Below, piece by piece: positions 1 through 64,000 of a DNA stretch of 64,000 nucleotides. The translations under genes were made by a program, and so were the position numbers. The stretch spans positions 32,001 to 96,000 of the forward strand of contig CAWFJP010000009.1 in the NCBI GenBank assembly GCA_963816145.1. Reading direction: 5' to 3'. This DNA comes from an uncultured delta proteobacterium (GTDB lineage Bacteria; Desulfobacterota; Binatia; UBA9968). The notes under the pieces are model-generated. The model was not told where the DNA came from and searched no databases. It saw only the letters and a list, made by a program, of their open reading frames with translations. Each line of letters starts with the position of its first letter. The stretch's first letter is position 1.

Positions 1-2
1 CA

Positions 3-1658
3 TCGCTGACGGCACGCCCGGCATGGAAGGCGCTCGTTGCCCACCATAAGAACATCCGCAATGTGCATCTCCGTCAGCTTTTTGCCGATGACCCCAAGCG
101 CGGCGAGCGTCTGACGGTTGAGGCCGCGGGCGTCTTTCTCGATTACTCGAAGAACCGCATCACCGACGAAACCCTCAAGCTCCTCGTGAAATTGGCCGAG
201 GAATGCAGCCTAGAGCAACGCATCGACGCCATGTTCAACGGTGAAAAGATCAACATCACGGAAGATCGCGCGGTCTTGCACGTCGCCCTGCGCGCGCCGA
301 CGGGCGCATCGATCATGGTGGACGGCAAGAACGTCGTTCCCGCCGTGCACGAAGTCCTCGACAAAATGGCCGGCTTCGCCAACCGCGTGCGCAGCGGCGA
401 TTGGCAGGGCCACACCGGCAAGCGCATCAGGAACGTGATCAACATCGGCATCGGCGGCTCGGACCTCGGACCGGTGATGGCCTACGAGGCGCTGCGTTAC
501 TACAGCGAGCGCTCGATGACCTTCCGGTTCGTCTCGAACGTCGACGGCATCGATCTGGTCGAAGCGACGCGCGACCTCGACCCGGCGGAGACGCTTTTTA
601 TTGTTTCGTCCAAGACCTTCACGACGCTGGAGACGATGACCAACGCGCAAAGCGCGCGCGACTGGGCGCTCGCAGGGCTCGGCGGCGACGCCAAGGCCGT
701 GGCGAAGCATTTCGTCGCGGTCTCGACGAACGCCGAGAAAGTGTCATCCTTCGGCATTGACACGGCCAACATGTTCGGCTTCTGGGATTGGGTCGGCGGC
801 CGCTACTCGATGGACTCGGCGATCGGCCTTTCGACGATGATCGCCGTCGGCCCGGACAATTTCCACGCCATGCTCGACGGTTTTCATCAGATGGACGAAC
901 ACTTCCGCGCGGCGCCGTTCGAGAAGAACCTGCCGGTGGTGATGGGGCTCTTGTCGCTCTGGTACAGCGATTTCTTCGGCGCGCAGACGGTGGCGGTGCT
1001 GCCCTACGAGAACTACCTGAAACGCTTCCCGGCCTATCTGCAGCAGTTGACCATGGAGAGCAACGGCAAAAGCGTCACTCTGGAGGGCGGCCAGGTCAAG
1101 TACGACACCGGTCCGATCTACTGGGGCGAACCCGGGACCAACGGGCAGCACTCGTTTTATCAGCTGATTCATCAAGGCACGCGGCTGATTCCGTGCGACT
1201 TCATCGCCTTTGCCCGCGCGCTCACGCCGCTGGGCCGGCATCACGACATACTGTCGGCGAATGTGTTTGCCCAGGCCGAAGCGCTCGCCTTCGGCAAGAC
1301 GCCCGAGCAGGTTAAAGCCGAAGGCACCGTCGCGGCACTGGTGCCGCATCGCGCCTTTACTGGCAACCGGCCGTCGAACACAATCCTGGCCGAGCGCCTG
1401 ACGCCTGCAACGCTGGGCAGTCTGGTCGCTCTTTACGAACATAGCGTCTTTACCCAGGGCGTTATCTGGAACATCAACCCCTTCGACCAATGGGGCGTTG
1501 AGCTCGGCAAAGAGCTGGCCCAGCGGATAATACCGGAGATCGAAAGCGAGACAGAACCCAAGCTCGACCATGACAGCTCGACGAACCATTTGATCCGGCG
1601 CTACCGGAAGATGCGCGCAGGCGCATCACGCTCACATCTTTCAGCCATCAACAGGTGA
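3..1658 (+). CDS. pgi: Glucose-6-phosphate isomerase (5'-partial; frame open from window start)
   Basis: Motifs [50 protein letters not shown]; the frame upstream of the GTG at 63 is open. Confidence 0.97.
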
Positions 1659-1688
1659 AGAAGGGCGAGCAAGCAACCTGAAGATCGG

Positions 1689-1748
1689 TTTGAGCGGAGT
1701 GAGCGAAGCGAACGATTGAACGGAGCGCAGCGTTTGAACGGCTGGAAC
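1689..1748. repeat. TTGAAC 9-mer family repeat arm (also 4311-4363 and, inverted, 42859-42900)
   Basis: TTGAACGGAGCGCAGCGTTTGAACGGCTGGAAC resembles the 4311-4363 arm. Confidence 0.65.
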
Positions 1749-1778
1749 AATTTTTTGCGATAGCGAAAGGAGAACAAG

Positions 1779-2795
1779 ATGCAACTCGGCATGATCGGTC
1801 TCGGCAGAATGGGCGCAAATATGGTTCGACGGCTGATCAAAGGAGGCCACCAATGCGTGGTTTTCGACATGTCGCCGAAAGCAGTGCAGGGGTTAGTCGA
1901 GGAGAAAGCCGTTGGTTCGTCCTCACTGGCGGATTTCGTCAAGAAGCTGGCCAAACCGCGGGTGGTCTGGTTGATGGTTCCGGCGGCGGTCACGGACAAG
2001 ACCATCACCGATCTGCTGCCCCACCTTGAAGCGGAGGACATCCTCATCGACGGCGGCAACTCCTGCTACATCGACGACATCCGGCGCGCCAAACAACTGG
2101 CGCCGAAGAAAATCCACTATGTCGACGTTGGCACCAGTGGCGGCATCTGGGGGCTGGAGCGCGGTTACTGCATGATGATCGGCGGCGAAAATGGCGTGGT
2201 TAAACACCTCGATGCGATCTTCGCCACACTGGCTCCCGGCATCGGCGAGATTGAGCGCACAGCGGGCCGCGACAAGGTCGGCGGCACGGCGGAGCAGGGC
2301 TATTTGCACTGCGGCCCCAACGGCGCCGGTCATTTCGTCAAGATGGTGCATAACGGCATCGAGTACGGTCTCATGGCCGCCTATGCCGAGGGGTTCGGTA
2401 TCTTGCGCTCCGCCAACATTGGCAAACAGCAGCATGAGATCGACGCCGAGACCACGCCGTTGCGCGATCCTGAGCATTACCAATATGACTTCAATCTGCG
2501 TGACATCGCAGAATTGTGGCGGCGCGGCAGCGTCGTCGCCTCGTGGCTGCTCGATTTGCAAGCGATCGCCTTGCTGAAAGACCCAACGCTTGCAAACTTC
2601 GGCGGCCGGGTCTCGGATTCCGGCGAAGGGCGCTGGACCATCAAGGCAGCCATCGATGAAGCCGTGCCGGCCCATGTCCTGACGGCGGCGCTCTACGAAC
2701 GCTTCAGCTCCCGCGGCGAGTCTGAATTCGCCGACAAATTGCTCTCGGCGATGCGCTACGAGTTCGGCGGCCATGTCGAAAAGAGCGAGAAATAG
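1779..2795 (+). CDS. gnd: 6-phosphogluconate dehydrogenase, decarboxylating (short YqeC type)
   Basis: [48 protein letters not shown]; AAGGAG RBS. Confidence 0.95.
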
Positions 2796-2805
2796 GGAGG
2801 GAGTC

Positions 2806-4182
2806 ATGGAGACTTCCCACTGCGACGCACTGATCTTTTTCGGCGCCACCGGCGACCTGGCGTATAAGAAAATTTTCCCGTCGCTGCAGGCGATGGTAAA
2901 ACGCGGTCGCCTCAATGTGCCGGTTATCGGCGTTGCCAATGCGGGTTGGAACGTGGAGCAACTCCGGGAGCGCGCCCGGGACGGCATCGAGCATCACGGT
3001 GGAGGAGTCGATAGCGCGGCTTTTGGAAAGTTGTGCGGTTTGCTGCGTTATGTAGACGGCGACTACCAAGACACGGCAACATTTCAAGCGATTCGCAAAG
3101 AGCTTGGCGCGGCGCAGCGGCCGGCGCACTATTTCGCCATCCCGCCGACGCTTTTCGGACTGGTCGTGGAACAACTGGGCAAGGCGAACTGCACCAGCGG
3201 CGCTCGCGTCATCGTTGAAAAACCGTTCGGCCGCGACCTCGCCTCGGCGCAGGCACTTAACCGCATATTGCTCAACACTTTCGCAGAGGCATCGATCTTT
3301 CGCATCGACCATTATCTGGGCAAGCGGCCCGTGCATAACATGGTCTTCTTCCGTTTCGAGAACGCCCTGATGGAGTCGTTCTGGAACCGCAATCACGTCG
3401 AGAGCGTGCAGATCACGATGGCGGAAAACTTCGGGGTGCAGGGCCGCGGCGCGTTCTACGAGCAGGTCGGCACGGTTCGCGACGTGATTCAGAATCACCT
3501 CTTCCAGGTGTTGGCCAATCTCGCGATGGAGCCGCCGGTGCGCACCGACAGCGAATCGATCCGCGACGAGAAGGTGAAGGTCTTGAAGGCGATTCCGCCG
3601 CTGGAGGCGAAGAACTTGGTGCGGGGGCAGTTTCGGGGCTATCGCACGGAAAACGGTGTGGCGCCTGACTCGCAAGTCGAGACCTTTGCGGCGCTAAGTC
3701 TCGAGGTCAATTCCTGGCGCTGGCAGGGGGTGCCGTTTTACATCAGGGCGGGGAAGTCTCTCCCGGTGACATGCACGGAGATCCTCGTCCGTTTGCGCCG
3801 GCCGCCGACGGTCTTTCCGACATGTAACCCGTCGGGTAACTATTTTCGCTTTCGCGTCAGTCCCGACATCACCGGCGCCTTCGGTCTGACGGTGAATGAC
3901 TTGGAGGAGAAGATGGTCGGCCAGCAAATAGAGCTGCTGGCAAGCCGCCACCCTAGTATCGAAGAGGTAGATGCCTACGAACGGGTGCTCGGCGATGCCA
4001 TGGAAGGCGACGCCACCCTTTTCGCCCGAGAGGACTATGTGGAAGAAGCGTGGCGTATCGTCGACCCGGTGTTGAAGGCCGGCACCCCGGTGTTCGAGTA
4101 CGAACCGCAGACATGGGGACCGAAGGAGGTCGAGCAAGTCATGCCGCCAGGAGGTTGGCACAATCCAACGGTGGCGGGGTGA
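2806..4182 (+). CDS. zwf: Glucose-6-phosphate 1-dehydrogenase
   Basis: [33 protein letters not shown]; ATG at 2806 follows a GGGAGG RBS. Confidence 0.96.
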
Positions 4183-4189
4183 AAGAAAT

Positions 4190-4397
4190 GGAGTGACGGA
4201 GTATTGGAGTACCGGAGACCTTCGTAGTTCAAACAGTTCAAGCTGTTCAAGCCGATCAAACCCCCTCCTGCATCCTCCCCCGCGTCGCGGGGGAGGATAG
4301 AGGTGGGGACTTGAAATGAGCGTAGCGGTTGAACCGAGCAAAGCGATTGAACAGATTGAACGATTTTTAGGCGAGTCGAAAAACCAGTACTCCAGTC
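4190..4397. repeat. Nested palindromic repeats (8-mer, 9-mer and REP-like core)
   Basis: GGAGTATT/CCAGTACTCC outer arms; GTTCAA/TTGAAC 9-mer arms; core hairpin at 4261-4308. Confidence 0.75.
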
Positions 4398-4409
4398 TGC
4401 ACTTAGCCG

Positions 4410-5108
4410 ATGAAGATTGAAATACTCACTGATGCTGACGCGGTGGCCCGGAAGGCCGCTGAGATCATCGCTGCCGAAGCGCGCGCCGCCGTGGCGGCGC
4501 GCGGGCGATTCGTCATCGCGGTTAGCGGTGGCCGTACACCGTGGCTCATGCTGCGGGCGTTGGCAGACGAAGACGTCCCTTGGCAGGCGGTGCACGTGGT
4601 GCAAGTGGACGAGCGCGTCGCGCCGGCAGGCGATCCGGATCGAAACCTGACGCACTTAAATGAAAGCTTACTGGAGCATGCGCCGCTGCGGCGCGAGCAG
4701 CTCTACGCCATGCCGGTGGAAGCGCCGGAACTGGCAAGCGCAGCCGAACGCTATGCCGTGACTCTGCAGAAGATAGCCGGTTCGCCAGCGCTGCTTGACC
4801 TCGTCCACCTCGGCCTCGGCGCGGACGGCCATAGCGCCTCACTCGTGCCCGGAGACCCGGTGCTCAATGTCACAGATGCAGATGTTGCGTTAACCGCTGT
4901 TTATCAAGGACGGCGTCGGATGACCTTGACCTATCCGATCCTTAATCGTTGCCGGCGCATCCTCTGGGTGGTGACAGGAAGCGATAAAGTCGATGCGCTG
5001 GCGCGCCTGTGCGACGCCGATGCGTCGATTCCCGCAGGACGGATTCAGCGGGAAAACGCCGTGATCCTTGCCGATCGCGCGGCGGCGGGAAAACTGGCTG
5101 GGAGCTGA
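4410..5108 (+). CDS. pgl: 6-phosphogluconolactonase
   Basis: SGGRTP, VDERV, LGLGADGHSASL, RMTLT; pentose-phosphate context. Confidence 0.93.
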   Translation: MKIEILTDADAVARKAAEIIAAEARAAVAARGRFVIAVSGGRTPWLMLRALADEDVPWQAVHVVQVDERVAPAGDPDRNLTHLNESLLEHAPLRREQLYAMPVEAPELASAAERYAVTLQKIAGSPALLDLVHLGLGADGHSASLVPGDPVLNVTDADVALTAVYQGRRRMTLTYPILNRCRRILWVVTGSDKVDALARLCDADASIPAGRIQRENAVILADRAAAGKLAGS

Positions 5109-5187
5109 GATGATAGGAAATATTTTTGTGCGAGAGGGGCTATCACCACGAAGGATCTAACGCGGCGAAGACGCAGCCGAAACTTGG

Positions 5188-5333
5188 AATATCTCTCGCA
5201 AAGCCGCAAGGGCGCAAAGGTGACGGGCGCTGCCCGTCATCCCGAGGGAACACGAGAGAGCTAAGATAGATTTCTCCCAAGCGTCGAAATGACAACAAGT
5301 CCGAACTTGGTGCCTTTGCGCCTTGGCGTGAGG
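5188..5333. repeat. ~140-bp composite palindromic element, copy A
   Basis: Reverse complement aligns by eye with 19523-19658. Confidence 0.75.
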
Positions 5334-5380
5334 AATATCGGATTCCGACTGCCTTCCGATTACAGATCAAAGGAGAATAT

Positions 5381-5833
5381 ATGCGAGTTGGCATTGCCAC
5401 GGATCATGGCGGATTTGGTTTGAAGCAAGAGTTTGTCGCGCACCTGCACGCGACGGGGCATGAGGTCATCGATTTCGGCGCCCATAGCCTGAATCCAACG
5501 GACGACTACCCCGATTTCGTCGTGCCGCTGGCGCGCGCGGTCGTCGCGGGAGAGGTGGAGCGCGGCGTGGCGATCTGCGCCAGTGGCGTTGGCGCTTCGG
5601 TGTGCGCCAACAAGGTGCACGGCATCCGAGCCGCGATCATTCACGACCACTTCTCGGCCGTGCAAGGCGTTGAAGACGATGACATGAATATTATTTGCAT
5701 GGGCGGCCGGACGGTTGGGCCGTCTGTCGCTTGGGACCTGGTTCAGGGATTTCTCGGGGCCAAGTTCAGCTGCGCCGAGCGACACTTGCGCCGCCTGGAA
5801 AATGTGGCGTCGCTGGAGGCAGGGAATAATTAG
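5381..5833 (+). CDS. rpiB: Ribose-5-phosphate isomerase B (RpiB/LacA/LacB family)
   Basis: ATDHGGF, DDYPD, ICASGVG, ANKVHGIRA, DDMNIICMGGR, ERHLRR. Confidence 0.93.
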   Translation: MRVGIATDHGGFGLKQEFVAHLHATGHEVIDFGAHSLNPTDDYPDFVVPLARAVVAGEVERGVAICASGVGASVCANKVHGIRAAIIHDHFSAVQGVEDDDMNIICMGGRTVGPSVAWDLVQGFLGAKFSCAERHLRRLENVASLEAGNN

Positions 5834-5908
5834 AATGACGAGTGTCGAGGGACGAGGGGCAAAAGAGGGGCGAGGGAATTTTTAATCTACGGGTTGAGAG
5901 GAGAGGTA

Positions 5909-6775
5909 ATGAAGCGAAGCAAGATTGTTTTTGTAATACTATTGGCAGCTCTGGCTTGGACGGGTCGAGTGACCGGCCAGGAACTCGATGGGACGCTGAA
6001 GAAAATCAAGGCATCGTCCACGTTCAATCTTGGTTATCGAGAATCGGCGCCGCCGTTCTCTTTTCCGGGGCCGGATCGGCGGCCGGTGGGCTATTCAGTC
6101 GAACTCTGCATGCATATCGCGAGCGCGATTCAGAAACAGCTCGGATTGGCCAATCTGAAGCTTAACTGGGTGCCAGTGAGCGCCGAAAACCGCATTGATA
6201 TGGTGGTGCAAGCCAAGATCGATCTCGAATGCGGCACGACCACAGCCACGCTTTCGCGCCAGGAGCGCGTCGACTTTAGCCTGATGACTTTTGTCGACGG
6301 CGGCAGTTTGCTAACCAAGGCCGATATCGACCTGCGCGGCGTTGGCGATCTTGCGGGCAAGCGCATTGCAGTTATTCCCGGCACGACCACTGAGGCGGCG
6401 CTGGTAAAGTTTCTCAAGGCGGAATTCGTGACGGTCGAGACAGTTCGGGTCAAGGATCCTGTAGAGGGAGTGGAGGCCGTCGAGAAAGGCACCGCTCACG
6501 CCTTCGCCTCGGATCGAGGGTTGCTTATCGGGATCGCCGTGACATCCAAGGATCCCAAGCGCTTTGGCTTGGCGAACGTATTGTTCTCGTACGAGCCTTA
6601 TGGCTTTATGCTGCGCCGCAATGATTCCGCGTTCCGATTGGCAGTCAACAGAGCGCTGGCCCAGCTCTATCGTTCGGCAGACGTGGCGGCCATTTACGAC
6701 CGCTGGTTCGGCAGCTTCGGCAAGCCCACGCAGGCGATTCAAGCGATGTACCTGCTCAACGGGCTGCCCGCGTAA
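5909..6775 (+). CDS. Amino-acid ABC substrate-binding protein, family 3 (GltI-like)
   Basis: Signal peptide; GYRESAPPFSF, DLECGTTT, RVDFS, EPYG; ATG after GAGG. Confidence 0.88.
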   Translation: MKRSKIVFVILLAALAWTGRVTGQELDGTLKKIKASSTFNLGYRESAPPFSFPGPDRRPVGYSVELCMHIASAIQKQLGLANLKLNWVPVSAENRIDMVVQAKIDLECGTTTATLSRQERVDFSLMTFVDGGSLLTKADIDLRGVGDLAGKRIAVIPGTTTEAALVKFLKAEFVTVETVRVKDPVEGVEAVEKGTAHAFASDRGLLIGIAVTSKDPKRFGLANVLFSYEPYGFMLRRNDSAFRLAVNRALAQLYRSADVAAIYDRWFGSFGKPTQAIQAMYLLNGLPA

Positions 6776-6866
6776 CGTAGAATTTCTATAACGCGTGAGG
6801 TAGGGTATCGACTCATTGAGAACGTTAGTTTCAATCGTATTCAATCGTAAACTCGCAGAGCTTTAT

Positions 6867-7142
6867 ATGACAATTGCTTTCATCACCGTTCGCCTGCTTG
6901 CCTTGATGCTCGGGGTCGTGTTCGGCTTTAGCGGGCTAGCTGAATCCCATTCTGGAATCGTCGATGGCTACGGCTGCCATCGCGGGTCAGACAAGGCGAG
7001 CTATCATTGCCATAACGGGCAATTTGCCGGCCGCACGTTTAAGTCCAAGGAGGATTTTCTGCGCGAGCTGCGCGGCGGCAAATCGGCACGACTCGCGCCG
7101 AAAAATAACCCGCCTGTTTTTGAGAAGAAAGCCGACGACTAG
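6867..7142 (+). CDS. Small secreted YHYH-like protein
   Basis: Signal peptide followed by HSG..DGYGCH....YHCH. Confidence 0.65.
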   Translation: MTIAFITVRLLALMLGVVFGFSGLAESHSGIVDGYGCHRGSDKASYHCHNGQFAGRTFKSKEDFLRELRGGKSARLAPKNNPPVFEKKADD

Positions 7143-7535
7143 ATTTTGCGCAACAGTTCCGCGCGACTGAATCTGGATTCTCGGGGATTTTTGAGACAGC
7201 TTTGAAGCTTCCTTTGGGTGTCGCAGTGAATGATTGCCGGGTGCCGGGTTGCGTTCCATGACACTACCGCGCTCGGCCATTTTCCTCTGCGCCTTCGCTA
7301 GGGTTGTTTTCGTCAGTGTGGTTTTGGCCACGTTCAGACGAAACCCAGCCCTGACATGAAGCTGATGATTCGCATCTCTCCCGCCGTTTGGGAAAAGCAA
7401 CCCGACTGGCACGGCTGGGACAGGGAAGTAATCATGGATAGCGATGCCAATGTGGCGAGAGATTGTTGCCGCAGGTCGGCGCGGCAAGCTTGCCGAGAAA
7501 ATCATGGGTTTGGTCGCATGTGTCGCAGGTTAGCA

Positions 7536-8378
7536 ATGTTATTCCACAGTCTATTCGGCAAGATTGCCCTTGCACTCTGCATAGGGCTTTGGAGTCTGCC
7601 GGCGCTTGCCCAGTCGCCGTCGCGATCCGGGCTCAATCGCGATTTGCAATCGATCATCGATGCCAAACTACTGCGAGTGGCGGTTACGCGCTTCGATCTG
7701 CCTTCGTTTCATGTGCGCGGGCCCAATGGGGCGCTGCTCGGCCCGGAGATCGACATGGCGCGGCAAATCGGCCGCGCCCTCGGCGTCAAAGTTGAGTTCG
7801 ACGACCATGCGGAATCCTTCGATGCCGTCGTGGACTTCGTAGCGGCAGGACGCGCCGATATCGGCGTCAGTAAATTGTCCCAAACCTACAACCGGCTGAT
7901 GCGTGTGCGCTTTTCCGAACCCTACGTGACGCTGCGCCATGCGATGCTGTTCAGTCGGCTGGCGATCGCTCGCGCCGCCGGCGGCCGCCCCCCGGCTGCG
8001 GTCTTGCAGAAATATCAAGGCCGGCTCGGCGTGATCGCCGGCAGCGCCTATGTGGATTTCGCCCACAGGAATTTTCCCGATGCGAGCGTGGTGGAAACGC
8101 GCAACTGGGATGCGGCGATCGAAAGTTTGCTGAACGGCCAGGTGAACGCCCTCTATCGCGACGAATTCGAGATTCGGCGGGTGCTCAAGATCAAACCGGC
8201 GCTCAACGTTCAGTTGGGCTCGGCGGTGATTATCGACCAGAACGCCCTGCTGTCCGTCGCCATCTGCGACCCTTGCAGCAAACTGCAGGAGTTCATCAAT
8301 TATCACATTGCCATGACCCGCGGCGCCTTCACGCTCCAAGAGCTTCTCAACTCTGAACTGGGGAAACAGGTTCGATGA
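7536..8378 (+). CDS. Family-3 substrate-binding protein (start re-called at ATG 7536)
   Basis: Signal peptide ending ALA-Q; LRVAV, GPEIDMA, ADIGVSKLSQT, VRFSEPY; stop overlaps the next start (ATGA). Confidence 0.8.
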   Translation: MLFHSLFGKIALALCIGLWSLPALAQSPSRSGLNRDLQSIIDAKLLRVAVTRFDLPSFHVRGPNGALLGPEIDMARQIGRALGVKVEFDDHAESFDAVVDFVAAGRADIGVSKLSQTYNRLMRVRFSEPYVTLRHAMLFSRLAIARAAGGRPPAAVLQKYQGRLGVIAGSAYVDFAHRNFPDASVVETRNWDAAIESLLNGQVNALYRDEFEIRRVLKIKPALNVQLGSAVIIDQNALLSVAICDPCSKLQEFINYHIAMTRGAFTLQELLNSELGKQVR

Positions 8379-9697
8379 CGACTGCCACCGCTTCTGGTTC
8401 TGACAACTCGCTAAAGGCGATATCGCGCTCCATCAATCGGCCGTCAATCACGCTTGGCGCAATCGTTCTAGCATTGGTGCTCGGCGCGATGCGGCTGCCG
8501 TTTTTGCAATACCTACGCCCGGTGGGCGATTTCTACATCGCCTTGTTGCAGATTTGCGTCCTGCCGTTTTTGCTCGCCACCATTCCTCTGGCGGTGCGTT
8601 CGGCCATGGCTAGCGGATCGGCGCCCGGCGTGCTTCGATCCCTGTTGTTCTGGGTGTTGATGACGCTGGTCGCGGTGGCTGCCGTATCGACGCTGATTCC
8701 AAGTCTATTTTTTGGCTATGCCGCGCCGGACGAGCAGATGATCACCAAAATCGGCACGTTGCTTGGGCGATCCGTCGACACCATCGATGTCGAATTCGCC
8801 ATCGACGCGCGTCACGCCGCGGAAATCAAAGGTGCCGCGGAGTCCGGCATTCTCGCCCTCATTCCGACCAACATATTCGCCTCGTTGTCCGCCAATGATA
8901 GTGTGCGCGTGTTGGTGTTCGCGGCGATCTTCGGCGTCGGCATGGTGCTGACGGAACGCCAATCCGGTCATTCGATTTTCGACGCTTTGCGCCATATCCA
9001 GGCGGTCTGCGCCCTGATCTTCGACTGGTTTAGCCTGCTGGTGCCGATCGGCATCGTCGCCCTGGTCGCGCCCCAGGTTGCGCGACTCGGATCGGATGCT
9101 TTCACGGCGCTGACGCTTTTCGCCTATCCATTTCTCGCCACCGGTGCGCTGCTGTTGCTGGCGGCGCCGATACTCTGTGCGTTCGCGTTGCGCGCTTCCG
9201 TCGCCGGTGTCTTCGGCTTTTTGCTGAAGCCCCTGATGCTCGCCGCCTCCACCCGCAATTCGCTGATTTGCGTTCCGCTAGCGCTTGAGACGCTGAAGCA
9301 CGACCTGAAGGTGCAAGACGAGCCTTGCGACCTGTACATTCCCATCGGCATTGCAACGATCCGCTTCGGCACCATCCTGTACTTCGTCATCGCCACGCTT
9401 TTTATGGGAATATTGATGGGGCGCCACTTCGCCCCGTTGGATCTGGGTTTGCTGGCGTTTTTCGCAGTGGCAGCATCGTTCGCCACCATCGGCGTCAGCG
9501 GCATTGCCGCGCTGGCACCGCTGGCGATCGTGCTGCGCCCCTTCGGCCTCTCCTATGAAGTCGCGGTGCCGCTCATGATCATCATCGACCCGCTCGCCGA
9601 TATGGTTCGGACCATGCTCAATGTCGGGATCAATTGTATGATCCCGACGCTCGCCGGCCGGCGGGCACCCTTGCCTATGACGCAGTCGTCGCGATAG
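8375..9697 (+). CDS. Dicarboxylate/amino acid:cation symporter (DAACS/SDF family)
   Basis: Multiple TM segments; IPTNIFASL, STRNS hairpin, IDPLADMVRTMLNV. Confidence 0.85.
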   Translation: MTTATASGSDNSLKAISRSINRPSITLGAIVLALVLGAMRLPFLQYLRPVGDFYIALLQICVLPFLLATIPLAVRSAMASGSAPGVLRSLLFWVLMTLVAVAAVSTLIPSLFFGYAAPDEQMITKIGTLLGRSVDTIDVEFAIDARHAAEIKGAAESGILALIPTNIFASLSANDSVRVLVFAAIFGVGMVLTERQSGHSIFDALRHIQAVCALIFDWFSLLVPIGIVALVAPQVARLGSDAFTALTLFAYPFLATGALLLLAAPILCAFALRASVAGVFGFLLKPLMLAASTRNSLICVPLALETLKHDLKVQDEPCDLYIPIGIATIRFGTILYFVIATLFMGILMGRHFAPLDLGLLAFFAVAASFATIGVSGIAALAPLAIVLRPFGLSYEVAVPLMIIIDPLADMVRTMLNVGINCMIPTLAGRRAPLPMTQSSR

Positions 9698-9870
9698 TTG
9701 GTATTGCAATTGATTTAAGTTAAACGGTTGTCCGGTGCTTGTTTTGAAAGCCTCGGGAAATTTCCGAAGATTATAAGATCAGTCCGGACTTGCAGCTTCT
9801 GAACGACGGTGGCACGGTCGAACGCTAGTTTGCGTTCGCGCGAGAAAATTTGAAACGGAGAGAAAATCTT

Positions 9871-10653
9871 ATGTCTGCGCCAACGCCTGAAGAAATCGCC
9901 AAGCAATTTACCGCTCAGTATCAACCGATCGTCGATTTGAACACTGGTGGCGTTGCGGGATTTGAGGCGCTCGCGCGAGTCATTGACCCTGATGGCTCGC
10001 TAGTAACTGCCGGTGCGGTCATCGAGGAGATCGAGCGCGGGTCCGAGACGCTCAAAGCGCTCATCCGGACAATCTTGGCGGCGATCCGGCGTGACATGGT
10101 GCCACTATTCGACCGACATGATCATTTCTATGTCAGCGTCAATATTCCGCCGATCATCTTGGGCAGCGGTCAGGTTCTGCCGATCGTCGAGGAACTGCAG
10201 CTGACACCTTATCACAGTAGGATCGTGTGCGAGGTGACGGAGCGCCAAGCATTAACTTCCGTCGGGCGCTCGGCGTTGGAGGGTGCACGGCAAGCGGGGA
10301 TGAGCGTCGCTATCGATGATTTCGGCACCGGCCACAGCGGCTTGATGCAAATCGTCGGTCTCAACTTCGATATCCTCAAGATCGACCACTCGCTGATTGA
10401 AACCATTCTTACCGACCAAACCGCGGCGAGAATGCTGCGCGGCATTGTCGCCTTGGCTGCCGCGCTGCGTCTGCGCACCGTCGCTGAAGGAGTGGAAAGT
10501 TGGGAGGAAGCGTTTTTTCTTCGCGCCGCCGGTGTCGATTGCGGTCAAGGGTGGTTTTGGAGTAAGGCCGTTTCGGCGACGGACGCTTCCCGGTTGTTGG
10601 AAGAAGGTTATCCGCCGGAGCGGAATCATCGGTCTCCGTTAAAACAATCTTGA
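9871..10653 (+). CDS. Stand-alone EAL c-di-GMP phosphodiesterase
   Basis: YQPIV, FEALAR, SVN, EVTE, DDFGTGHS, KID, AEGVE, QGW. Confidence 0.9.
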   Translation: MSAPTPEEIAKQFTAQYQPIVDLNTGGVAGFEALARVIDPDGSLVTAGAVIEEIERGSETLKALIRTILAAIRRDMVPLFDRHDHFYVSVNIPPIILGSGQVLPIVEELQLTPYHSRIVCEVTERQALTSVGRSALEGARQAGMSVAIDDFGTGHSGLMQIVGLNFDILKIDHSLIETILTDQTAARMLRGIVALAAALRLRTVAEGVESWEEAFFLRAAGVDCGQGWFWSKAVSATDASRLLEEGYPPERNHRSPLKQS

Positions 10654-10666
10654 AAGGATTTGCGCC

Positions 10667-11503
10667 TTGGGCCCAGCAATACCGGCGGTTCGTTTTGTCC
10701 GGTCGATTTTTCATCCCTCTGACTTTTCCGCAGCCAGCGAGTTGGCGTTTGCCCACGCCCTTGCCATCGCGCTGATCCGAAAAACCGAGTTGATCATAAT
10801 GCACGCTCGCCGCGGTGAACGAGAAGACTGGTCCAAATTTCCGGCCGTTCGAAAGACTCTTTCGAGGTGGCAGGTGCTTGAGCCGGGGAGCCGACCCTTC
10901 GATGTTTTCCAAAGGCTCGGAATTGCTGTAACCAAGGTCAGCACGCGGGGCGATCCGGTGCGAGCGTGCATACGACAAATTGAGAAGCAAAAACCGGACT
11001 TGGTGGTGCTTGCCACACGCGGGCAGCGTGGCTTGCCGCTTTGGCTCAAACCATCAGTAGCTCAAGCGATCGCCCGTCGCAGCGAAGCGATGACGCTCTT
11101 TGTGCCCCGTGGTTGCCGCGGCATGGTGTCCATTGACGGAACCATTCATCTGCGCCGCATCCTGCTGCCGGTCGACAGCGAGCCCGATGCGCAAGAAGCC
11201 GTGGTTCGGGCGGTGCGTGCCGCCGAAGCCTTTGGTGATGAGGCGGTGGAAATTGTCCTGCTGCACGTCAACGGCGGCGAGTTCCCGAAACTTCAACTGC
11301 CCGAAGGTAAAGACTGGGGATGGAAGGAAGTGCGCCGCCACGGTAACGTCGTGCCTGTGATCCTCGAAGCCGCCGAGCAGGCGGATCTGATTGTCATGAC
11401 GACCGAAGGTCGGCATGGCGTTGTTGATGCGTTGCGCGGCAGTGTGACGGAGGGTGTCGTGCGCGGCGCGCCTTGTCCGGTTTTGGCGGTGCCGGCAAGG
11501 TAA
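10667..11503 (+). CDS. Tandem universal stress protein
   Basis: HPSDFS, DLVVLATRG, ADLIVMTTEG..GSVTEGVVRGAPCPVLAV. Confidence 0.88.
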   Translation: MGPAIPAVRFVRSIFHPSDFSAASELAFAHALAIALIRKTELIIMHARRGEREDWSKFPAVRKTLSRWQVLEPGSRPFDVFQRLGIAVTKVSTRGDPVRACIRQIEKQKPDLVVLATRGQRGLPLWLKPSVAQAIARRSEAMTLFVPRGCRGMVSIDGTIHLRRILLPVDSEPDAQEAVVRAVRAAEAFGDEAVEIVLLHVNGGEFPKLQLPEGKDWGWKEVRRHGNVVPVILEAAEQADLIVMTTEGRHGVVDALRGSVTEGVVRGAPCPVLAVPAR

Positions 11504-11683
11504 AGGATCGAGTCGGGAGTGAGGTTTAACGGTTCACAGCGGTTGGCAATTAGCGTCAACCGCACCCGAGTTGCCAGGGTTGAACGATCCGCCGAAGTTT
11601 TCTTTCTCTGCGCCGAGGCGATTGATGCACTAAATTCGAGTGCCGAAACAAACTTTGTATGATGTTGTATGCGAGCGTCGGAT

Positions 11684-12916
11684 ATGAAACAAGAGCCAAA
11701 TTCTGTTACATCCCAAGCGTCAACTTCGACTAACGATCGGCTCCTAGAATCACAGGACTTCTCACTGGTCCTTGGCGGGCCGCTATTCCAGCTGCTGCGC
11801 GTGTCGCATCTGTCCGGGGACGCACTGGAATTGTTGCAGCAAAGAATACTCATACTCACGCTGCTCGCTTGGGTGCCACTGCTGGCGCTCTCAGCTCTGG
11901 AGGGACAGGTTCTGGGCGGCCGCGCCGCCGTGCCTTTTCTGCTGGACGTGGAAGCGCATGTCCGCTTTCTTGTCGCGCTGCCGCTGCTGATTGTTGCGGA
12001 GTTGGTAGTTCATCAGCGCATGCGCTTCGTAGTGCGGCAATTTCTGGAGCGTAATTTGATTCCCGCAAGCGCTTTGCCACGGTTCGATGCCGCCATCGCG
12101 TCAGCCTTTCGTTTGCGAAACTCGGTTCTCGCCGAGGTGCTGCTGATCGCAGTTGTATACATCGTCGGAATCCTGATTATCTGGCGCCATTACGTGGCGC
12201 TTTCCACCGCCACTTGGTACGCGGTGCCGACCGCCGGGGGTTTGCAGCTCTCGCTCACCGGCATGTGGTATGGATATGTGAGCCTGCCGCTCTACCAGTT
12301 CCTGCTGGTGCGCTGGTATTATCGCATCCTTATCTGGACGCGTTTTCTCTGGCAGGTGTCACGCATCGAATTGAGCCTGATTCCGACCCATCCTGACCGT
12401 GTCGGCGGTCTGGGGTTTCTCGCCAACACGGTCTACGCCTTCATTCCGCTGGCGGTGGCGCACGGTGCCATGCTTGCGGGACCGATCGCCAACCGTATTT
12501 TCTACCTCGGCGCCGGGCTGCCTGAGTGGAAGGCCGAGATCGCCGTCCTGGTCGGCTTTCTGCTGTGCCTAGTGCTCGGTCCGCTCTTGGTGTTCGCGCC
12601 TCAGCTTGCTCAGGCGAAGCGGACAGGCAATCGCGAATATGGCACGCTTGCCGAGCGTTATGTGCGCGAGTTCGACACCAAGTGGTTGCGCGGCGGCGCG
12701 CCTGCCGATGAGCCGTTGGTTGGCAGCGCCGATATCCAGTCCCTCGCCGATCTGGTCAACAGTTTCGAGGTTGTGAAGACGATGCAAATCGCGCCGATTA
12801 CAAGAGACGCAGTGATTCGCTTGGTGGCCGCGACGCTCGCGCCGGTTGTGCCTTTGGCGCTCACCATGATGCCCCTGGAAGAGCTATTGAAGAAGCTTTT
12901 CGGCATACTGTTGTAG
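11684..12916 (+). CDS. Conserved hypothetical multi-TM membrane protein
   Basis: About 8 hydrophobic helices; DFSLVLGGPL, HPDRVGGLGFL, SADIQSLADL. Confidence 0.8.
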   Translation: MKQEPNSVTSQASTSTNDRLLESQDFSLVLGGPLFQLLRVSHLSGDALELLQQRILILTLLAWVPLLALSALEGQVLGGRAAVPFLLDVEAHVRFLVALPLLIVAELVVHQRMRFVVRQFLERNLIPASALPRFDAAIASAFRLRNSVLAEVLLIAVVYIVGILIIWRHYVALSTATWYAVPTAGGLQLSLTGMWYGYVSLPLYQFLLVRWYYRILIWTRFLWQVSRIELSLIPTHPDRVGGLGFLANTVYAFIPLAVAHGAMLAGPIANRIFYLGAGLPEWKAEIAVLVGFLLCLVLGPLLVFAPQLAQAKRTGNREYGTLAERYVREFDTKWLRGGAPADEPLVGSADIQSLADLVNSFEVVKTMQIAPITRDAVIRLVAATLAPVVPLALTMMPLEELLKKLFGILL

Positions 12917-13108
12917 GATGAATATCGCAGAGGTAAAACCCGAAGCACGAAATTCGAAACAAAGCGCAGCCAAATGAATGTCAAACTTGAAAAACTCAAA
13001 ACACCGGCTCCGCTGCCCCCGTTTGAAACATTTCATTTGTTATATGTTTCATGGTTTGGAAATTGTTTCGAATTTCGATATTCGGATTTCGGATTTTGAT
13101 TGAACCGG

Positions 13109-14182
13109 ATGCCGTTGAAAACTTGCTCTCTATCCGAGCGGTCGCTCTGGCTTTTTTCGCGCCGCGCCGATTTTTGGCTCGCCTGCGGCGGGGCTTCAGT
13201 CGGACTGCTGGCGGCGATGGGTCTAGTCTTCCTTCATGGCGACCGGGAACTCGACGCCGTCGATTTCGTACTATCCGAGTTTCATCTGGGAGCGACCTAC
13301 GGCGCCATCATCCAGCGGCGGTTGTGGCGTGATCGACGGATCGATGTGTTGCTGATTCCGCTGGTCATTCTAGCGCTGACTTATGCGCTTTCGATGAGCG
13401 GCCAAGCGATCTTGCTGACTTCGATCGCGATGTATACCGCGGTCTGGCACCGTGGCCGGCAGAGTCTCGGCGTGGCGCGATTTTATCAGCGTGGATCAGG
13501 AGGGCCGGTATCGCAGGCGCACAATATATTGTTCCGTGGAGCCATCTATCTGCCGATGCTGGCGGCGACGCTTGCCTACACCCATTTGGCATCCACAGAC
13601 TACGAAGGAAAACCATATTTGGCCCTGGACGGCGGCGCAGAAATTACTTCGTTAATCGGCTTCGCCGCTGTGTGCTGGGTTATCGCTTATTTTGTCTTCA
13701 CGCTTTTTCAAACCGACAACGGGCGGCTGAGTCGCGCGGATCGGACGCGAGGTTTGCTAGTTCATCCGGGTGAGTATTGGGTGGTTCTGGCCCATGTCAT
13801 CGCCTTTGGCAGCGCTTACGCGCTCGGTGCCTCGAATGCGTCGTTTGTGTTGGTTCTCGCCGTCCATCATGAAGTGCAATACCTCTATTTTAGCTATGCT
13901 ATGGCGCGGCGGCAGGTGCCATATAATGGCGTGACGGAAACGGCTAGTGACGTATCAACGAAAAGTATCAGTTTTAAATCTTCGTACAATGCTGGTGATC
14001 TGCCACGCCGCGAATTGAAATCCGCCGCTTCTTTTCTTCTCTGGCCCGTTGTTGGTTTTGTCGGAGCCATTGTCGGCGGTTGGCTCCAACTCAAGTGGCT
14101 GGCGCCGTTGGGATTGGGCGGGCTTTTTTGTCATTACTGGCTCGATGGCCGCATCTGGATTCGCCGGTCGTTTCTGAGGTGA
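13109..14182 (+). CDS. Hypothetical His-rich integral membrane protein
   Basis: Multi-TM with spaced His motifs FHLGATY, WHRGRQ, HHEVQY, HYWLDGRIW. Confidence 0.72.
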   Translation: MPLKTCSLSERSLWLFSRRADFWLACGGASVGLLAAMGLVFLHGDRELDAVDFVLSEFHLGATYGAIIQRRLWRDRRIDVLLIPLVILALTYALSMSGQAILLTSIAMYTAVWHRGRQSLGVARFYQRGSGGPVSQAHNILFRGAIYLPMLAATLAYTHLASTDYEGKPYLALDGGAEITSLIGFAAVCWVIAYFVFTLFQTDNGRLSRADRTRGLLVHPGEYWVVLAHVIAFGSAYALGASNASFVLVLAVHHEVQYLYFSYAMARRQVPYNGVTETASDVSTKSISFKSSYNAGDLPRRELKSAASFLLWPVVGFVGAIVGGWLQLKWLAPLGLGGLFCHYWLDGRIWIRRSFLR

Positions 14183-14612
14183 AAGAGAAACCCATTGGTG
14201 CGCCATGGCGGTGCGCGTCCGGGTGTGCGTGAATCTCCGCGAAACGATAAGATAAAAAATTTTAACAGAAGAAAATTGGCAGAAGGGATTTTATCAGGAG
14301 GTAACGGAGAGACAGAGATGGATTATTTGGAGAACTCCGTTTTCTCTGTTTGCTTCTGTTGAAGAATGGAATTCGAATTAGACGAATTTCTGGGCATCGC
14401 GCGTCGCTTCCAAGTGTCGCTTCTTTGTTGCGTTCAGGTCGGCCGGCGAATCCTCCACTTGAGCCTATGAGACCGGCAATGGCATCAATGGGCGTGAACT
14501 TGCCGTTGCGGAGGGGTGCGTTGCAACCCGCCCGGCGGTTCCCGGATGAACCTTGCTGGCAGTGGCATATTTTTTTGGCATGATGAAGCTGTCGTCACTT
14601 ATTGGCACCAAC

Positions 14613-15617
14613 ATGAGCGATAAAAAACCTCCGCCGGGCGCGTTCCAGTGGCGATCCGGCAATACGTTAGCGCATGGTTTGATTGGCTTCTTGGGCGCTA
14701 CGATTTGTTTGGCGCTCGGCTGTGCGCCGGTTCCTACGGCGAAATCAAGCTCGTCCAGCCAGTCACAAAGCGAAACAGGCGCGTCACAAATCACTCTCGA
14801 TCAACTGCGCAATGCGACCTATCGCGGCATATATGATCGCGCGGTGACGCTGACCGATGGCAAATACGATGGAACGCCGTTTCAACCGGGAGCTGCGGCC
14901 CGACCACGGCTGGTCTTGGCCGGCAATTTGGTGGCGCGCGGCGATCTGGACCATGACGGCGCCGACGATGCGGTCGTTCTGCTCGCCGAAAGCTCCGGCG
15001 CAAGCGGCACGTTTAATTATCTAGCCCTGGTTGCAATACAAGACGGCAATCCGCGCAATGTCGCCACCGAGCCCCTCGGTGATCGCGTCCAATTGCGCTC
15101 GATGACAATCCTCGACGGGCAGCTGATCGTTGACCTGGTGGCGCATGGCCCGAGCGAGGCTATGTGCTGTCCGACGCTCAAGCTGCGGCGCACGCTGGCG
15201 CTCCGCGGCGATCGCTTAATTGAAGTCAGACGGGAGGAGATGGGCCCGATCTCGGTTGCTGATTTGGCAGGCGTTACCTGGATGTTGGAAGAAATCAGCT
15301 TCGGCGAGCCGGTGGCGGTGGTGCCCGCGATCAGCTTGCGAATCGACAAGAATCAAATTGTCGGTGCCGCCGGTTGCAACAACTATTTCGCGCCGTACAC
15401 CAGCGACGGGCCCGGTAAGCTCAAGGTGGCGGCGCCCGGAGCGACACGCAAAGCCTGCAGTGATCCAATTATGAATCTGGAATCGCGCTATCTCAAAGCG
15501 CTGGAAGACGTAACGTCGTACAGTTTTGTCGCCGGGCGCCTTGCCTTGACCTATCGGCGCGAGGGCGCTGTCGCTTCGCTGTTGTTTACACCGAGTGTTA
15601 AGTCGCTCGCTGATTGA
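14613..15617 (+). CDS. META/HslJ-domain lipoprotein
   Basis: Lipobox LALGC; C-terminal GAAGCNNY...ATRKAC..MNLESRYL. Confidence 0.82.
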   Translation: MSDKKPPPGAFQWRSGNTLAHGLIGFLGATICLALGCAPVPTAKSSSSSQSQSETGASQITLDQLRNATYRGIYDRAVTLTDGKYDGTPFQPGAAARPRLVLAGNLVARGDLDHDGADDAVVLLAESSGASGTFNYLALVAIQDGNPRNVATEPLGDRVQLRSMTILDGQLIVDLVAHGPSEAMCCPTLKLRRTLALRGDRLIEVRREEMGPISVADLAGVTWMLEEISFGEPVAVVPAISLRIDKNQIVGAAGCNNYFAPYTSDGPGKLKVAAPGATRKACSDPIMNLESRYLKALEDVTSYSFVAGRLALTYRREGAVASLLFTPSVKSLAD

Positions 15618-15953
15618 CCGGCCGTCCAGAGAAACCCGATGAGATGATTACCCTCGATCGTGGGGCGCCGACGTGGTAGGAATTGCGGATTCGGAACCGG
15701 ATAATTAACCGCAAAGGGCGCAAAGAACGCAAAATTCGGCAAGGACAACTCGCGACAAAGGACATGGATTCGACCTCACTCACCACAGGCTCCGAGCACG
15801 CAGAAAGAGACTTAACTTCCGAACCTTCGTGTCCTTCGTGCCATCGTGGTGAAAAAGTCATTACAGTAAACCGGGAAGCAGCGACGTGATAACTGATTAA
15901 GCGCCCAGTAGCGGCTTCGTTCAAAAACTAGGTCGACCGATCGGAGGGGCTGA

Positions 15954-17072
15954 ATGGACAATTCTTTGCGAGACCTGACTCACACCACTCTGCTTTTACT
16001 GTTTATCGGCCTGCTCATCGGCGGCAGCTTTTGGATTCTCAAGCCATTTCTGTTGGCGCTGATCTGGGCGATTATGATCGTGGTGGCGACCTGGCCGCTG
16101 TTGCTTGGCGCGCAGTCATGGCTCGGCGGCCATCGCTGGCTCGCCGTAGTGGTCATGATCGCCGGCGCGATGATGATCCTGATCGCGCCGATCACCCTCG
16201 CCGTCATCACCGTCGTCGATCACTCGCTGGATATCGTCGCTGGCTCAAAGTCGCTGCTATCCTTCGCCACGGCGCCACCCCCCGATTGGGTGGAACATCT
16301 GCCGGTGATCGGTGAGAAAATCGCCACCGAATGGCGCAGACTTGCGGCCGGCGGCACCGAGGGGTTGGCGGTGCGCGGACTGCCATATGTCGACGATATT
16401 GTCGGCTGGTTCGTCAGCCAGGTTGGCGGATTGGGAATGATGCTGCTCCATTTTGCACTGACGCTGCTAATCGCGGCTATTCTATATTCTAACGGCGATA
16501 TCGCCGCCGAGGCGGCGCGCCGATTCGCCGCGCGCCTCGGCGGTGCGCAGGGCGAGAACGCGCTAAGTCTCGCGGCCCAAGCGATTCGCGGTGTCGCGCT
16601 CGGCGTCGTGGTAACGGCAGTGGTCCAGTCGGCGCTGGCGGGCGTCGGCCTGGCGCTGGTTGGCATTCCTTACGCGGCGATCCTGAGCGCGGTCATGCTG
16701 TTATTGGGGATCGCGCAGATCGGACCGATGCCGGTGCTGGTTCCCGCGGTGATCTGGTTGTACTGGGCTGGCCATGCCGGCTTGGGCACGGTGCTCTTGG
16801 TGTGGACCGCCGTTGTCGGCACGATGGATAATTTTTTGCGCCCCATGCTGATTCGGCGCGGCGCCGATCTGCCGCTCTTGCTCATCTTCGCCGGCGTGAT
16901 CGGCGGCTTGTTCGCCTTCGGCGTGATCGGGCTGTTCGTCGGCCCGGTAGTGCTGGCGGTAACCTACACTTTATTCAATGCTTGGGTCGAGGGCGCGGCG
17001 CCCGAGTCTGTGGCCGGGATTGCGGCCACTACCGCGAAGGCAAATAATGAATTAGGCAACGATGGAACGTAA
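15954..17072 (+). CDS. AI-2E family transporter, YdiK-like
   Basis: LKPFLLALIWA, DNFLRPMLI, FAGVIGG..FG.IGLFVGPV. Confidence 0.9.
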   Translation: MDNSLRDLTHTTLLLLFIGLLIGGSFWILKPFLLALIWAIMIVVATWPLLLGAQSWLGGHRWLAVVVMIAGAMMILIAPITLAVITVVDHSLDIVAGSKSLLSFATAPPPDWVEHLPVIGEKIATEWRRLAAGGTEGLAVRGLPYVDDIVGWFVSQVGGLGMMLLHFALTLLIAAILYSNGDIAAEAARRFAARLGGAQGENALSLAAQAIRGVALGVVVTAVVQSALAGVGLALVGIPYAAILSAVMLLLGIAQIGPMPVLVPAVIWLYWAGHAGLGTVLLVWTAVVGTMDNFLRPMLIRRGADLPLLLIFAGVIGGLFAFGVIGLFVGPVVLAVTYTLFNAWVEGAAPESVAGIAATTAKANNELGNDGT

Positions 17073-17356
17073 ATTTCCAAGCGACCCGCGCAATACCACA
17101 GATGATCATGAGGATGCCAGAGACTTGGGGTAGAAAAGGCCGGGAGAAAAGAGTGGCGAGTGTAGAGTGTCGAGGGGAAATTCTTGATTCCCCGCGATAC
17201 GCGCTGTTTCTCACTTTTCCTCGTTCCTCGACACCCGACCCTCGTCCCTTCGTTCCACCAAGCGCTTGTCGACCGGCGCAATAGCATGAAGTGATATTAG
17301 GCCTTTGGCCGATCGATCGTGACAGCCAAAGCGTGCCGATCAACAGATATAAATCA

Positions 17357-18037
17357 ATGCGTATCCTGGTTGTCGAAGACACCATAAAAGTCGCCAGTTT
17401 CATTCAACGCGGTCTCGAGGCGAGCCAGTATCAAGTCGATGTCGAACACGATGGCGAGGCTGGGTTGAACCGCCTGATGGTCGAAGACTACGACCTGGCG
17501 ATTCTCGACGTCATGTTGCCGAAAATGGACGGCTTCAGCGTTATTAAGGCCATGCGCAAACAAGGCGTCAAAGTGCCGGTCTTGTTGCTCACCGCCCGCG
17601 GCGCGGTGGAAGACAAAGTCGCCGGCCTCGATGTCGGCGCCGACGACTACCTGACAAAGCCTTTCGCCTTCGAAGAACTTTTAGCGCGCGTGCGCGCGTT
17701 ATTGCGCCGCGGCGCTGCCGCGCCGGAGATGCTGGAGCTTGCGGACTTACGCCTCGACCCGGCGAAGCGACAGGTGACGCGGGCCAACAAGCGCATCGAT
17801 CTAACGGCCAAAGAGTTCGCTTTGCTCGAATACTTGTTGCGCCGTCAAGGACAGGTCCTAAGCCGCTCTGTGATCGCCCAACATGTCTGGGGTGTCGATT
17901 ACGATACCTTTACCAACGTCATCGATGTTTACGTAAATTATTTGCGCAAGAAGATCGATTCGGACTTCCAAATCAAACTACTCCATACCGTGCGCGGCGC
18001 CGGCTATGTGCTCAAAGCAGAAGCGCCAGAATCATGA
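17357..18037 (+). CDS. OmpR-family response regulator (CusR/ArlR-like)
   Basis: RILVVED, LDVMLP, LTAR, GADDYLTKPF, LHTVRGAGY. Confidence 0.95.
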   Translation: MRILVVEDTIKVASFIQRGLEASQYQVDVEHDGEAGLNRLMVEDYDLAILDVMLPKMDGFSVIKAMRKQGVKVPVLLLTARGAVEDKVAGLDVGADDYLTKPFAFEELLARVRALLRRGAAAPEMLELADLRLDPAKRQVTRANKRIDLTAKEFALLEYLLRRQGQVLSRSVIAQHVWGVDYDTFTNVIDVYVNYLRKKIDSDFQIKLLHTVRGAGYVLKAEAPES

Positions 18038-19470
18038 GCCTGCGGCCGGTTACCCTCAGAGGGAGATTGATTCTGTGGTCGAGCGCCGTTCTGGCGGTGA
18101 TGCTGGCGCTGTCGGGCGTCGCTTCGCTGATGTTGCTCGACCGCAGCTTGCGCAGCAACGTGGATTCGTCGTTGGATTCCATCGGTCAAACGGTCGCCGG
18201 CGCGGCGCAACAAACAGCGGGTCCGGAATTAGGCCTCGATGAAACGCTGGAATCACTGCTCGGCGCCGAGCTTGCCCAGCGATTTTACGATCTACTGGAC
18301 CCTTCGGGACGGCGCGATCAGCGTTTGAGAGCGCGGCGCCGCGGGCAGTTGCCGCTGAGCATCGACGCTTTGCGTAACGCCGCACAAGGCGAACGCACCT
18401 TCGAAACTTTTCCTGCTCCCGATGGAAAGGGAAGTCCTATTCGTCTGCTCACGCTGCCGGTATTGAGCGAGGGTAGAGTGGTAAACATAGTCCAGGTTGC
18501 GATGTCCCTCGAAAGCGTTGAAGCCGCACGCCGCGGCTTCCTGCTGATTCTTTTAGGTTTGGCGCCGTTGGCACTGGCGGCCTCGGGGATAGGCGGTTGG
18601 TTTCTCGCGCGCCGCGCGCTTGCCCCTGTCGACGCTCTCGTCGAGTCGGCGCGTAAGATTGAAGCAGAAGACTTAACGCAGCGTCTACCTGCACCGCCGG
18701 GCCGGGACGAATTGGGGCGTCTTACGGAGGTGCTCAACGACATGCTCGGCCGCTTGGATCGCTCGTTTAGCGCGGTGCGTCGTTTTAGCGGCGATGCGGC
18801 CCATGAACTGCGCACGCCACTGACGATTCTCAAAGGTGAAATCGAAGTCGCGTTGCGCTCATCCGCCGACGGCTTGGAATTGCGCCGGACTCTGGAAAGC
18901 TGTCTGGAGGAAGTCGACCGGCTAAATTCCCTGATCGAAGATTTGCTGCTGATGACGCGCATGGACGGCAATGCGTTAAGTCTTGCGCTGCAGACAGTCG
19001 ACCTTGCCGAGGTCGCGCGCGATGTCACCCCCGCGGTGCAAGCCCTCGCCGAAAAGGTTGGCAGCCAATGCGCGCTTGTTGCAACGGCGCCGCTCTGGGT
19101 GCGCGGTTACGAGTCTTTGCTCTTTCGCCTGATCTTCAACCTCGCCGAAAACGCCATCAAATTCACGCCCGCTGGCGCTAAGATTGAAATCACTGTCAAA
19201 CCCAGTGACAGCGTGGCGATCATCGAGGTCCGCGACAACGGTCCGGGCATCCCCGTCGATCAGCAGGAGCGCATCTTCGAGCGCCTGTACCGTGGCGATC
19301 CAGCGCGGGAGGGCAGCGGCAGCGGGCTCGGCCTAGCTTTGGTTCGTTCGATCACGCAGCTTCATCACGGGAAAATTTCCCTGTCCAGCGCTCCCGGAGA
19401 AGGGGCCTGTTTCCGCGTCGAATTGCCGCTCGCCGCGGCGCCGAATGCGCCGGCGCCAAGCAAAGATTAG
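18034..19470 (+). CDS. HAMP sensor histidine kinase
   Basis: Two TMs, HAMP, AHELRTPL, NLAENAIKF, DNGPGI, GSGLGL; overlaps the regulator stop. Confidence 0.95.
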   Translation: MSLRPVTLRGRLILWSSAVLAVMLALSGVASLMLLDRSLRSNVDSSLDSIGQTVAGAAQQTAGPELGLDETLESLLGAELAQRFYDLLDPSGRRDQRLRARRRGQLPLSIDALRNAAQGERTFETFPAPDGKGSPIRLLTLPVLSEGRVVNIVQVAMSLESVEAARRGFLLILLGLAPLALAASGIGGWFLARRALAPVDALVESARKIEAEDLTQRLPAPPGRDELGRLTEVLNDMLGRLDRSFSAVRRFSGDAAHELRTPLTILKGEIEVALRSSADGLELRRTLESCLEEVDRLNSLIEDLLLMTRMDGNALSLALQTVDLAEVARDVTPAVQALAEKVGSQCALVATAPLWVRGYESLLFRLIFNLAENAIKFTPAGAKIEITVKPSDSVAIIEVRDNGPGIPVDQQERIFERLYRGDPAREGSGSGLGLALVRSITQLHHGKISLSSAPGEGACFRVELPLAAAPNAPAPSKD

Positions 19471-19522
19471 GGCATCTTCCCTGTTTTGTCTTGTGAGCAT
19501 GCATCTCGGATTCGGAGATTTA

Positions 19523-19658
19523 TCCCGCCAAGGCGCAAAGCTTGGATTTGTTGTCATATCGACCATAGGGAGAAATCATTCTTAGATCCCTCGTTTGCGC
19601 TCGAGATGACGGACTTGGGTCCGTCATCTTTGCCGCCGTTGCGGCTTTGCGGCAGATA
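19523..19658. repeat. ~140-bp composite palindromic element, copy B (inverted)
   Basis: CGCCAAGGCGCAAAG...TTGTTGTCAT.TCGAC...GGGAGAAATC...GATGACGG...TTGCGGCTTTGCG shared with copy A. Confidence 0.75.
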
Positions 19659-19706
19659 GTCCGAGCTTCTAGAACAGATTTTCCAGCCGAAAGCTTGAAC
19701 ATCCAC

Positions 19707-19744
19707 ATTAGAAAATTCTAATCCAATTCTAACTCTCCTCTAAT
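19707..19744 (+). promoter_or_regulatory. Putative OmpR-type binding site: three (T/C)TCTAA(T/C) repeats at 11-bp spacing plus one inverted copy
   Basis: TTCTAAT 19716, TTCTAAC 19727, CTCTAAT 19738; inverted ATTAGAA at 19707; lies between the kinase and degP. Confidence 0.6.
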
Positions 19745-19812
19745 TTCGCGGTGTTAGTTTCGACGTCGAAAGATATAAACACCGTGGAAGTCATCCACGA
19801 AGGAGGAGAAAG

Positions 19813-21255
19813 ATGAAAAAGCGAACAGAAGTAATGGTTGCAGGCGCCTTGGTGGCCGGTTTGGGTGCGGGCGGGTTCGCCATAGGGCGGCTGACCCAGA
19901 TGCCGCTTGCCGGCGCGAATACGATGGGCAATGCCGCGACGCCGACCGTCAACGGTTCCTTGCCGTCGTTTGCCGACCTGGCGGCGAAGTTTTCGCCCAC
20001 GGTCGTGAACATAAAAGTAACAAAGATCGAACCGGTCGCCGATGACGGCAGCCCATTCGGCGAGGGATTTCCCTTCCCCGGCTTTGGCGCGCCGGCTCCG
20101 CGCGGGCCGGAAAGACGCCAGGGCGCCGGATCGGGTTTCATAATCCGCAAGGATGGACTGATCATTACCAATAACCATGTGGTGGAAAATGCCCAGCAGA
20201 TTTCGGTGACGCTGAGCGACAAACAGGAATACAAGGCAAAACTCGTTGGCCGCGATCCCAAGACCGACCTGGCGATCATCAAGATCGATGCGAAGTCGGA
20301 CTTGCCGGCGGCGCCGTTGGGCAACTCTGCGACCCTGCGCGTCGGCGAATGGGTGATGGCTGTCGGCAATCCCTTCGGCCTGAGCAACACCGTGACTGCG
20401 GGTATCGTCAGCGCTAAAGGCCGGGCGATCGGTGCGGGGCCCTACGACGATTATATTCAGACCGATGCGCCGATCAATCCGGGAAATTCTGGTGGCCCGC
20501 TGTTTAACGCTGCCGGCGAAGTGGTCGGAATCAATACCGCAATCTTCAGCCAGTCCGGCGGCAATGTCGGTATCGGCTTTGCGGTGCCGATCAACCAAGC
20601 GAAGGCTTTGTTGCCGGAGTTGGAGAGCAAGGGAAGCGTGAGCCGGGCCTGGTTGGGCGTGTCGATTCAGCCGATGACCCCGGAATTGGCTCGTTCACTC
20701 AATGTCGATAAGGCGCGTGGCGCACTCGTGGCCGAGGTGAACGACAAGAGCCCGGCGGAAAAGGCCGGGATCAAACGCGGCGATGTGATCGTCGCTTACG
20801 ACGGTAAGAATGTCGATCAGTCGGCGTCGCTGCCGGCGCTGGTGGCATCGAGCGCGGTCGGCAAGACCGTGCCGCTGGAGATCCTGCGCGATGGCAAAAG
20901 CCAGACGCTTAATGTCACGCTCGCCAAGCTCAAGGACGAATCGGTTGCTCTCGTCGGCAAACATGAGAAGAGCAATTGGGGCTTGTCGCTGCGCGAGCTG
21001 CGTCCCCAGGAACGGTCGCGGATGGGGCTAAAGGATCGTGACGGCGTGTTGATCGAAAATGTCGTACCCGATAGTCCGGCCGCTGATGCCGGAGTTCAAC
21101 CGGGCGATATCATCTTGCAGGTCAACCGAGTCTCGGTGGACAGTATCGAAGCCCTCAAGGCAGAAGTTGGCAAAGCGAAACCTGACAAGCCGCTCTTGCT
21201 GCTGCTGCGCAGAGCCGATGGCAATACTGGATACGTTGCCCTAGCCGCCAAGTAA
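19813..21255 (+). CDS. DegP/DegQ (HtrA) serine protease with two PDZ domains
   Basis: GSGFI, TNNHVV, DLA, INPGNSGGPL, two PDZ repeats; AGGAGG RBS. Confidence 0.95.
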   Translation: MKKRTEVMVAGALVAGLGAGGFAIGRLTQMPLAGANTMGNAATPTVNGSLPSFADLAAKFSPTVVNIKVTKIEPVADDGSPFGEGFPFPGFGAPAPRGPERRQGAGSGFIIRKDGLIITNNHVVENAQQISVTLSDKQEYKAKLVGRDPKTDLAIIKIDAKSDLPAAPLGNSATLRVGEWVMAVGNPFGLSNTVTAGIVSAKGRAIGAGPYDDYIQTDAPINPGNSGGPLFNAAGEVVGINTAIFSQSGGNVGIGFAVPINQAKALLPELESKGSVSRAWLGVSIQPMTPELARSLNVDKARGALVAEVNDKSPAEKAGIKRGDVIVAYDGKNVDQSASLPALVASSAVGKTVPLEILRDGKSQTLNVTLAKLKDESVALVGKHEKSNWGLSLRELRPQERSRMGLKDRDGVLIENVVPDSPAADAGVQPGDIILQVNRVSVDSIEALKAEVGKAKPDKPLLLLLRRADGNTGYVALAAK

Positions 21256-21272
21256 AACAAATTCCGCCTGCT

Positions 21273-21319
21273 CTACACCTGCCGGACGAGCCTGGGCGCC
21301 GTCCGGCAGGTGTAGTTTT
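21273..21319 (+). terminator. Intrinsic terminator after degP
   Basis: Perfect 16-bp stem CTACACCTGCCGGACG/CGTCCGGCAGGTGTAG followed by TTTT. Confidence 0.8.
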
Positions 21320-21483
21320 GTCTCGCCGCACCGCGGTTTTCTCGCCTCGCTGCTAGTCGCCTTCAACGGGTTAAATTATTTGTCTGTGAGCGTGTTCTGC
21401 AAATCAATGTCCCGCTCGGGTGATGCCAGAAGGACTTCGTCTCTTCGACCGCGGTCGGGGCAGGCTTTAGTTGAAGTGAAGCT

Positions 21484-21579
21484 CCGTCATGCCGGCGCAG
21501 GCCGGCATCCAGTCTTTGTCTGATGGAGTTTCACTCTACTAGCGAAGAAACCTAGATTCCGGCATCCGCCGGAATGACG
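21484..21579. repeat. GTCAT-type REP doublet
   Basis: CGTCATGCCGGCGCAGGCCGGCATCCAG ... CTAGATTCCGGCATCCGCCGGAATGACG. Confidence 0.7.
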
Positions 21580-21785
21580 CAAGGCAAGTCGACTCCCAGT
21601 CGATTGCTTTTAGAACGCCTTGGCTCGGCGCCGTGTTGTTCAATTTGGCCGGGGACCGACAATTGCAGTCCGTTTTCTTGTACGGTGCGCTCAATTGTGA
21701 GATTTTCCGAAGATGAATCACCCCCAGGCGACAGTACAAACCAAATCGTTAACCGCGATGTCCTCCACTTCGCGCCATTCATAAT

Positions 21786-23084
21786 TTGAATTTCGAGGTT
21801 TTTTTGCCCAAGCGCCGTCGCATCAAACTGCCGTTCTGGAGCATTCCGATGATCTATGCGGCAGCCAGCCTCTTGGTCGGCCTTGTGCTTCCGCGCCTCG
21901 AATACCGCTATTTGGCAGACTACAAGCACGGCATGACGGTTGCGGCAGCGATTGCGGTTTTTTCTTCCGTCGCATCCGGGATGCTCGCCCTTACCGGAAT
22001 CATCTTTTCTCTGGCCTTCCTGATGGTGCAGTTTAGCAGCGTCGCTTATTCGCCCCGTTTGGTGTTGTGGTTCAGTCGCGATCCCGTGATTTCACACGGT
22101 ATGGGCATTTTTACCTCGACATTTATTTTTTCGCTGACGGTGCTGGCTTGGGTCGACCGGTATGGCTCTGGTAATGTGCCGCTTTTTTCCACCTGGTTGG
22201 TGGTACTTCTGGTTATCGCCAGCATTCGCGTCTTGGCGATCTTGGTGCAGCGCTTGACAATTCTCCAGGTGTCCGGAGTGATCGCTTTCCTCGGTAAGCA
22301 TGGTCGTCTGGCGATCGGCGAGATCTATCCTAACATGGCACTGCCGGCGGTTGATGAGCACGTAGCTAAACCTCGATCCGACGCATTGTCGGCAAGTCTC
22401 TCGGTGACGCAGCGCGTCATGCATACTGGCGCACCCATGGTGGTCGCCGATTACGACACCAAATCCTTAGTCAAGCTCGCAAGCGCAGCCGACGCCGTTC
22501 TGATCATGCCATTCGGTCTAGGCGATACCGTTTTTGAGGGAGATACTCTGATCGAGGTCCACGGCGGCCGGCACGCTATCGCGCCGGCAACTTTGCGCCT
22601 GGCCGTGCAGCTCGAGCAACAGCGCATATTCGAGGAAGACCCCAAATATGCCATTCGTCTGCTGGTCGATGTTGCCATCAAGGCGCTTTCTCCGGCCGTC
22701 AACGATCCCACGACGGCGGTGCAAGCGCTGGACCAAATTGAGGATCTATTGCGCCGATTAGGCACGCGCCATCTTGACGTGGGACAGGTGCCGGATGAGA
22801 CCGGCACCTTGCGTGTGATCTTTCCGACACCGACTTGGGACGATTTCTTGTCGTTGGCCTTTGACGAGATCCGTTTCTATGGCGTCAATTCGCTTCAGGT
22901 CATGCGCCGCTTGCGCGTGGCATTGTGCGACCTTGCCGGCGCCGTACCACGCGAACGGCAAACCGCGCTGCGCCATTACCTTGAGCACCTGGATATGAAC
23001 GTGCATAGCTCGATTTTGGATAGCGCTGACCAGAGGACCGCAATGCAACAGGATCGCCAAGGGTTGGGTCTGACGCGCAAGTGA
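21786..23084 (+). CDS. DUF2254 family membrane protein
   Basis: QFSSVAYSPR, LVDVAIKALSPAVNDPTTAVQALDQI. Confidence 0.88.
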   Translation: MNFEVFLPKRRRIKLPFWSIPMIYAAASLLVGLVLPRLEYRYLADYKHGMTVAAAIAVFSSVASGMLALTGIIFSLAFLMVQFSSVAYSPRLVLWFSRDPVISHGMGIFTSTFIFSLTVLAWVDRYGSGNVPLFSTWLVVLLVIASIRVLAILVQRLTILQVSGVIAFLGKHGRLAIGEIYPNMALPAVDEHVAKPRSDALSASLSVTQRVMHTGAPMVVADYDTKSLVKLASAADAVLIMPFGLGDTVFEGDTLIEVHGGRHAIAPATLRLAVQLEQQRIFEEDPKYAIRLLVDVAIKALSPAVNDPTTAVQALDQIEDLLRRLGTRHLDVGQVPDETGTLRVIFPTPTWDDFLSLAFDEIRFYGVNSLQVMRRLRVALCDLAGAVPRERQTALRHYLEHLDMNVHSSILDSADQRTAMQQDRQGLGLTRK

Positions 23085-23400
23085 GAGCCGGCCGCGCGGA
23101 AAAGATTCTCGATACGGAATAGTTCCGTTGCGAGCGTCGTGATAGCAGTCGGGTTCTGATTGATTAGTCGACGGCTCGCGGACCCGATCTTTTGCCTCAC
23201 CGCCTGCTATTGGACCAAGGTCCAATATACCGGATATCTTCTCTTTGATAGAGATAATTCAATCCCTAAACCAAAGTAAAGAATATTGCGCAGATCGATC
23301 ACGAATTGCGAACCTTAGGCGATTGTTATGAGCCGCTCGTGCCCCCCGGACGAGCGCGATCAGTTGTTATCAACACCGTAAACGTGAAGGAGCAAAGACC

Positions 23401-25776
23401 ATGAGTATAGAAGACAAAAAGCACCGTTCCCATTTACCGATGCCGAACACCCAGCGACCCCAGTTCATTGCCTACGACGCGAAGGATCCGGATAGCAAGT
23501 TCCCGCCCATCGAACAGCTGCGCCCGCCCAAGGGCGCGCCCAACGTGCTAATCGTCCTCATCGACGACGCTGGATTCGGCTCGTCGAGCGCCTTTGGCGG
23601 CCCCTGCCAGACGCCGGCCGCGGAGATGCTGGCGGCGAATGGCCTCAAGTACAACCGCTTCCACACCACCGCCCTGTGCTCGCCGACGCGCCAGGCGCTT
23701 CTGACTGGGCGCAACCACCACTCCTGCGGTATGGGCGGCATCACCGAGATCGCCACGGGCGCGCCGGGCTACTGCTCGGTTCGGCCCAACTCCATGGCTC
23801 CGCTGGCGGAGACGCTCAAGCTCAACGGCTACTCCACAGCGCAGTTCGGCAAATGCCACGAGGTGCCAGTCTGGCAGACGAGCCCGGCCGGGCCGTTCGA
23901 CGCCTGGCCCACGGGCGGCGGCGGATTCGAGTACTTCTACGGCTTCATCGGTGGTGAGGCGAATCAGTGGTACCCGACGCTTTACGAGGGCACCACGCCG
24001 GTCGAGCCGAAGAAGACGCCGGAGGAGGGCTATCACTTGGTGGAGGACATGACCGAGAAGGCCACGAAGTGGATCGCGCAGCAGAAGGCGCTGACTCCGG
24101 ACAAGCCCTTCTTCGTCTACTTCGCGCCTGGCGCCACCCACGCACCCCACCACGTGCCGAAGGAATGGGCCGACAAGTACAAGGGCAAGTTCGACCAGGG
24201 CTGGGACAAGCTGCGCGAAGAGACCTTCGCCCGGCAGAAGCAGCTCGGTGTCATACCAGCCGACTGCCAGCTCAGTGCGCGTTCCAATGAGATCCCGGCG
24301 TGGGATGAGATGCCGGAAGCCTTCAAGCCGGTGCTGCGCCGCGAGATGGAGGTCTACGCAGGTTTCATGGAGTACACCGACCACCACGTCGGCCGTATCC
24401 TGGACGGGCTGAAGAAGCTCGGCATCTTCGACGACACGCTCGTTTACTACATCATCGGCGACAATGGCGCCTCGGCCGAGGGGGGGATCAACGGTTGCTA
24501 CAATGAGATGAGCTACTTCAACCAGCTGCAGTCCCTCGAGACTCCGGAGTATCTTACCGAGCGGCTCGACAAGCTCGGCGGGCCGGAGTCTTACAACCAC
24601 TATGCCGTGGGCTGGGCGCACGCCATGGACACCCCGTATCAGTGGACTAAGCAGGTTGCCTCGCACTGGGGCGGGACGCGCAACGGCACGATCGTTTCCT
24701 GGCCCAAGGGCATCAAGGCCAAAGGAGAGATTCGTTCGCAGTTCCACCATGTCATCGATGTGGCGCCCACAGTCCTCGAAGCGGCCGGAATCCCCGAGCC
24801 GGTCTCGGTGAACGGCCTCCAGCAGGAGCCGATCGAGGGCGTCAGTATGTTGTACTCGCTCAACGACCCCAAGGCAGCAGAGCGACACGAGACCCAGTAT
24901 TTCGAGATGTTCGGCAATCGCGGCATCTACCACAAGGGTTGGACCGCGGTTACGAAACACCGAACTCCCTGGGCCCCCATGAACGCGAGACCCCCGGCCT
25001 TCGACGATGACGTCTGGGAGCTCTACGACACCACCAAAGACTGGAGCCAGGCCAACGATCTGTCCAAGCAGATGCCGGAGAAACTCCACGAGCTACAGCG
25101 CCTCTGGCTGATCGAGGCAACGCGCTATAAAGTGCTGCCTCTGGACGACCGGATGATGGAGAAGATGAACCCAGACACCGCCGGCCGGCCGGTACTGATC
25201 AAGGGCAAAACCCAGCTACTGTTCGGCGGCATGGGTCGCCTGTCGGAGAACTGCGTCCTCAACCTCAAGAACAAATCGCACTCCGTTAGCGCCGAGATCG
25301 TGGTGCCCGAGAAGGGGGCCGAGGGCGTGATCATCTCCCAGGGGGCGAACATCGGCGGCTGGAGCCTGTACGCCAAGAACGGCAACCTCAGATACTGTTA
25401 CAACTGGGGCGGCTTCAAGCACTTCATCGTCGAAGGTACAACCCCGATCCCCACGGGCGAGCACCAGGTGCGCATGGAGTTCGCCTACGCCGGCGGGGGC
25501 CTGGGCAAAGGCGGTAAGGTAACGCTGTACACCGATGGCAAGAAGATTGGTGAGGGAGACATTGGGGCAACACTGGCAATTGTATTCTCCGCCGATGACG
25601 GTTGCGACGTCGGCGAGGACAGCGGCGCACCGGTTTCCCCGGACTACGGCCCCCAGGGCAACGCCTTCAACGGCACGGTCAAGGGCGTGCAGCTTGCGAT
25701 CGCCGACGCCGCGGAGAACGCCGATCATCTGGTCAAGCCGGAGGATGCCATCAGCGTCGCGATGGCGCGGCAGTAA
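23401..25776 (+). CDS. Arylsulfatase (long, Cys-type)
   Basis: PNVLIVLIDDAG, CSPTR..LLTGRNHH, GKCH, GDNG. Confidence 0.93.
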   Translation: MSIEDKKHRSHLPMPNTQRPQFIAYDAKDPDSKFPPIEQLRPPKGAPNVLIVLIDDAGFGSSSAFGGPCQTPAAEMLAANGLKYNRFHTTALCSPTRQALLTGRNHHSCGMGGITEIATGAPGYCSVRPNSMAPLAETLKLNGYSTAQFGKCHEVPVWQTSPAGPFDAWPTGGGGFEYFYGFIGGEANQWYPTLYEGTTPVEPKKTPEEGYHLVEDMTEKATKWIAQQKALTPDKPFFVYFAPGATHAPHHVPKEWADKYKGKFDQGWDKLREETFARQKQLGVIPADCQLSARSNEIPAWDEMPEAFKPVLRREMEVYAGFMEYTDHHVGRILDGLKKLGIFDDTLVYYIIGDNGASAEGGINGCYNEMSYFNQLQSLETPEYLTERLDKLGGPESYNHYAVGWAHAMDTPYQWTKQVASHWGGTRNGTIVSWPKGIKAKGEIRSQFHHVIDVAPTVLEAAGIPEPVSVNGLQQEPIEGVSMLYSLNDPKAAERHETQYFEMFGNRGIYHKGWTAVTKHRTPWAPMNARPPAFDDDVWELYDTTKDWSQANDLSKQMPEKLHELQRLWLIEATRYKVLPLDDRMMEKMNPDTAGRPVLIKGKTQLLFGGMGRLSENCVLNLKNKSHSVSAEIVVPEKGAEGVIISQGANIGGWSLYAKNGNLRYCYNWGGFKHFIVEGTTPIPTGEHQVRMEFAYAGGGLGKGGKVTLYTDGKKIGEGDIGATLAIVFSADDGCDVGEDSGAPVSPDYGPQGNAFNGTVKGVQLAIADAAENADHLVKPEDAISVAMARQ

Positions 25777-25831
25777 CAAGAGGGACGAGTGTCGGAGGTC
25801 GAGGGAAGACGGAACGAGGGTCGGGGATTTC

Positions 25832-26575
25832 ATTTTAACAGGAGCAAACGGAGAGAACGGAGAAATTTTTCAAGCCTCTGCTTCCTCTGTTACCTCCTGT
25901 AAACAAGTGACGGGTGACGAGTTTTGTCTTTCTTTCCCTCGACACCCGACACTTGCCCCCTTATGCCAATTAGGAGTGACGTAGTCACCCATGCGGAACT
26001 TGATCGACCTTGCCGCGCAAGGAATAGAAACATTCGCCGTGGCGATCATCGTGATCGCTATCGTCCATGGCAGCATACGGTACCTATTTCATCTTAACCG
26101 GCACGTGGCGGATGCGTACGATCAGTACAAAAGTCAACTTGGTAAGGCGCTGTTGCTGGGACTGGAATTTCTCGTGGCCGCTGACGTTGTTCGGACGGTG
26201 GTTCTTGAACCGACGCTGAACAATGTGGCTATACTCGGCTTGCTGGTGATGATCCGGACCTTTTTGAGCTGGTCGTTGGTCGTCGAGATCGAAGGGCGGT
26301 GGCCGTGGCAAGGTGGCGAGGGGCGGAAGAACAGTGGTCAGTAGTCAGTGAACCTAAAGAGGTTTCAGGGTTCAGCTTGCGACGACGAGGAAAATCTATT
26401 TAACAGGAGCAAACAGAGGTAACGGAGAATGTTTTTGATCTATTCGGTTTTCTCTGTTGCCTCCTGTGAACAAGTGACGGGTGTCGAGCGTCGCGTGAAA
26501 AACCAAGGACATGGAGTGCAGAACAAAGTAAGGTGAATAGTTGCTGTTCTCTTCTCCCCTCGACACTCGTAACTT
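25832..26575. repeat. Direct composite repeats (25832-25955 and 26399-26575) flanking DUF1622; related hairpin at 14261-14363
   Basis: TTAACAGGAGCAAAC.GAG...CTCTGTT.CCTCCTGT.AACAAGTGACGGGTG.CGAG...CCCTCGACAC in both copies. Confidence 0.75.
25991..26344 (+). CDS. DUF1622 membrane protein
   Basis: LGKALLLGLEFLVAADVVRTV, IRTFLSWSL.VEIEGRWPWQ. Confidence 0.9.
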   Translation: MRNLIDLAAQGIETFAVAIIVIAIVHGSIRYLFHLNRHVADAYDQYKSQLGKALLLGLEFLVAADVVRTVVLEPTLNNVAILGLLVMIRTFLSWSLVVEIEGRWPWQGGEGRKNSGQ

Positions 26576-26598
26576 AGAGCAGAGGACACTGTAAAACG

Positions 26599-27003
26599 AT
26601 GGACGACTTGTTCAACTGGGTTTTGGGCAACCTCGTCGGGCGGGTGGATGGGCCGCTAAAGTTTCGAATCGTCCTGCAGCCGGCGGTGGCCATGGTTTTC
26701 GCAATCCACGACGGCTTGAAAGATGCCCGCGAAGGTCGCATTCCCTATTTTTGGGCGATCCTCAAGGAGCCTAGGCGCAGCGGCAGGTTGATCCGTGAAG
26801 GCTGGCACAGGGTGATAAAAGTTTTTATCCTCGCAGCTCTCATGGACCTGATTTATCAGTACCTGGTTCTTGGCTGGTTGTACCCGGTAGCGGCGCTGTT
26901 TATTGCATTCATATTGGCCTTTTTTCCGTATCTTATGATTCGCGGTTCGGTGAATCGGATAGCGCGGCACCACTGGAATCACGCGCCGGACAAAAAGCTT
27001 TAA
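26599..27003 (+). CDS. Conserved hypothetical membrane protein
   Basis: GRVDGPLKFRIVLQP..A..FAIHDG; three TMs; GAGG upstream. Confidence 0.75.
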   Translation: MDDLFNWVLGNLVGRVDGPLKFRIVLQPAVAMVFAIHDGLKDAREGRIPYFWAILKEPRRSGRLIREGWHRVIKVFILAALMDLIYQYLVLGWLYPVAALFIAFILAFFPYLMIRGSVNRIARHHWNHAPDKKL

Positions 27004-27009
27004 ACACCC

Positions 27010-27474
27010 ATGCCGGAAGCCAGTGACACGACGAACGGCTTGCTCGATCGGATTCGCCTATGGTTTGGAATGACGGCTCCAGTCCCGGACCAGCCCAAGC
27101 GTCCGATTGACGTGAGCACAAGGCTCGCCTATGAGCGTACTTTTCTTGCCCATGAGCGGACTCTGATGGCCTGGGTCAGAACATCGTCGTCGTTGATCAC
27201 CTTCGGTTTTTCGATTTACAAATTTTTCCAACTTGAGCGCGGGATGGGCAATCAGTTCGCATCCGCTCAGGTCCTCGGGCCGCGCCAGTTCTCGATGATT
27301 TTGATTATCATCGGAGTTGTCGCGCTGGTGCTGGCGACGATCCAGCATCGGCGTCAACTGCAGATGCTCAAGCTGGAATACGAAGAGGCTCCGACATCGA
27401 CGGCGGGAATAGTCGCCGGATTGATTTCAGTGTTGGGGCTTCTGGCAATTCTCGCGGTTATCTTTCGCTTGTAA
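27010..27474 (+). CDS. DUF202 (YidH-like) membrane protein
   Basis: LAYERTFLAHERTLMAWVRTS.SLITFGF. Confidence 0.88.
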   Translation: MPEASDTTNGLLDRIRLWFGMTAPVPDQPKRPIDVSTRLAYERTFLAHERTLMAWVRTSSSLITFGFSIYKFFQLERGMGNQFASAQVLGPRQFSMILIIIGVVALVLATIQHRRQLQMLKLEYEEAPTSTAGIVAGLISVLGLLAILAVIFRL

Positions 27475-27726
27475 GCGTCTCGGCGCGAGTTCCGAGAAGT
27501 GACGATGGTCGGGTGTCGGGGGGGGGGAGATTTCGGGTTGCGCGGTTGAGGAGGTGACAGGTCAGGGGGGGCATCGCATATGTCTTTTCGGTCATATTGC
27601 TGCTAGGTTGATTTGGGGCAGTGTCGATCGTCGGCCGCGCGGCGCCGGCGCGGCAAGGGCTGAAGGTCTATAGCGGCAGGCGCATCCTGACGAGATAAAT
27701 TTTACCGGGGGCGGGCTTCGGGCAAT

Positions 27727-28638
27727 TTGATAGAAACCAAACAGGAACAAACCGAAGTGAATCTAGCAAAACATATTGAGGCACGCAGGGTCACTGGCAG
27801 CAGCAAGGGTGCGAGCACCGCTGTGGCGCCCTTAAAGAAGGGAAAACTGCAGGTTCACCGCTTTGTCATCCCTTACCGCGTGTACGGCGCCGCCGAAGAC
27901 ACCCTGGTTTTTATCAATGGAATCCAACAGTCGATGGCCATGTGGCATAGTTTTGTGCGTCGATTCGAGACGAACTACCGGATCGTTTTGTTTGACAATC
28001 CGCATCAGGGGACAAGCCGGATAGTCAGCGGATCAAGCACGGTCACCCTGGACGAGCAGGTCGAAATATTGGATGCGGTGGTTAAGGCGACGAGCGGAGC
28101 GACTCGGCCGACGATTTGCTCGGCGTCATGGGGCGGGGTCGTGGCGTTGGCCTACGCGGCGCGCCATCCGGAACGGCTGAGAAGTTTGATCTTGGCGAGT
28201 ATGGGCATGAAGGCGAATCAAGCGATGACCGAGTTGATCACCAGGGGATTATCCATGCCGAGCAAAGACGCGTCAACGGTGGCCGAGACTTTGATCCAGG
28301 GTGTTGGTCAAGAACTGCCGGAGGCGATGAAGGGTCGAATACTCGGCCAGTTTCAACGCATGAGCACTGAGGCGTTAGAGGCTTTTTTTCAACATGGCTT
28401 GACGGTCATATCGGTGCGCGATTTGACCGAGGTTGTCGACCTGAGCAAAGTCGAGTGCACGACCATGCTTTTGCATGGCGAGAACGACGTCATCATTGAC
28501 ACGGAAGATGTTCAGTCGTTGGCGGCACAGATTGCCCACGCAGAGATGCGCACGATCAAGGATGTCGGACATTTTCTCCATCTCGAAAAGGAAGCGATCT
28601 TGGATGTGTATGAAGAAGTCCTTGCCTCACTGCGCTAA
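27727..28638 (+). CDS. Alpha/beta hydrolase
   Basis: Nucleophile elbow ASWGG, LHGENDVII, VGHFLHLE; start uncertain. Confidence 0.85.
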   Translation: MIETKQEQTEVNLAKHIEARRVTGSSKGASTAVAPLKKGKLQVHRFVIPYRVYGAAEDTLVFINGIQQSMAMWHSFVRRFETNYRIVLFDNPHQGTSRIVSGSSTVTLDEQVEILDAVVKATSGATRPTICSASWGGVVALAYAARHPERLRSLILASMGMKANQAMTELITRGLSMPSKDASTVAETLIQGVGQELPEAMKGRILGQFQRMSTEALEAFFQHGLTVISVRDLTEVVDLSKVECTTMLLHGENDVIIDTEDVQSLAAQIAHAEMRTIKDVGHFLHLEKEAILDVYEEVLASLR

Positions 28639-28770
28639 GAGGCTGTGTCGCAACTGTCATTTCGAGGTGAAGCCGAGAAATCTCTTCTTCGTATGTGGCT
28701 GAAAACACCAGATCCCTCGCTGCGCTCGGAATGACAGATGTGCCACATTTGCGCATTGCGACACAGTCTG
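28639..28770. mobile_element. 132-bp MITE copy 1 (TSD TAA = stop codon of the hydrolase gene)
   Basis: TIR GAGGCTGTGTCGCAA...TTGCGACACAGTCTG; TAA on both sides; interior inverted relative to copies 2 and 3. Confidence 0.88.
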
Positions 28771-29305
28771 TAAGCGGATATAGAACGCGTCGGCCGGTGA
28801 TAAAGTGCCGAGCGATTGGCGACGAAGGGCAAGAGCCGAGCACCGAGTGTCGGGGGTCGAGGGGGGAGGAGAACCGCATCCCTTGAACGCTTCGCTGTGA
28901 TTTATGTCGACCTTCGGAACGACTCCCTTGACCCTGTCTGCTACTGTGCAATTGTTGAATGGACCCGAACGTTCAAAGACGGGGTTTGTTCGTGGTTCCG
29001 TGGGTCGTCGAATGCGGGTCGTTGGCTTCTGCCCATCGTACTGTTCAACCGAACGAATCCAAGAAACTTGATCGAGCCGAGCCGCTCCTGAGATCAATCG
29101 AAGGAACGCCAGGCTCGCAAAGAAAAATGTTTAAGTTGTTTCGCCAATCCTTGGCGCCTATGCCCGGCGATTTTATTCAAGGTGGTGCGGTTCTCGAACC
29201 ACGTGAGTGCGCGAGGCATCGTTATTTTCCGACCTGCTCGTCATCGCAAAATTTCAAAAACGTAACTGTACTGCTGCGAAATTGAAAAAGGATGAAAGAG
29301 TGCGA

Positions 29306-30379
29306 ATGAAAAGAATAACTGTGAGTCTGTTTTTGCTGGCTGGCCTGAGCGGTTGCGCGAGCATCGGTCCTGGGAACGTGGCGCGCGATCGATTCGATTA
29401 CATTTCGGCGATCTCCGATTCCTGGAAGGCGCAGATGCTGCTCAATCTCGTCAAGCTTCGCTATGGGGATGCGCCGGTGTTTCTCGATGTCGCCTCGGTG
29501 ATCACCCAGACGGGTCTCCAGGGCACATTGGCAGTATCGGGCACCTGGTGGCAAAATATCTTGCAACTTCCCTTTACGTCAAACGCGGGTATCACGGCTG
29601 CGGGGACTTATGGCGAAAAGCCCACCGTTACTTACCTGCCGATGAGCGGAGAAAAGTTTGCCCGTAGTCTGATGACGCCGATTCCGCCTGGGGCGGTTCT
29701 AAGTTTTCTCCAGGCCGGCTATCCGGCAGATATTGTGCTGCGGCTCACCGTGCATACCATCAATGGCATACATAGCCGCTACGGCTACGGTGCACGCGCG
29801 CGCGATGCCGATCCCGAGTTTTATCCGCTCGTCGAAAAGTTGCGCAGAATTCAGGAATCCGGGGAAATCGGCCTGCGAGTGAAAAAAACCGGCAACCAGG
29901 CCGAGACCTTAATCGTATTTGGTAAAAAGCCCAACCCGGCGATACAGGAGGATCGCGCCGAGGTGCGCAAACTTCTCGGTGTGGATCCTCAGGCCGACGA
30001 GTTTAGCGTGGTTTACGGCTCGGTGGCCGCCAACGACAGAGAGTTTGCTCTGCTGACCCGTTCGGTGCTCGAAATCATCACCGATCTATCTTCGTACATC
30101 GATGTGCCGGCAGCTAGTGTGGAGCAAAAGCGCACGTTTCCGTCGCCGGCGCCGGAATCGGTGAACGGCGCTGCCGTGCCGACACTGATGCGGATTGTCA
30201 GCTCATCGCAAAAACCCGCGGATGCCTTTGCCGCTGTGCCGTATGGTCCAGACTGGTACTGGATCGACGACAAAGATTTCGCTTCGAAGCGGCTGTTTTC
30301 TTTTATCATGTTTCTCTTCACGCTGACCGAAACCGGGGACAAGCAAGGCGCACCGATCGTCACGATCCCGGCGGGCTGA
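29306..30379 (+). CDS. Conserved hypothetical lipoprotein
   Basis: Lipobox LSGC; RDRFDY, LLNLVKLRYGDAPVFLDV, PTVTYLP; start re-called. Confidence 0.82.
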   Translation: MKRITVSLFLLAGLSGCASIGPGNVARDRFDYISAISDSWKAQMLLNLVKLRYGDAPVFLDVASVITQTGLQGTLAVSGTWWQNILQLPFTSNAGITAAGTYGEKPTVTYLPMSGEKFARSLMTPIPPGAVLSFLQAGYPADIVLRLTVHTINGIHSRYGYGARARDADPEFYPLVEKLRRIQESGEIGLRVKKTGNQAETLIVFGKKPNPAIQEDRAEVRKLLGVDPQADEFSVVYGSVAANDREFALLTRSVLEIITDLSSYIDVPAASVEQKRTFPSPAPESVNGAAVPTLMRIVSSSQKPADAFAAVPYGPDWYWIDDKDFASKRLFSFIMFLFTLTETGDKQGAPIVTIPAG

Positions 30380-30414
30380 TGAGCGTTGTCTTTCCTTCTG
30401 CGCTTCGCGCCTTT

Positions 30415-30546
30415 GAGGCTGTGTCGTAATGCGCAAACGCCCCACATCTGTCATCCCGAGCGCAGCGAGGGATCTCGTGTTTTCAGCCACATACGAAGAA
30501 GAGATTTCTCGGCTTCACCTCGAAATGACAGTTGCGACACAGTCTG
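30415..30546. mobile_element. 132-bp MITE copy 2 (TSD TTT)
   Basis: Same TIRs and length; TTT at 30412-30414 and 30547-30549. Confidence 0.88.
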
Positions 30547-30625
30547 TTTGCGGGAGAAATATCCTAATCCGAGAAATTTTGGCCGTCGGACAGTGCGCAA
30601 CCTGCACAAAAGGAGTTTATTACAC

Positions 30626-30994
30626 ATGGGACTTGAATCCGATCTTCTGGCGATGTACCGAAAACTGATACTTTTATTGGCTATTTCTCTAACGTTGCTT
30701 TCGGGTTGCGCGAGCGAACCGGTTCCAGTTTATGCGCCCGGGCCGAGTTCTTTCGACCGGGCTTGGAGCGCGGCCCTTGGCGCGGCGCGGGATGAGGGTG
30801 TTCAGATTGTTTCTGAAGACCGGGTGAGTGGAATGATTAATGGCGCGAGAGGCGATCAAGAAGTGACGATTTTAATGCGCGCGCAAGCCGACGGGAGCGT
30901 GCGAGTGGAGTTTAGTCAGCGCGGTCCGAAAGGTTCGGACCCCGGACTCGCCGGCCGGATCTCGCGTGCGTACGACCGGCGCATGGGTCGGTAG
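30626..30994 (+). CDS. Small lipoprotein (the ORF-track N-terminus is MITE-derived)
   Basis: AGGAG at 30611; ATG at 30626 or 30653; MYRK..LLSGC lipobox. Confidence 0.75.
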   Translation: MGLESDLLAMYRKLILLLAISLTLLSGCASEPVPVYAPGPSSFDRAWSAALGAARDEGVQIVSEDRVSGMINGARGDQEVTILMRAQADGSVRVEFSQRGPKGSDPGLAGRISRAYDRRMGR

Positions 30995-31036
30995 ACCAGA
31001 TGTTTTCTTAAGCTCAGTAATGGGTGGGGATACATT

Positions 31037-32602
31037 ATGACCAAACGACTTAAAATCTGTTTAATCAATCCCAAGTTTGAACCTTCGTACTGGGGGTTCG
31101 ATTATGCGTTACCGCTCTATCCGGGGAGCGTAAAGTGTACGATGGTGACCGGCTCGTTACCCCACCTAGCGGCGCTCACGCCCGACCACGACGTCACGCT
31201 GTTGGACGAAAATGTCGAAGCCATCGATTTCGACACATTGTCGCAGTTTGACCTTGTCGGCGTCACCGGCATGAACGTGCAGAAAGATCGCATGCGCGAG
31301 ATTCTGCTCGAGCTGCGTGAGCGCAAGATTTTCACCGTCGTCGGCGGCGCCTACGCCTCTGTTGACGAGGAGTTCTTCGATGGGCTGTGTGATGTGCTTT
31401 TTACCGGTGAAGCCGATGAAACTTGGCCCAAGTTCGTTGAGCAGTTTGCCGCGGGCCAGTCTTACGAGAGCTTCTTCAAGCAAGCCGAGCCGACCGACAT
31501 GACCAGCTTGCCAACGCCAAGATTCGATCTGCTCAAAGTTAAGCGCTACGCGACGGGGTCCGTGCAGTTTTCGCGCGGCTGCCCGTTTCAATGCGAGTTC
31601 TGCGACATCATCGTGACTTTTGGCCGCCGGCCGCGGTTGAAACGGCCGCAACAGGTGATCGAGGAACTCGATGCATTGCGTAAATTGGGATTTCTTGGCG
31701 CCTTTATCGTCGATGATAATTTCATCGGCAATAAGAAAGCAGCCAAACAACTATTGCGAGCGATTATTTCCTGGCAAAAGCAGCACGGCTATCCGTTGCG
31801 CTTGAACACCGAAGCGAGCGTCAATTTGGCCGATGATCCTGAGCTGCTTGACTTGCTCTACCAGGCCAATTTTCGCTCGGTATTCATCGGCATTGAGACA
31901 CCGCGAGTCGCATCCCTTAATGAAACCAAGAAATTTCAAAACGTCGCTGGAGATGATCTTGACTCAAAGCTAGCCCGTATCCAAAACAGTGGAATAGATA
32001 TCAGCGCCGGATTTATCGTCGGCTTCGATAACGACGATGAGTCGATCTTCGAGGATCAGTTTCGCTTCATTCAAGATAACGGGATTGTCTTGGCGATGGT
32101 CGGCATGCTCACGGCGATACCGAAAACGCCGCTTTATGAACGCTTGAGAAAAGACGGCCGTCTACGGCTACACGACTTTAATTGTAATTTCGTGCCAAAA
32201 AACATGACACCGGAACGACTCCAGAGCGGCTACTGGGAGCTGCTTCGGCGGCTCTATGCGCCGGAAGCCTTTCTCGAGCGCTATTTCAAAATCTATAACT
32301 ATCCTGAATTCCGGCGACGCCGGGCGGCGATCATCGCCCGAGCCAACGAGGGCAAGACCAGTAGGACGCTCATTTACGGGCTAATCTTGACGTGGAACCT
32401 ATTCTGGGCGCTGGTCAGGGAAAAGCGTTTGAAAACCATGGGAACTGCGTACTGGCGTTTGTTCATGCAGCACCGCCGGCTGTACCAAAAAGGGATTGTC
32501 GGCTTCACGCAATTCGTCAATCGCTGCGTGGCACACTGGCATTTCTGGAAATTCACCGAAGAAGGTACCACCGGAAAGCTGCGCATGTTTAACTCTGGGT
32601 GA
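31037..32602 (+). CDS. B12-binding radical SAM protein (DUF4070 type)
   Basis: SRGCPFQCEFC (CxxxCxxC), N-terminal cobalamin-binding region, VDDNFIGN, GFIVGFDND. Confidence 0.9.
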   Translation: MTKRLKICLINPKFEPSYWGFDYALPLYPGSVKCTMVTGSLPHLAALTPDHDVTLLDENVEAIDFDTLSQFDLVGVTGMNVQKDRMREILLELRERKIFTVVGGAYASVDEEFFDGLCDVLFTGEADETWPKFVEQFAAGQSYESFFKQAEPTDMTSLPTPRFDLLKVKRYATGSVQFSRGCPFQCEFCDIIVTFGRRPRLKRPQQVIEELDALRKLGFLGAFIVDDNFIGNKKAAKQLLRAIISWQKQHGYPLRLNTEASVNLADDPELLDLLYQANFRSVFIGIETPRVASLNETKKFQNVAGDDLDSKLARIQNSGIDISAGFIVGFDNDDESIFEDQFRFIQDNGIVLAMVGMLTAIPKTPLYERLRKDGRLRLHDFNCNFVPKNMTPERLQSGYWELLRRLYAPEAFLERYFKIYNYPEFRRRRAAIIARANEGKTSRTLIYGLILTWNLFWALVREKRLKTMGTAYWRLFMQHRRLYQKGIVGFTQFVNRCVAHWHFWKFTEEGTTGKLRMFNSG

Positions 32603-32650
32603 GCCGGCGTGGGCTGATTTTGAACGACAGTCGAGGACCGAAAGCGTTGG

Positions 32651-33670
32651 ATGAAAATTATATTGAAAATACTGGCGGGCGCGGGGATTTTCGCGATCAC
32701 ACTCTGGGGTGTTGGCGTATTGTATTTTTCCCCGCTTTTGCCGGCGGGGGTGCGCCCGTTTGGCGCTGGCATTTACGCGCTGTTGACACTTCTGGCTTTT
32801 ATCTGTCTGCCGCGCCGCGGCAGGACAGCGCTCGGAGCGCTCGCCGTCTTCGGAATTCTCGTTTTGTTGTTTCTGCGAATTCCCGCGGCCAATGACCGCG
32901 ATTGGCAACCTGACGTCGCGAATGCGCCTTATGCGACGATCAACGGCGATCTGATTACGATCCACAATATAAGAAATTTCGACTATCGAACCGAAACCGA
33001 CTTCAAGGCGCGCTGGGAAACCCGCACCTACGATTTCAGCAAGCTCGATTCCGCGGACATCATTGCGGTCTACTGGGCCGGCAAAGCGATTGCCCATGTC
33101 ATGGTCAGCTTCGGCTTCGCGGGTAAAGATTTTCTCACGGTGTCGATCGAGACGCGCAAAGAAAAAGGCGAGAGCTATTCGACGCTCGCCGGCTTCTTCA
33201 GACAATACGAACTCTATTACGTCGTCGCCGATGAGCGCGACGTGATCGGCGTTCGGACGACCTATCGGCAACCCCAGGAGGATGTCTATATTTATCGGAC
33301 GCGCGGGCCACTCAGAAACCTCCGCAGGATTTTTCTTGATTACATAAAGTCGATTAATGAGCTGCACGAGCGACCGAGCTATTACAATACGCTGACGACC
33401 AACTGCACGACCACTATTTTGATGCACACGCGCATGAACCCGGAGTCGCCGCCGATGTCTTGGAAAGTCCTGCTCAGCGGCTATGTGCCGGATTATCTCT
33501 ATGAACTTAGCCGGATCGACACCTCCCGGCCTTTCGTCGAGCTGGAAAAACTTTCCCATGTCAATGCGCGCGCGCACGCGGCCGATAAGGATCCCGCGTT
33601 CTCGCAGCGCATCCGCGAGGGGTTGCCCATGCCTCGACCACTACAGAGCGAAGTCGGCAAGGGCAAGTAG
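32651..33670 (+). CDS. DUF4105 (Lnb-like) protein
   Basis: N-terminal TMs; IRNFDYR, AHVMVSFGF, YNTLTTNCTT. Confidence 0.85.
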   Translation: MKIILKILAGAGIFAITLWGVGVLYFSPLLPAGVRPFGAGIYALLTLLAFICLPRRGRTALGALAVFGILVLLFLRIPAANDRDWQPDVANAPYATINGDLITIHNIRNFDYRTETDFKARWETRTYDFSKLDSADIIAVYWAGKAIAHVMVSFGFAGKDFLTVSIETRKEKGESYSTLAGFFRQYELYYVVADERDVIGVRTTYRQPQEDVYIYRTRGPLRNLRRIFLDYIKSINELHERPSYYNTLTTNCTTTILMHTRMNPESPPMSWKVLLSGYVPDYLYELSRIDTSRPFVELEKLSHVNARAHAADKDPAFSQRIREGLPMPRPLQSEVGKGK

Positions 33671-33722
33671 AAGTAGCATCGCTGGCAATATCTAAAAACC
33701 TTCCTCTGCTTTCTTACGATAA

Positions 33723-36700
33723 ATGAACACGCCGCGCGTCATCCGATGGGTTGCGCTTTTTTCGGGATTTGTCCTGGTATCGTTGTTTGCCCTGGTGTGG
33801 GTTGTTCCGAGAATCGTCGATGGCGAAGCGGTTAAATCAAAAGCTCGTGTCTTTGTCGCCGAACGGGCCAACGGCATGGCAACGATCGAAAAGATCGCTC
33901 TCTTTTGGTTTCCTCGGCCTGGCGTCGTGATTCGGAATGTGTCGATCTCGTTCGACAAGGAGATCGAGGGTAACATTCAGCAGTTGACGCTCTATCCATC
34001 GATTGGTCACATGCTGACGGGGCGCTTAGCTTTCTCCAGCGTGACGGTGGATGGCGCCGCCTGGATCGTGCGGTTGCCGGCGCGTAAGGATGAGCCTTTC
34101 AATCTCGACGAATTAGAGGAAAAAATTCGCCAGATCGTTAAAAATCTCGGATTAGGTTTTCCAGGAATGAATTTGCGGGTGCGCCGCGGCATGGCGGATA
34201 TTAGCCTTGCCGGTGGATCTTCGCTAAGGATTACGGACATCGATGCGAACCTCAGTGGAACCCTCGATAAATTGGTTTTGACAATGACCGCCGGCGCGAA
34301 CGTCGCCGAGCAAATCCGGCTTGCGGGTGAGTTAGCGACAAATAGCCTGGCGTCGGAGGCGCGGCTCTCGGTGGCAAATTTGCGCCTGCGCAAGATATTA
34401 GATGTTTATTCCCCTGGTATGGCCGCATGGATTACTGACGGCGCAGCGACGCTGACTGTTAAATTTAAAGCCGCGGGAGTAAAGAGCGCTAGCGCTGAAG
34501 TTGCCGGGTCGTTTCCCTCGCTAATTTTGGCGCGAGGCGCCCGAACGGCGCCGATTGCGGCCGAAGATTTCAAAGCTATCTTTACCGCCGATGAAAAAGG
34601 GTTTCGCGTTGCCATCGAGTCTTTGGATCTGGTGTCGCCGCCGCTCAAGGCCGCCGGGGAACTTGTCTACAATCAGCCGTCGTCATTGTTCTCGATAATG
34701 CTCACAGGGCGCGATCTAGACGTCGGGTCGTTGAGAAAATCGGCGCTACTCTTGGCCGATGACGTCACACCTGTGCACAACGTTTTCCGCTATCTTCAAG
34801 ACGGTGCCATTGCCGATATCCGTGTCGAAGCTCGCGGCCGGTCACTTGCCGAAGCGCTCGAAAGCAAGCAAGCCGTGGCGTCGGCAAACATGCGCGGCGT
34901 GAAGATGTTTGTTCCTGGCCCCGATCTTGATCTGGCGAACGTCAGCGGATCGGTGCTGATCTCAGCTGGAGTTCTCGAATGTAGGAGCTGTTCCGCAACG
35001 TTGGGTAAAACCAAGGGGCGGGATGGCGCGCTGCGCGTCGGTCTAGCCGGTGGCGGCGCGCCATTTCATATGGACATCATGGTCGACGCAGACGCCCGGG
35101 AACTGCAAACGTTGCTCGTCCGGCTTGTCAAAGACGAGGCGTTACGCAAGGAAGTTTCCCGGGTTCACAATGTCAATGGCGCCCTATCGGGGCGACTGGT
35201 GCTCGGCGAAACTCTTGACGCGATTTCAGCGCAAGTTTTGGCCGTGCAACCAGCACTGACTGCTACCTATGCGGCAGTGCCGTATGCCGTTTCGCTAAAG
35301 GGTGGTCGTTTCAATTATGACAACGGTAAGATCGAGGCTGAGGGTCTGGAAGGGGCGATCGGCCACTCTTCGTTCTCCGGGCTTACCGGATCGGTGCGCG
35401 CTGACCGTTCGGGACAGTTAAACATCAAGTCAGCGAGTTTGCAGTTGGATCTGCAAGAGACCGAAGTCTTGCTTCGCAAAGTTGAAACCTTGCAGGCTAA
35501 GCTCGGCCCAGACAGCGCCGCGCGAGGGAAGATTAGCTTTACCTTGCTCTCGCTTAACGGCCCGCTCGATGATCCAAGTCGATGGGATTTCACTGGCAGG
35601 GGGAAAGTTGACCGGATATTGATAAAGCATGCGCAGCTACCGGCGGCTGTGGCCATTACCGAGGGAACTTTTGACGCAAGCCATGAAAAACTTATGTTTG
35701 CCGACGCGAAAGTGGCGCTGCTCGACGCATCCCTGTCGGCTGGCGGCGTGGTCGAGAACTGGCGCAAAGCGCCGCGCCGTTTAGAAGCAACGGTAAGTGG
35801 TGTCACCGGGGAAAAAATGCTGGAGTGGGTGCGGCGACGAATGGAAATTCCCGCGGATTATATGCTGCGGTCGCCATTGGAGTTTCCCGCCGGCCGCGTT
35901 TCCTGGCGCGACGATGGCGAGTTTTCATTCAACGGAAAACTAACCGTTGCCCATGGGCCGCGACTTTCCATCGACATGGCGCGCAATCTTCGTAGCTTCA
36001 CGATCAAAGAGCTGTTGATCGATGACGCTGGACGATCGGCTCGCGCGACTTTTGAGTCGGATAGAGACAAGTGGGGCCTTGGCTTCCGCGGCACCCTGGA
36101 CCAGCAGACGTTGGACAAAGTCTTTTTGACCGCGCCGATGCCGGTCGGCCTGCTGCAAGGTGATTTCGCCGTGAATGTTTTTAGCAAACCACCCTATCGA
36201 TTGACGGCGCGCGGAACACTGGCGGGTAAAGACATTGTCTCGCGCTTGAAGGGTGAGGATGCGGTCATCGAACAATTTGTCATGCAAGGAGATCAGGCCG
36301 GCCTTAATATTCGCTCTGCGGACCTGCGCTGGCGGCGCAGCCGGATTTCACTCTCGGGTAAGCTGGCGGCGGCGCAGGAGTCCTTGCAAGTCGATATGGA
36401 TGTTGCCGCCGACCGTCTGGTGTGGGAAGAGTTCAGCGCGATTGTCGGCAGCGGCGATAGTCAAGGGAATAAAAGTAAAGCCGACGTTCAACTACCAACT
36501 CTGGTGGGCGTCATCCGGCTGAAGACCGACAACTTCGTTGTCGGTGGTTTGTCCTGGAACCCGCTCCGGGTCACGGCAGGACTCACAGCTAACGGGATCA
36601 CCGGCGAAGTCGAGGATAGCGTTGTCTGCGGCATCCGCACGACGGGAAGCTTCGCCGTCCAAGAGAATGATCAGATCGACGTTGATGTGCGGCTTTCGGT

Positions 36701-37358
36701 ACGGGATGGCGACCTTGACTTGACCAGCCGCTGCCTCTCATCCGACAAGTCCAATGTGAGCGGCACCTACTCCCTCAATGCGCGTTTGACCGGCAGCGGC
36801 AATAGGGAACGGCTAGCGCAGACCCTGTCTGGCGGTTTTGATTTCGTCGCGCGTGAAGGCAAGTTCATTCGCTCGCCGGGTATCGATGCGACGTTCGATT
36901 ACCTGAACGCCAGCGGTGATTTCAAGGTGGCATTTCCCGATCTCAACAGAGAAACCTTCCCGTACCGTCTTATCGGTATCAAGGGAAGGATCGACGGTAA
37001 GATGCTCATAGCCGATGAAGTCAATGTCAATTCACCCCAGGTCAACTTGAGCGGCCAAGGCGAAGTCGACATGGAAAGAAAGCTGATCGAAGGCAAGGGA
37101 CTCGTCGCCGTCCTCAAACCTGTCGATGAGGTCTTGGCTCGAATCCCGGTGATCAGCTCTATGTTAACCGGGTCTCTGGTCGGGATTCCTATCCGCGTCG
37201 CCGGATCCATCGACCGGCCCGAGGTCACCTACTTGTCGCCTGCGGACGTCGGCGTGGAGCTGTTAAGTATCCCCTTGAGGATTCTCGGCATGCCCCTCGG
37301 AGCGATGCGCCTTTTTACTCCGAGTGGCAATCTGCAAGATCAGGACATTAGCAAGTGA
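33723..37358 (+). CDS. AsmA-like large periplasmic protein
   Basis: Single N-terminal TM; 1211-aa beta-rich body; C-terminal AsmA_2-like IPVIS...IPIRVAGSIDRPEV. Confidence 0.78.
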   Translation: MNTPRVIRWVALFSGFVLVSLFALVWVVPRIVDGEAVKSKARVFVAERANGMATIEKIALFWFPRPGVVIRNVSISFDKEIEGNIQQLTLYPSIGHMLTGRLAFSSVTVDGAAWIVRLPARKDEPFNLDELEEKIRQIVKNLGLGFPGMNLRVRRGMADISLAGGSSLRITDIDANLSGTLDKLVLTMTAGANVAEQIRLAGELATNSLASEARLSVANLRLRKILDVYSPGMAAWITDGAATLTVKFKAAGVKSASAEVAGSFPSLILARGARTAPIAAEDFKAIFTADEKGFRVAIESLDLVSPPLKAAGELVYNQPSSLFSIMLTGRDLDVGSLRKSALLLADDVTPVHNVFRYLQDGAIADIRVEARGRSLAEALESKQAVASANMRGVKMFVPGPDLDLANVSGSVLISAGVLECRSCSATLGKTKGRDGALRVGLAGGGAPFHMDIMVDADARELQTLLVRLVKDEALRKEVSRVHNVNGALSGRLVLGETLDAISAQVLAVQPALTATYAAVPYAVSLKGGRFNYDNGKIEAEGLEGAIGHSSFSGLTGSVRADRSGQLNIKSASLQLDLQETEVLLRKVETLQAKLGPDSAARGKISFTLLSLNGPLDDPSRWDFTGRGKVDRILIKHAQLPAAVAITEGTFDASHEKLMFADAKVALLDASLSAGGVVENWRKAPRRLEATVSGVTGEKMLEWVRRRMEIPADYMLRSPLEFPAGRVSWRDDGEFSFNGKLTVAHGPRLSIDMARNLRSFTIKELLIDDAGRSARATFESDRDKWGLGFRGTLDQQTLDKVFLTAPMPVGLLQGDFAVNVFSKPPYRLTARGTLAGKDIVSRLKGEDAVIEQFVMQGDQAGLNIRSADLRWRRSRISLSGKLAAAQESLQVDMDVAADRLVWEEFSAIVGSGDSQGNKSKADVQLPTLVGVIRLKTDNFVVGGLSWNPLRVTAGLTANGITGEVEDSVVCGIRTTGSFAVQENDQIDVDVRLSVRDGDLDLTSRCLSSDKSNVSGTYSLNARLTGSGNRERLAQTLSGGFDFVAREGKFIRSPGIDATFDYLNASGDFKVAFPDLNRETFPYRLIGIKGRIDGKMLIADEVNVNSPQVNLSGQGEVDMERKLIEGKGLVAVLKPVDEVLARIPVISSMLTGSLVGIPIRVAGSIDRPEVTYLSPADVGVELLSIPLRILGMPLGAMRLFTPSGNLQDQDISK

Positions 37359-37421
37359 AGTCGACGCGCCACTTTGCCAGGGTGCAACCGTCAGTATCGA
37401 GGCAAATTAGCGGATGACGTC

Positions 37422-37910
37422 ATGGCTAAATCATTGAGTTTGAAAATCGTCATGCTATTGGCGCTGGCGCAAAGGATTACCGGCCTGCTACGCGGTTTTT
37501 ATCTTTGTGCGGTTAATTTCCCGCAGCTTGCTGCGATTGTTTGACCGGTTCGATCTGATACCCCACTGCTTGCGGCGGGATTCTTCATTTGGGTGCAGGT
37601 CGGCGTTGACATTCTTGGCCAGGGACTTTTGCTTTTGCCTTTTATCGGCGTGGTCGCCGTCATGCGCGGATTGCTTATTGCGGTTGTAGCGTTACTGTAT
37701 GTGTTGTTCGCTGGCGCAGCGCTCCTGCGGCGAAGCTGGGCGCGCGGGATTGGCCTCGCGGCAGCGATCGTCAACCTGCTCCTTGTAGTGAGCATGTTGA
37801 GCCAAGGTTCGCCCGTGGCTCAAACGATCGCGTGGGCAGCGATACCGGTAATATTAATTTGTTATCTATTTTCACCGACGGGGCGTGACGCCCTCAAGGG
37901 CGCCGACTAG
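37422..37910 (+). pseudogene. Small membrane protein gene interrupted by a ~90-bp palindromic insert carrying an in-frame TGA
   Basis: ATG 37422 is in frame with ORF 37593-37910; TGA at 37542-37544 lies inside a non-hydrophobic insert. Confidence 0.6.
37500..37589. mobile_element. Short palindromic insertion element (CCCGCAGCTTGCTGCG ... ATACCCCACTGCTTGCGGCGGGATTCTTCATT)
   Basis: Two related hairpins; boundaries approximate. Confidence 0.55.
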
Positions 37911-37993
37911 GGATTGCGCGCGGTATGTGCTCCCCATCGAAGAGGGGCCGCCACTGCCGCAACCCTTGACGTAATGGCGCACGGACACTTGCC

Positions 37994-40555
37994 ATGAATC
38001 CAACTGATAAAAAGCCCAGATGCTGGTTGCCACACGCGGTTCTTCTCTTTGTATTCTGGATAGTTTCGTCCGAGTTTGTCAGCCAAACTTTGCTTTGGGC
38101 CGCGGCGCCGGCCAAGGCCGCGCCGCAAACCAGCGAGACCAAGCCAGCGCCCCCTCAACCGGTTGCGATAAACGCTTCAGAAATCATCCCTCGGGCTGAA
38201 CAAACTCTCAGAGCGCTGCAAGAAATCAGATTCGACCTCGCCGCCGATTCTGAAAGCGCGTTGAATTCCCTTGGGAAAGAAATTGCCGCCTTCGCGGAAA
38301 AATCCGACAGGCGCTGGCAAGGCGAAGTGGCAAGTATCGGCGCATTGCACTCGGTGCAGCGGCTCAATGATGTCCTGCGCGAATGGAGTGTCGAGCAGAG
38401 CCAACTTGACGGTTGGGACCGGGCTTTGGCGAGGCGGTCGCAGATTCTGGTCGCGCAAGAAGACGATGTCAGACAAATCTACGAGACCTGGCAAGCCACC
38501 CGTGACGCGGGCAAGCAGCAAGCCTTCCCCAAGGTGGCGCTGCAAAAAATCGCTGAAGTCTTGCGCGAGGCCGATGCAGTGCGCGGGCTGATCCGCGATG
38601 GCATGGCGAAGTTGCTGAACCTGCAAATTCAGCTCGCCAATCGACGGGAGTTTCTCGCCAAGATCCGTAGCGATCTCGATAAAGCCCGCGAAGAATCCGG
38701 CAAGCAACTTTTTGTTCTCGACAGCCTGCCTCTCTGGCGGGCGATATTCAGCGCTGAATCTCAGGAGGTCATGCTTGCGCAGGTCACCCAGAGTTCCCGA
38801 AGTTTCGCCGCGGATTTGTCGGAGTTTAGTACTAAATACCGCGATCGAATCCTCTGGCACGCGCTCTTTCTGGCCGCAATGGTGCTGCTCTTTCGCTCAC
38901 TTCGCCGTGATTCGACCGCGCCGGCGGTCGAACCACTGGGTGGATTCGCACTGTTTATCCGTGAGCGGTTTGTGACCACCTCTTTCCTGCTTGCCTTGAT
39001 CACCGTGCCGCTATTTTATCCCAATGCGGGGACATCGATTTTGCGCATCGCCATACTGCCAAGTCTGATTCCGGTTAGCAGGATCTTACCTAAATTGATG
39101 CCGAAAATGTTTCGCCGTGGGGTTTACTGGTTGGCGGCGATTTATGTTGTCAATTTTTTGCGTTACCTCTTGCCCGCCGATTGGCTATTGGCCCGGCTGC
39201 TTTTATTGCTGATCGCTGCCGGCGGATGCATCGGATTTGGCTTGTTTTTGCGCTCGCACGGCGCGGAGCTGTCGGCATTGGGCTCCAGGGAACGGGTTAT
39301 CTTGCTGGCAGTTCGGCTCCTATGCCTGCTATTTGCCGCTTCCGTCGTCAGCAATGTTGTCGGCAACATGTCCCTCGCCGAGATTCTCGTCGATATGCCG
39401 GTGCGCAGCGCGTATATCGCTGCATTGATTTTTGCCAGCGCCCAAGTATTAACGACACTCGCCGCGGTTGCGCTGCAGTCGCGGCCGGCGCAGTGGTTGC
39501 GTTCCGTGCGCGAACATGGCGCGCTAATCGCGCGCCGCTGCCGAACACTTATTCGGGTCAGTGCGATCCTGTTGTGGGCTGGCGTTTCTCTAAACGTGTT
39601 TGGCGTTCTTGGCGCCGTTGCTAGCGCGGGATTGAGCTTGCTGCAATGGCGCTGGAGGTTGGGAGCGGCGGAGATTTCCATCCAAGACTTGGCGGTCTTC
39701 TTTGCGGTGTTTCTTAGCGCAGTAATTTTTTCGCGAATGCTCCGTTTTGTCTTGACCGAGGAATTATTGCCGCGCTTTCGTTTGCCTCGTGGTGTGCCCG
39801 GAGCCGTGGATGTCCTTTGCCGCTACGGCGTGCTGCTGGTGGGGTTTCTGATGGCCTTGGCCGCGGCGGGTGTCGACTTTAGCAGAGTCACGCTTTTGAT
39901 CAGCGCTCTCGGCGTCGGCATCGGATTCGGTTTGCAAAACTTGGTGAACAATTTTGTCTCGGGTCTGATTCTGGTATTTGAGCATCCGGTCCAGTTCGGC
40001 GACTATGTCGAGGTCGGGTCGGTCTCCGGTGAGGTCCGTAAAATAGGTTTTCGCGCGAGCATACTGCGCACGCCGGATGGCGCCGATGTCATCGTTCCCA
40101 ATAGCGAGCTTATTGGTTCGCGGGTTATGAATTGGTCGCTTACCGATCAGCTGCGCAGAATCAGCATCCCGGTTAGCGTCGCTTATGGGACCGATCCCAA
40201 TCGCGTCATGGATGTTCTGATTGGAATCGCGAACAAGCATCCGGCGGTCTTGGCTGATCCAGCACCGATGGTGGTATTCGATCGCCTCGCTGACAGCTCG
40301 CTTAATTTCACTCTGCTCTGCTGGTCCTTGGTACAAAGGTGGTTCCTTACTCGAAGCGAACTCACGATCGCGATCAACAACGCTTTTAAAGAAGCCGGCA
40401 TTGAAATACCGTTCCCGCAACAGGATGTTCATGTTCACTGGTCAGATTCCGAAAGCGCACGAGACAACGCGATGCCAGCAAGAGATCTGCGAGGGAGCAA
40501 GGTTGCGGAGCCGTCGACGGTTGCTTCCGCAGGGGTGTCTCGTTCGAACAAGTGA
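37994..40555 (+). CDS. Large mechanosensitive channel, MscS/MscK-like
   Basis: Coiled periplasmic N-terminus, multi-TM, GVGIGFGLQNLVNNFVSG, VPNS, VAYGTD, IPFPQQDVH. Confidence 0.92.
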   Translation: MNPTDKKPRCWLPHAVLLFVFWIVSSEFVSQTLLWAAAPAKAAPQTSETKPAPPQPVAINASEIIPRAEQTLRALQEIRFDLAADSESALNSLGKEIAAFAEKSDRRWQGEVASIGALHSVQRLNDVLREWSVEQSQLDGWDRALARRSQILVAQEDDVRQIYETWQATRDAGKQQAFPKVALQKIAEVLREADAVRGLIRDGMAKLLNLQIQLANRREFLAKIRSDLDKAREESGKQLFVLDSLPLWRAIFSAESQEVMLAQVTQSSRSFAADLSEFSTKYRDRILWHALFLAAMVLLFRSLRRDSTAPAVEPLGGFALFIRERFVTTSFLLALITVPLFYPNAGTSILRIAILPSLIPVSRILPKLMPKMFRRGVYWLAAIYVVNFLRYLLPADWLLARLLLLLIAAGGCIGFGLFLRSHGAELSALGSRERVILLAVRLLCLLFAASVVSNVVGNMSLAEILVDMPVRSAYIAALIFASAQVLTTLAAVALQSRPAQWLRSVREHGALIARRCRTLIRVSAILLWAGVSLNVFGVLGAVASAGLSLLQWRWRLGAAEISIQDLAVFFAVFLSAVIFSRMLRFVLTEELLPRFRLPRGVPGAVDVLCRYGVLLVGFLMALAAAGVDFSRVTLLISALGVGIGFGLQNLVNNFVSGLILVFEHPVQFGDYVEVGSVSGEVRKIGFRASILRTPDGADVIVPNSELIGSRVMNWSLTDQLRRISIPVSVAYGTDPNRVMDVLIGIANKHPAVLADPAPMVVFDRLADSSLNFTLLCWSLVQRWFLTRSELTIAINNAFKEAGIEIPFPQQDVHVHWSDSESARDNAMPARDLRGSKVAEPSTVASAGVSRSNK

Positions 40556-40617
40556 TTTGTCCGGTAGACGATGAAAATTTACCGCTCTGTCGATTGGAAT
40601 TGAAAAGGAACCGATAA

Positions 40618-42501
40618 GTGACATCCAAAATTACCGCAATCTTGCGCGCTCGATCCTCCCAGCTGGCGGTTTTACTAACACTAGTTTTTTTCGTGACTGG
40701 ATGTAGCACGCCGATCGGCGTGGTCCGCGGTACAACCCAAGATGTTTATTACGCATTGACGGCAAACGTACTATCAGCGGGAGAACCCAGCAGCTTGTCG
40801 AAACAGGTCCTCCAGCGTACCAACATGGTCGAACGTTTCGACGCGGACGCGACAGCCGCGCTGGCTGAATTACATAAGTCGCTCGCGGCGCTCGTCGGCA
40901 ATGAGCTGGCAACTCAATATCGACTCTTTGCGCTTTCAGAGCTGTCCTTTTATCACGCGGAGCAGTCGGGAAAAAGTGAAGACTATCTTGCGTCAGCGAT
41001 TTATGCTTACGCCTTTCTCTTTCCTGAGGAAGGCGCGCCGCAGCTTGATCCTCTCGATCCGCGGGTGCGCCTAGCCGCGGATTTATATAATCTGGGTCTG
41101 GTCCGCGGCCTCGCCGCACCCGCCGGCGAAGAGGTCGTATTGCGAGAAGGCAAATTGTCGTTGCCCTTCGGCGAACTGGACTTGTCGGTGGATCAAAATA
41201 GTTTTCTATGGAGCGGTTTTCGATTCAATCGGTTCATCCCCGTGGGCGATTTTTTAGTCCGGGGCTTTAGCAACCGGTATCGCCAAGCCGGCATCGGCGC
41301 GCCACTGGCCGCCGAGTTGGAGCCGATTGGCTCCGGACCTGCCGCTGAAGAGGCGCGCAAGCGGATCCCGCCACGGTTAAAGGTGCCGGTGACAGCGATT
41401 GTGCAGATCCATGAACCGCGGCGCACGGTCGTTAGCGGAAAACTTAAAGGGAAGCTGGAAGTCTACGCCGCCGATCGCACCTCCACGGTCAAGATTGACG
41501 GGCGCGAAGTGCCACTGGAGCTCGAGCCAACTGCGGCACTCGCATATACGCTCGAGGGCTCGCCGGTCTGGGACTTCGAATTTGCCGGTTTCCGCTTTGC
41601 CGACAAACAGCAAATATTGGGCGACGGGCTGATTATGATGCAGCCTTATCGTCCAGGGCGTATCCCCGTCGTGCTGGTGCACGGCACGGCGTCGAGCCCG
41701 GCGCGTTGGGCCGATATGATCAATGAACTCACGCATGACCCTGTTATCGAAGGGCGTTATCAGTTCTGGTTATTTCAATACAACACGGGGCAGCCGATTC
41801 TCTACTCCGCGATGCTTTTCCGCCGCGCTCTCAATAATATTGTCAAGGAGCTAGACCCGCAAGGCAAAGACCCGGCGTTGCAGCAGATGGTTATCGCCGG
41901 TCACAGCCAGGGTGGTTTGTTGACCAAGCTCATGACTATTAAGAGCGGTAACCGTTTCTGGAAAAACGTTAGCGATGTGCCGTTCGATCAAGTAGAAATG
42001 CCATCGGAGACGCGGCAATTATTGCGTGAAGCTATGTTCTTTGATCCTGTCCCCACTGTGACAGAGGTGATTTTTATCGCGACGCCGCACCGCGGGAGCT
42101 ACCAGGCCAGCGGTTGGGTTGTTAATCTGGTCAGTCGGCTGATCAACCTTCCGGGTAACTTGTTTTCACAGCTTGGAGATCTGTTGGCGCAACCTGCTTT
42201 CGCTCAACTGCAATCGACCCGGCTGCCGACTTCCATCGACAATATGAGTCCCGGGCATCCGTTCCTGCGAGCGTTAAATGATCTTCCCATCGATCCTTCG
42301 ATATCCGCCCATTCGATCATCGCCGTGCTTGGTGAAGGACCTATAACCGGAAAAACCGACGGTGTGGTGGCTTACGAAAGCGCGCACATAGACGGTGTGG
42401 CTTCAGAGAAGGTCGTGCGCTCCGGCCACTCGACACAATCCCATCCTGAAACGATTATGGAAATGCGGCGAATACTGCGCGAGCATATCGGCGTCCGGTA
42501 A
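40618..42501 (+). CDS. Alpha/beta-hydrolase lipoprotein (esterase/lipase-like)
   Basis: Lipobox VTGC; VLVHGTASSP, GHSQGG, ATPHRGS, DGVV, GHS. Confidence 0.87.
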   Translation: MTSKITAILRARSSQLAVLLTLVFFVTGCSTPIGVVRGTTQDVYYALTANVLSAGEPSSLSKQVLQRTNMVERFDADATAALAELHKSLAALVGNELATQYRLFALSELSFYHAEQSGKSEDYLASAIYAYAFLFPEEGAPQLDPLDPRVRLAADLYNLGLVRGLAAPAGEEVVLREGKLSLPFGELDLSVDQNSFLWSGFRFNRFIPVGDFLVRGFSNRYRQAGIGAPLAAELEPIGSGPAAEEARKRIPPRLKVPVTAIVQIHEPRRTVVSGKLKGKLEVYAADRTSTVKIDGREVPLELEPTAALAYTLEGSPVWDFEFAGFRFADKQQILGDGLIMMQPYRPGRIPVVLVHGTASSPARWADMINELTHDPVIEGRYQFWLFQYNTGQPILYSAMLFRRALNNIVKELDPQGKDPALQQMVIAGHSQGGLLTKLMTIKSGNRFWKNVSDVPFDQVEMPSETRQLLREAMFFDPVPTVTEVIFIATPHRGSYQASGWVVNLVSRLINLPGNLFSQLGDLLAQPAFAQLQSTRLPTSIDNMSPGHPFLRALNDLPIDPSISAHSIIAVLGEGPITGKTDGVVAYESAHIDGVASEKVVRSGHSTQSHPETIMEMRRILREHIGVR

Positions 42502-42578
42502 GAGACCTTTTGGGCGTTGCGGTGAAACTTGGTTATCTCGAAGCGTCGCAATTGAAATTTGCGCGCATTCTTCGCGAT

Positions 42579-42710
42579 GAGGCTGTGTCGTAATGTGCAG
42601 ATGCCCCACATCGGTCATCCCGAGCGGAGCGAGGGGTCTCGTATTTTCGGCCACATACGAAGAAGAGATTCCTCGGCTTCACCTCGGAATGACAGTTGCG
42701 ACACAGTCTC
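42579..42710. mobile_element. 132-bp MITE copy 3 (TSD GAT)
   Basis: Same TIRs and length; GAT at 42576-42578 and 42711-42713. Confidence 0.88.
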
Positions 42711-42941
42711 GATACACGGAAGGGAAATTTGGACGCCGGTTCTTCATGACTCCGGCAATTCAACTTGTTATATCACCCCTCAGTCTAGTATGACGTTGCC
42801 ATCGGAAACCCGAGACCGAACGATCATGATTAACTGACGAAATGAATCGAAGAGTAAGAGTTCAAAATGTTCAAGCCGTTCAAAAAGTTCAAATCGTTTC
42901 GGAAAGACCGAGGTCGATGGATTCAACTGGTTACACCAATC

Positions 42942-43922
42942 ATGATGCGAATCACTGAAATCATCTTCGTGCTGTTCGTGCTGATGTCACAAACCGTTCA
43001 TGCCGCCGACAAGCTTCGGATCGGCTACTCTGGACTGAGCCCGGCGACGGCGATGCTGTGGGTGACGCAGGAAGGGAAGCTCTTCGAGAAAAACGGGCTC
43101 ACTCCCGAGGTACTGTTTCTGCGCAATAATCTTGGCCAGTCGGCGATGATCGCCGGCGAGATCGAGATGTGCAGTTACTCGGCGAGCCTGATGGCGCCGG
43201 CGCGCGTGCAAGGGGCGGATCTGGTAATGATCGTGAGCTTTCAACAAAAGCTCAACTACCGGCTGGTGGTCCGCCCAGAGATTCGCACGCTGGCGGATCT
43301 TAAAGGCAAGGTCCTCGGCGTGACCCGTTACGGCACGGTCAATGATGCGACCATGCGTCTACTGATCAATAAGCTCGGCCTCGATCCCGATCGCGATGTT
43401 AGATTGATTCAGGTCGGTGATTCGGCGCCGGTGGTCGCTACCTCGTTAATCGCCGGCAAGACTTTCGATGGCGCGCTGCTGCAGCCGCCCTACTACAACA
43501 AAGCGGTGGAGTCCGGGTTTCGCGTGTTCGCCAACATGGAAGAAATGGACATCCCTTTTCAACAGGTGGGCCTGAACACGACGCAGCGCTTGATTGCAAG
43601 AAGTCCGGATGTAGTTCGCCGCGTGGTCAAATCCATCATCGAAGGCGTGCAGCTCATTCGTAACAATCCCGGCGTTGCTAAGCGCGCCATCGCTCGCTAT
43701 ATGCAGATCAAGGATGAGAAAGTCTTGGAAGATTCCTATCAGCAGTTGAAAGGGACTGCGGAAATTAAACCCTATCCGTCCGCGGAGGGCTTCAAGACGA
43801 TCCTCGATGACTTGGCGAAAAAACTCCCGGCCGCGCGCACGGCCAACCCGCGCGAATTCATGGACGTGCATTTCATCCAGGAGTTGGATAAGTCGGGGTA
43901 TATAGACGGGCTGTATCGGTAA
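42942..43922 (+). CDS. NMT1/SsuA-like ABC substrate-binding protein
   Basis: Signal peptide ending VHA; WVTQEGKLFEKNGL, DLKGKVLGVTRYG; the ORF-track N-terminus is repeat-derived. Confidence 0.88.
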   Translation: MMRITEIIFVLFVLMSQTVHAADKLRIGYSGLSPATAMLWVTQEGKLFEKNGLTPEVLFLRNNLGQSAMIAGEIEMCSYSASLMAPARVQGADLVMIVSFQQKLNYRLVVRPEIRTLADLKGKVLGVTRYGTVNDATMRLLINKLGLDPDRDVRLIQVGDSAPVVATSLIAGKTFDGALLQPPYYNKAVESGFRVFANMEEMDIPFQQVGLNTTQRLIARSPDVVRRVVKSIIEGVQLIRNNPGVAKRAIARYMQIKDEKVLEDSYQQLKGTAEIKPYPSAEGFKTILDDLAKKLPAARTANPREFMDVHFIQELDKSGYIDGLYR

Positions 43923-44066
43923 TCTAGATTCGGTGAATTCCGGCACTTCCTCAAACCCGACAGAACCGCGGCTGTCTCTATTATGATCATCGACAGCGAG
44001 ACGCGAATAATGGTAAGTTTTTTGCGCATGCAGTGACCTTCAGGGTATCGATATAGGAGCAAGACT

Positions 44067-45324
44067 ATGACCAGATATTTTCTTACGTCCATTTTGGGAC
44101 TCTATCTCGTGTCGATGGCGCCGGTGGCTCATGGTGCTCAGGCGCCGGTGCAGTTGCCGGACGGGGAGGGCAAGCCGCACGTGCAAGGCTTGTGTGCGAC
44201 ATGTCACGAGCTCAACCTGATACCGCGGAGTTCGGGATATACGCGCGCCGGCTGGCGAGAGTTGATCGGCAATATGATCAATATCGCCGGCACGCCGGCC
44301 GAGGATGCCATCACGCAGTATCTGGCGACTCACTTTCCACCTAACACGAATTTGCAACCGAAGTTGGTACCGGGTCCCATCTCGATAAGTTTTCGCGAAT
44401 GGAAAGTACCCCAGCTCGGCCAACGCGCCCGCGACCCGGTGCAGAGCTGCCGATGGTTCGATCTGGTATTGCGGGCAGTTCGGCAACGTGGTCGGACGGA
44501 TCAATCCGAAAACCGGCGAAGTTTGGGAGTACACATTGCCGGACAAAGCGCTGCCGCACAGCGTCACGCCGGATCGTGATGGGAATATTTGGTACACCGG
44601 CAACGGCAACGGTACCATTGGCAAACTCGATCCGAAGACGGGAGCAATCACTGAATACAAGATGCCCGATCCCAATGCCAAAGATCCCCACACAGCGGAA
44701 TTCGATCAGAAGGGCCGAATGTTTTTCACGCTGCAGGTGAGCAACATGATCGGTCGCTTGATTCCAGCCACCGGTGAAATCAAGTTGGTGACGCTGGCGC
44801 GGAAAAATTCTCGTCCCTACGGCATCAAGGTGGCCCGCGACGGCTCGCTCTGGGTCTCGTGCAACGGCAGCAATTGTGTGCTCAATGTCGATCCGGAAAC
44901 GTTGGCGGTCAAGGAATTCAATTTGCCCGAAGGGACGACTGTACGCCGCCTCGATCTCGCGGACGATGGCATGATCTGGTACGTCAATTCCGGTTTGGGG
45001 CGACTCGGTCGCTTGGACCCGAAGACCGGACAGTACAAAGAGTGGGCGTCGCCCAGCGGCCCGAAGTCTCATCCCTACGCCATCGCGGTTGTCGACGGCG
45101 TCGTCTGGTATAACGAGTCGACGCAGCGTCCTGACGCGATCGTGCGCTTCGACCCTGCCATGGAAAAATTCCAAAGCTGGCCGATTCCGTCGGGAAGTAT
45201 CTACGGCGGCATCTTGCGACATATGCGGCCGACGCGAGACGGTAATCTGCTGATCCATCAGACCAGTACCAATCGGATTTACGAAGTAAATGTGAAGGCA
45301 GGGACGCGGCGGGTATCGAATTAG
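44067..45324 (+). CDS. Cytochrome c - virginiamycin B lyase (Vgb)-like beta-propeller fusion, +1 frameshift near 44445
   Basis: Signal peptide, CATCH heme motif; removing one base gives RDPVQAADGSIWY joined to repeated DG.IW / GRLDPKTG blades. Confidence 0.8.
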
Positions 45325-45559
45325 CGGCGGATGGGAATGACATTGGGTGGCGGATGATCGAATAATAATGGGCTGATCGTAGCCGTGCCGTCGTTATCCC
45401 GCCATCCCAATGCCAATCAGCTTTAAGGATTTCAAAGCCATTGGGGCGGTGCGAGCGGTAATACGTTGGAGAAAGCGCGGCATTTTCAGCCAGTCTAGTT
45501 GGCGGTGTCTGCTATTCGGTTTGCCGCCATTATTGCGATTAAGCTGAGGAAGGATAACC

Positions 45560-46621
45560 GTGGGTGCGATTGACGCCGATGCGCATGTGATCGAGACCGT
45601 TCAGACCTGGAGTTATCTGGAAGGGGACGAGCGCCGTTTTACGCCGCAACTGATGACCCAGTCTTTCGGCGCGGAGTTGCTCAGCAACGAAGGAGATGCC
45701 GTGCGCGATTTTTGGGTGATCGAAGGACGCGCCCATGGCAAGGACCGCAATGTCGGCACCAACACCACCAAAGAATCGCGCGAGATGCTCAGCGTCGAGG
45801 CGCGGCTGGCGCATATGGACAAACTCGCCATCGAAGTTCAGGTGCTTTACCCGACGCTGTTTTTGCGGCCCATCGTGCAGGATGGCGAGCGCGAGCGGGC
45901 GCTGTGCAAATCTTATAACCGCTGGATGGGCGAGCTTTGGCGCCAGGGCCACGGCCGGCTGCGCTGGGTCGCCAAGCCGCCGCTGCAATATTTGGAAAAA
46001 TCACCGGCGGTCGTGCGCAACGAATTGGAGTGGGCCAAGCGGAACGGAGCCTGTGGCATCTTCATGCGCGGATTGGAGTGCGAGCGCGCCCTCGGTCACC
46101 CCTTTTTCTATCCGCTCTGGGAGATGTCGGCGGATCTCGATTTGCCGGTGTGCGTCCACTCGGCCAACGGCAGTTTCCTGCACCATGATTTTTTCGCCGA
46201 TGACACCAGCTTTACCAAATTCAAGCTCGCCGTCGTCGGCGCATTTCACACGCTCATGGAAAAACAGCTGGCGAAAAAATTCCCCAAGGTCCGCTGGGGT
46301 TTCGTCGAGGTCAGCGCCCAGTGGGTGCCCTATGTGCTCAATGATATGGCCGATCGCTACCGGCGCCAAGGCAAGGCCTTTCCCAATGATGCTCTCGCGG
46401 TCAACAACATGTGGGTCGCCTGCGAAAATAAAGACGATCTCCCGTACGTGTTGAGCTACGCGGGGGAGGATCGTTTGATGATCGGCACCGACTACGGCCA
46501 CCACGATCCATCGACGGAGCTCAACGCGGTGCATCTGCTGCGCAACGACAAGCGCTTGTCAGCCGATGTGGTGCAGCAAATTCTTGAGACCAATCCGCGC
46601 AAGTTTTACGGACTGGCGTGA
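45560..46621 (+). CDS. Amidohydrolase_2 family protein
   Basis: IDADAH, QVLYPT, PVCVH, GTDYGHHD. Confidence 0.9.
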   Translation: MGAIDADAHVIETVQTWSYLEGDERRFTPQLMTQSFGAELLSNEGDAVRDFWVIEGRAHGKDRNVGTNTTKESREMLSVEARLAHMDKLAIEVQVLYPTLFLRPIVQDGERERALCKSYNRWMGELWRQGHGRLRWVAKPPLQYLEKSPAVVRNELEWAKRNGACGIFMRGLECERALGHPFFYPLWEMSADLDLPVCVHSANGSFLHHDFFADDTSFTKFKLAVVGAFHTLMEKQLAKKFPKVRWGFVEVSAQWVPYVLNDMADRYRRQGKAFPNDALAVNNMWVACENKDDLPYVLSYAGEDRLMIGTDYGHHDPSTELNAVHLLRNDKRLSADVVQQILETNPRKFYGLA

Positions 46622-46672
46622 CGGTCAATTAGCTCGGAAGCGGGTGTAAGACGATGACGCGCGCGGCATCCG

Positions 46673-47620
46673 TCACGCCGAGCGCAGCGGCGTTTGGGCG
46701 GCGTTGTTTCCTTCCTTGCGAATCACATTCATGGCCAGGGCGATCATCGAGCCGACGTCGCTCAAGGTTGCCGGCAGAATCAGGGTGTTGCCTTGCTGGG
46801 CGAGTTTGCCGAACTGCGTGAGGTAATTGTCTGCCACGCGCAACTGCACGGCTTCGAAACCGCCTGGTTGTTGAATCGCCTCGGCAACTTTGCGGATACC
46901 GTTGGCGGTGGCGTCGGCGATGGACAGAATGGCTGCCGCTTCGCCTTCGGCCTCATTGATCTGTTGCTGCTTTTTTGCTTCCGACGCCTTGATGACTTGC
47001 TGCTTGTCGCCCTCGGCGCTGTTGATCGCCGCGTCCCGTTGGCCTTCGGAGGTTAGGATCAGGGCGCGCTTTTCGCGCTCGGCGCGCATCTGCTTTTCCA
47101 TCGCGGCCAAGATATCCTGCGGCGGTGTAATGTTTTTGATTTCGTAGCGCATCACTTTGATGCCCCAGGGCTCCGAAGCCTTGTCCAGTTCGCTGACCAC
47201 CTGGATGTTGATGTTGCTGCGTTCCTCGAAGGTACGATCGAGTTCGATTTTGCCCAACTCGCTGCGCAAAGTCGTTTGAGCGAGCTGGGTGATGCCGAAC
47301 GTATAATCGCCGATGCCGTAGGATGCGCGTTCGGGGTTGAGCACTTTGAGATAGAGCACGCCGTCCACGGACACTTGGACGTTGTCCCGGGTGATGCAGA
47401 CTTGCGGCGGGATATCGATGGCCTGCTCTTTCAATGAATGCTTGTAGCGAACGACATCGAAAAACGGCACGAGAATGTGAAATCCGGCGCCCAAAGAACC
47501 ACTGAACTTACCCAATCGCTCGACCACGTAAGCGCTTTGCTGGGGTACGACGACGGCGGTTTTGGCGACGATTATGATGATGAGCAAGGCCAGGACGACG
47601 ACAACAACGAACCCACCCAT
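46673..47620 (-). CDS. SPFH/stomatin-like protein (QmcA/YbbK type)
   Basis: VVERLGKF, CITRDNV, LAQTTLRS, AMEKQMRAEREKRA. Confidence 0.93.
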   Translation of the reverse strand: MGGFVVVVVLALLIIIIVAKTAVVVPQQSAYVVERLGKFSGSLGAGFHILVPFFDVVRYKHSLKEQAIDIPPQVCITRDNVQVSVDGVLYLKVLNPERASYGIGDYTFGITQLAQTTLRSELGKIELDRTFEERSNINIQVVSELDKASEPWGIKVMRYEIKNITPPQDILAAMEKQMRAEREKRALILTSEGQRDAAINSAEGDKQQVIKASEAKKQQQINEAEGEAAAILSIADATANGIRKVAEAIQQPGGFEAVQLRVADNYLTQFGKLAQQGNTLILPATLSDVGSMIALAMNVIRKEGNNAAQTPLRSA

Positions 47621-47635
47621 TGAAACCTCCATCGC

Positions 47636-48070
47636 TCAGCGATTCTCCGCACGGACAAAGAGAGTCAACCCTTCGACCCGTTCGACCAAGCAGCGCCCGC
47701 CGGTGGACAGCGCGGTTGCGCCAATATTGCGCGCGCTCCACGAGGTGCCGCGTAATTCGACTTTGCCGACGCCGTTCACGGCGATCTCGTCGACCACATG
47801 GGCGGTCTCGCCGATGAAGCTGTCGACCGGAACCTGCGCTTTTCCTTGAAACGTTTGCATTAACTTTTCGCGAAATAGCCAAAGCGCACACACGGAAATG
47901 ACGGAGAATAGCAAAACTTGCAGCCAAGCCGGGCCGGTGACATCGGCGAGCGCCAAAAGTCCGACGATTAGCCCGCCAATGCCGAAGAAGAGCAGGTAAA
48001 AGCCGCCCGGAGTGACGACTTCAGCGAAGACCAGCAACAAGCCGATTAGAATCCAGATCCACCAACTCAT
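47636..48070 (-). CDS. NfeD-like protein (YbbJ type)
   Basis: WWIW..GL.L..AE, C-terminal OB fold GKVELRGTSWSA; adjacent to the SPFH gene. Confidence 0.9.
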   Translation of the reverse strand: MSWWIWILIGLLLVFAEVVTPGGFYLLFFGIGGLIVGLLALADVTGPAWLQVLLFSVISVCALWLFREKLMQTFQGKAQVPVDSFIGETAHVVDEIAVNGVGKVELRGTSWSARNIGATALSTGGRCLVERVEGLTLFVRAENR

Positions 48071-48281
48071 GGTTTGTGTCGACAAAATGTCGGCTGAACC
48101 TATCGAAGGTGACGAGGTTTTTCAAGGAAACTTTCTCAAAAATCGCGGCAACCTGCGGTCGGGAAGCTGCAGGATTCGCTGCGATCCCGGCAAGACCAGC
48201 AGCTCGGCACCCTGACGAAACCGGCGACATTGCCCAAGGGCGCATTGAGTCACCCTGCGGTGATGGGGTTTGGCGGCGTTT

Positions 48282-49544
48282 TCAATCGCTTTTTAACCGG
48301 CGGTGTTCGTCCTTGCGGCAGAGCGACAGGATAAACGCCGCGCAGCAGACCCCGGCGGCGCTGAGGAAAACGTCCTGAAGCGCCGGCAGCATTCCACTGA
48401 TAGCCACCGAGGATTTAATGGAAACTGGCACCGAATAGGACTGCTGACGCCGTTCGAAGAGCAGGCTCCAGCCGGTGGCGCCAAGGACGATGCCCAGGGG
48501 CCGCATCATGGCGGCGATGCTGCCGGCGACGCCTTGGTGCGAACGGGGGATGGAGCCCATGATAAAACTCATGTTGGGCGCTTCGAATATGCCGAGGCCC
48601 AAGCCGACGACTCCGAGAGCGAGAGCCAGCGAGAAATAGTCGGTTTGCCCATCCAAGCGGCTGAGCATCCACAGACCGAAACCTTGCACGGCCAGCCCCA
48701 GTGAACTGAGCCGCGCAGTGCCGATGCGGTCGGATAATTTTCCCGCCAGCGGCGCGGCGAGGATTGTCAGTAAGTATGTTGCCAGCATCAGCGTCCCACC
48801 GGTGGTGGCGGGATAGCGCAGCACGTTGATCACGTAATACGGCAGCAATAGACCGATGGCGAATCTGGCGCAGTTGGCCAGCACCGAAAGAAAGTTGGCG
48901 ATGATGAACGGTGGTAGGTGCGCAACGCTCAATACCGCCCAGGGCGGCTTGCCGCGTTGCCCCGTGCTCGGTTGCTCGCGCGTGGGAAGTTTGAAGGCCG
49001 CTAGCGCAGCGAGCAACACCGCGGGGGCCACTCTGAACAAGAAAGTGGCCCGCCAACCAAAGATGTCGATGAGCATGCCGCCGAGTAACGGACCGACGGC
49101 ATAGCCGACGGCGTTGCACATTTGATAGATTCCCAGCGCCCGGCCGCGGCTCTCAGCACTGACCGTCAAAGTGACTAACGCAGGAGCGGTGGCGAAAACG
49201 AGCGCGGCACCCGCGCCCTGGATGATTCTTCCGACGACGAGCCAGGCAAAGGTCGGCGCGATGCCGCAACAGGTAAACCCAACGGCACTTACTAACAATC
49301 CGTAGGCCAACAAGCGGTCGTGACCCCAGCGGTCGGCAAGGGCGCCACAGACGATCAGCAAGCTCGCATGGGTCAGCACATAGCCGACGATGACCCATTG
49401 GATCGCTGTGACCTCGAGAGAAAATGCCACGGTGATCGCCGGAAAGCCGATGTTGATGGCGCTATCGAGAGAACCTAACAGCGCGCTGAGACAGGCGATG
49501 ACGACTGACATTTGCCAGAGCGGCGAGCGACGGTCCTTTTTCAA
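48282..49544 (-). CDS. MFS transporter (drug:H+ antiporter-like)
   Basis: LDSAINIGFPAI, GALADRWG, GRIIQGAG, GKLSDRIG. Confidence 0.9.
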   Translation of the reverse strand: MKKDRRSPLWQMSVVIACLSALLGSLDSAINIGFPAITVAFSLEVTAIQWVIVGYVLTHASLLIVCGALADRWGHDRLLAYGLLVSAVGFTCCGIAPTFAWLVVGRIIQGAGAALVFATAPALVTLTVSAESRGRALGIYQMCNAVGYAVGPLLGGMLIDIFGWRATFLFRVAPAVLLAALAAFKLPTREQPSTGQRGKPPWAVLSVAHLPPFIIANFLSVLANCARFAIGLLLPYYVINVLRYPATTGGTLMLATYLLTILAAPLAGKLSDRIGTARLSSLGLAVQGFGLWMLSRLDGQTDYFSLALALGVVGLGLGIFEAPNMSFIMGSIPRSHQGVAGSIAAMMRPLGIVLGATGWSLLFERRQQSYSVPVSIKSSVAISGMLPALQDVFLSAAGVCCAAFILSLCRKDEHRRLKSD

Positions 49545-49680
49545 GAAACATCCTGGGGCAGGTCTTCTTTCGGATTATTCACCACAGAGACGCAGAGACG
49601 CAGAGAACGCAGAGAAAATAAATTGCTCCCTTCCTCTGTGACCTCAGGGCCTCTGCGGTGCAAACTCCGAAGCTTTCGTT

Positions 49681-50778
49681 TCAGATCTGATAAAACTGCC
49701 GAGGATTGTCGCACAAGATCTTTTCGATCAATGCCGGGGCGACATCTTCACGCGACTGCATCTGCTTGACCAGTTGGGCTTGCTCGGCGGGATCGTTGTG
49801 GCCGTAGTCGGAACCGCTGATCAGGTGATCGGCGCCGGCGTATTCGATCAAGTAGTTCAAATCCTCATCGGCTTCGCAGGCGACGTAAAAGCGGCAGTCG
49901 TCGAACAAATCCCGCGGCGATTTCCACGATGTTTTCCAACGCTTGGTATTGTCCCGTTTCAGTTTGTGAATCAAGAATGGGATCCAGCTTGCCGAAGCTT
50001 CGAGAAAGCCGAAGCGTAGCTTCGGAAACATGTCGGGGATCCGGTTCAGCACGAGATCGCGGAACGCGTGCAGCGGCGGAAACGCCGAGTGGGACCACTG
50101 GCGGTTGCGTTCGAGGTCGAACATGGCGCTGATCGCCGGCGTGCTCGATCCGGTGTGGACGCAGATCGGCAGGTCGAGGTCGCTGGCGGCTTGGTAGGTA
50201 GGGTGGAACCGTGGGTTGTCGAGCGTGTATTCGCCTTCCATACCACGGAAGAATACGCCGACGGCGCCGTTCTGTTTGGCCCACTGTAATTCTTTGACCG
50301 ACTCGGCGATGTCGCGCAGCGGCGGTATCGCCACCCAATGAATGCGACCGTTACTCCGGGCGCAGGCTTGGGCGATGAAGCGGTTGTAAGCGCGGCTGAG
50401 CGCGACGTCGAGTTCGGGATCGTCGGTGAGGTAGACCAGAAACAGCGTCGGGTAGACGACCTGAGTGGCAATGCCGAGGCGGTCCATGTCGGCTAGCCGG
50501 CTGGGGATGTCGGTCATGTCGCGGCAGGCGACAGTCAAGTCTTTGCGATTGGATTGGATCTTCGACGCCGACGGCGTGATCAAGCGGAAGCCGCCTTTGC
50601 CGGCCGGCTTGGGAAAAATATTACCGTCGATGAGCCAGGTCTTGTTCCAGTTGCCGTAGAGAGTATTGTCCGGCAGCGACAGCAGCACGGGACGGCGGCC
50701 GTACATTTCTTTATCAAACATCGCCCACATCTCTTCGGATTCAGAAATGTGAGTATCGGCGTCGATGATCGGTTGCAT
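49681..50778 (-). CDS. Amidohydrolase_2 family protein
   Basis: IIDADTH, QVVYPT, PICVHTG, GSDYGHND; paralogue of 45560. Confidence 0.9.
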   Translation of the reverse strand: MQPIIDADTHISESEEMWAMFDKEMYGRRPVLLSLPDNTLYGNWNKTWLIDGNIFPKPAGKGGFRLITPSASKIQSNRKDLTVACRDMTDIPSRLADMDRLGIATQVVYPTLFLVYLTDDPELDVALSRAYNRFIAQACARSNGRIHWVAIPPLRDIAESVKELQWAKQNGAVGVFFRGMEGEYTLDNPRFHPTYQAASDLDLPICVHTGSSTPAISAMFDLERNRQWSHSAFPPLHAFRDLVLNRIPDMFPKLRFGFLEASASWIPFLIHKLKRDNTKRWKTSWKSPRDLFDDCRFYVACEADEDLNYLIEYAGADHLISGSDYGHNDPAEQAQLVKQMQSREDVAPALIEKILCDNPRQFYQI

Positions 50779-50863
50779 AAAAACCTCCGGTTTGTTTTGG
50801 TTTGGCGTCTAGGGTTGGATTCGAGAACGCTAGACGCCAGACTCTAGACTCTAAACGAAACAT

Positions 50864-51851
50864 CTACGGCAAGAAACTCAAATCGATCAGTTGCTGCACG
50901 GTTAGACTCTTCGCTTTTGCATTCTCCTTCGCGATATCGTCGAGCGCCAATTGCATGCCTTTGATACTCGGCTTGCCGTCGTCGGGTAAGGATCGGATAC
51001 GCTGGATGTAATCGAATTCCGCTATGGCGCGGTCGTTGGTGCGCAGCCGCTTCATGGTTTCGCGGATGGCGACCTCTTTTTGCGTCTTATAATAGCGCAC
51101 GCTGTCGAGATAGGCCTTCATGAAACGGCGCACCAGGTCGGCGCGTGATCTTGAGCATATCGTCGCGGGCGATGATCGCCACCTGCTGGTACTCGATATC
51201 TTTCTCGATGAAGTCGAGCAGCAGGTTGAGGCCGCTCTTCTGGCCGATCTGGACCAAACCGAGGGTGAGAACGGCGGCGTCGATACTGCCCGCCTGCAGC
51301 GCGGTTAATCGGGTGGCGGCGCTGCCGACCTGAGTGATGCTGACATCAGTCTTGGGATTCAAGCCGAATTGTGACAATGCCAGCTTGACGGCGAAGTCAT
51401 CCGTGCTGCCGAAGCGGCTGATACCGATGCGTTTGCCTTTGAGCTGGGCCGGCGTCTTGATGTTGGCCAGGGAGACAAAGCCATAGGGGAGTTTGTTATT
51501 CACGCCGCCGATCATTTTTGTCTGGGCGCCTTCGAGATAGGCGACGATGTAGGGCGTGCCGCCGGTGCACAGGAAGTCCAAACTCTTGCCGATGAGCGCC
51601 TGCATGGACAGCGTGCCGCCGGCGATAAAGATCACTTCGACGTCGAGCTGGTTCTGTTTGAGCACGCCGGCGTCCCTGGCGATGCTGAACAACACCGACT
51701 CGGCGCTCGCCGGCGAATTGGTGCCGACGCGCAGGGTTGGCACTTGCGCCCACAGCGGGCAGGCTAGTGCAAGGCTGGCGATGACGATGGCGAGCCGGCA
51801 AGGCCAGTGTTCAGGCGTTACGGCAAGTAGAGGGGGAGATGAGTTCTTCAT
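50864..51851 (-). CDS. NMT1/SsuA-like substrate-binding protein, frameshift near 51148
   Basis: Removing one base joins MLK-SRADLVRRFMKAYLDS; LKGKRIGISRFGS. Confidence 0.8.
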
Positions 51852-51994
51852 CGGCGTCGTTAGAGCTAATGCAAAGCCACCCGGCTGTCAACGTGAAAGA
51901 TTGCCATTGGCGGTTGCAGGCCCAGCGCGAGTTTGCGTATATAAGCTAAACCAGCGGGAAAGTCTGACGGCATTTTTGAGGAGGAAAGAGCTAG

Positions 51995-52603
51995 ATGGCG
52001 ACTATCAAATTTCTCGATCCGCGGGCAGCGGTTAATCCCAAGGAGCAACCATTGGTGCCGGGCTTGGATTCGCTCGAAGGCAAGGTCATCGGCATCATCG
52101 ATAACGGCCAGTCCAATTCGACGGACATGTTCAAGGAGCTGAGCAAATTGCTGCAGGAACGGCTCCACGTCAAAGCAGTGTTGTTCAAGACCAAGCCGAC
52201 GCATATGCAAGGCGCTCCCAAGCCGATCATGGAGGAAATCGTAAACCAGTGTGACGCGGTCATTACCGGTTTAGGCGCTTGAGGTTCATGCACATCGTGG
52301 AGTGTCCACGATGCCATCGATCTGCAAAAGAAAGGCAAACCGACGGTGACGCTGTGCCAGTCGATTTTTATGGAATTGGCGCGCACCGAAGCGAAGTTCT
52401 TCGGTCTCGCTAAACTGCCGCTAGTCGAGATCCCGCATCATCCGAGCGGCGGCGCGCGCGAAGGAGAGCATCGGGCGGACGCCGAAGGGGCGATCGGGTT
52501 GGTTAACGAGCAGCTGAGCTTGAGCAGCGCTGGAGGAGGCAAGCAGGCGAAGACGGGTGATCCCTCTCCTAAATCCCCCCGCAAGCGGGGTAGGAAATTG
52601 TAG
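51995..52603 (+). CDS. UGSC-family selenoprotein (202 aa; Sec at UGA 52280-52282)
   Basis: ORF 51995-52282 and ORF 52346-52603 are in frame; reads ...CDAVITGLGA-U-GSCTSWSVHDAIDLQKKGKPTV...; GAGG RBS; SECIS-like hairpin downstream. Confidence 0.9.
52293..52313 (+). promoter_or_regulatory. Bacterial SECIS-like hairpin
   Basis: CATCGTGGA-GTG-TCCACGATG: perfect 9-bp stem with an apical GU, 10 nt after the UGA. Confidence 0.8.
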
Positions 52604-52635
52604 AATTCGCGCTGACGAGAGCGTGTGAGAATTCC

Positions 52636-53140
52636 ATGTCGGAGTCTTTATTCCTTCCCCCGACTCGGGGGAAGGCTAGGATGGGGGGCGTGGCCACTAC
52701 AATCCAGAAAGCGCGTACGTTAAGAAGCAATTTGACGGATGCGGAACAGTTTCTCTGGCGGCGCTTGCGATTGCGTCAACTCGATGGCCACAAATTTAGA
52801 CGACAACGACCACTTGGACCATACATCGTCGATTTTGTCTGTTTGGAGAAAAAATTAGTAATCGAAGTCGATGGTGGCCAGCATAGCGACAATAAAGTCT
52901 ACGATTCGAGAAGCGCGATCGACTGGACTTAAGACACAAGGTTATCGAATCGTAAGATTTTGGAACAACGAAGTGCTGAAAAACATCGAAGGTGTGATCG
53001 AGATTATTCAGTGTGCTGCGAATGAACCCCCACCTGTATCCTCCCCCGGTTTCGGGGGAGGAAGGTACACCCGTGGCGCGGTGCTAGATAAGCTTGGCGG
53101 GAGTAAATCTATGACAAAGCGGAGTCTTAATAAGCGATGA
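52636..53140 (+). CDS. DUF559 (Vsr-like) endonuclease-domain protein, frameshifted at about 52909-52928
   Basis: ARTLRSNLTDAEQFLW..LR, KFRRQ.PLGPYIVDF.C, IEVDGGQH, then GYRIVRFWNNEV in the next frame. Confidence 0.85.
52651..52688. repeat. REP-like hairpin, left flank of the DUF559 gene
   Basis: CCTTCCCCCG-ACT-CGGGGGAAGG followed by CTAGGATGGGGGG. Confidence 0.8.
53027..53065. repeat. REP-like hairpin, right flank of the DUF559 gene (inverted)
   Basis: CCCCCACCTGTA followed by TCCTCCCCCG-GTTT-CGGGGGAGGA. Confidence 0.8.
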
Positions 53141-54202
53141 ACCTCACCTCAAACCTAATCGAAGTCGAAGATAGTTGGGAAGCGGTCAATGACTGGTTCT
53201 TGAAGGAAAAGCTCAGCGACGGCTTGCCCATCGTGCCGCCGACGGCGGCGCGGGTGGAGAAAATGCTCGCGGCGACGGCGCGCGATCCGGCGCAGGTCAT
53301 TGGGCCGATTCCGCCGAAGTGGGCGCCTTGCTCGATCGAGAAGATCGCCATTAACGCCGTCATGGCGGGCTGTTTGCCGGAATATTTGCCGGTGATCATC
53401 GCCGCGGTGGAAGCGATCTGCGAGCCGCGCTTCAATCTTTACGGCGTCCAGGCGACCACCGGTTACGTCGGCCCGGCGCTGCTGCTCAATGGACCGATTC
53501 GCACGGCGCTGAACGTCAACTGCGACTCGGGAGTGTTCGGTCCTGGTTTTCGATCCAATGCGACCATCGGCCGGGCGATTCGCTTGATTCTCATCACGGT
53601 GGGCGGCGGCTATCCCGGCGATACCGATCGCTCTACTTTCGGCTGGCCGGGAAAGTATACCATGTGTTTCGGCGAGAACCAGGAGAAAAGTCCCTGGGAA
53701 CCCTATCACGTCGAGTTCGGTTTCAAACCTGACGAGAGCACGGTCACGGTCTTCGGCATCAACGGATTTCTGCCGATCCACACCGCCGGCAATCGCGGCG
53801 AGCAGGCGCTGGCTTCATTGGCCGAAGTGATCAGGATGCATCATGGTGTCAGCCATCTGGACGTCGGCAGCTTCGGCGGTGGTACGCCGCTGATCGCGCT
53901 GGGCATCGAGGACGCCGAGATCATGGCGCGGGACGGTATCACCAAGAAGCAGGTCAAAGATTATCTCTGGGAGCATGCGTCGCTCAAGTTCGAAGAAATC
54001 CCGGCGCGGCGCAAAGGGCACAAGTCCGATGACGAATTGATGCGCGAGTCGATCAACATGACGCCGGACGGCGTGGTGCATCTATCCGACCAAGGCGGAA
54101 GACATCATGGTGATCGTCATCGGCGGCAAGCATCGCCATTCGGTGTTTCTGCCGATGTGGACGGGGCGCAATACGTTGTGTGTGATCAAAGGAATTGAGT
54201 AA
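53137..54202 (+). CDS. Conserved uncharacterised protein, probable UGSC partner; +1 frameshift near 54087
   Basis: DGLPIVPPT..RV..ML, IAINAVMAGC.PEY, NATIGRA; corrected C-terminus KAEDIMVIVIGGKHRHSVFLPMW...KGIE*. Confidence 0.8.
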
Positions 54203-54219
54203 GGCGTCAGGAGTAAAGG

Positions 54220-55239
54220 GTGAGGCGTAAGGCGTTAGGAGTGAGGAGTCGCGAGTTGGGGCGGGCACTGCTCGCTCTATCCTTTGTCTTAGTGCAATGC
54301 GCCATCGCTAGCCTGGCACCAGCCCAGGAAAAGGTTCGTTTCCCCATCGGGGCTTCTTCGAAGACCTTCAGTTATGGACCGTTGTGGCTGGCGCAGAAGC
54401 TCGGTTACTTCGAGCGCGAGGGGTTGGACGTACAGATAGTCGTCATGCGCGGCACGCCGATCACGCTGCAAGCGCTTGCGACCGAGTCGATTTATGCCGC
54501 TAATGCCGGCACCGATGGTGTCATTACGGCCGTGGATAAAGGTTTGGATTTCGCCATGGTCGGTAGCTTGCTCAACAACCTGAGCATGAGCCTGGTCGCC
54601 GCCAAGCCGTACAAGACTTTCGACGATCTGCGCGGCAAGACTATCGGTTCGCAAACCCTCACCACGGGCACCGGGTTTGCGCTGCGCTTGGTGTTGCGCG
54701 CGCATGGGCTTGAATACCCGCGCGACTACCAGATTTTTAATGTCGGCGGCGTCACTGACCGCTATCTCGCGCTGCAATCCGGACAAATCGCCGCGACGCC
54801 GCTGAGCGTGCCGCTCGATAACGACGCCAAACAAAAGGGGTTCAATGTCATAGGTTACTTCGCCGACGATCTACCGACTTATTTTTTCAATCCCTATATC
54901 GTCAAGCGCTCTTGGGCCGAGAAAAATCGACCGCTAGTGGTGCGCTATATGAAGACGATCACGCAAACCCACCGCTGGCTGTTCGACAACCGCGACCCGG
55001 CCTGCGCGTATCTGGCGAAGGAAATGTCGATGACCGTGGAGAACTGCCGTATTGCCTGGGAATACAGCGTCAAGAATCGCGTGTGGGATCGCAACGCCGA
55101 GCTCAATGTGGACGGCGTGCGCACCATGATCAAGATCGTCGCCGAGATCAACGGCCAGAAGGAGCCGCTGGCACAGCCGGCGAAATATATCGATCCGAGT
55201 TATTTGAAGCAAGCGCTGGGAGAGTTGGCGAAGAAGTAA
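54220..55239 (+). CDS. NMT1/SsuA-like substrate-binding protein
   Basis: Signal peptide; SSKTFSYGPLW, GYFEREGLDV; start uncertain. Confidence 0.88.
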   Translation: MRRKALGVRSRELGRALLALSFVLVQCAIASLAPAQEKVRFPIGASSKTFSYGPLWLAQKLGYFEREGLDVQIVVMRGTPITLQALATESIYAANAGTDGVITAVDKGLDFAMVGSLLNNLSMSLVAAKPYKTFDDLRGKTIGSQTLTTGTGFALRLVLRAHGLEYPRDYQIFNVGGVTDRYLALQSGQIAATPLSVPLDNDAKQKGFNVIGYFADDLPTYFFNPYIVKRSWAEKNRPLVVRYMKTITQTHRWLFDNRDPACAYLAKEMSMTVENCRIAWEYSVKNRVWDRNAELNVDGVRTMIKIVAEINGQKEPLAQPAKYIDPSYLKQALGELAKK

Positions 55240-55278
55240 GATAGTCAGGAGCAAGTAGTCAGGAGTTAGGAGTTTCAG

Positions 55279-56259
55279 ATGATGAGACGAATCGTCGCCG
55301 GCTGCTTACTAATGTTCGGTCTGCTCGCGGGACGTATCGACGCCCAGGAAAGGTTTCGCTTCCCCATCGGCGAGTCATCGAAGACCTTGAGCTATGGGCC
55401 ACTGTGGGTGGCGGCGAAGATGGGTTTCTTTGAGAAGGAGGGGTTAGAAGTTCCGATCGTTACCATGCGCGGTTCGCCCCTGACCATTCAAGCGCTGACG
55501 GCCGATTCCATTTACGTCGCCAGCGCCACCGTCGACACGCTCATCAACGCGTACGAGAGAGGCGCGGATATCACCATGATCGGCGGCTTGATCAATGGAC
55601 TTGGGTTGAGCATGATCGGCGCCAAGCAGTACAAGACCTACGGAGACCTGCGCGGCACGACTATCGGTTCCCAGACGCTAACCTCCGGCACCGGCTTCGC
55701 CCTGCGGCTGGTGATGAAAGTCCACGGCCTTGAATATCCGCGAGACTATAAGCTCCTGAACATCGGCAGCGCGCCGGATCGCTTTCGGGCGTTGGCTTCG
55801 GGGCAGATCTCATCCGCGCCCGTGGGTGTGCCACTCGACCTCGTCGCAAAGCAACAAGGTTTCAACATCATCGGCTATTTCGCCGACGATCAGCCCAATT
55901 TTCAGTTCAACGTCTATATCGTCAAGCGTTCTTGGGCGGAAAAAAACCGGACGTTGGTGGTGCGCTTCATGAAAGCGATGGTCGCGACGATGCGTTGGAT
56001 GGCTGACAACCGCGACGCGGCCTGTGCTTATCTGACCAAGGAGATGTCCATCGGCATGGACGATTGCCGCTATGCCTACGATTATAACTGGAAAAACCGT
56101 ATATGGGATCGCAATGCCGATCTCAACGTCGAAGGCGTGCGCACGATCATCAATTTAACCGCGGACCAAGGGGTCTTGAAAGAGCCTCTGCCCCAACCGT
56201 CGAAATACGTCGATCCCAGCTATCTCAAACAGGCCCTCGCGGAAGTGGGCAAGCCGTGA
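55279..56259 (+). CDS. NMT1/SsuA-like substrate-binding protein (close paralogue of 54220)
   Basis: SSKTLSYGPLW, GSQTLTSGTGFALRL, LEYPRDY. Confidence 0.9.
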   Translation: MMRRIVAGCLLMFGLLAGRIDAQERFRFPIGESSKTLSYGPLWVAAKMGFFEKEGLEVPIVTMRGSPLTIQALTADSIYVASATVDTLINAYERGADITMIGGLINGLGLSMIGAKQYKTYGDLRGTTIGSQTLTSGTGFALRLVMKVHGLEYPRDYKLLNIGSAPDRFRALASGQISSAPVGVPLDLVAKQQGFNIIGYFADDQPNFQFNVYIVKRSWAEKNRTLVVRFMKAMVATMRWMADNRDAACAYLTKEMSIGMDDCRYAYDYNWKNRIWDRNADLNVEGVRTIINLTADQGVLKEPLPQPSKYVDPSYLKQALAEVGKP

Positions 56260-56308
56260 AAGGTGAGGCGAGCAACTTGAGGCGCGAGACAGAAAAATAG
56301 GAGTAAGT

Positions 56309-57310
56309 ATGGATAAGTCAATTCGCTTGGCTGCTTTGATTTCGTTATTGAGCGTGGCATCTCTGGCCGCTTCTGTCAGCGCCCAGGACAAGATTCGCAT
56401 GGGCTTGAGTTCGGTGAGCGGGTTACACACCGCTGTCTGGGTGGCTGAAACAAAAGGGCTCTTTCGTAAACACGGATTGGATGTCGAAGTGATCGTCACC
56501 GGCCAGGGCGGCACTGCGGGCATTAGCGCGCTAATTGCGAACGACGTGCAAATGGTGAACTCAGCCGGCGATGTCTTGGTCGCGGCTGCACTGCGCGGCG
56601 GCGATACCGTGATGGTCGCCGGTGTCGTCAACAAGGGGCTGCAGCGGTTGATCACCAAGCCCGACATAAAAACTCCCGCGGATCTAAAGGGCAAACGAGT
56701 CGGCGTCACCCGCATTGGCGCGGTGTCCCATTCCGTGTTGTTGATGATGCTGCAGCGCTGGAAGATGAGCGTCAACGACGTCCAGGTCATGCAGCTCGGC
56801 TCGTCGCCGAGCATGCTGGCGACCCTGGACAAGGGAGGCATCGAAGGAGCTGTGGTGACGATTCCTTCGATGTTCGTCGCCGAAGACCGCGGATATCGAG
56901 TGTTGCTCGATATGGCCGATACCGACATTTACTATTTGCATACGATGGTCGCGACAACGCGCCAATACATCAAAAATAATCGCGACAAGGTGCTGCGCTT
57001 TCTCAAGGGTTATGTCGAAGGAATTGCGTTTGTCAAACATAACAGGCAGGAAAGTGTGGACATCGTCAAGAAGAAGCTTCGCATCGGTCCCGAGCAGGAG
57101 AAGACTCTGGAACGCTCGATAGATTTATTAGTCGCGAAATACTACGAGTCGGTGCCCTATCCATCGTTGCGCGGCGTTGAAACGGTGCTCGGCTTCATCG
57201 AAAAGGACAATCCCAAGGCGAAGACCGCCGATCCGAAGTCGTTCGTCGACGACAGTTTGCTGCGCGAGATCGAGCAGAGCGGGTTTGTGAAGACGCTTTA
57301 TGCGAAATAG
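56309..57310 (+). CDS. NMT1/SsuA-like substrate-binding protein
   Basis: Signal peptide; WVAETKGLFRKHGLDVE, DLKGKRVGVTRIG. Confidence 0.9.
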   Translation: MDKSIRLAALISLLSVASLAASVSAQDKIRMGLSSVSGLHTAVWVAETKGLFRKHGLDVEVIVTGQGGTAGISALIANDVQMVNSAGDVLVAAALRGGDTVMVAGVVNKGLQRLITKPDIKTPADLKGKRVGVTRIGAVSHSVLLMMLQRWKMSVNDVQVMQLGSSPSMLATLDKGGIEGAVVTIPSMFVAEDRGYRVLLDMADTDIYYLHTMVATTRQYIKNNRDKVLRFLKGYVEGIAFVKHNRQESVDIVKKKLRIGPEQEKTLERSIDLLVAKYYESVPYPSLRGVETVLGFIEKDNPKAKTADPKSFVDDSLLREIEQSGFVKTLYAK

Positions 57311-57403
57311 CGCTTGCCGAGGGAAACTATTACTGTAATCCGCTTGACAGCTTCCCAACGGCTCGAATAAGAATTGAATAAATTAACCTAGGAGGTACGA
57401 AAA

Positions 57404-58243
57404 GTGGCTGCAACATTATGGAAAGAATATAAGACCGTTAGGGTTGAAAAAGAAGACGGGACGACCTGGTGTATTCTCAATCGGCCTGAGAAAAGAAACG
57501 CCATGAACCCGCAGCTTCATTATGACATGCTCGAAGCCCTGACCGAACTGGAAGTCGACAAGGAAACTCAGGTGCTGGTGCTGACCGGAGCCGGGCCGAG
57601 CTGGTGCGCCGGCCAGGACTTGCGCGAATATTTCCGCGGGACGGATAACAATGCCCTTGAGCGGCGCAAAGCCAGCTGGGCGTCGCAAGAATGGCGCTGG
57701 CGCCGGCTGTTCTATTTTCCCAAGCCGACCATTGCCATGGTCAACGGCTTTTGCTTCGGCGGCGCGTTCACGCCGCTGATCGCTTGCGACTTTGCGATTG
57801 CTGCTGAAGATGCGACCTTCGGCTTGAGCGAAATCAATTGGGGTATTTTCCCGGGCGGGTTGGTCAGCCGCGTGTTGGCGGACGCCATGAGTTATCGCGA
57901 CGCCATGTGGTACATCATGACCGGCGATCCTTTTGACGGCAAAAGAGCCGCGGAAGTGAAGTTGGTCAATTTTGCCGTGCCGAAAGACAAGCTGCGCGAA
58001 GAGACCATGAAGCTCGCCGACAAGCTGAAGAAGAAGAATCCTCAGGTGCTGCGCGCTGCTAAGGAAGTCTACAAACACTGCCGCACCATGGAATACAGCC
58101 AGGCCGAAGAATACATGTCGGCCAAGGGAACGGCGCTGCGTCTCACCGACCCGGAAAAGGGGCGCGAGACCGGCATGGAGCAGTTCCTCGACAAAAAGAC
58201 CTACCGTCCAGGCTTGGGCGAGTACAAGCGGGACGCGAAGTAG
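57404..58243 (+). CDS. p-hydroxycinnamoyl-CoA hydratase/lyase-like crotonase
   Basis: LNRPEKRNAM, AGQDLREYFR, FGGAFTPL.ACD, GLSEINWG, QFLDKK..RPGL..YKR; AGGAGG RBS. Confidence 0.85.
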   Translation: MAATLWKEYKTVRVEKEDGTTWCILNRPEKRNAMNPQLHYDMLEALTELEVDKETQVLVLTGAGPSWCAGQDLREYFRGTDNNALERRKASWASQEWRWRRLFYFPKPTIAMVNGFCFGGAFTPLIACDFAIAAEDATFGLSEINWGIFPGGLVSRVLADAMSYRDAMWYIMTGDPFDGKRAAEVKLVNFAVPKDKLREETMKLADKLKKKNPQVLRAAKEVYKHCRTMEYSQAEEYMSAKGTALRLTDPEKGRETGMEQFLDKKTYRPGLGEYKRDAK

Positions 58244-58379
58244 TTAGAGAGGATAATGGAAAACAGAATGGGGAAGTCGGAGGGAATTGCTGATGTACGT
58301 GAGCAGGGTTTCCGAATTATCTATTCTTTTCATTATCCTACTCCTGATCATTCTGAAGTCTATTTACCGAGTGACCACG

Positions 58380-59540
58380 ATGGATTTCAATCTTCCCGAA
58401 GAGCTGCAGCTTTTAAAAGACACGGTTCGTAAATTCGTCGACCGCGAGCTGATTCCGCTGGAGCGAGAGTGCCGGCCGGAAGGCGAGGACATGCCGGAGC
58501 AGTTTATTAAACCGCTCCAGGAAAAGGCCAAGGCGATCGGCCTCTGGCTGCTCGACGTGCCCCAAGAATACGGCGGTGCCGGGCTCGACCTGATGAGCCG
58601 CTGCGTGATCATGGAAGAGGTCGCGCGCACCATCGCGATTCCGTTTCGCTACGCGCCGATCTTCGGGCCGGAAGTGCGGCCGGTGCTATTTCACTGCAAC
58701 GACGAACAGAAAAAGCGTTTCCTGCAGCCGGTGATCGACGGTAAAATCAAAATTTGCTTTGCCCAGACCGAGCCCGATGCGGGAAGCGATCCGGCCGGCA
58801 TGAAGACCCGGGCAATCAAAGACGGTGACTCCTACGTCATCAACGGCACTAAAAGATTTATCACCGGCGCCAAGAGCGCCGATTACGCCCAGGTCATCGC
58901 GGTCACCGATCCGGCCAAGGGCGCGCGCGGCGGCGTGAGTTGTTTCATGGTCAGCATGAAGGCGCCCGGCGTGACGCTGGAAAAATTGTGGCCAACCATG
59001 ATGGGCGACACCCCGGGACAAATTCATTTTGAAAATGTCCGCGTATCGGCGGCCGATATGATCGGCGGCGAGGGACAGGGCTTTTCCATCGCGCAGAAGT
59101 GGATCGAAGAGGGGCGCGTGCGCGGCCACGGCGCACGGCCGGTGGGTATCGCTTCGCGCGCCCTCGACATGATGATCGAATACTCAAAAGTGCGCACGAC
59201 CTTCGGCCAGCCGCTGGCCAATCGCCAAGCGATTCAATTCATGATCGCCGACTCGGCGATGGAGCTGCACGCTTGCCGTTTGATGGTTTACGAATGCGCC
59301 TGGCGCCATGACCGCGGCGAAGATATTCGCCAACTCTCTTACATGACGAAGATCCAGTGCGCCGAGATGGCCAGCCGCGTGGTCGACCGCTCGATCCAGG
59401 TCCACGGCGGTCTAGGCCTCATGCGCGAACTGCCGTTGGAATGGTGGTACCGCCAAGTGCGCAGCCTGCGCATCACCGAAGGCACGCCGGAAGTGCTGCG
59501 CTGGCGGCTGGCGGAGCATATCATCAGAAATCACAAGTGA
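58380..59540 (+). CDS. Acyl-CoA dehydrogenase
   Basis: MDFNL, EYGGAG, FAQTEPDAGSD, NGTKRFIT, RTTFG, QVHGGLG, RITEGT. Confidence 0.95.
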   Translation: MDFNLPEELQLLKDTVRKFVDRELIPLERECRPEGEDMPEQFIKPLQEKAKAIGLWLLDVPQEYGGAGLDLMSRCVIMEEVARTIAIPFRYAPIFGPEVRPVLFHCNDEQKKRFLQPVIDGKIKICFAQTEPDAGSDPAGMKTRAIKDGDSYVINGTKRFITGAKSADYAQVIAVTDPAKGARGGVSCFMVSMKAPGVTLEKLWPTMMGDTPGQIHFENVRVSAADMIGGEGQGFSIAQKWIEEGRVRGHGARPVGIASRALDMMIEYSKVRTTFGQPLANRQAIQFMIADSAMELHACRLMVYECAWRHDRGEDIRQLSYMTKIQCAEMASRVVDRSIQVHGGLGLMRELPLEWWYRQVRSLRITEGTPEVLRWRLAEHIIRNHK

Positions 59541-59649
59541 CGAAGTTCGGGTCGAGGATGGAGGATTGAAGATTGACGATAGCCATCCTCGATCCTCCAT
59601 CATCCATCCTCGAAGTCGGTATCATTAATGCTTCGATCAAACCCTGCAC

Positions 59650-60860
59650 ATGATTGAAATCGACAACACCACATCGCTTCTCTCCGGCTACCGTGTCCTC
59701 GACTTGAGTTCGTCCATGGGATCGTTTTGCGGCAAGGTGCTGCGTGATCTGGGCATGAACGTGATCAAGATCGAGCCGCCCGGCGGCGATGCCGGCCGGT
59801 TGGAACCGCCGTTTGCCAAAGGTCATGCGCACCGCGAGGGCAGTTTGCGGTTCGCCTATCTCAATGCCGGTAAGAAGAGCGTCACCCTCGATATCGCCAA
59901 GGACAGCGGGCGCAAAATCTTTCTCGATCTGGTGGCGAAATCGGATATTGTCCTTGAAACCTTCGAGCCGGGCGAGCTCGCCGCGCGCGGTCTCGGCTAC
60001 GCGCAGCTGCTAGAAAAGCAGAGCAAGTTGATCCTGGTTTCGCTCACTGGTTTCGGCCAGGACGGGCCCTACGCCCATTACAAAGCGCCGGACATCGTCG
60101 GCAACGCCATGGGCGCGCTGCTTTACATCAGCGGCGATCCGAAGATGACGCCGTGCAATCCGCCGGAGACCCAGGCGTACTATTATGCGAGCTTGATGGC
60201 GTGCTATGGCACGATGCTGGCGCTGTGGCAGCGCGAGATGCGCGGCATCGGCGCGTGGATCGACGGCTCGGTGCAGGCGAGCATGGCGCTGCACGAGCAT
60301 GTGGCCTTCAACTACGCGGCGGAGAAGCGTGTCATGAAACGCGCCGGCAGCCAGCACCAGCACAACGCGCCGGCGAATCTATTCCAGTGCAAGAACGGCT
60401 GGATCGCGCTCTTTGTCACGCAAACTCATTGGCCGCTGCTGCTCAAAGTTTGGGACAATCACGAGCCGGGGCTGGACGATCCCAAGTGGATCAACAGCAA
60501 TCTGCGGCGCAAGGAAGCCGACTACATCAACGCTCAGGTGACCTCTTTCACGATGCGTTATACCAAGGAAGATCTCGCCGAGCTGATGCAAAAAAACGGC
60601 ATCCCCGGTTTACCGGTGAATTCGCCGGCGGATTTCATGAAGGACCCGCATATCCAGGCGCGCAACTTCTTTAGCCAGGTGACCCATCCGGTGCTGGGCA
60701 CGTTTAACGCGCCAGGGAGTTTCTTCACCGTGGACAGCAAACGCGCCGCGCCCGCTCCGGCGCCGCTTTTGGGACAACATAATCATCGGAGGTGCTCGGC
60801 GGCGAGTTGGGGTTCAGCGCCGAGAAGCTGGCCGCGCTGACGGCGGAAAGAATAATCTAG
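59650..60860 (+). CDS. Family III CoA-transferase (CaiB/BaiF), C-terminal frameshift near 60785
   Basis: LSGYRVLDL, VIKIEPPGGD, LNAGKKS, APLLGQHN; corrected tail EVLGGELGFS...RII*. Confidence 0.9.
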
Positions 60861-60862
60861 AA

Positions 60863-60975
60863 AATGGATAATGGATAATTGAGAATGGATAACGTGAAGA
60901 GCAAATCGGATCGAGCTGAGTAAGTTCAATTGAGCTGTCCGAAAATTATCAATTCTCCATTATCCATTTTCAATT
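60863..60975. repeat. Heptamer inverted tandem repeats (others at 5836-5877, 12936-13096, 17150-17250, 50803-50853, 54200-54250, 59551-59612, 63395-63475)
   Basis: AATGGAT x n ... ATCCATT; likewise AGGCAAT/TTGCCTA, GAGGATG/CATCCTC, ATTTCGG. Confidence 0.72.
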
Positions 60976-60983
60976 AATCAGAA

Positions 60984-62198
60984 ATGACTACAGCAAACGA
61001 AATACTCAAAGGCGTGCGCATATTGGCTTTCACCACCGGCTACGCCGGCCCCTACGCCGGCAGGTTGCTGGCCAACTATGGCGCCGAGGTGATCAAGATC
61101 GAGTCGCGCAAGGGAGGACTCGATACCTTTCGCCACTACGGTCAGCATAAGGACATCGACGAGGCGCCGCGCTTCATCGAGTGCAATCTGGGCGTGCGTT
61201 CTTTGGCGATCAATCTGAAAAATCCCACGGGCGCTAAACTGATCCGCGAGCTCGCCGGAAAATCGCATGCGATCTTGCAGAATTTTCGTCCTAGAGTGTT
61301 GGATAAACTCGGTTTGGGGGATGAGGAGCTGCGCAAAATTAATCCTAAGCTTGTGATTGTGAAATTGCCTGGGTTCGGCACCGAAGGACCCAAGAGCAGC
61401 TACGGGACGTGGGGCTTCAATCTTACGGCTTTCTCCGGCATCACCTATTTATGGAATCATCCCGAGCAGGACCGGCCGATCGGCAGCCAGGGCGTCTATC
61501 CCGATCATCTAGGCTTCGTTCTTGGGCCGACCATGATGATCGCGGCGCTTTTGAATAGCCGGCGCAGCGGCAAAGGCGTGACCATCGACCTGGCGCAAAT
61601 CGAAGGCACCGCAGCAGTGTTGGGCACGACTTATCTGGAAACTTCGGTGAACGGCGACGATCCCAAACCCCGGGGCAATCATTATGCATTGGCCGCGCCC
61701 CACGGCGTCTACCGCTGCCAGGGCGACGACCGTTGGTGTGTGATCTCGGTGCGCGACGATACCGAGTGGCGGAACTTTTGCCGCGTCATTGGCCGGGCTG
61801 AATTGGTGAGCGATGGGCGCTTTACCTCGCTTCAATCACGTATCGACAACCGCACTGAACTCGACGGCATTGTCAGCGCATGGACCGCGAGGCGCCCGGC
61901 GGAAGAGGTGATGACCAAGTGTCAGTCCGCCGGCGTGCCGGCCAGCGTCGTCCAATCCGGCGCGGATTTGCTGAAAGATCCGCAGCTGCGCCATCGCAAT
62001 TATTTCTCGGCGTTTCCCGAATCGCTGATCGGCCCTTTCGAAATACCGCGCAGTGGTTTTGTCTTCAAAGGCGTGCCGGAAGATCCGCTTAAATTGCCGG
62101 CGCGCTTCGGGTCGGACAACGATCAGATTCTTGGCGAGCTTTTAGGCTACGACAAAGCGACCATCGAGCAGTGGCGCCAGGAAGAAGTGCTGGCCTAG
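60984..62198 (+). CDS. Family III CoA-transferase (CaiB/BaiF)
   Basis: LKGVRIL, AGPYAGRLLA.YGAEVIKIE, NFRP, YPD, APHGVYRC. Confidence 0.92.
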   Translation: MTTANEILKGVRILAFTTGYAGPYAGRLLANYGAEVIKIESRKGGLDTFRHYGQHKDIDEAPRFIECNLGVRSLAINLKNPTGAKLIRELAGKSHAILQNFRPRVLDKLGLGDEELRKINPKLVIVKLPGFGTEGPKSSYGTWGFNLTAFSGITYLWNHPEQDRPIGSQGVYPDHLGFVLGPTMMIAALLNSRRSGKGVTIDLAQIEGTAAVLGTTYLETSVNGDDPKPRGNHYALAAPHGVYRCQGDDRWCVISVRDDTEWRNFCRVIGRAELVSDGRFTSLQSRIDNRTELDGIVSAWTARRPAEEVMTKCQSAGVPASVVQSGADLLKDPQLRHRNYFSAFPESLIGPFEIPRSGFVFKGVPEDPLKLPARFGSDNDQILGELLGYDKATIEQWRQEEVLA

Positions 62199-62254
62199 AT
62201 TTTTCGGGTCTTCAGGTGTTTTTGTGGCTTATGTTTCACGTTCGGTTTGTTTTG

Positions 62255-62369
62255 TTCACCACGAAGAGCACGAAGGACACGAAGGGTTAGGAAAATTAAG
62301 ACTCCGAACTTCGCGATCTTCGTGTCCTTCGTGGTGAAATCATCCTTACAGTAAACCCGGAAGAAGCAA
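62255..62369. repeat. CACCACGAAG 9-mer hairpin element; related copy at 15779-15882, variant at 49579-49660
   Basis: Shared TTCGTGTCCTTCGTG..GTGAAA...TTACAGTAAACC.GGAAG.AGC tail. Confidence 0.72.
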
Positions 62370-62410
62370 TCCATTTAGCTACTGTTCTTAGCCCATCGGG
62401 AGGAGGAACC

Positions 62411-63379
62411 ATGCTAACCAAGATCTCTACCATCGCTTTAGCTGTCGTCTTCGTCCTTCAATACAGTGCCGCAGATGCTCAGGAGCGGGTCAAGCTGCGC
62501 ATCAGTTCGGCGGCCAAGACGCTCGGCTACGGGCCGTTATGGATCGCTTCGCGCATGGGATTCTTCGAGCGCCAGGGATTGGATGTCGATGTCGTGGTGA
62601 TCCGCGCTTCCGACGTGGGCGTGCAAGCGCTCGCCGGCGGCTCCCTGGAGATCGCCGGCAGCGCGTCCGATGCGCCGATCGCCGCCATCGAAAAGGGGCT
62701 CGATCTGGTGATCGTCGGTGGAATCATCAACGGCTTGACGCAGTCGATCATGGCGGCCAAGAGATTCAAGACCTACAACGATCTGCGCGGCGCGACTTTC
62801 GGCGCCATCAGTCTCACCTCCGGGGTCACCTTCGCGCTGCGCCAAGTGCTCAAGCTAAAGGGGCTGGAGTATCCGCGCGATTACAAGCTACTGGTCATCG
62901 GCGGCACGCCGCAAACCTATGCGGCTCTGGTCGCCGGCTCCATCGATGCGGCGGCGCTTTCGCTGCCGGTCAACTATGCCGCGGAAGAGCACGGCTTCAA
63001 TGAGATCGGCCGTTTTGTCGATGTGATGCCCAATTACCAACTGGCCGCGCTGTCGACCAAGCGGACGTGGGCGGAAAAAAACCGGCCGGTGCTGGTGCGC
63101 GTCATGCGCGCCATGGCGCAGACGATGCGCTGGATTCATCAGAACAAGGAGCCGGCGGCGAACTATCTTGCCAAGGAGATGAATTTGAAACTGGACCACG
63201 CCCGGCGTGGTTGGGACTTCTACACGGCGACCAAGATGTGGCATCCCGACGGCGATGTGAATCTCGAAGGGTTGCAAAACGTCACGCAAATCTACTGGGA
63301 GCAAAGCCAGTCCAAAGGCCCGGTGCCAAGCGCAGCCAAATATGTCGATCAGAGTTATTTGCGCGAAGCGTTGAAGTAG
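62411..63379 (+). CDS. NMT1/SsuA-like substrate-binding protein
   Basis: Signal peptide; KTLGYGPLW, LEYPRDY; paralogue of 54220 and 55279. Confidence 0.9.
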   Translation: MLTKISTIALAVVFVLQYSAADAQERVKLRISSAAKTLGYGPLWIASRMGFFERQGLDVDVVVIRASDVGVQALAGGSLEIAGSASDAPIAAIEKGLDLVIVGGIINGLTQSIMAAKRFKTYNDLRGATFGAISLTSGVTFALRQVLKLKGLEYPRDYKLLVIGGTPQTYAALVAGSIDAAALSLPVNYAAEEHGFNEIGRFVDVMPNYQLAALSTKRTWAEKNRPVLVRVMRAMAQTMRWIHQNKEPAANYLAKEMNLKLDHARRGWDFYTATKMWHPDGDVNLEGLQNVTQIYWEQSQSKGPVPSAAKYVDQSYLREALK

Positions 63380-63542
63380 ATTTAAGAAGGCACCAGGCAA
63401 TAGGCAATAGGCAACAGAAGGTTGCTGGAGGTATTTTTCTAAACTCTTGCCTATTGCCTTATGCCTATTGCCTTACCTATCTCTTGAATATTTCCCCGAG
63501 TGACCCTAAAGTTGAAAATCATGCGCGTTGGACCTTCCTAGA

Positions 63543-64000
63543 GTGATAAACCCACCCACGATACTTAAAACCGAACGCCTACGACTCAGAAAAGCTAAAC
63601 TCGCGGATGCCGAAGCGATTTTCCGCCAATACGCGACAGATCCGGAAGTGACCAAGTATGTCAGCTGGCGCGCCCATCGGAACCTTGAGGAGACACGAGA
63701 GTACATGCGCATGTGTTCGCTGGCTTGGGACGTCGGCAAAGCCTTTCACTGGGTGATCGAGACTCAAGAAAGCAAGCAAGTCATCGGCATGGTGATCGCG
63801 CGTGTGAGCGACGAGAAATGGGAGCTGGGGTTTGTCTTGACGCGGGCTTATTGGGGGCGCGGTTACATGACCGAATCCATCACAGCGCTGATCGCCTGGG
63901 CGCTCAAGCAGAAAGAGATCTTCCGCATCTGGGCGGTGTGCGACGTCGACAACAAGGCCTCGGCGCGGGTGATGGAAAAGGCCGGCATGCAGCGCGAGGG
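63543..64000 (+). CDS. GNAT (RimJ/RimL) acetyltransferase, 3'-partial (absent from the ORF track)
   Basis: LKTERLRLR, DPEVTKYVSW, ELGFVL...YWGRGYMTE, DVDNKASARVMEKAGM. Confidence 0.88.
   Translation, partial: MINPPTILKTERLRLRKAKLADAEAIFRQYATDPEVTKYVSWRAHRNLEETREYMRMCSLAWDVGKAFHWVIETQESKQVIGMVIARVSDEKWELGFVLTRAYWGRGYMTESITALIAWALKQKEIFRIWAVCDVDNKASARVMEKAGMQRE

What the first reader, a model, noticed from the sequence alone, without database searches (positions are those of the whole stretch)
51995..52603. Hidden selenoprotein: UGA recoded in a U-G-S-C redox motif with a SECIS hairpin
Seen: the ORF track splits this region into 95 aa and 85 aa ORFs, but both are in one frame and the only interruption is TGA 52280-52282. 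Read-through gives GLGA-U-GSC-TSWSVHDA, a UxxC thioredoxin-style motif. A perfect 9-bp hairpin with an apical GU (52293-52313) starts 10 nt after the UGA. Known: this matches bacterial SECIS geometry and the UGSC selenoprotein family, whose function is unknown. Inference: the organism has selABCD elsewhere and makes a 202-aa Sec protein.
Basis: partly seen in the sequence, partly recalled or inferred. Interest (0 to 1): 0.88.

Follow-up and report, generated by a model that had tools for sequence, protein, structure and literature searches.

The report
Known UGSC selenoprotein gene, confirmed
The two short reading frames are one real gene whose internal UGA encodes selenocysteine; it belongs to the known but functionally unsolved UGSC family, which works with a large unnamed partner protein encoded just downstream.

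Summary
Window 51995-52603 is one frame with a single TGA (52280-52282). A perfect 9-bp hairpin (52293-52313, loop GUG) starts 10 nt after it. Read-through gives GLGA-U-GSC-TSW.

It is a genuine selenoprotein gene of the known UGSC family (Pfam PF24696, E 1.9e-42).
- The genome has selA, selB, selD and tRNA-Sec.
- All 82 family matches that cover the site, in 41 genomes of the order, keep exactly one TGA.
- Cys forms exist elsewhere.
- The part after the TGA evolves as coding sequence (dN/dS 0.04-0.16).
- Wobble bases inside the hairpin are frozen.

- The predicted fold is flavodoxin-like. No thioredoxin fold appeared in the searches.
- A profile comparison aligns its Sec on the Sec of GrdB-type reductase proteins (hhalign 84%, E 8e-6).
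- In all four copies in this genome the domain is fused to, or followed by, a ~350-aa protein of no described family and no matched fold. Here that is 53137-54198.
- A complex model of a fused Cys homologue puts the CGSC motif in the interface (0.77; best control 0.01).

The function is still unknown. The family has been in print since 2007-2008, and this scan has reported the same system on other DNA (241 notes).

The parts
51980..51984 (+). Shine-Dalgarno-like GGAGG, 10 nt before the ATG
   Evidence: read directly
51995..52603 (+). UGSC-family selenoprotein gene, 202 codons with Sec at codon 96. The family domain covers residues 6-174. Residues ~179-202 are a variable tail.
   Evidence: dN/dS 0.08-0.17 before and 0.04-0.16 after the TGA against 7 orthologues
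52280..52282 (+). UGA read as selenocysteine (U96), first residue of U-G-S-C
   Evidence: every family match that covers this column has exactly one TGA (82 of 82 rows; 79 of 79 without the unpublished genome G005)
52293..52313 (+). SECIS-type hairpin: 9-bp stem, loop GUG, over codons T-S-W-S-V-H-D
   Evidence: 7 of 9 pairs are invariant in 39 distinct sequences. Pair 52294/52312 is A-U here against G-C in 36. Wobble bases in the stem are frozen, while two wobble sites just upstream take all four bases.
52636..53140 (+). DUF559 ORF lying between the selenoprotein gene and its partner gene. It is split over two frames (52636-52932 and 52871-53140). Small G+C hairpins stand at 52653 and 53039.
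   Evidence: a DUF559 hit lies at this place in 9 of 13 window-type loci of the genus
53137..54198 (+). Partner gene, 353 codons as called, of no described family. One extra base near 54088 shifts the last ~35 codons. In the relatives' frame it would end at a TAA about 54200-54202.
49681..50778 (-). Amidohydro_2 (PF04909) gene, a conserved neighbour
51087..51851 (-). NMT1/THI5-like solute-binding protein gene, divergent from the selenoprotein gene
54220..55239 (+). NMT1/THI5-like solute-binding protein gene, the first of three in a row

Best explanation
SHOWN BY COMPARISON (about 0.93). One gene, 51995-52603, encodes a UGSC-family selenoprotein. SelB with Sec-tRNA(Sec) reads UGA 52280-52282 as selenocysteine, directed by the hairpin 52293-52313 inside the coding sequence.

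INFERRED FROM MODEL AND PROFILES (about 0.6). The protein is a flavodoxin-like alpha/beta domain. Sec96 sits at the N-terminus of a helix directly after a beta strand, and Cys99 lies one turn on. It is a distant relative of the Sec-bearing C-terminal module of the glycine/betaine/sarcosine/proline reductase 'selenoprotein B' family.

INFERRED MECHANISM (about 0.5). It is not a free-standing thioredoxin. It is the redox module of a two-part enzyme whose catalytic part is the ~350-aa protein encoded downstream (53137-54198). In other copies that protein is fused to the UGSC domain.
- The U-G-S-C loop and the conserved N-terminal arm dock onto the partner's most conserved motifs: DGLPxxPPT, the helix before NAVMAG-C79, QxTT and GG.
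- Sec attacks a substrate or a Cys adduct held by the partner.
- Cys99 then resolves the intermediate into a selenenylsulfide.
- A thioredoxin-type system reduces the selenenylsulfide again.

UNKNOWN. The substrate is not known. The neighbours (an Amidohydro_2 enzyme and NMT1-type solute-binding proteins) suggest an imported small organic molecule.
For: READ-THROUGH
- Sec machinery: selA 616 bits, selB 417 bits, selD 380 bits (itself with one TGA) and tRNA-Sec 74 bits with anticodon TCA, all on contig C30.
- Own genome: PF24696 matches 4 places, each with one TGA.
- Order: 37 of 41 genomes have a match. Of 84 rows, 82 have exactly one TGA. The other 2 are fragments that stop short of the Sec column.
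- Phylum sample: 24 of 201 genomes have a match, most rows with one TGA and some with none.
- Cys forms exist.
- dN/dS after the TGA is 0.04-0.16 in 7 of 7 pairs, at dS 0.6-1.5.
- Stem wobble bases are invariant in 39 sequences, and the window shows one compensated pair.
- Contigs of other metagenomes match from 52279/52280 to 52311 only, that is the TGA plus the hairpin core. Depth rises there.

FAMILY
- PF24696 scores 145.7 bits against a cut-off of 25.

FOLD
- pLDDT 88.9, pTM 0.80, order b-a-b-a-b-a-b-a-b-a, Sec at the start of helix 97-112.
- Matches are generic flavodoxin/CheY/periplasmic-binding-protein types: VIA Z up to 11.4, Foldseek TM up to 0.5.

GrdB LINK
- hhalign of the UGSC alignment against the genome's six GrdB-like proteins: probability 83.7%, E 8.1e-6, 73 columns, Sec column on Sec column.
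- 17 of 30 UGSC proteins hit TIGR01917 weakly (best E 0.0021) and 5 of 30 hit TIGR01918.

PARTNER
- In this genome UGSC is fused to the partner domain in 2 copies and followed by it in the other 2.
- 30 of the 84 rows have open frames of 500 aa or more.
- The partner family has 4966 cluster representatives at E <= 0.001.
- Some are fused to Cys-type UGSC. Others are fused instead to a CxxC thioredoxin/TlpA-looking domain: P0093, P0110 and P0180, judged by eye.
- Complex model of the Cys-type fusion P0072 cut into its two domains: ipSAE 0.77 (median of three runs), best of 3 controls 0.01. That mark was reached by 58 of 80 solved complexes and 2 of 110 mismatched pairs. The runs agree in at least 83% of contacts and the partner's pLDDT is at least 80.
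- The interface of that model includes residues 97-103, which are CGSCTAW, and the N-terminal arm 4-17.
Against: - No selenium incorporation, expression or activity has been measured.
- NCBIfam's strict equivalog cut-off is missed: 109 bits against 125.
- The hairpin's energy alone is unremarkable, z -1.73.
- Covariation is thin. One compensated pair is seen. 2 of 39 sequences break that same pair, 19 of 39 lack the ninth pair, and 25 of 500 shuffles reach the score.
- No Rfam family matched.
- The GrdB link is 84%, not 95% or more. It covers 73 columns and rests on a template of only six paralogues.
- The complex model is of a homologue 28% identical to the window protein and naturally fused, not of the window's own pair. 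Cys261 of the partner domain is not among the confidently touching residues.
- In this window the partner gene carries a frameshift near 54088, and a DUF559 ORF separates the two genes.
- Three window-type loci of the genus (L054, L056, L057) show no partner within the stretch fetched.
Confidence: 0.8

Rival explanations
1. UGSC is a free-standing thiol/selenol-disulfide oxidoreductase, the 'Trx-like' redox protein of the literature. It serves many clients, and the downstream protein is only one neighbour or client.
For: - It has a UxxC motif.
- Passages of PMC2398784 call it 'likely Trx-like fold'.
- Stand-alone forms of ~180-220 aa are common.
- Three window-type loci have no partner gene nearby.
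Against: - The model is flavodoxin-like, and no thioredoxin fold was listed.
- Fusion or adjacency to the same domain holds in all 4 copies of this genome, and 30 of 84 rows have frames of 500 aa or more.
- The docking model puts the motif into the partner's conserved surface.
Confidence: 0.15
2. The window's copy is a decaying module. The selenoprotein gene is intact, but its partner is frameshifted and cut off by a DUF559 insertion. This copy is then idle, or it works only with partners encoded elsewhere.
For: - The window has one extra base near 54088 compared with 4 relatives.
- Contigs of four metagenome runs also lack that base: X1 12.1 of 12.1, X2 4.4 of 4.4, X4 7.54 of 7.54 and X6 2.6 of 7.9 depth.
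- The DUF559 ORF is split over two frames.
Against: - The UGSC gene is under purifying selection, and its hairpin kept pairing through a double change.
- DUF559 sits at the same place in 9 of 13 loci where the partner is intact, so the insertion is old and tolerated.
- The extra base may be an assembly error. No run of the source sample was laid.
- Only the last ~35 of 353 codons are affected.
Confidence: 0.12
3. The TGA is a true stop: a truncated gene, a pseudogene or two separate small genes.
For: Standard ORF calling gives 95-aa and 85-aa ORFs. Public gene calls cut many relatives at this point: many hits cover only 47% of the query.
Against: - The TGA is kept in 82 of 82 covering matches, across paralogues that are 25-40% identical.
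- The downstream part is under purifying selection in the same frame.
- The family profile runs across the TGA without a break, residues 6-174.
- Cys forms exist.
- The Sec machinery is present.
Confidence: 0.03
4. The TGA is a sequencing or assembly error for TGC or TGT.
For: The assembly shows possible indel problems nearby, at 54088 and in DUF559.
Against: - The same TGA stands in every orthologue and paralogue examined.
- Three contigs of other metagenomes span the site, and no difference at 52280-52282 appears among the rows shown. Only 40 of 169 rows were shown, so this is not proof.
Confidence: 0.01

Closest known systems
UGSC-containing selenoprotein family (Pfam PF24696; NCBIfam NF041046; Zhang and Gladyshev, PMC1976440 and PMC2398784)
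   Same: - Profile match, U-G-S-C motif, Cys forms in other organisms and a coding-region hairpin after the UGA.
- Fusion to a further unknown domain is already noted in PMC2398784 as 'UGSC/Unknown_1' (passages read).
   Different: - Nothing essential differs.
- The window protein scores below NCBIfam's equivalog cut-off (109 against 125) and has a longer C-terminal tail.
- The paper's 'likely Trx-like fold' is not what the model shows.
- Whether 'Unknown_1' is the partner domain described here could not be checked. It is in Figure S1A, and supplements were closed.
Selenoprotein B of glycine/sarcosine/betaine reductase and PrdB of D-proline reductase (PF07355, TIGR01917, TIGR01918)
   Same: - A strand, then U-G-[ST]-x-[ST], then a helix, then 'E-K-x-G-I-P-T-V' and a strand. 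The Sec aligns on the Sec.
- It is a two-part enzyme in which the Sec subunit attacks a substrate held by the other subunit. This mechanism is as described in the passages of PMC11229817 read.
   Different: - The ~340-aa GRDB N-terminal region is absent.
- The partner is not a GrdE/PrdA pyruvoyl proprotein by any search run here.
- The organisms are soil and wetland bacteria with large genomes, not Stickland fermenters. The habitat is only as labelled on the runs.
- This genome also has six true GrdB-family Sec genes elsewhere.
Thioredoxin/TlpA-like CxxC domains
   Same: A redox pair at the start of a helix. Such domains replace UGSC in front of the partner domain in P0093, P0110 and P0180 (judged by eye), so the role is probably equivalent.
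   Different: Different predicted topology: five beta-alpha units.
Bacterial SECIS elements such as that of E. coli fdhF (recalled, not tested)
   Same: A hairpin inside the coding sequence shortly after the UGA, with G/U in the apical loop.
   Different: A 3-nt GUG loop on a perfect stem without a bulge. No covariance model for it exists in Rfam 15.

Membership tests
UGSC family (Pfam PF24696) | Profile match above the gathering score across the Sec position | tested here: met
   145.7 bits against a cut-off of 25, E 1.9e-42, residues 6-174 on profile positions 2-170 of 172
UGSC family (NCBIfam NF041046, equivalog) | Score at or above the curated cut-off of 125 bits | tested here: not met
   109 bits for the window protein. 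Paralogues L021 and L022 score 137 and pass; L024 scores 54.6.
UGSC family | U/C-G-S-C motif, with Cys in place of Sec in some members | tested here: met
   GA-U-GSC in the window. CGSC in P0034, P0030, P0066, P0072, P0080, P0140, P0171 and P0172.
Bacterial selenoprotein gene | In-frame UGA with conserved coding sequence on both sides | tested here: met
Bacterial selenoprotein gene | SECIS hairpin shortly after the UGA | tested here: met
   A 9-bp stem 10 nt after the UGA, kept in 39 sequences with frozen wobble bases. The spacing and loop rules of bSECISearch are recalled and were not run. No Rfam model matched.
Bacterial selenoprotein gene | selA, selB, selD and tRNA-Sec in the genome | tested here: met
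   All are over their cut-offs, on contig C30
Bacterial selenoprotein gene | Selenium found in the protein | not testable with these tools
   needs 75Se labelling or mass spectrometry
GrdB/PrdB selenoprotein B (PF07355, TIGR01917) | GRDB N-terminal region and a full-length match | tested here: not met
   No PF07355 hit. TIGR01917 scores 12.1 bits against a cut-off of 602.
GrdB/PrdB selenoprotein B | Homologous Sec-bearing module | tested here: inconclusive
   hhalign 83.7%, E 8.1e-6, Sec on Sec. 17 of 30 UGSC proteins hit TIGR01917 weakly. No solved GrdB was found by sequence for comparison.
GrdB/PrdB selenoprotein B | Pyruvoyl proprotein partner (GrdE/PrdA) encoded alongside | tested here: not met
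   The neighbours are Amidohydro_2, NMT1-type binding proteins, DUF559 and the unnamed partner
Thioredoxin fold | Thioredoxin-type topology | tested here: inconclusive
   The model has five beta-alpha units. No thioredoxin appears among the rows listed by Foldseek or VIA-align. A family that is not listed is not excluded.

The most novel reading that the evidence does not exclude
UGSC plus its partner is a very widespread selenium-dependent two-part reductase of aerobic soil and water bacteria.
- Its Sec module descends from the same stock as the Sec module of glycine and proline reductase.
- Its catalytic subunit is a protein of a fold not yet seen in solved structures, with conserved Cys79, Arg146, Cys177 and Glu180.
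- It cleaves or reduces an imported small molecule.
- Copy numbers of up to 14-16 per genome would reflect different substrates.
- A bolder, untested form: the near-invariant Gly-Cys of the partner is processed into a cofactor, as in PrdA and GrdE.
Probability: 0.4. Interest if true: 0.7.

Novelty: new member of a known kind. Interest (0 to 1): 0.3.

Why it matters
For this window it matters mainly for annotation. Gene callers cut the gene at the UGA, or read the UGA as Trp (P0002-P0005).

For the field, UGSC is one of the most abundant selenoprotein families in aquatic metagenomes, with 255 Sec and 21 Cys forms in GOS (PMC2398784, passages read). It still has no function.

The linked partner family has 4966 cluster representatives, no Pfam or NCBIfam model and no structural match. 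Together with the link to GrdB/PrdB, it gives a concrete and testable hypothesis: a two-part selenol-dependent reductase. It also gives a defined pair of proteins to express.

None of this is special to this window, and the scan has reached the same reading on other genomes.

Tried and rejected
- Rfam scan of 52150-52450 at E <= 10: no match.
- PDB by sequence: the partner gave nothing at E <= 1. The UGSC profile gave only a chance-level hit, E 0.95. The GrdB-like profile gave nothing at E <= 0.01. No solved relative is therefore available to test the GrdB link by structure.
- Fold searches for the partner model (pLDDT 93.4): Foldseek's best is E 1.6e-3 at TM 0.21, to cyclic amide hydrolases. 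VIA-align's best is Z 5.4 over 92 residues, to a chorismate-mutase/YjgF-like piece at residues 205-345. I treat these as no usable match, not as proof of a new fold.
- Pfam and NCBIfam for the partner: no family at E <= 0.01.
- Atlas: the partner's own cluster is auto-named 'Thioredoxin (Fragment) family protein', with no common Pfam family and commonest phylum Candidatus Binatota. This is a lead only.
- Complex prediction of the window's own pair could not be run. A natural Cys-type fusion homologue was modelled instead.
- Other TGA-plus-hairpin places in the window (4460, 22775, 52626, 53023) have only short frames around them and are not selenoprotein candidates.
- Sequencing runs: the best holders share 0.47-0.56 of the words, so they are relatives and not the source. 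They cannot settle whether the extra base at 54088 is real.
- Literature: a search for 'selenoprotein' with 'Binatota' found no paper. In the passages read from PMC2398784, PMC1976440, PMC9312934, PMC5029168 and PMC13188914 I saw no statement linking UGSC to GrdB/PrdB. The whole texts and the supplements were not read.
Full report
1. THE OBSERVATION

The ORF list gives 51995-52282 (95 aa) and 52346-52603 (85 aa) in one frame. The only interruption is TGA 52280-52282. Reading it as U gives a 202-residue product with ...CDAVITGLGA-U-GSC-TSWSVHDAIDLQKKGKPTV.... A GGAGG lies 10 nt before the ATG.

The hairpin is as described. CATCGTGGA (52293-52301) pairs with TCCACGATG (52305-52313) around the loop GTG, and it starts 10 nt after the UGA.

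Taken alone the hairpin is weak evidence:
- The 66-nt stretch folds at -19.5 kcal/mol against -14.8 +/- 2.7 for shuffles. That is z -1.73, and 11 of 200 shuffles fold as well.
- Perfect 9-bp hairpins occur at 11 places in the window (20 nested hits), against a mean of 3.0 in 20 shuffles.
- Of 1003 TGA triplets, 5 are followed within 8-25 nt by such a hairpin. Only 52280 has long open frames on both sides, 95 and 106 codons.

2. IS THE UGA READ AS SELENOCYSTEINE?

Machinery. The window is C9:32001-96000 of a 7.82-Mb assembly in 31 contigs, rated 99.5% complete and 6.7% contaminated. Contig C30 carries, all over their cut-offs:
- selA (616.5 bits),
- selB (417.4 bits),
- selD (380.1 bits, itself with one in-frame TGA),
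- tRNA-Sec (74.2 bits; ARAGORN gives anticodon TCA).

Conservation of the codon.
- The UGSC profile finds 4 places in this genome, each with exactly one TGA.
- In 41 genomes of the same order (G000 included), 37 have a match. Of 84 match rows, 82 have exactly one TGA. The other 2 are contig-end fragments that do not reach the Sec column.
- These counts include three rows of G005, an unpublished genome. Without it: 36 of 40 genomes, and 79 of 79 covering rows.
- In an even sample of 201 genomes of the phylum, 24 have a match. Most rows have one TGA and some have none.

Cys forms. P0034 and P0030 and the fusions P0066, P0072, P0080, P0140, P0171 and P0172 carry CGSC. The closest public proteins, P0002-P0005 (73-82% identical), show W at this column. 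That is what a gene caller prints when it reads TGA by a code in which TGA is Trp. Many further hits cover only 47% of the query, which means they were cut at the TGA.

Coding constraint. Against 7 orthologues of the genus, dN/dS is 0.08-0.17 before the TGA and 0.04-0.16 after it. dS is 0.6-1.5, and codon 96 is TGA in all 7.

The RNA element. In 39 distinct sequences from three paralogue types:
- 7 of the 9 stem pairs never vary.
- The pair 52294/52312 is G-C in 36, A-U in the window (a change on both sides) and unpaired in 2.
- The ninth pair is present in 20 of 39.
- The formal covariation score is weak: 25 of 500 shuffles reach it.
- More telling are the third-codon bases inside the stem (TCG, GTC, CAC) and the loop's AGT. 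They are invariant, although the proteins are only 25-40% identical. The wobble sites of the two codons just before the stem take all four bases.
- The divergent fused paralogue (U-S-T-C type, L024) has a different, G+C-rich hairpin at the same distance.
- Rfam has no matching family.

Other metagenomes. Contigs from four runs of four studies were laid.
- Three contigs span the TGA. No difference at 52280-52282 is among the rows shown, but only 40 of 169 were shown, so this is not proof.
- Many further contigs match only from 52279/52280 to 52311, that is the TGA plus the hairpin core. Depth rises there from about 6-11 to 19-56 in three of the runs.

I conclude that the UGA is a Sec codon, with probability about 0.93. 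Nothing here measures selenium.

3. WHAT FAMILY IT IS

- Pfam PF24696 'UGSC': E 1.9e-42, 145.7 bits against a cut-off of 25.
- NCBIfam NF041046 'UGSC family (seleno)protein': 109 bits, below its equivalog cut-off of 125. Two paralogues pass with 137.
- The literature I read, as passages only, calls it the 'UGSC-containing protein'. It is a selenoprotein of unknown function known since 2007 (PMC1976440).
- It is one of the major families in the Global Ocean Sampling data, with 255 Sec and 21 Cys forms. That paper calls it 'likely' of Trx-like fold and reports a fusion 'UGSC/Unknown_1' (PMC2398784).
- Reviews of 2022 and 2026 still list no function (PMC9312934; PMC13188914).

4. FOLD, AND A LINK TO THE REDUCTASE B PROTEINS

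- The AlphaFold model used a 30-row alignment and reached pLDDT 88.9 and pTM 0.80. It shows five beta-alpha units. Sec96 is the first residue after strand 88-94, at the start of helix 97-112.
- Foldseek and VIA-align list generic three-layer alpha/beta domains: flavodoxin-like, CheY-like and periplasmic-binding-protein lobes. E is about 1e-5 with TM up to 0.5, and Z reaches 11.4. No entry stands out and no thioredoxin is listed.
- The first family scan had shown a faint hit to glycine reductase selenoprotein B (TIGR01917, E 0.066) over residues 80-148.
- Following it, I found six GRDB-family genes (PF07355) in this genome. Each continues through an in-frame TGA right where the Pfam model ends, with the motif LTS[AT]-U-G-[ST]-x-[ST]-R. 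One of them reads U-G-S-C.
- The profile comparison of the UGSC alignment with these six gives probability 83.7% and E 8.1e-6 over 73 columns. Sec lies on Sec, and the following 'EK-x-G-I-P-T-V' strand is aligned.
- Scanned one by one, 17 of 30 UGSC proteins hit TIGR01917 (best E 0.0021), 5 of 30 hit TIGR01918 and 2 of 30 hit the betaine reductase B model.
- I take distant homology of the Sec module as likely but not proven. The protein is not a GrdB, because the ~340-residue GRDB region is missing.

5. THE PARTNER

The ORF 53137-54198 (353 aa) has no Pfam or NCBIfam family and no PDB relative by sequence.

Linkage in this genome:
- Two of the four UGSC copies are fused to a homologue of it in one frame (L021 about 545 aa, L024 554 aa).
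- The third copy is followed by one on the same strand (L022).
- The window copy is followed by it after a DUF559 ORF.

Linkage elsewhere:
- 30 of the 84 rows have open frames of 500 aa or more.
- The partner family is large: 4966 cluster representatives at E <= 0.001 and 1282 at E <= 1e-30. They include forms of ~350 aa, ~420-460 aa, ~530-560 aa and ~710-740 aa.
- Among the 16 I read, 10 have a UGSC-type domain in front. Seven of these have a full CG[SN]C motif; P0154 lacks the second Cys, P0055 has W at the Sec column, and P0065 is a form cut short at its N-terminus.
- Three (P0093, P0110, P0180) have instead a domain with a CxxC motif that looks like a thioredoxin/TlpA-type domain. I judged this by eye and did not scan it.
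- One (P0126) has another domain in front. Two (P0052, P0057) begin within the C-terminal half of a UGSC-like domain, as if cut at the TGA.

Structure and conserved residues:
- The model is of the intact orthologue in L060, 95% identical to the window's first 317 residues. It is very confident: pLDDT 93.4, pTM 0.93.
- It finds nothing usable in the PDB. Foldseek's best is E 1.6e-3 at TM 0.21. VIA's best is Z 5.4 over 92 residues.
- Near-invariant residues include DGLP-x-x-PPT, NAVMAG-C79, R146, C177, E180 and P-W.

Complex model:
- The window's own pair could not be sent for complex prediction.
- The natural Cys-type fusion P0072 was cut into its two domains instead. It gave ipSAE 0.77 (median of three runs), with the best of 3 controls at 0.01.
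- That mark was reached by 58 of 80 solved complexes and 2 of 110 mismatched pairs. The runs agree in at least 83% of contacts and the partner's pLDDT is at least 80. My own alignment was used, so these counts hold only roughly.
- No like complex is solved, as far as searches show, so memory of a known structure is unlikely. The two halves are naturally one chain, however.
- The confident interface holds residues 97-103 (CGSCTAW) and the N-terminal arm 4-17 of the UGSC domain.
- On the partner side it holds part of the DGLPIVPPT motif, the helix just before AGC261, QATT and the GGG loop.
- Cys261 itself is not among the listed contacts.

6. HOW IT MOST LIKELY WORKS

Shown by comparison: UGA recoding by a coding-region hairpin in a genome with the Sec machinery.

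Inferred: UGSC is the selenol/thiol module of a two-part enzyme.
- The partner binds the substrate.
- Sec96 attacks the substrate or a Cys adduct.
- Cys99 resolves the intermediate to a selenenylsulfide.
- A thioredoxin-type system restores it.

Three things argue for this. A CxxC domain can take UGSC's place in front of the partner. The motif docks on the partner's conserved surface. And there is the analogy with PrdA/PrdB, where the Sec of PrdB attacks the substrate bound to PrdA (PMC11229817, passages).

The substrate is unknown. The context is conserved: Amidohydro_2 and an NMT1-type binding protein upstream, and further NMT1-type binding proteins downstream. An Amidohydro_2 gene also stands beside the second paralogue type (L022, L055, L062, L063). 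That points to an imported small organic compound. I give this mechanism about 0.5.

7. STATE OF THE WINDOW'S COPY

- The UGSC gene looks intact.
- The partner gene has one extra base near 54088 compared with four relatives and with contigs of all four metagenome runs. This replaces the last ~35 residues.
- The DUF559 ORF between the two genes is split over two frames.
- The DUF559 insertion is old. A DUF559 hit lies at that place in 9 of 13 window-type loci. One locus (L055) has the two genes 134 nt apart without it. Three loci (L054, L056, L057) show no partner in the stretch fetched.
- Whether the extra base is real or an assembly error cannot be told without reads of the source sample.

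8. NOVELTY AND VERDICT

The gene is a new member of a known family. The fusion to an unknown domain is in print in outline. 'Unknown_1' is in Figure S1A of PMC2398784, which I could not open, so its identity with the partner is unverified.

This scan has described the same system before on other DNA. 241 notes hold the words, and several report the partner, the thioredoxin module and the distant link to glycine/proline reductase. I read those notes after reaching the same points, so they agree but are not independent proof.

Interest is 0.3. This is sound annotation and a testable hypothesis for an abundant orphan selenoprotein, but nothing in it is peculiar to this window.

Noticed in passing
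window 54088 (partner gene 53137-54198): The window has one extra base compared with 4 relatives and with contigs of 4 metagenome runs. It shifts the last ~35 codons. In the relatives' frame the gene would read ...TKAEDIMVIVIGGKHRHSVFLPMW... and end at a TAA about 54200-54202. It is either a real frameshift or an assembly error.
   Followed up: partly
window 52636-53140: A DUF559 ORF sits between the selenoprotein gene and its partner. It is split over two frames and has small G+C hairpins at 52653 and 53039. A DUF559 hit lies at the same place in 9 of 13 window-type loci of the genus, so the insertion is old.
   Followed up: partly
own genome: L066-L071 (C27, C5, C31, C8, C29, C4): Six GRDB-family (PF07355) genes each continue through an in-frame TGA with the motif LTS[AT]-U-G[ST]x[ST]R. 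These are six more likely selenoprotein genes that standard calling would truncate. In L067 a 424-aa ORF stands just upstream; it was not examined.
   Followed up: partly
own genome C30:565877-566803 (L010): selD itself carries one in-frame TGA, so the selenophosphate synthetase is probably a selenoprotein too.
   Followed up: no
own genome: L021 (C5), L022 (C3), L024 (C8): There are three further UGSC copies. Two are fused to the partner domain; one of these has U-S-T-C and a different hairpin. One is stand-alone and followed by a partner gene. The ORF upstream of the L021 fusion looks like a quinolinate-synthase-type protein (by eye). The one upstream of L024 looks like a tripartite-tricarboxylate-type binding protein (by eye).
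   Followed up: partly
phylum sample, genomes G074 and G211: These two genomes have 14 and 16 UGSC-family matches, nearly all in open frames of 560-640 aa. This is a large expansion of the fused form.
   Followed up: no
public proteins P0002-P0005: The closest public homologues carry W at the Sec column. Their gene calls read TGA as Trp, which is an annotation artefact. P0006 and P0007 look frameshifted around the motif.
   Followed up: no
window 54220-57270: Three NMT1/THI5-like solute-binding protein genes stand in a row downstream of the partner gene, and a fourth stands upstream on the other strand (51087-51851).
   Followed up: no
window 46022-46615: A second Amidohydro_2-like stretch, 36% identical to the one at 49681-50778, lies a few kb upstream.
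   Followed up: no
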